From assembly GCF_006345805.1 (NCBI RefSeq), contig NW_021825489.1:1-19106 (forward strand): a stretch of 19,106 bases of DNA, given 5' to 3'. This document shows, piece by piece, positions 1 to 19,106 of this stretch. Made by a program: the position numbers and the translations under genes. Position 1 is the stretch's first letter, and every line of letters starts with the position of its first letter. Origin of the DNA: Octopus sinensis. Lineage: Eukaryota. The notes under the pieces were generated by a model. The model did not search any database. It was not told the origin of the DNA and saw only the letters and a list, made by a program, of their open reading frames with translations.

Positions 1-13
1 AATTAAATGAAGT

Positions 14-68
14 CGCTTGAAGCGATCGTACTGCATTACCTCGGAATATCCTGTTGCTTATTTTGATT
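14..68. repeat. Diverged interspersed repeat, copy 1 (second copy 1334-1388)
   Basis: Ungapped 55-nt alignment to 1334-1388 gives 42/55 identities (cgcttgaagcgatcgtactgcattac...atcctgttgcttattttgatt). Confidence 0.7.
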
Positions 69-165
69 ATATATATACATACATACATACATATATATAT
101 ATATATAATATATATATATATATATCTATATATATATATATATTATATACATATGTATATATAAA
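69..165. repeat. (TA)n/(TACA)n microsatellite
   Basis: Direct reading. Confidence 0.95.
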
Positions 166-190
166 ATCACTTTTGGCATATGTATCAGTA

Positions 191-416
191 TTTTTTTTTT
201 TTGTACTTGTTTCAGTCATTTGACTGCGGCCATGCTGGAGCACCGCCTTTAGAGTGGTGAAAGAGTACAGCAGGGATCACCACCTCCTGTCGGAGCCTCG
301 TGGAGCTTTTAGGTGTTTTCGCTCAATAAACACACACAACGCCCGGTCTGGGAATCGAAACCGCGATCCTCCGACCGCAAGTCCGCTGCCCTAACCACTA
401 GGCCATTGCGCCTCCA
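191..416 (-). mobile_element. tRNA-headed SINE, chimeric (head/body of one family, 3' tail shared with the SINE at 17841-18244)
   Basis: Minus strand begins GGAGGCGCAATGGCCTAGTGGTTAGGGCAGCGGAC...GGTTTCGATTCCC (A and B boxes) and ends TAAAGGCGGTGCTCCAGCATGGCCGCAGTCAAATGACTGAAACAAGTA plus an A-run (T-run 191-202 on plus). Confidence 0.85.
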
Positions 417-439
417 TGTATTATTTTTATACTATCACA

Positions 440-1320
440 CCTACTTATATCAGTACACACCTTTCTTGGATATTTACATTTAATCATGTCTACATATTAT
501 CTTATTATTCCGCTTCTGAGTTATTACTTTCAATCAGCAAATAGTATGTATATCTTTCCAGATATTCTACATGTAAGTGGTTTGAATAGTCTTAATTGAA
601 ACCACATAATAGTTAATTAATTAAGTGAAGATGATGTATTAAATGGATTCTACATAATAGTAGTCTTCCTTTTAATGCTTAAAATTGATCCATATAGATC
701 TTTTAGCATACTTGGTTATGATATCAATTTTCTGGACTTTTTAAAAAATTCTTATACAACATCATAGTGTTGTTTATAAACGTCCTCCCACCGAGCCCCT
801 AATATTTTTTTCTGAATCTCATTATAGCATCCTAAGTGTCGTAGTGTTTGCCCCTTTAACTGGTAGCAACACCATGAATTAATGTCACTCCTACCCAACC
901 TCTTTTATAGACAGTTACTATCTAATTGACTCTTTTCTAAAATTTTGTTTCTTTTTCTTGTGGATGGAGGGGTACTTTTGAAAATATCTATGACCAATAG
1001 CCAGTCATGAGCTGTCAACTCACTTTTGCCCTTTTTTCTAAATATACACAGTCTTCTAGTCTCAGTTATTAGTTGAATGATAAAGAAATAGATAATATTT
1101 GGAAATGAATTATAACCCTATGACTCCCACTGTGTTCCATGCCACTCTATATATAAATTGTCGTCTGTTCTCTTAGCTATTCCTGCTACAATAGCCACAG
1201 CATGAATTTCTTCTATCCTCTGGCTCACTTAAAGTATTTAAGAAAAATTATATTAATGTACCCTGTCTGTTGAAATTCCATATCTGTGCAACTGAAGATA
1301 ATACTGAATTTAAAATTGAC
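440..1320 (-). mobile_element. Decayed Penelope-like element remnant (RT thumb to GIY-YIG endonuclease), many stops and frameshifts
   Basis: Manual minus-strand translation gives RRLC (1046-1057), a PPS..NKI..SNCL segment, KY*GLGGRTF (778-807; YIG-like) and QKRNNKIICRH (CRH at 486-494), in the order expected for a PLE C-terminus (LNKRxExxxxCRH). Sense strand is A-rich. Boundaries approximate. Confidence 0.5.
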
Positions 1321-1333
1321 TTAATGATTGCGA

Positions 1334-1388
1334 CGCTTGAAACGGTCATACTGCAATACTATTTTAAATCCTGTTACGTATTTTGATT
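1334..1388. repeat. Diverged interspersed repeat, copy 2 (probably part of a longer element extending to ~1510)
   Basis: 42/55 identical to 14-68. Confidence 0.7.
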
Positions 1389-1536
1389 TTTTATTTTATT
1401 CACCCTACTTCGAGCTGTGCGGATAATCCCGGACGGACTTGGTGCTTCAAATTAAGTACCTAATTCAGCTGAATTTTAATTACTTCTTATATATACATTA
1501 TAGTGCATTCCCACCTACATTTCCCCATTATTTAAA

Positions 1537-1575
<39 letters not shown>

Positions 1576-1591
1576 ATATCATATATTATAT

Positions 1592-1641
<50 letters not shown>
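1537..1641. repeat. (TATC)n followed by (TA)n microsatellite
   Basis: Direct reading. Confidence 0.95.
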
Positions 1642-1644
<3 letters not shown>

Positions 1645-2057
1645 ATTATACCAATCAAAAAATTTTGAATATTTGTCGCAACCTTACCAGTTAGTTCGAT
1701 TGGAAAAAAATTACTGAGGCTTTAGCAGTGTTAATTTTTCATTCTAAAGTTCGCTTTGGAGTAAGCACATAGATTTTAACCAATATGTGTTGTCTAATTA
1801 AACTGGTTTGAAACTATATTTTAGTAGATTCCTCTTTACCTGCCATCTGTGACATTACATATTTATATTGCATATTTATACAATGTCACCGTAGACAAAA
1901 GCGGGTCTAGCGGACTATAGTTTCATACCTATTGACATTCTTATCAGTTATCGATTACCCTACTCTTAAGTGGCTACTGTGGAATTGTATATTAAAGCCG
2001 CTGTTATTAGGTGCTTTACTGGACTATCTACAACTTTAATCGAATAAGCGGTCAAAA

Positions 2058-2175
2058 ATGCGTCAGTGGTTAAGTTGTTGAACAGTGGCTATGATGGCGA
2101 TTACTAGACTAACCAGGAGGTTGTGTTTTTATTTCGCGTTGCTGCTATTCACCTAGTTCAAATAAGTACTGGTTA
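2058..2175 (+). mobile_element. Highly decayed SINE fragment, possibly the family of 3463-3775
   Basis: cgtcagtggttaag (A-box-like) and ttgtgtttttatttcgcgttgctgctattcacctag resemble tttatttcacgttgct... at 3541-3570. Confidence 0.35.
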
Positions 2176-2639
2176 TAAAGCGTGCGGCAAGCTGGCTGTC
2201 CGTTCAAATCTTGGTTGCTTATACAGCATAGAAACAAGGATATGCTTAGTCCTAATGAGCCTATAAGCGTGTGAGAGATCTTATATATACACATAATACA
2301 TGCATTTCTTAGCCCAGTTTCATCGAGTCTAAATGAAGTCTTGTTTCGACAGATAGCTTTAACAATCGTTACTATAGTAACTAGAGGAAACTACCTTCCA
2401 ATTACAAAACGGTTTCAATTGGTTACTGTTAACTTTAATCGCAATACAAATGGAAAAAAAAGAATCAGTTAAAATTGATTTTAAGTAGCTAATCTATTTG
2501 TCAAAGAGAAAATCCCCCACTGAACTTAACAGAAGGGTTAAAGAAAACTAACACAGGAATATTTAATAAAGGCATTAAATGCAATACATTTCGATTGGTC
2601 TAAGAGAGGCACATATACAAGTGTGTTTGTATAAGTATG

Positions 2640-2765
2640 TATAAAGGTATATTCTATTCTATTTTCAACTATTTGAAATCTTCCGCTGAGAGAAGAGCTG
2701 GCTTCTAACAAAGATACATAGCTTCCTTGTTGGAATATTTATAACAAAGACAAATTAACATTTTA
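2640..2765 (-). mobile_element. Older isolated 3'-end (3' UTR) copy of the RLE LINE at 2814-3326
   Basis: 2677-2764 aligns with 2837-2924 (aaatcttcc.ctgag...aacaaagata...tggaat...aaca.agacaaatt.acattt). Confidence 0.7.
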
Positions 2766-2813
2766 AACCATCGAGGCATGTATGTATGTATGTTTGTATG
2801 TATGCATGTATGT

Positions 2814-3326
2814 CTCTTCTAAATTTAATTAATATAAATCTTCCACTGAGGAAGGAGCCGATTTCCAACAAAGATAGAAGGCTCCATCTTTGGAATGCAG
2901 TTAACACAGACAAATTCACATTTGGAACTTGAGAAAAGTCTTGCATATTTTTACTGTTCCACTCACAGATTGCACTCGTAACGTACGAATTAGCCGGTCA
3001 ATTTTCTCTTTCTGAAAATCCCATTTTATCCAGATTCTCCTTTAAGCATTTACTAACAAAACCTAGTGCTCCAATTATTATTGGTATGAAAATGAATTCA
3101 TATCTAGATATAGAAGATGGAGGTTTCGAAGCAGTTGTCCAGAGATATCCTCTTTTCTTTGATTTTCAAAGAGATATTTATATCTGCAAGGCAACCTCTC
3201 TGATGGCATATATCCTTGCCTCTCTGTCCCAAACAACAATATCCGGCCTCTTTACATTTGACAGAAATTTTGATGAGAATATTTCACCAGTATTCTTTGA
3301 GTTGGTCTTTATGAATGTATTCCATA
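2814..3326 (-). mobile_element. 5'-truncated non-LTR retrotransposon with restriction-like endonuclease (R4/Dong-like), frameshifted pseudo-ORF plus 3' UTR
   Basis: Minus translation across frameshifts: IMEYIHKDQLKEYW*NILIKISVKCK / RPDIVVWDREARIYAIREV / ADINISLKIKEK / GQLLRNLHLLY / EFIFIPIIIGALGFVSKCLKENLDKMGFSERE / IDRLIRTLRVQSVSGTVKICKTFLKFQM* (stop 2916-2918). PD..E..K and PIIIGALG are RLE hallmarks. Flanked by the 16-bp direct repeat atgtatgcatgtatgt (2798-2813, 3327-3342). Clade assignment is from recall. Confidence 0.85.
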
Positions 3327-3412
3327 ATGTATGCATGTATGTATGTATGTGTGTGTATGTATGCATGCATGCATGCATACATGTATGCTTGTATGTATGT
3401 ACATACATATGT
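3327..3412. repeat. (ATGT)n/(ATGC)n microsatellite
   Basis: Direct reading. Confidence 0.9.
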
Positions 3413-3462
3413 GCAGCCATGTGTCTTCGCAGCGGTTTAGAATGTTTTACCAGCCCAAAGCT

Positions 3463-3775
3463 GGTGTTGTTCATGGCTCAGTGGTTACAGCGTCGAGATT
3501 ACGATCGCGAGGTTGTGTGTTGTGTTCTTGAGCAAGACACTTTATTTCACGTTGCTTTAGCTTACTCACCAGTAGAAATGAGTTGTGACGTCACCGGTGC
3601 CAATCTGTATCGGTCTTTGCCTTTCCTTTGGACAACATCGGTGGCATGGAGAAGTGGGGTTGGTATGCATGGGCGAATGCTGGTTTTCCAGAAACAACCT
3701 TGCTTGGACTTGTACCTCGGAGGGTAACTTTCTAGGTGCAATCCGATGGTCATACATGACTGAAGGGGATCACCC
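3463..3775 (+). mobile_element. tRNA-headed SINE with CORE/V-type central domain, B-box region deleted
   Basis: CATGGCTCAGTGGTTA A box, then tgttgtgttcttgagcaagacactttatttcacgttgct...gtagaaatgagttg..gtcac.ggtgccaa.ctgtat. Same family as 16388-16591 (minus), which retains the B box. Confidence 0.8.
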
Positions 3776-3914
3776 TAGCGAACCGAGAAATGAATGTCAA
3801 TAAAATAAGTACCGAGATTAGTATGATCCCTGCTCGCAAAAGAAAACTCTTGAACACCGTACTTCAGCACACTTCAAACTGATGACAGAAATCAGTGACA
3901 CAGATATCACCACC

Positions 3915-4345
3915 AATACATACACATACACATATGCACAATACAAGGGTATACACTTAGATACATGCATAAATGAATGCATATGTGCATATGTAGGTAT
4001 ATCTACCTGTTACACATACACATATGCACACACGCGCACACATACATATGAATGTATATATATTATATATGTATGCATGCATGCATGCATGTATGTATAT
4101 ATGTATGTATATGTGTGTATGCATGCATTTATATATGTGCATATGTGTGTATGCATTTATATATTTATATATGTATATGTATAGCTATCTATATACTATA
4201 TTCATATATATATATTATATATACACGCACACTACACATGTGTGTGAATATGTGTATGTATGTATGTATGTATGTATGTATGTATGTATGTATGTATGTA
4301 TGTATGTATGTACGTACGTGTGTATGCATGTATCACATCTGTTAC
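3915..4345. repeat. Compound (CATA)n/(TA)n/(TGTA)n microsatellite
   Basis: Direct reading; near-pure (TGTA)n about 4254-4311. Confidence 0.9.
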
Positions 4346-5075
4346 ATGACTATTTATATAAGTTAATATAAACAGCAGTGAATCAGAGTAAAATTTTGGC
4401 AAAGTTTTGCATCATATTTACTTAATATATATTCGTTCGATAATCCTCCAAGGGATTAACAATTGTTAGTGAACCACAAACGGATTACTGATCAACATAA
4501 AACATGCAAACTGTTGACTTTTCGCTGAGTTTCACAGAAGATTTACGATTAACACAGATCAAAGTTTAGTCTATTTATCGCTAAATAATGACTAGGTATT
4601 AATGCTTGGAATACTTATATACATCGAAGGATATTTTCCAAATACCCACTGTTTTCATTCACAATTCTAAGTGTCAATAGCTTACAATTGAAAGTGGCGG
4701 TAGTGTTGTTGTTGTTGTTGTTGTTTTTGATTAGTTCAAGGTCAGTCATGCTCTATGAGACATAATTAAAGCCATCTTCGTGACAACTATTTGAAGCAAT
4801 GTTATTCAAATTGTCCTTCATGCTATTAAGCTGGGATATTGATATTCTTGAAGATTTGGTTACTGTTTCTAATCGTAAATGCTATTTATTTGGTTTATAA
4901 TAGTTAGGTGTAAATGCTCACATAAGTTACTCTCAAATTCTTCACATTTTTAAGACGGTATAATGTAAATTTATACGTGAATTTAATAACTATTTCTAAC
5001 GGTCAAGTGATCAAAACAATGTTTGTTTGGTTTCTAGCAACTACAAATTGTTACTCAGAAAACTTATATACAATA

Positions 5076-5490
5076 AGGCGGCAAGCTGGCAGAAACGTTA
5101 GCACACCGGGCGAAATGCTTAGCGGTATTTCGTCTGCCGTTACGTTTTGAGTTCAAATTCCGCCGAGGTCGACTTTGCCTTTCATCCTTTCGGGGTCGAT
5201 AAATTAAGTACCAGTTACACACTGGGGTCGATATAATCGACTTAATCCGTTTGTCTGTCCTTGTTTGTCCTCTCTGTGTTTAGCCCCTTGTGGGTAGTAA
5301 AGAAATAGCTATTTCGTCTGCCGTTATGTTTTGAGCTCAAATTCTGCCGAGGTCGACTTTGCCTTCATCCTTTCGGGGGCGATAAATTAAGTACCAGTTA
5401 TGTACCAGGGCCGATGTAATCGCCTTAATCCCTTTGTCTGTCCTTGTTTGCTCCCTCTATGTTTGGCCCCTTCTGGGCAATAAAGAAATA
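5076..5490 (+). mobile_element. Dimeric tRNA-headed SINE (full unit 5077-5307 plus headless unit 5308-5490) with perfect 19-bp target-site duplication
   Basis: Head ggcggcaagctggcagaaacgttagc...gagttcaaattcc; central gtcgactttgcctttcatcctttcggggtcgataaattaagtaccag (resembles the Meta/MESC-type SINE domain, from recall). TSD agaaaacttatatacaata at 5057-5075 and 5491-5509. Confidence 0.92.
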
Positions 5491-5814
5491 AGAAAACTTA
5501 TATACAATATGGAGTATTTCTCGGGAGTTTCTTTTCTCACTAACAATCACCAGGGGTTTTTTAATTACAAGTTCCCATGAGTTTAGGGATTTGGAAGCGA
5601 AAAGCGGTGGACGGAATCTGTAACAGTAGCAGATGAATTAGTTAATGTAAGGTGCATACCAACCAGCTTCCTTCAGGTTAAAAGACACAGAACAGGAATA
5701 TGGAGGACAATTGCTCACTAATAAAACTTCTTTTGGGAGCAGGAGTTCCATGTAAAAACTAAAGACAAGGCAGATGATATAAAGATTCAAATCAATACTG
5801 AACTAATCTATCAA

Positions 5815-7130
5815 GAAATAATAAATTTTTCACAACGAAACCCCTCAGAAATGAAATAAAATCTTCGTCAACGGAAGTTCTTCTAAAAAGAAGAGTTACG
5901 AAGATCCATCACTTGTTAAACTCAAAAGAGCACAAGCACAAACATCGCAGTTAAACAACTTCGTCCGCGCACCTGTTCGCAGCCGTCGGTAACAAAAGAT
6001 ATTCAAGCCTTTAATGAATATGTATAAACACTCAGAGGAATATAAAAAAAATCCCTATCTAAAAAGGTCTGCAAATTCAAACATTCCAGTAAATCGTATT
6101 AAATCAAACATTGCAAATGAAAGGTAACAGGCAGTGAAATGTCTACACAAAGACTCGGCAATATTCATTATAGAAGGTGACAAAAGAGAAGCTAAAATAA
6201 CAACGGACAAGAGCTATTACAGGACAACGGACAAGGGCTATTCTTAAAACAATGAAGTGACCAAGATTTCTACAAACACTTAGAAAGAGTGCAGATAAAT
6301 TAACAAAACTGATAAATGAAGGAGCAAACTCAAAAACAGTTTAACAGAAAAAGATTTGGGTTACCATTTAAATTTGGAATTGAAAAACTGGCCGAAAATT
6401 CATAAACCAAAGAAATTCATAACAGGTTAAAGAACCTCCGTAAACCATAGTTAAGATTCTCTAAACATTTGATACAATATTATGACCAGTTATTGATGGA
6501 CCAAAATAGAGTACCCAACGAATAAGCAAATCACATAGCATAATTTCGAAACTATTATACAAATAAATTCCAAGTTTGGTAGAAATGGCATTAACTTCCT
6601 AAACGTCTTTCCGGAAAGAGATATATAACGCTTATCATGTTTATTTTCGACGTGACTAGCCTATAGATAAATATTCCCATGGGTTACGATTGGAACCGTT
6701 AGAATTCTGGATAGACAAACACCAACACAAAAGTCAAGAGAAATTCATAGAGAATTTATGCTAGAAGGATTGGTGCTAGAAAACAATCACTTATTTTCTG
6801 ACAATTAATATTAACTTCCAAAAAACATGGCGCAGTAATGATCACAAGATTTGCCCTCCACTTGGCAACACTAGTAATTGCAGTGCTTGAAGAAAAACTT
6901 AATACCCGTTCTGAGATTACTTTTTATCAGTATTTATAATTTTATTTCAAAGAAAACTGAAAAAAAGTTACTGAATGTCAACTACATATTTTGAGAAAAT
7001 GATCCACAAGGGAAGATAAAAAGAAGAATACTTTACAAGAACTCTATTTCGGAGCTATATCAGAGGTGGTGCACACCATTACTAAAAACACCTTCCACTA
7101 ATACAGATTATGCCGTAAGACGAGTGTTTG
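5815..7130 (+). mobile_element. Decayed Penelope-like element reverse transcriptase remnant
   Basis: Colinear PLE RT motifs by manual translation: IINFSQRN (~5818), IFIIEGDKREAKITTDKSYY (6161-6220; cf. IIKxADKGxxxVIMDK), PKIHKP (6392-6409), *PVIDGPK*STQRIS (6483-6527), FDVTSL*INIP (6646-6678; cf. FDVTSLYTNIP), QKHGAVMITRFALHLATLVIAVLEEKL (~6819-6900; cf. QxxGxAMGTxxAPxxAxL). Many stops. Contains a 24-bp tandem duplication at 6200-6243. May start near 5520. Confidence 0.85.
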
Positions 7131-7600
7131 AAAAAGTCTATTAACAATGAGAGCGTACACACTTACGAAAACCTCCTCCATAGTATTATTCTGCAGTTAG
7201 ACATTTTAGTATGATTAATAAATTTTAACTTAAGAAAATTAATTTTCAAATATTGTTACGTTATTGATAATTCTTTATAAAACCTTATATATGTGTCTGT
7301 GAGTGTGTGTACAGATCTGTGCGGGTGTATATATATAAGCAAAACATTCAAACAATGAGATTTAATATCAGATGTCACTACTGTTCATATCATCTGTGGA
7401 TAAATTTTAAAATTGATGATATCACCAGCAGTGACATAGGTGGATCGCAGGTGCAATAGCATTAAATAGCTATGAATTATAAATTTGCATGACGCGTAAA
7501 GATGCTTAAGAAGCATACACGTGCTAGAAATAAGAGCTAAAGTTTTAAATTTATCCACCGTACCGCACCAAAATAACAGAGAAAAAGAGTATGCGAGGAA

Positions 7601-7851
7601 TGCCAACTTAATGTGGCAGTCCCAGGAAAAGGAAAAGTGCTACTGCTGTTTAGCCCCAGGAAACACCGTTTCCAGTTGGCCATGTGGCACAAGCGTTCCG
7701 TGTCCTCATGTTTTCAAAGAGGGGAGATAAGCATCTCAACCCAGCAAAGCCAGCATTCAGAGACTAGTTTCAGAATCATTGCTCATCATCAGTCTGGAGT
7801 AGTATGGCCTAGCATTTTTACCTTTCCTGAGACTGCCACTTTAAGTTGGCA
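7601..7851. repeat. 251-bp unit bounded by ~42-bp imperfect inverted repeats
   Basis: 7601-7642 tgccaacttaatgtggcagtcccaggaaaaggaaaagtgcta versus reverse complement of 7810-7851 tgccaacttaaagtggcagtctcaggaaaggtaaaaatgcta. No TSD seen. Confidence 0.8.
7758..7796 (-). ncRNA. Minimal type-I hammerhead ribozyme motif (degenerate, PLE-type)
   Basis: Minus: CAGA-CTGATGA-T-GAG-CAATGATT-CT-GAAA-C-TA-G-TC-TCTG. Stem I CAGA/TCTG, conserved core, palindromic stem III ACTAGT, GUC cleavage triplet. Stem II lacks one base at its base. Confidence 0.6.
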
Positions 7852-7906
7852 ACAAGCGATCACTTTATCGTGCTGCTACTGTATAAATCTCTCTGAGAGG
7901 TTTAGA

Positions 7907-7931
7907 AATGATACATATAAATGTATGTATA

Positions 7932-7942
<11 letters not shown>
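7907..7942. repeat. (TA)n microsatellite
   Basis: Direct reading. Confidence 0.9.
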
Positions 7943-7962
<20 letters not shown>

Positions 7963-8047
7963 CGCACATATAGATAGAAAAGACAATTTCATCTGTACGT
8001 ACATGCATATATGCATACATAAATATAAAAACACGTCTATGTTACAG

Positions 8048-8260
8048 ATAAACAAGAACAGAGGAAGACATGTAGACGCAGCTCCAAAAGAGAAGAGAAA
8101 TTATATTGAAAGGCTGTTTAAACGATGCTTTATAAAGACATGGCGGCGAGATCTGAATTCGTTCAAGTCTAACGATGTGTCTAGATGTTTAACTGGAGCA
8201 GCTAAGAAGTTAAATGGCGCGAAAATCTCCTCGGTGTCTTCATTACAGGATTATAACTAG
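8048..8260 (+). CDS. Possible terminal coding exon of an unidentified gene (70 aa, INKNRGRHVDAAPKEKRNYIERLFKRCF...SSLQDYN*)
   Basis: Non-repetitive, stop-free frame starting right after gttacag (possible acceptor) and ending TAG. No recognised homology, weak polypyrimidine tract, no upstream exon found. Confidence 0.25.
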   Translation: MNKNRGRHVDAAPKEKRNYIERLFKRCFIKTWRRDLNSFKSNDVSRCLTGAAKKLNGAKISSVSSLQDYN

Positions 8261-8374
8261 CAACGAGCATTCACAGATCTGATAACAATGAGAATATTAT
8301 AAGTAAATTTCATAATGTTTCGTCCTTCTTATTGTTATAAGCATCGGAATGAAATATTGGTAATGGATATAAAT

Positions 8375-8785
8375 ACATATGTATGTAAGTGTATACTTAT
8401 GAGTGTGTGTATGTGTGTGTATGTGTGTGTGTGTGTGTGTGTGTGCGATCGTGGCTCGTATGTATGTTTAGGCTTATCTATGCATATGTAGGTACATGTG
8501 CATATACACTCACATATAAATATGAATATACACAAACACACACATATATACATACATACGGATATACAATATTTAGTTACACACATGTATACATAATATA
8601 TATATATATATATGTATACATATATATAAACACACACACACACATACAAACATATATATATATATACACACACATACATAAATATACGTATATATATATG
8701 TGTGTGTGTGTGTGAGTGTGTGTGTGTGTGTGTGTGAGTGTGTGTGTGTGTGTGTGTGCGTGTGTGTGTGTCTGTGTGTGTGTAC
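8375..8785. repeat. Compound (TG)n/(TA)n/(CA)n microsatellite
   Basis: Direct reading. Confidence 0.9.
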
Positions 8786-8989
8786 ATTAATTCTGAGAGA
8801 ACGGAGGCACCTCCAAGAAGTAGTCATTTCGGGAAAAGTTAATCAAGGCATTCATATTTATATCTTCTCACACAGAGACAGAAACTCTCATCAAAACATC
8901 GCCGAGGGCTGTTTTACTTAATTTCTGACAAAATGTTTATATATCTGATTTATATGAAGATGCGCGAGCGGGCGTATCAATGGTTATAG

Positions 8990-9290
8990 GTGTGTGTATG
9001 CCTATATTACACATTTATATATATATATACATACATACATATATATATATATAATATATATATATATATACATGTACATACGTATATACATGTACATACG
9101 TATATACAACGTACTTATATATATAGTCTGTATAATATATATATACACACGATCCTTGTGCGCATAGAGTGTGTACATAAAAGAACATTTGCATAATTAC
9201 TATTTCGTGCAACACACACAAATATATATACTGAGAATATAATAGATAATATATGTATATATCTATATATATTATATATATATATAAATT

Positions 9291-9324
<34 letters not shown>

Positions 9325-9425
9325 ATTATATATATATATGTATGTATTTATGTATATGTGTGTGTACGTATGTATGTATGATGTATGTATGTATGTATTT
9401 ATGTATGCATATATGCATGCATGCC
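8990..9425. repeat. Compound (TA)n/(TGTA)n microsatellite region
   Basis: Direct reading; interrupted by short unique stretches. Confidence 0.85.
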
Positions 9426-9719
9426 TTCATATATCAGTGAAGGAAAGAAATACACAGGGAGTAAGTGATTTCTTATGTATAATAATGTATTTATTATATA
9501 ATATACATAAAATATTAATGAATATATATTATTTAATTCTATCATACCTGTACATACCTGCGCACGGTCTAACATACATATTCTCTCACATACCCAAATA
9601 TAGGATTCATCAGTATATAACTATATACACAGTCATATACAACAAATGAAAATAGAACAGAAATAGATCTGTTCATTCATTTTCCCTTTTCATTCCCATA
9701 ATTTTCCATATTTATACCT

Positions 9720-9915
9720 ACACATACAGATGTATGTATGTATGTATGTATGTATGGATGTATGTAGTATGTATGTATGTATGTATGTGTATATATCTAT
9801 ATATATATATATATATATATATAAATACGTGTATATTATACGTAATATATCTGTACATGTATATGTATGTACATATTTGTGTGTGTGAGTGTGCGTGTAT
9901 GTGTTTGTGTGTATG
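9720..9915. repeat. (TGTA)n/(TA)n/(TG)n microsatellite
   Basis: Direct reading. Confidence 0.9.
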
Positions 9916-9979
9916 TATAAAGATAGAGAGACAGAAACATAGAAACATAGAACGAGATAGGGGGGATGAGAATAATTCG

Positions 9980-10323
<344 letters not shown>

Positions 10324-10324
<1 letters not shown>

Positions 10325-11140
10325 TGTTTCTTTATTAGCCACACAGGGCTGCACACAGATAGAACAAATTACAAGGTAGAGCTTTTCTTTTGAAGGTATT
10401 AAAAAAAAAAAAAATAAAAAAAATAAAATTAAAAAAAAGGGAAGGGGGAGGTTCGATCAAAAGGGATCGTAAAAGGAGAGAAAGAGGACGAAAATAAGGG
10501 GGGTTAAAAAAAAAAAAAAGGGGGGGAGAGGAAAAAAAAATGATCAATAGGGATCGTTATCACAGAAATGTCAATAGAAGTGTAAAGTGGAGGACAGGAC
10601 AGTGAGGTTTACCCGTGGAAAGAAAGCCTGCGGAAAAGACCACGGTAACCTCGGTCAATGAAGTCACATTTTATATTTCTTTTTTTTTTTTTTTTTTTTT
10701 TTTTGCAAATAAGCAACTCTCTGTTTTCGATTTCTGGGTCATAGGACTATGCTCAAGGTGGCTTCGTCATTCATACGTGCCATTCTGGCTACATTCACCC
10801 ATCTTTTTTTAAAACATTCGCTAGACAAAACTTGCCTCTCTACTCTCACTTTCCTTTTCAAGTGGTACTTGAAGAAGTTGATGAGAGATTGACCAGAGAG
10901 GAAAGTGTTGTCTCCAATCCTTTCAGACGCGTCACCAGATACATTCTTTCGCCATGCCACAAGGATGATGAAAATAGCTCTTCCTTCCCGTTTGAAGGAA
11001 GGAGGCGTGACAATATTGACGATAGACTCAGCTGATAAACCGACTCGTCCCACACGTGACAGCAGTTGTTCGACATAAGCCCACAGGTCGGAAATTGTTG
11101 GACACTGAACGAGTGCGTGCAGAACGGTTTCGTCGCTCGC
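10324..11140 (-). mobile_element. 5'-truncated Tx1/L1-clade LINE: ORF2 C-terminus (stop ~10739) and ~415-nt 3' UTR
   Basis: SDETVLHALVQCPTISDLWAYVEQ (ETxxHxxxxC...W, distal half of the L1/Tx1 zinc knuckle), a reconstructed AKECIW-TR motif, KRWVNV...SIVL*, then a UTR with homopolymer runs and AATAAA before the (TATC)n tail. Confidence 0.8.
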
Positions 11141-11368
11141 ATATGTGAATGTATGTAAATACATAAACATATATTTGTATATATAAACGTATATATATAT
11201 AATTATATATATATGTATGTATTTGTATGTGTGTGTATGTATATGTGTATTTACATGCAAACATATGTATATATATGAACGGTGATGCTCAAGCATAGCC
11301 GCAGTCTTTGGACTGAAAAATAATACACACACACACGCACACATACACACACACACACACCACACACA

Positions 11369-11406
<38 letters not shown>

Positions 11407-11522
11407 ACACAAACACACACAAACACACACACAAACACATATACATGGACATATACGTGCATGCACGCACAGATATACACAAGTATGTATGTGAATGTGT
11501 GTGTGAGTGTGTGTGTGTGTGT
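11141..11522. repeat. Compound (TA)n/(CA)n/(TG)n microsatellites
   Basis: Direct reading. Confidence 0.9.
11281..11324 (+). mobile_element. Decayed solo SINE/LINE 3'-tail fragment (tail family of 191-250 and 18178-18244)
   Basis: ggtgatgctcaagcatagccgcagtctttggactgaaa resembles ggcggtgctccagcatggccgcagtcaaatgactgaaa. Confidence 0.5.
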
Positions 11523-11837
11523 TAGAATTCATTGGCTAGTGATTCATTTTCCTCTCATTCAGAGTCTAACACACACAGGCACACAGGCTTTATATGCCAA
11601 ACAATAAATGGATTATATGATATCAAGTATACGTCTCCCGTTTAAACTCCGAGTTAATATGTGTGAGCCACCAACTGATTCCCAATAAATATATAGGCCC
11701 TACCATTTATCATGTGCTCTTTCTCTGTCGATGTTAAACACATAAATGTGAATCTATGTACATAATATATACATACATACATACATGCACATACCATCAT
11801 TTGTCGTTCACTATGAAAGAATCCATCATATATATTT

Positions 11838-12242
11838 TTGTGTGTGAGTGTGTATGTGTATACATATATATATATATATATATACATACATAGATACAGA
11901 TATATGTATAAATGTAAATATTTATATGTATTTCTATGTATTCTACATATATCATATAACATATTTACATACATATATGTGAATATATATACATATGTAT
12001 ATTATATATATATTATATATAATATATATGTATGTAAATATATATATATGTATATATATATATGTGTATATTATGTATATATATATATATATATTCATAT
12101 ATATATATACATTCATATATATATATATATATATGAATATTTATACGTATGCATATATATATATATAAATATATTCGAATATGCATATATATATATATAT
12201 GCAAACGCACATGTGCTTATGCGTATATAGCATACATACTGA

Positions 12243-12315
<73 letters not shown>

Positions 12316-12318
12316 GTG
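11838..12318. repeat. Long (TA)n-rich compound microsatellite ending in (TG)n
   Basis: Direct reading. Confidence 0.92.
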
Positions 12319-12504
12319 TTGTTTAGATTGACAAGACATATTGCTGTCTGAAACATTAATTTCTACATCGTCAGTGGCAATAATGTTCAATAATATATCT
12401 TGCGGCTGATGTTTTCGACACAGCTGAGATGATAATAAATTGTCTGCAGAAATTAACGGAATCTCTGCTAAGCACCTAGCAGCCTTAACACCCACACTGA
12501 CAGT

Positions 12505-12534
12505 AGCAACCACCGCCACAACAACAACAACATC

Positions 12535-12586
<52 letters not shown>

Positions 12587-12805
12587 ACATCATCATCATC
12601 ATCAACAATCACAACTTCATCATCAACAATATTAACAACAACAGCGTAAGCTTCTACAAAATAGTCCAAGAAATGCAACAACAACAACAGCAACTGAAAG
12701 AACGTAAATAACGCCATTTGCACCAGAACGACAACAATAGCAACAACAGCAGCAGCAGCAGCAATAGCAGCAGTATCAGAAGCTCCATCTACATCCACAA
12801 CAATA
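12505..12805. repeat. (CAT)n plus cryptic CAA/CAG trinucleotide tract
   Basis: Pure (CAT)n about 12537-12583 flanked by CAA/CAG-rich decay; the Gln/His frame is broken by stops. Confidence 0.9.
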
Positions 12806-12821
12806 AATTTCGTGATAAGAA

Positions 12822-13637
12822 TATTCTTTTCCACTATAGGCACAAGACCCGAAATTTTGGGGGTGGGGCCAGTCGATTAGATCGACCTCAGTACGTAACT
12901 GGTACTTAATTTATCGACTCCGAAAGGATGAAGGCGAAGCCGATCTCGGTGTAATTTGAACTCAGAACGTTAAGACAGACGAAATACCTATTTTTACTAC
13001 CCACAAGGGGCTAAACACAGAGGGGACAAACAATAACAGACAAACGGATAAAGTCGATTACATCGACACCAGTGCGTAACTGGTACTTATTTTAATCGAC
13101 CCCGAAAGGATGAAAGGCAAAGTCGACCTCGGCGGATTTTGAACTCAGAACGTAACGCAGACGAAATACGGCTACGCATTTCGCCCAGCCTGCTAACGTT
13201 TCTGCTAGTTCGCTGCATTTCAAGCAATAATTATTCTTTTCTACTCTAAGCATAAGGCCCGAAATTTTTGGGGAGGGAACCAGTCGATTGGATCGATCCC
13301 AATACGCAACTGGTACTTAATTTATCGATCCCGAAAGGATAAAAGGTAAAGTCGACCTCGGTGCAATTTGATCTCAGAACGTTGACAGACGAAATGCCGC
13401 TATGCATTTCGCCCGGCGTGCTAATGTTTCTTCTTTCTTTATTGCCCTCAAGGGGCTAAACATAGAACGGACAAACAAGGACGGACAAACGGATTAAGTC
13501 GATTACATCGACCCCAGTGCGTTACTGGTACTTAAGTTATCGACCCCGAAAGGATGAAAGGCAAAGTCGACCTCGGCGGAATTCGAAATACGGCTACGCA
13601 TTTCGCCCAGCGTGCTAACAATTCTGCCAGCTCGCCA
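12822..13637 (-). mobile_element. Head-to-tail array of four units of the SINE family at 5077 (A 13637-13432, B 13431-13232, C 13216-12989, D 12988-12822)
   Basis: Each unit has gtcgactttgcctttcatcctttcggggtcgataaattaagtaccag or a close variant. A and C end in tail 1 (...tgtttagccccttg.ggg...taaa); B and D end in tail 2 (...cccc.aaaatttcggg.ctt.tgc.ta.agt.gaaaagaata). A has an internal deletion of about 24 nt. Confidence 0.92.
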
Positions 13638-13644
13638 CATAAAA

Positions 13645-14540
13645 TAACAATACAGCAACAACAATGACATCAATAACAACAACAACAACAGCAGCAGCAA
13701 CAGCCACAACAGCAATAACAACAACAACTGTAATAAAAGCTGTAAAAGCAACAATAACTACCACAGCAACAGCTGCATCAGTGATAACAATAACTAGCAG
13801 CACCTGTAAAAATAACAACAACAACACAAGCAGCAACAGCAACTACAAAAACAACAACAACAGCAGCAGCAGCAGCAATGGCAACAGCAACAACTGTAGT
13901 AAAAGACATGAATGCCAACAATGATAGTAATTACCGCAAAGACTAGAATGAAACTGACAAGACAAGTTATATCAATATCGGCACCGTCTACGTCAGCGAC
14001 GAGAACGACTGCTGTAGTACCAAAGATTGAAACAAATAAAAGAAAACTTACAATAATAACAACAACGACAACAACATTAGGAAGAAGTATTACGCCCAGC
14101 AGCAACAACAATAACAACAACGACGGGAAAACAATGGAAAAGGAAAATTATATCCAGAACAGCGACATAAACAACAGCGATGAAGGCAACAACTAGAGCG
14201 GTGAGGAGAAACGGTGTAGTAATAAAAACAAAAAAAAATCAGCAAAAGCGAGAAAAACAGCAACAAAAACAACACCAATAACAACAACAACAACAACAAC
14301 AACAATAACAGCAACAGCAATTTCAATGACAGCATAAGCAATACAAATGCTACTAATAGCAGTAAATATAATAATGATAACACACTAACAAGCAAAACCT
14401 GAACAACAACAACAGCAACAACAACATGTAGAGCGGCAGTGACGGCAATGGCGGCAGTGGCAGCAGCACCATCGGCACCATCAGCAACAGCTGCAGCAGC
14501 AGCAGCAGCAGATGAGGCAACAACAGCAACAAGTAGCAAC
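13645..14540. repeat. Cryptic (CAA/CAG/AAT) trinucleotide low-complexity tract, ~900 bp
   Basis: Persistent 3-nt periodicity with stops or frame breaks in all frames. Confidence 0.85.
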
Positions 14541-14644
14541 GTTAAGCATCATCAAGATATAATTTATGGCTGAATGACAAATTGCATATGTGAAAACAAC
14601 AGCAATGGCTGTGTGCACATATACAAGATGTTATACACGATACA

Positions 14645-14724
14645 CATGCACATACACACACAAACGCGCACACACATACATATATATATATACATATATG
14701 AATATATTATATATATTATATATA

Positions 14725-14776
<52 letters not shown>
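14645..14776. repeat. (CA)n/(TA)n microsatellite
   Basis: Direct reading. Confidence 0.9.
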
Positions 14777-14778
<2 letters not shown>

Positions 14779-15037
14779 CGGGACAGAACGAGACACAGTA
14801 ATAAGCGTTCAAAAATTCATTCATATAACGCATAATAATAACCACAGGAATAATTTGATGAACAGCTATAGAGACGGACAAATCTAGATACATAAATAAA
14901 TACCACCAAAGTAAGCACAAAAATGTGAAACGAGGTGGGAAAAAATAGAACTCGAATAACTGTGGTTGAGTAAGTAATATGTTTATTATTATTAAAGCAG
15001 CAAAAACAGGTTTAAGTAGATAAATAGTTAAACAAAC

Positions 15038-15261
<224 letters not shown>

Positions 15262-15360
15262 GATACTCTATAGGAACCCCGAACTCACACACAAACATAC
15301 GAGTGTGTGTATATATATATATCAAATGAAGTAAATGAAAAACAGGACACAAAGGATTTT

Positions 15361-15453
15361 GCGGTACATATGTTTCGAGCTTTATTGAACAACTTATTCT
15401 TATATCAATGCATAATTGATATAACAGATAGATCAAAAGCCTTCTTCAGCCGC
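15361..15453 (-). ncRNA. Type-I hammerhead ribozyme, PLE-type minimal stem III with extended stem II
   Basis: Minus: GCGG-CTGAAGA-A-GGCTTT...[inner hairpin TTATATCAAT/ATTGATATAA]...AAAGCTC-GAAA-C-ATAT-G-TA-CCGC. Stem I GCGG/CCGC, intact core, palindromic ACATATGT stem III, GUA cleavage triplet (cut between 15365 and 15364). Confidence 0.75.
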
Positions 15454-15594
15454 GTACAATTGCCACACCAAAGACTTGTATCACATTATAACAGGTTTGG
15501 AGAAAAAACCGAGTTTCATTGGGAAACTAAATCCTATAGGCGTACATGGTATTGCTAAACTCCAACACATACATATGTATATACGAGAGGTATA

Positions 15595-15697
15595 TGCGAG
15601 GGAATGCTGAAAAGTTCCTGGCTTTAAGAGTATCGGGAAAGGCCTGGATGGAGATCCTCCCTTGTGAAGTTTTTTCAGGGGTTAGAAAAACTAAAAG
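15595..15697 (+). mobile_element. Truncated mariner-type TIR end / MITE fragment
   Basis: tgcgagggaatgctgaaaagttcctggcttt resembles mariner termini (TA-CGAGGG....AAAAGT, from recall), followed by GGGTTAGAAAAACTAAAAGAA (GLEKLKE, like a mariner transposase C-terminus). No second TIR found. Confidence 0.55.
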
Positions 15698-15739
15698 AAT
15701 TTATATATATGTACATTTAGATTTCTATATTTGTGTGCA

Positions 15740-15748
15740 TGTGCACGC

Positions 15749-15815
<67 letters not shown>

Positions 15816-15834
15816 TGGGTGTGTGTGTGTGTGT
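15740..15834. repeat. (GT)n microsatellite
   Basis: Direct reading. Confidence 0.95.
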
Positions 15835-16135
15835 CTCTATGTGTTCTTGAGATTTTACATATATATATACTTGTTAGTTGTAACAGAGGACAGAAAACGT
15901 TAAGGCAAGACAAACATCTCAAGTCACATACATTATTATTATTGGGAAAAGATTCAAAGTCTTACAGCTGTTTCTGGGATACCCTAGAGTATGGGATAGT
16001 CTGTCATCGGAGACAAATAGGGAAAATGAGAAGGGTATAGATTAATGAAATGACAACATAAAGGACAGGAGTAAAGGAATAAGGAGATGAAGAGAAGAAA
16101 AAGGAAGCATAAAAGTTCATAGTTCAACTTTCCGA

Positions 16136-16442
16136 TCACTGGTGCCAAGCTGTATGGGCCTTTGCCTTTCCCCTGGATAACATCAGTGAACATTTCGATC
16201 TTGTAGAAATAAGTCCATAAGTTCTTTCCCTTGGATAACATCAGTGGACTTTTCCGATCTTGTAGAAATAAGTCCATAAGTCCTTAGGTGCAATCCTCTG
16301 TAAATCTATGTAGGTTAAAGTCTTACATGGATTTAAGCAGGATTACACATAAGGACTTATGGACTTACTTCTACAAGATCGGAAAAGTCCACTGATGTTA
16401 TCCAAGGGAAAGGCAAAGGCCCATACAGCTTGGCACCAGTGA
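16136..16442. repeat. Long fold-back inverted repeat with an internal 58-bp tandem duplication in the left arm
   Basis: The reverse complement of 16350-16442 matches 16136-16165 (30/30) joined to 16224-16286 (62/63). 16166-16223 is a diverged tandem copy of 16224-16282. The 63-nt centre also pairs, down to a 7-nt loop (16315-16321). Confidence 0.95.
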
Positions 16443-16591
16443 CGACGCAACTCATTTCTACAACTGGGTGAACTGGAGCAATATAAAATATTGTATCTTA
16501 GTGAAGAACACAACACACAGCGCAGATCGGGGATCGAACTCATAACCTTATAATTGTGAGCCCGTTGCTCTAACCACTGAGCCATGTGCAC
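16388..16591 (-). mobile_element. tRNA-headed SINE (family of 3463-3775), 3'-truncated at the hairpin
   Basis: Minus GTGCACATGGCTCAGTGGTTAGAGC...GAGTTCGATCCCCG (A and B boxes), then ...gtagaaatgagttgcgtcgtcactggtgccaagctgtatgggcctttgcctttcccttggataacatcagtgg. Confidence 0.85.
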
Positions 16592-16680
16592 TTACACAAA
16601 CTCCTGCGCGAGTTCGCGTGCACGCAAACACACACACACACACACACATACACACACACGAACATACACACACACACACA

Positions 16681-16836
16681 CGACGGTAGTTTACATTGCT
16701 TTCACCTAAGAAACTCACCCACAAGACATTGGCCAGTCACGGCTATCGTAACAGCCACTTGCCCTGTCTTCCACGTGTTGTGCAACTGAACCTTAAACAA
16801 TGTGGCTGCGAAGCGAACCCTTTAACCATGAAACCA
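16681..16836 (-). mobile_element. Decayed copy of the CORE-like SINE at 17841 (5' part), followed by (TG)n
   Basis: Minus ...gccacattgtttaaggttcagttgc...cgtggaagacagggcaagtggctgttacgatagcc...ccaatgtcttgtgggtgagttt...ccgtcgtgtgtg aligns loosely with 17860-18005. Confidence 0.6.
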
Positions 16837-16881
16837 TTGGAACCATTTCTTCATCTATATGTATGTGTGTATATATATATA

Positions 16882-16909
<28 letters not shown>

Positions 16910-16913
<4 letters not shown>

Positions 16914-17779
16914 ATATGTTAATAAAATAGAACATATGCCTATATAAAACATAGATGTACGTACCTACCTCTACATGTACATATACACGCATATATGTGT
17001 ACAGGACACCAAAAAAGACGTCGAACACATAGAGAGACGAAAAACATAGACACAAACCAAGGAACAGACAAGCAAAAAAAGAGATACAGGACAATAAGCA
17101 CAACGAAAAATCCCCTTCTTCATCGCTAGGTTTCATCTACTAAACGTTCGAAGGATAAAGCGAGACGTATACTTCGAAGAAAACTTCCTTCTTGCGAAAG
17201 GCACATCACATTAAAAATCTGAGATCTTTTCGCAGAGGGGTAAAAAAGCAAGACGGTAACGACAGTACAAACATATAAACAGTAAAAAATATATATATAA
17301 ACATTGGAAAAATAATATATAACAGTGAGAGAGGACAAGGAGAACAAGATAAGAAGGGCTGTTAACGCCAGACGAAAAAGTATTGCAAACGCTGGGTTAT
17401 GTGGAACGACGAGAGAGAAAAAATGTCGACCAGTAGCCTTAGAACGGGGGCGAAGAAAAGACAGGATAGCAGTTACGACGGAAAGTATGTCGCAGAGGAC
17501 GACGGGAATGGGGAGGAGAGCAAGAGGAAGAGAGAGGAGAAAGGGAATGGTGCGAGGAGAGACATGAAGAATGTGTGTGAAAGGGAGAGAGAGAATGAAG
17601 AATGAGAGAGAGAGGAAGAGACAAGTTAAGGAGGGAAAAAAGACGAAAAAGGGAATGGGAGAGAAAGAAAGAAAGATGCAGCGTCGTGAGAGTTAATATC
17701 AAGGCTAATTGATAAACAGAACAATCTACTAATAGGGTGCGTGCGTTTAGTCGTATAATATGTTAATAAAATAGAACAT
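16910..17779. repeat. ~870-bp purine-rich segment bounded by a 26-bp identical direct repeat
   Basis: tataatatgttaataaaatagaacat at 16910-16935 and 17754-17779. Confidence 0.6.
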
Positions 17780-17840
17780 GCTATATATATAACATATATT
17801 GTGTGTGTGTGTGTGTGTGTTGTGTGTTTGTGTGTGTATA

Positions 17841-18244
17841 GGCGTAGGAGTGGTTGTGTGGTAAGTAGCTTGTTTACGAACCACGTGGTTCTGGGTTCTG
17901 TCCCACTGCGTGGCACCTTCGGCAGTTGTCTTCTACTATAGCCTCGGACCGACCAAAGCCTTGTGAGGGGATTTGTAAGACAGAAACTGAAAGAAGCCCG
18001 TCGTTTATATGTATATAAATATGTATGCGTGTTTGTGTGTCTGTGTTTGTCCCCCCAACATCACTTGACAACTGATGCTGGTGTGTTTACTTTCCCGTAT
18101 CTTAGCGGTTCAGCAAAAAAGACCGATAGAATAAGTACTAGGCTTACAAAGTATAACTCCTGGGGTCGATTTGCTCGAGTAAGGGCGGTACTCCAGCATG
18201 GCCACAGTTAAATAATTGAAACAAGTAAAAGAGTAAAAAGAGTA
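17841..18244 (+). mobile_element. Full-length tRNA-headed CORE-like SINE with internal TA/TG microsatellite
   Basis: ggcgtaggagtggttgtgtggtaag (A box), ggttctgtccc (B-box-like), ggcaccttcggcagttgtcttctactatagcctcgg (CORE-like, from recall), tail ggcggtactccagcatggccacag...tgaaacaagtaaaagagtaaaaagagta. Confidence 0.88.
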
Positions 18245-18278
18245 TATATATATATATATATATTATAGATATATATAT

Positions 18279-18310
<32 letters not shown>

Positions 18311-18490
18311 GTATAAATGTATGTATTAGGGCTTGGCCAAAGGCAACATATTCGTTACAACTATATATATTGTTTTCTCAGTCTTTAGCACCAGCCACAC
18401 CCAACCTTATTACAGAGTTTATATATATATATGTATATATGTATGTGTGTATGTGTGTATGTGTATGCATGTAAGTATGTGTGTGTGAAC
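18244..18490. repeat. (TA)n and (TGTA/TG)n microsatellites separated by a short unique stretch
   Basis: Direct reading. Confidence 0.8.
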
Positions 18491-18854
18491 ATAACAAAAC
18501 AAAGCAAAAGAAGAGAAAATTAATATCACAAGTTAAAAATCTTACTTATCTGTAGAGAAAAATTCATCTCCAAACTAAAAACAAACAGTGATAAACAGAG
18601 TTAAGACGACTATATCAATATCAGAGATATAATTAAATCTAATTTTCCAGCTATTATTAAGAGCCGATGGCCAAACATTGTTCGCTTAAATCGAACAATT
18701 TATCACATTCATACTAATTTCAGATTAATATCCAATAAAAATGTCCATTGAGAACTAATACAAGTTTCTAGATTAGTTCGGAAATGTCTTTCATATTCTA
18801 CTTATTAATTAGTCGGTTCTCTTCTAATCAGATGCGTAAAACATCTTAAGACAA

Positions 18855-19095
18855 AAACACACTTTCACATACACACATACAGGTTCGTACTCACACACTC
18901 CCACACATACAGACACACAGAACGATATATTCGTTCACATGCGTATACACATAAACACAAATACGGACACACACGGGCACATATGTATATTCATATATGT
19001 ATATATTATATATATAGTATTATATATATATATATATATATATATACATTTTACATACGCATATCTGTATTGTACATACATGCATATTTATATTT
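18855..19095. repeat. (CA)n-like and (TA)n microsatellite region
   Basis: Direct reading. Confidence 0.8.
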
Positions 19096-19106
19096 TGCAT
19101 CTTCCT

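What the first reader, a model, noticed from the sequence alone, without database searches (positions are those of the whole stretch)
16136..16442. ~307-bp fold-back hairpin assembled from a SINE, with a pre-miRNA-sized imperfect apex
Seen: 93-bp arms at 92/93 identity (once the 58-bp tandem duplicate is looped out), continuing through an imperfect ~28-bp inner stem to a 7-nt loop. About 55 bp of each arm is SINE body; the rest is non-SINE. The left edge is preceded by actttccgat, a copy of arm-internal sequence, suggesting microhomology-driven template switching. An intact A/B-box SINE head (16591, minus) points into the hairpin, but T4 runs at 16485-16488 and 16383-16386 could stop Pol III first. 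Known: coleoids have extensive ADAR editing and many novel miRNAs. Inference: a young dsRNA source (editing substrate, hp-siRNA or proto-miRNA) or a cruciform. Near-perfect arms around a diverged core could also mean gene conversion or an assembly artefact.
Basis: partly seen in the sequence, partly recalled or inferred. Interest (0 to 1): 0.7.

Follow-up and report, generated by a model that had tools for sequence, protein, structure and literature searches.

The report
SINE-derived fold-back palindrome in octopus DNA
A 307-bp stretch of an octopus genome is a real, nearly perfect inverted duplication of the tail half of a tRNA-derived SINE, most likely a DNA-copying accident; such fold-backs are common in octopus, and nothing here shows this one has a function.

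Summary
Window 16136-16442 is a palindrome with 92/93 identical outer arms once a 58-nt tandem copy (16166-16223) is looped out. Inside lie a 21/28 imperfect stem and a 7-nt loop (RNA fold about -212 kcal/mol, z = -22).

The right arm runs without a break into a minus-strand tRNA-derived SINE with intact A and B boxes. It is therefore the original and the left arm is the copy. This excludes a MITE insertion.

The left arm reads as a path along the reverse complement of the right arm with two backward jumps. One has CTT microhomology. The other sits at a 9-mer (TTTCCGATC) that occurs nowhere else in the 19 kb.

Mismatch density is uneven (1/93, 6/59, 7/28). This points to an older centre and outer arms that were made or homogenised recently.

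Best reading: a locus-specific product of replication or repair template switching plus slippage.

The "non-SINE" part of the arms is probably SINE-derived too. hp-siRNA is unlikely because molluscs lack that pathway. The stem is too long for a canonical pri-miRNA. Two T4 runs block Pol III. If Pol II transcribes it, it would be an ordinary ADAR substrate.

No octopus-wide DNA, reads or RNA data could be searched. Interest is low to moderate.

The parts
16136..16165 (+). Left arm, outer segment (S1-30). S is the right arm read on the minus strand, with S1 = 16442.
   Evidence: 30/30 identical to the reverse complement of 16413-16442.
16166..16223 (+). Tandem copy 1 (58 nt, equivalent to S31-89). 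It is the looped-out, more diverged copy.
   Evidence: TRF period 59, 2.1 copies. It has 5 differences from copy 2 and 6 from the right arm. Where the second SINE copy can act as outgroup, copy 1 carries the derived base.
16224..16286 (+). Left arm, copy 2 plus 4 nt (S31-93). It pairs with 16350-16412.
   Evidence: 62/63 identical to the reverse complement of the right arm. The only mismatch is 16268 against 16368.
16287..16314 (+). Inner imperfect stem, left half.
   Evidence: 21/28 complementary to 16322-16349. Its first 10 nt (16287-16296) are the 3' end of the 12-mer TAGGTGCAATCC (16285-16296), which is shared with the second SINE copy at 3733.
16315..16321 (.). Apical loop, TTAAAGT (7 nt).
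16322..16349 (-). Inner imperfect stem, right half.
   Evidence: It carries TATGTGTAATCC, 2 changes from the 12-mer shared by the left arm and the second SINE copy.
16350..16442 (-). Right arm, outer 93 nt. This is the original copy and is continuous with the SINE body.
   Evidence: The alignment with the second SINE copy crosses 16442 without a break.
16443..16596 (-). Rest of the tRNA-derived SINE: body and tRNA-like head. A box at 16584-16574, B box at 16541-16531.
   Evidence: Rfam tRNA 26.5 bits at 16519-16591 (-). Box sequences. Homology to 3514-3644. The 5' end near 16596 is approximate.
16485..16488 (-). First T4 run on the SINE sense strand, roughly 100 nt from the start of the head and upstream of the hairpin.
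16383..16386 (-). Second T4 run on the SINE sense strand, inside the right arm.
16127..16137 (+). Left-junction motif ACTTTCCGATC. It repeats the arm-internal ACTTTTCCGATC (16247-16259 and, on the minus strand, 16377-16388).
   Evidence: The 9-mer TTTCCGATC occurs 3 times in the window against 0.05 expected, and 0 of 200 shuffles reach 3.
3470..3830 (+). Second, older copy of the same SINE family, used as outgroup. Its B box is deleted. Its 3' end is approximate.

Best explanation
This is a locus-specific palindrome in an Octopus genome, made at the DNA level from one SINE.

A minus-strand tRNA-derived SINE (head at 16596-16519) supplies the right arm. The left arm is a reverse-complement copy of the SINE's 3' half.

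The copy was written by a polymerase that left its template and copied the opposite or nascent strand. That is a fold-back or template-switch mutation, arising in replication or in break repair.

Read left to right, the left arm follows the right arm's complement (S) as ...S55-66' | S3-89 | S31-121. That path has two backward jumps, of 63 and 58-59 nt. The second jump produced the 58-nt tandem duplicate at a CTT microhomology.

The palindrome has two layers. The older centre is 28 bp at 75%. The outer 93 bp are at 99%. The outer part was either added later by a second template switch primed from the old quasi-palindrome, or has been kept identical by arm-to-arm conversion. The unpaired tandem copy escaped that conversion.

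Shown here:
- the anatomy;
- the direction of copying, right arm to left arm;
- the uneven divergence;
- that the junction motif is not random.

Inferred, not shown:
- the enzymology;
- the order of events.

I infer no dedicated function. Pol III starting at the SINE head would stop at T4 runs before completing the hairpin. If the locus lies in a Pol II transcript, the 91 + 30 bp duplex would be hyper-edited by ADAR like any inverted SINE pair.
For: - The palindrome is real and far beyond chance.
- The right arm is collinear with the rest of the SINE. The alignment to the second SINE copy crosses 16442 without interruption. The left arm instead abuts unrelated purine-rich DNA.
- The second SINE copy has a single unit where the left arm has two, so the duplication is derived and belongs to the left arm.
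- The path with two jumps and the CTT junction can be read directly from the sequence.
- The 9-mer at the left junction occurs 3 times against 0.05 expected.
- Divergence is uneven. Outer 1/93 against inner 7/28 gives p = 1.3e-4. Outer against copy 1 (6/59) gives p = 0.014. Inner against copy 1 is not different, p = 0.11.
- At two inner sites the left arm keeps the base found in the second SINE copy while the right arm has changed. The template arm has therefore itself mutated in the centre but not in the outer part.
- Template switching is documented to create perfect hairpins in one step and to extend quasi-palindromes (PMC10710096).
- Octopus has the highest fraction of loci forming long, nearly perfect dsRNA and the strongest hyper-editing among 19 species (PMC5625713).
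Against: - No ancestral or orthologous empty site could be examined, so neither the event nor its order is observed.
- The template jump into S at the left junction has only 2 nt of microhomology (TC). The 9-mer does not sit where a simple one-step model would put it.
- Copy 1 is about 10% diverged while its neighbours are identical to the right arm. That needs either conversion that skipped a loop or error-prone synthesis.
- The evidence that the arm beyond 16389 is SINE-derived rests on one exact 12-mer and a 7-mer. Gapped local alignments are not significant.
- Transcription and editing are untested.
Confidence: 0.6

Rival explanations
1. Two independent SINE insertions lie tail to tail, like an inverted Alu pair. 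They were later partly homogenised by gene conversion.
For: - SINEs are very dense here: at least 2 of this family and at least 6 of a second family in 19 kb.
- The 30 nt left of the left arm weakly resemble a B-box region. GTTCATAGTTCAACTTTCCG matches the family-B B-box region at 17/20 and the SINE's own B-box region at about 20/28.
- The uneven identity fits conversion.
Against: - The B-box resemblance is not significant (p = 0.11 to 0.26).
- Retrotransposed SINEs keep their 3' ends. Here both copies would stop at mirror-image positions only 7 nt apart, with no tails and no target-site duplications.
- Both arms share private rearrangements relative to the other SINE copy.
- The left copy would also lack 84 nt of body.
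Confidence: 0.1
2. The palindrome is an assembly or sequencing artefact, such as a fold-back chimeric long read or a missed adapter.
For: Near-perfect short-spacer palindromes are a known artefact class. No reads could be examined here.
Against: - The palindrome is small, lies inside a window with normal unique flanks on both sides, and has no Ns.
- It carries a diverged tandem copy and a 75% centre. These look like accumulated mutations, not a mirror-image read.
Confidence: 0.06
3. It is a young hairpin RNA gene, either a proto-miRNA or another processed small-RNA precursor.
For: - The 81-nt apex folds at -38.9 (+) and -35.3 (-) kcal/mol, z about -9.
- Hairpins made by template switching have become miRNAs in primates (PMC10710096).
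- Octopus gained many new miRNAs (PMC9699675).
Against: - The stem continues for 91 bp without a basal single-strand junction.
- Pol III from the SINE head meets two T4 runs.
- No Rfam family reaches its gathering score. The best hits are generic long-hairpin plant families at 97 against 245 bits.
- Molluscs lack a pathway that dices long dsRNA into siRNAs (PMC12479628).
- No expression data are available.
Confidence: 0.06
4. It is one copy of a mobile palindromic family, either a MITE or fold-back element or a palindromic SINE subfamily.
For: The arms end sharply. The genome could not be searched, so copy number is unknown.
Against: - The right boundary lies inside a SINE that continues collinearly.
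- The boundaries carry no target-site duplication.
- No second copy was found in the window, in 24 kb of O. vulgaris, or in the viral, metagenome and prokaryote collections.
Confidence: 0.05

Closest known systems
Template-switch mutations (quasi-palindrome template switching; Ripley model; Loytynoja and co-workers, PMC10710096)
   Same: A reverse-complement copy of adjacent sequence creates a perfect stem in one event. It can extend an existing imperfect palindrome and leaves sharp boundaries and short microhomologies.
   Different: The copied tract here (about 90-150 nt, with a backward slip) is, from my own recollection of the primate work, longer than the typical events described there. 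I did not check tract lengths in the papers I read. The ancestral state is not available, so the event is inferred and not observed.
Inverted SINE (Alu-type) pairs as ADAR hyper-editing substrates (PMC5625713)
   Same: SINE sequence in both orientations in one locus gives long, nearly perfect dsRNA if co-transcribed. Octopus is the species richest in such loci.
   Different: Here the two arms are one SINE and its own fold-back copy, with a 7-nt spacer. They are not two insertions separated by hundreds of bases. Editing has not been shown.
Drosophila-type hpRNA loci (endo-siRNA hairpins)
   Same: A long inverted repeat with a short loop.
   Different: Molluscs, including O. bimaculoides, show no siRNA-type Dicer or Ago and no endo-siRNAs (PMC12479628). 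The processing pathway is therefore missing.
MITE-derived miRNA genes (hsa-mir-548 from Made1, PMC1784062) and palindromic transposons such as the frog Harbinger repeat
   Same: Transposon sequence that folds on itself into a hairpin.
   Different: Those are mobile palindromic families with terminal repeats, target-site duplications and many copies. This one is a rearranged single SINE copy with none of these features.
Snap-back templated insertions of polymerase-theta end joining, and microhomology-mediated break-induced replication (from my own knowledge, not checked in the literature here)
   Same: A patchwork of short templated copies, repeated cycles of dissociation and re-annealing, backward jumps and 2-3-nt microhomologies.
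   Different: Typical snap-back insertions are tens of nucleotides long. No break or repair context can be shown.

Membership tests
tRNA-derived SINE (for the element that supplies the right arm) | Internal Pol III promoter: A box (TRGCNNAGTGG) and B box (GGTTCGANNCC) at tRNA-like spacing | tested here: met
   TGGCTCAGTGG at 16584-16574 and GAGTTCGATCC at 16541-16531, 32 nt apart.
tRNA-derived SINE (for the element that supplies the right arm) | tRNA-like head recognised by a tRNA model | tested here: inconclusive
   Rfam tRNA scores 26.5 bits against a gathering score of 29. ARAGORN finds no tRNA.
tRNA-derived SINE (for the element that supplies the right arm) | Dispersed repeated copies | tested here: met
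   A second copy lies at about 3470-3830 (+), 80% identical over 131 nt, E = 6e-30. Only two copies could be seen because no octopus-wide DNA search was possible.
tRNA-derived SINE (for the element that supplies the right arm) | 3' tail and target-site duplication | tested here: not met
   None was found around 16136 or 16596. The natural 3' end appears to have been replaced by the palindrome.
MITE / fold-back transposon | Terminal inverted repeats bounded by a target-site duplication, inserted into unrelated DNA | tested here: not met
   The right boundary at 16442 lies inside a SINE that continues collinearly with the second copy. There is no direct repeat at the two boundaries.
MITE / fold-back transposon | Many copies in the genome | tested here: inconclusive
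   No other copy appears in 19 kb plus 24 kb of Octopus DNA or in non-octopus collections. The genome itself could not be searched.
Canonical animal pri-/pre-miRNA | About 35-bp stem with a basal single-strand junction and an apical loop | tested here: not met
   The stem runs 91 bp from a 7-nt loop, then a 58-nt bulge, then 30 bp more.
Canonical animal pri-/pre-miRNA | Match to a described miRNA family | tested here: not met
   The best Rfam hits, MIR2646 (97 against 245 bits) and MIR2606 (63 against 140), are generic long-hairpin matches below their gathering scores.
Canonical animal pri-/pre-miRNA | Discrete ~22-nt duplex reads with 2-nt overhangs | not testable with these tools
   No small-RNA data were available.
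hpRNA / endo-siRNA locus | Host has a pathway that dices long dsRNA (siRNA-type Dicer and Ago) | tested here: not met
   Literature only. No siDicer, siAgo or endo-siRNAs were found in molluscs, including O. bimaculoides (PMC12479628).
Template-switch mutation product | The new sequence is the reverse complement of adjacent sequence, with sharp boundaries | tested here: met
   Identity ends abruptly at 16136 and 16442.
Template-switch mutation product | The ancestral or orthologous state lacks the inverted copy | not testable with these tools
   No orthologous locus could be fetched.
Template-switch mutation product | Microhomology at the switch points | tested here: inconclusive
   CTT at the tandem junction and TC at the left junction are short. 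A non-random 9-mer sits at the left junction but not in the position a one-step model predicts.
ADAR hyper-editing substrate | Long, nearly perfect intramolecular dsRNA | tested here: met
   In silico only: -212 kcal/mol, with 91-bp and 30-bp helices.
ADAR hyper-editing substrate | Both arms transcribed in one RNA; clustered A-to-G differences in RNA-seq | not testable with these tools
   No RNA data. The window shows no recognisable exon.

The most novel reading that the evidence does not exclude
The fold-back is a very young, lineage-specific hairpin RNA locus born in one step from a SINE. It would be transcribed within a neural Pol II transcript and either trimmed into a new miRNA-like small RNA or serve as a dedicated ADAR-binding dsRNA element. 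That would be a caught-in-the-act example of how octopus gains new regulatory hairpins.
Probability: 0.06. Interest if true: 0.55.

Novelty: new member of a known kind. Interest (0 to 1): 0.25.

Why it matters
It is a clean, datable example of how one SINE copy plus template switching can create a duplex-forming locus of more than 120 bp in a genome. Octopus is known for abundant long dsRNA and heavy A-to-I editing. The two-layer identity pattern is a small natural experiment on palindrome maintenance: an old centre, young or homogenised arms, and a diverged looped-out copy. As a single locus with no evidence of expression, it does not change what is known.

Tried and rejected
External copies and context
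- I looked for other copies of the SINE or the hairpin outside the window. DNA patterns found nothing in viral contigs, JGI metagenomes or prokaryote genomes.
- A composite six-frame translation of the SINE and hairpin found nothing in the protein collection.
- Exact look-ups of window ORFs next to or over the hairpin found nothing.
- A LINE RT-like ORF (10739-11150, minus strand) gave only two sub-kilobase ENA contigs.
- To reach octopus DNA I searched with rhodopsin and fetched the O. vulgaris rhodopsin locus (L002, 24 kb). It holds the window's second SINE family at up to 96% identity, which places the window in Octopus. It holds no copy of this SINE or of the hairpin.

Ideas tested
- The inner imperfect stem as an intrinsic SINE 3' stem-loop. 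The homologous stretch of the second copy folds no better than shuffles (z = -0.45). Not supported.
- The left flank as a degenerate SINE head or B box. Suggestive by eye but not significant (p = 0.11 to 0.26).
- Homology of the arms to the second SINE family. Only the shared CTTTGCCTTTC stretch carries it, and it is marginal (p = 0.036).

Models rejected on geometry
- Twin priming and cDNA snap-back during retrotransposition. Both would place the inverted segment at the SINE's 5' end, or would not duplicate it. Here the apex is at the 3' side.
- A larger palindrome formed by the flanking (GT)n and (AC)n tracts at 15749-15834 and 16628-16681. The adjacent GTGCACGC motifs are not mirror-ordered.

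Coding content
- Pfam found nothing in five window ORFs.

Full report
**1.

Reading 15800-16900 and running the repeat finders shows two nested inverted-repeat pairs. They are 16224-16312/16324-16412 (89 nt, 92%) and 16136-16196/16382-16442 (61 nt, 95%). There is also a 59-nt tandem unit at 16165-16285 with 2.1 copies.

I then looped out copy 1 (16166-16223). The remaining left arm (16136-16165 plus 16224-16286) equals the reverse complement of 16350-16442 at 92 of 93 positions. The next 28 positions match at 21 of 28, and the loop is 16315-16321.

Both strands fold as RNA at about -212 kcal/mol (z = -22 and -25). The plus strand folded as DNA gives -128 kcal/mol (z = -24.7). The imperfect inner stem is itself far beyond chance (P = 4e-8).

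**2. What the arms are made of**

On the minus strand, 16596-16519 is a tRNA-like head.
- It has a consensus A box (TGGCTCAGTGG, 16584-16574).
- It has a near-consensus B box (GAGTTCGATCC, 16541-16531).
- Rfam scores it as tRNA at 26.5 bits, just under the gathering score of 29. ARAGORN calls nothing.

A second copy of the same element lies at about 3470-3830 on the plus strand. It is 80% identical over 131 nt (E = 6e-30) and has lost its B box. The alignment between the two copies runs straight across the palindrome's right boundary at 16442 and ends at 16389.

Three conclusions follow.
- The right arm is part of the SINE, so it is the original.
- The left arm, which abuts unrelated purine-rich DNA, is the copy.
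- The structure cannot be a MITE inserted into a SINE.

The "non-SINE" remainder is probably SINE too. The 12-mer TAGGTGCAATCC of the inner stem (16285) recurs at the collinear place in the second copy (3733). The expected number of such a match in that search space is about 1e-3 by direct count, and 2 of 500 shuffles reach it. The sequence between can be read as a 63-nt indel flanked by TGG repeats. Gapped local alignments alone do not reach significance, so I hold this as probable and not shown.

**3. Anatomy of the left arm**

Call S the right arm read on the minus strand, with S1 = 16442 and S121 = 16322. The left arm then reads, left to right, S1-89 (16136-16223) followed by S31-121 (16224-16314).
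- The jump from S89 back to S31 sits on a CTT microhomology and produced the tandem duplicate.
- The second SINE copy has one unit at this position, so the duplication is derived.
- Immediately left of the arm, ACTTTCCGATC (16127-16137) repeats the arm-internal ACTTTTCCGATC (S55-66).
- The 9-mer TTTCCGATC occurs only at these places in 19 kb, against 0.05 expected.

The left end can therefore be read as a third, partial passage over S (…S55-66, then a 63-nt jump back to S3). The two backward jumps are of similar size, 63 and 58-59 nt. At the jump into S3 itself only TC is shared. The arm also contains small internal repeats: ATAAGTCC occurs twice, and TTGTAGAAAT is shared with the SINE body at 16454-16463. 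This patchwork is what repeated dissociation and re-annealing of a polymerase produces.

**4. Two layers of age**

Mismatch density differs along the structure.
- Outer arms: 1/93.
- Looped-out copy 1 against the right arm: 6/59.
- Centre: 7/28.

Outer against centre differs at p = 1.3e-4. Outer against copy 1 differs at p = 0.014. Centre against copy 1 does not differ (p = 0.11).

Where the second SINE copy can serve as outgroup, the changes in copy 1 are derived. In the centre, the right arm has changed at two sites where the left arm keeps the outgroup base. So the centre, and probably copy 1, have aged, while the paired outer segments are fresh.

Two mechanisms fit, and they overlap.
- A later template switch could have been primed from the old imperfect palindrome and written new, perfect outer arms. 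This is Ripley-type quasi-palindrome extension. Template switching is documented to create and extend hairpins (PMC10710096).
- Arm-to-arm conversion could have homogenised the segments that can pair, skipped the 58-nt loop, and stopped where mismatches become dense.

I could not separate these two without an outgroup locus.

**5. Where the window comes from, and how unusual this is**

No cephalopod-wide DNA search was available. Through a rhodopsin search I fetched 24 kb of Octopus vulgaris (GCA_951406725.2, OX597836.1). The window's other SINE family (copies at 5075-5495 and 12822-13636) is present there at up to 96% identity. The window is therefore from Octopus or a very close relative.

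The hairpin and its SINE do not occur in those 24 kb. They also do not occur in any non-octopus collection searched.

In the 43 kb of octopus DNA available, other local inverted repeats exist: 42-nt arms at 7601/7810, and 360-nt arms at 82% in L002. This agrees with the report that octopus has the highest fraction of loci able to form long, nearly perfect dsRNA among 19 species (PMC5625713). What sets this locus apart is only its near-absence of spacer and its 99% outer arms.

**6. What it could do**

- Pol III. Starting at the SINE head, it meets TTTT at 16488-16485, before the hairpin, and again at 16386-16383, inside the right arm. No other T4 runs lie between the head and the left edge.
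- miRNA. The stem is 91 bp from a 7-nt loop with no basal junction, and no Rfam family reaches its threshold. It fails the structural definition of a pri-miRNA, although the 81-nt apex is a strong hairpin (z about -9).
- hp-siRNA. This is unlikely because molluscs, O. bimaculoides included, show no siRNA-type Dicer or Ago and no endo-siRNAs (PMC12479628).
- ADAR. If the locus lies in an intron or 3' UTR, it would be an ordinary ADAR hyper-editing substrate. In octopus most editing falls in intronic and 3' UTR hairpins (PMC9699675; PMC5625713). Whether the locus is transcribed is unknown. I saw no exon in the window.
- DNA. The imperfect centre is expected to hinder cruciform extrusion and so to stabilise the palindrome. 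This rests on general knowledge and was not tested.

**7. Verdict**

This is a real SINE-derived fold-back palindrome of private origin, best explained by template switching plus slippage with a two-stage or conversion history. It is a new member of a known kind: a template-switch hairpin, or equivalently a SINE-based dsRNA locus. No evidence supports a function, and an assembly artefact is unlikely but untested. Interest is low to moderate. The orthologous locus in sister species and read or RNA mapping would settle everything that remains open.

Noticed in passing
window 5075-5495, 12822-13219, 13232-13636: A second SINE-like family of about 180-230 bp (core ...GTCGACTTTGCCTTTCATCCTTTCGGGGTCGATAAATTAAGTACCAGT...) occurs as head-to-tail dimers and in both orientations, with at least 6 units in 19 kb. 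Copies in the O. vulgaris rhodopsin locus are up to 96% identical. It shares the 11-mer CTTTGCCTTTC with the SINE of the hairpin, and an ATAAA.TAAGTACC module with the second copy of that SINE. This hints at a common core domain.
   Followed up: partly
window 3470-3830 (+): Second copy of the hairpin's SINE family. Its B box is removed by a deletion of about 26 nt. Its 3' region is about 190 nt longer and different from that at the hairpin locus.
   Followed up: partly
window 16105-16137: The 30 nt left of the palindrome (TAAAAGTTCATAGTTCAACTTTCCGATC) resemble by eye the B-box region of both SINE families (17/20 and about 20/28). The resemblance is not significant by shuffling (p = 0.11 to 0.26). 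It could be the remnant of an older, longer left arm or of an old SINE head.
   Followed up: partly
window 10739-11150 (-): An ORF tail resembles the C-terminal part of a LINE-type reverse transcriptase. Its only relatives are two short ENA contigs, one of which carries Pfam zf-RVT. Pfam does not score the window ORF itself.
   Followed up: partly
window 15740-15844 and 16613-16682: A (GT)n tract lies left of the hairpin and an (AC)n tract lies right of the SINE. Each is preceded by a GTGCACGC-type palindromic motif. The repeat finder reports them as 62-nt arms at 89%, but the motif order is not mirrored, so this is probably coincidence between common microsatellites.
   Followed up: partly
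window 7601-7642 / 7810-7851; L002 19390-19748 / 20154-20507: Other local inverted repeats: 42 nt at 88% with a 168-nt spacer, and about 360 nt at 82% with a 406-nt spacer. They show that dsRNA-capable loci are frequent in this genome.
   Followed up: no
window 9980-10324 and 15038-15265; 13652-14511: Very long (TAGA)n/(AGAT)n microsatellites with 86 and 57 units, and an 860-bp CAA/CAG/AAC-rich low-complexity tract. No protein-family match was found.
   Followed up: no
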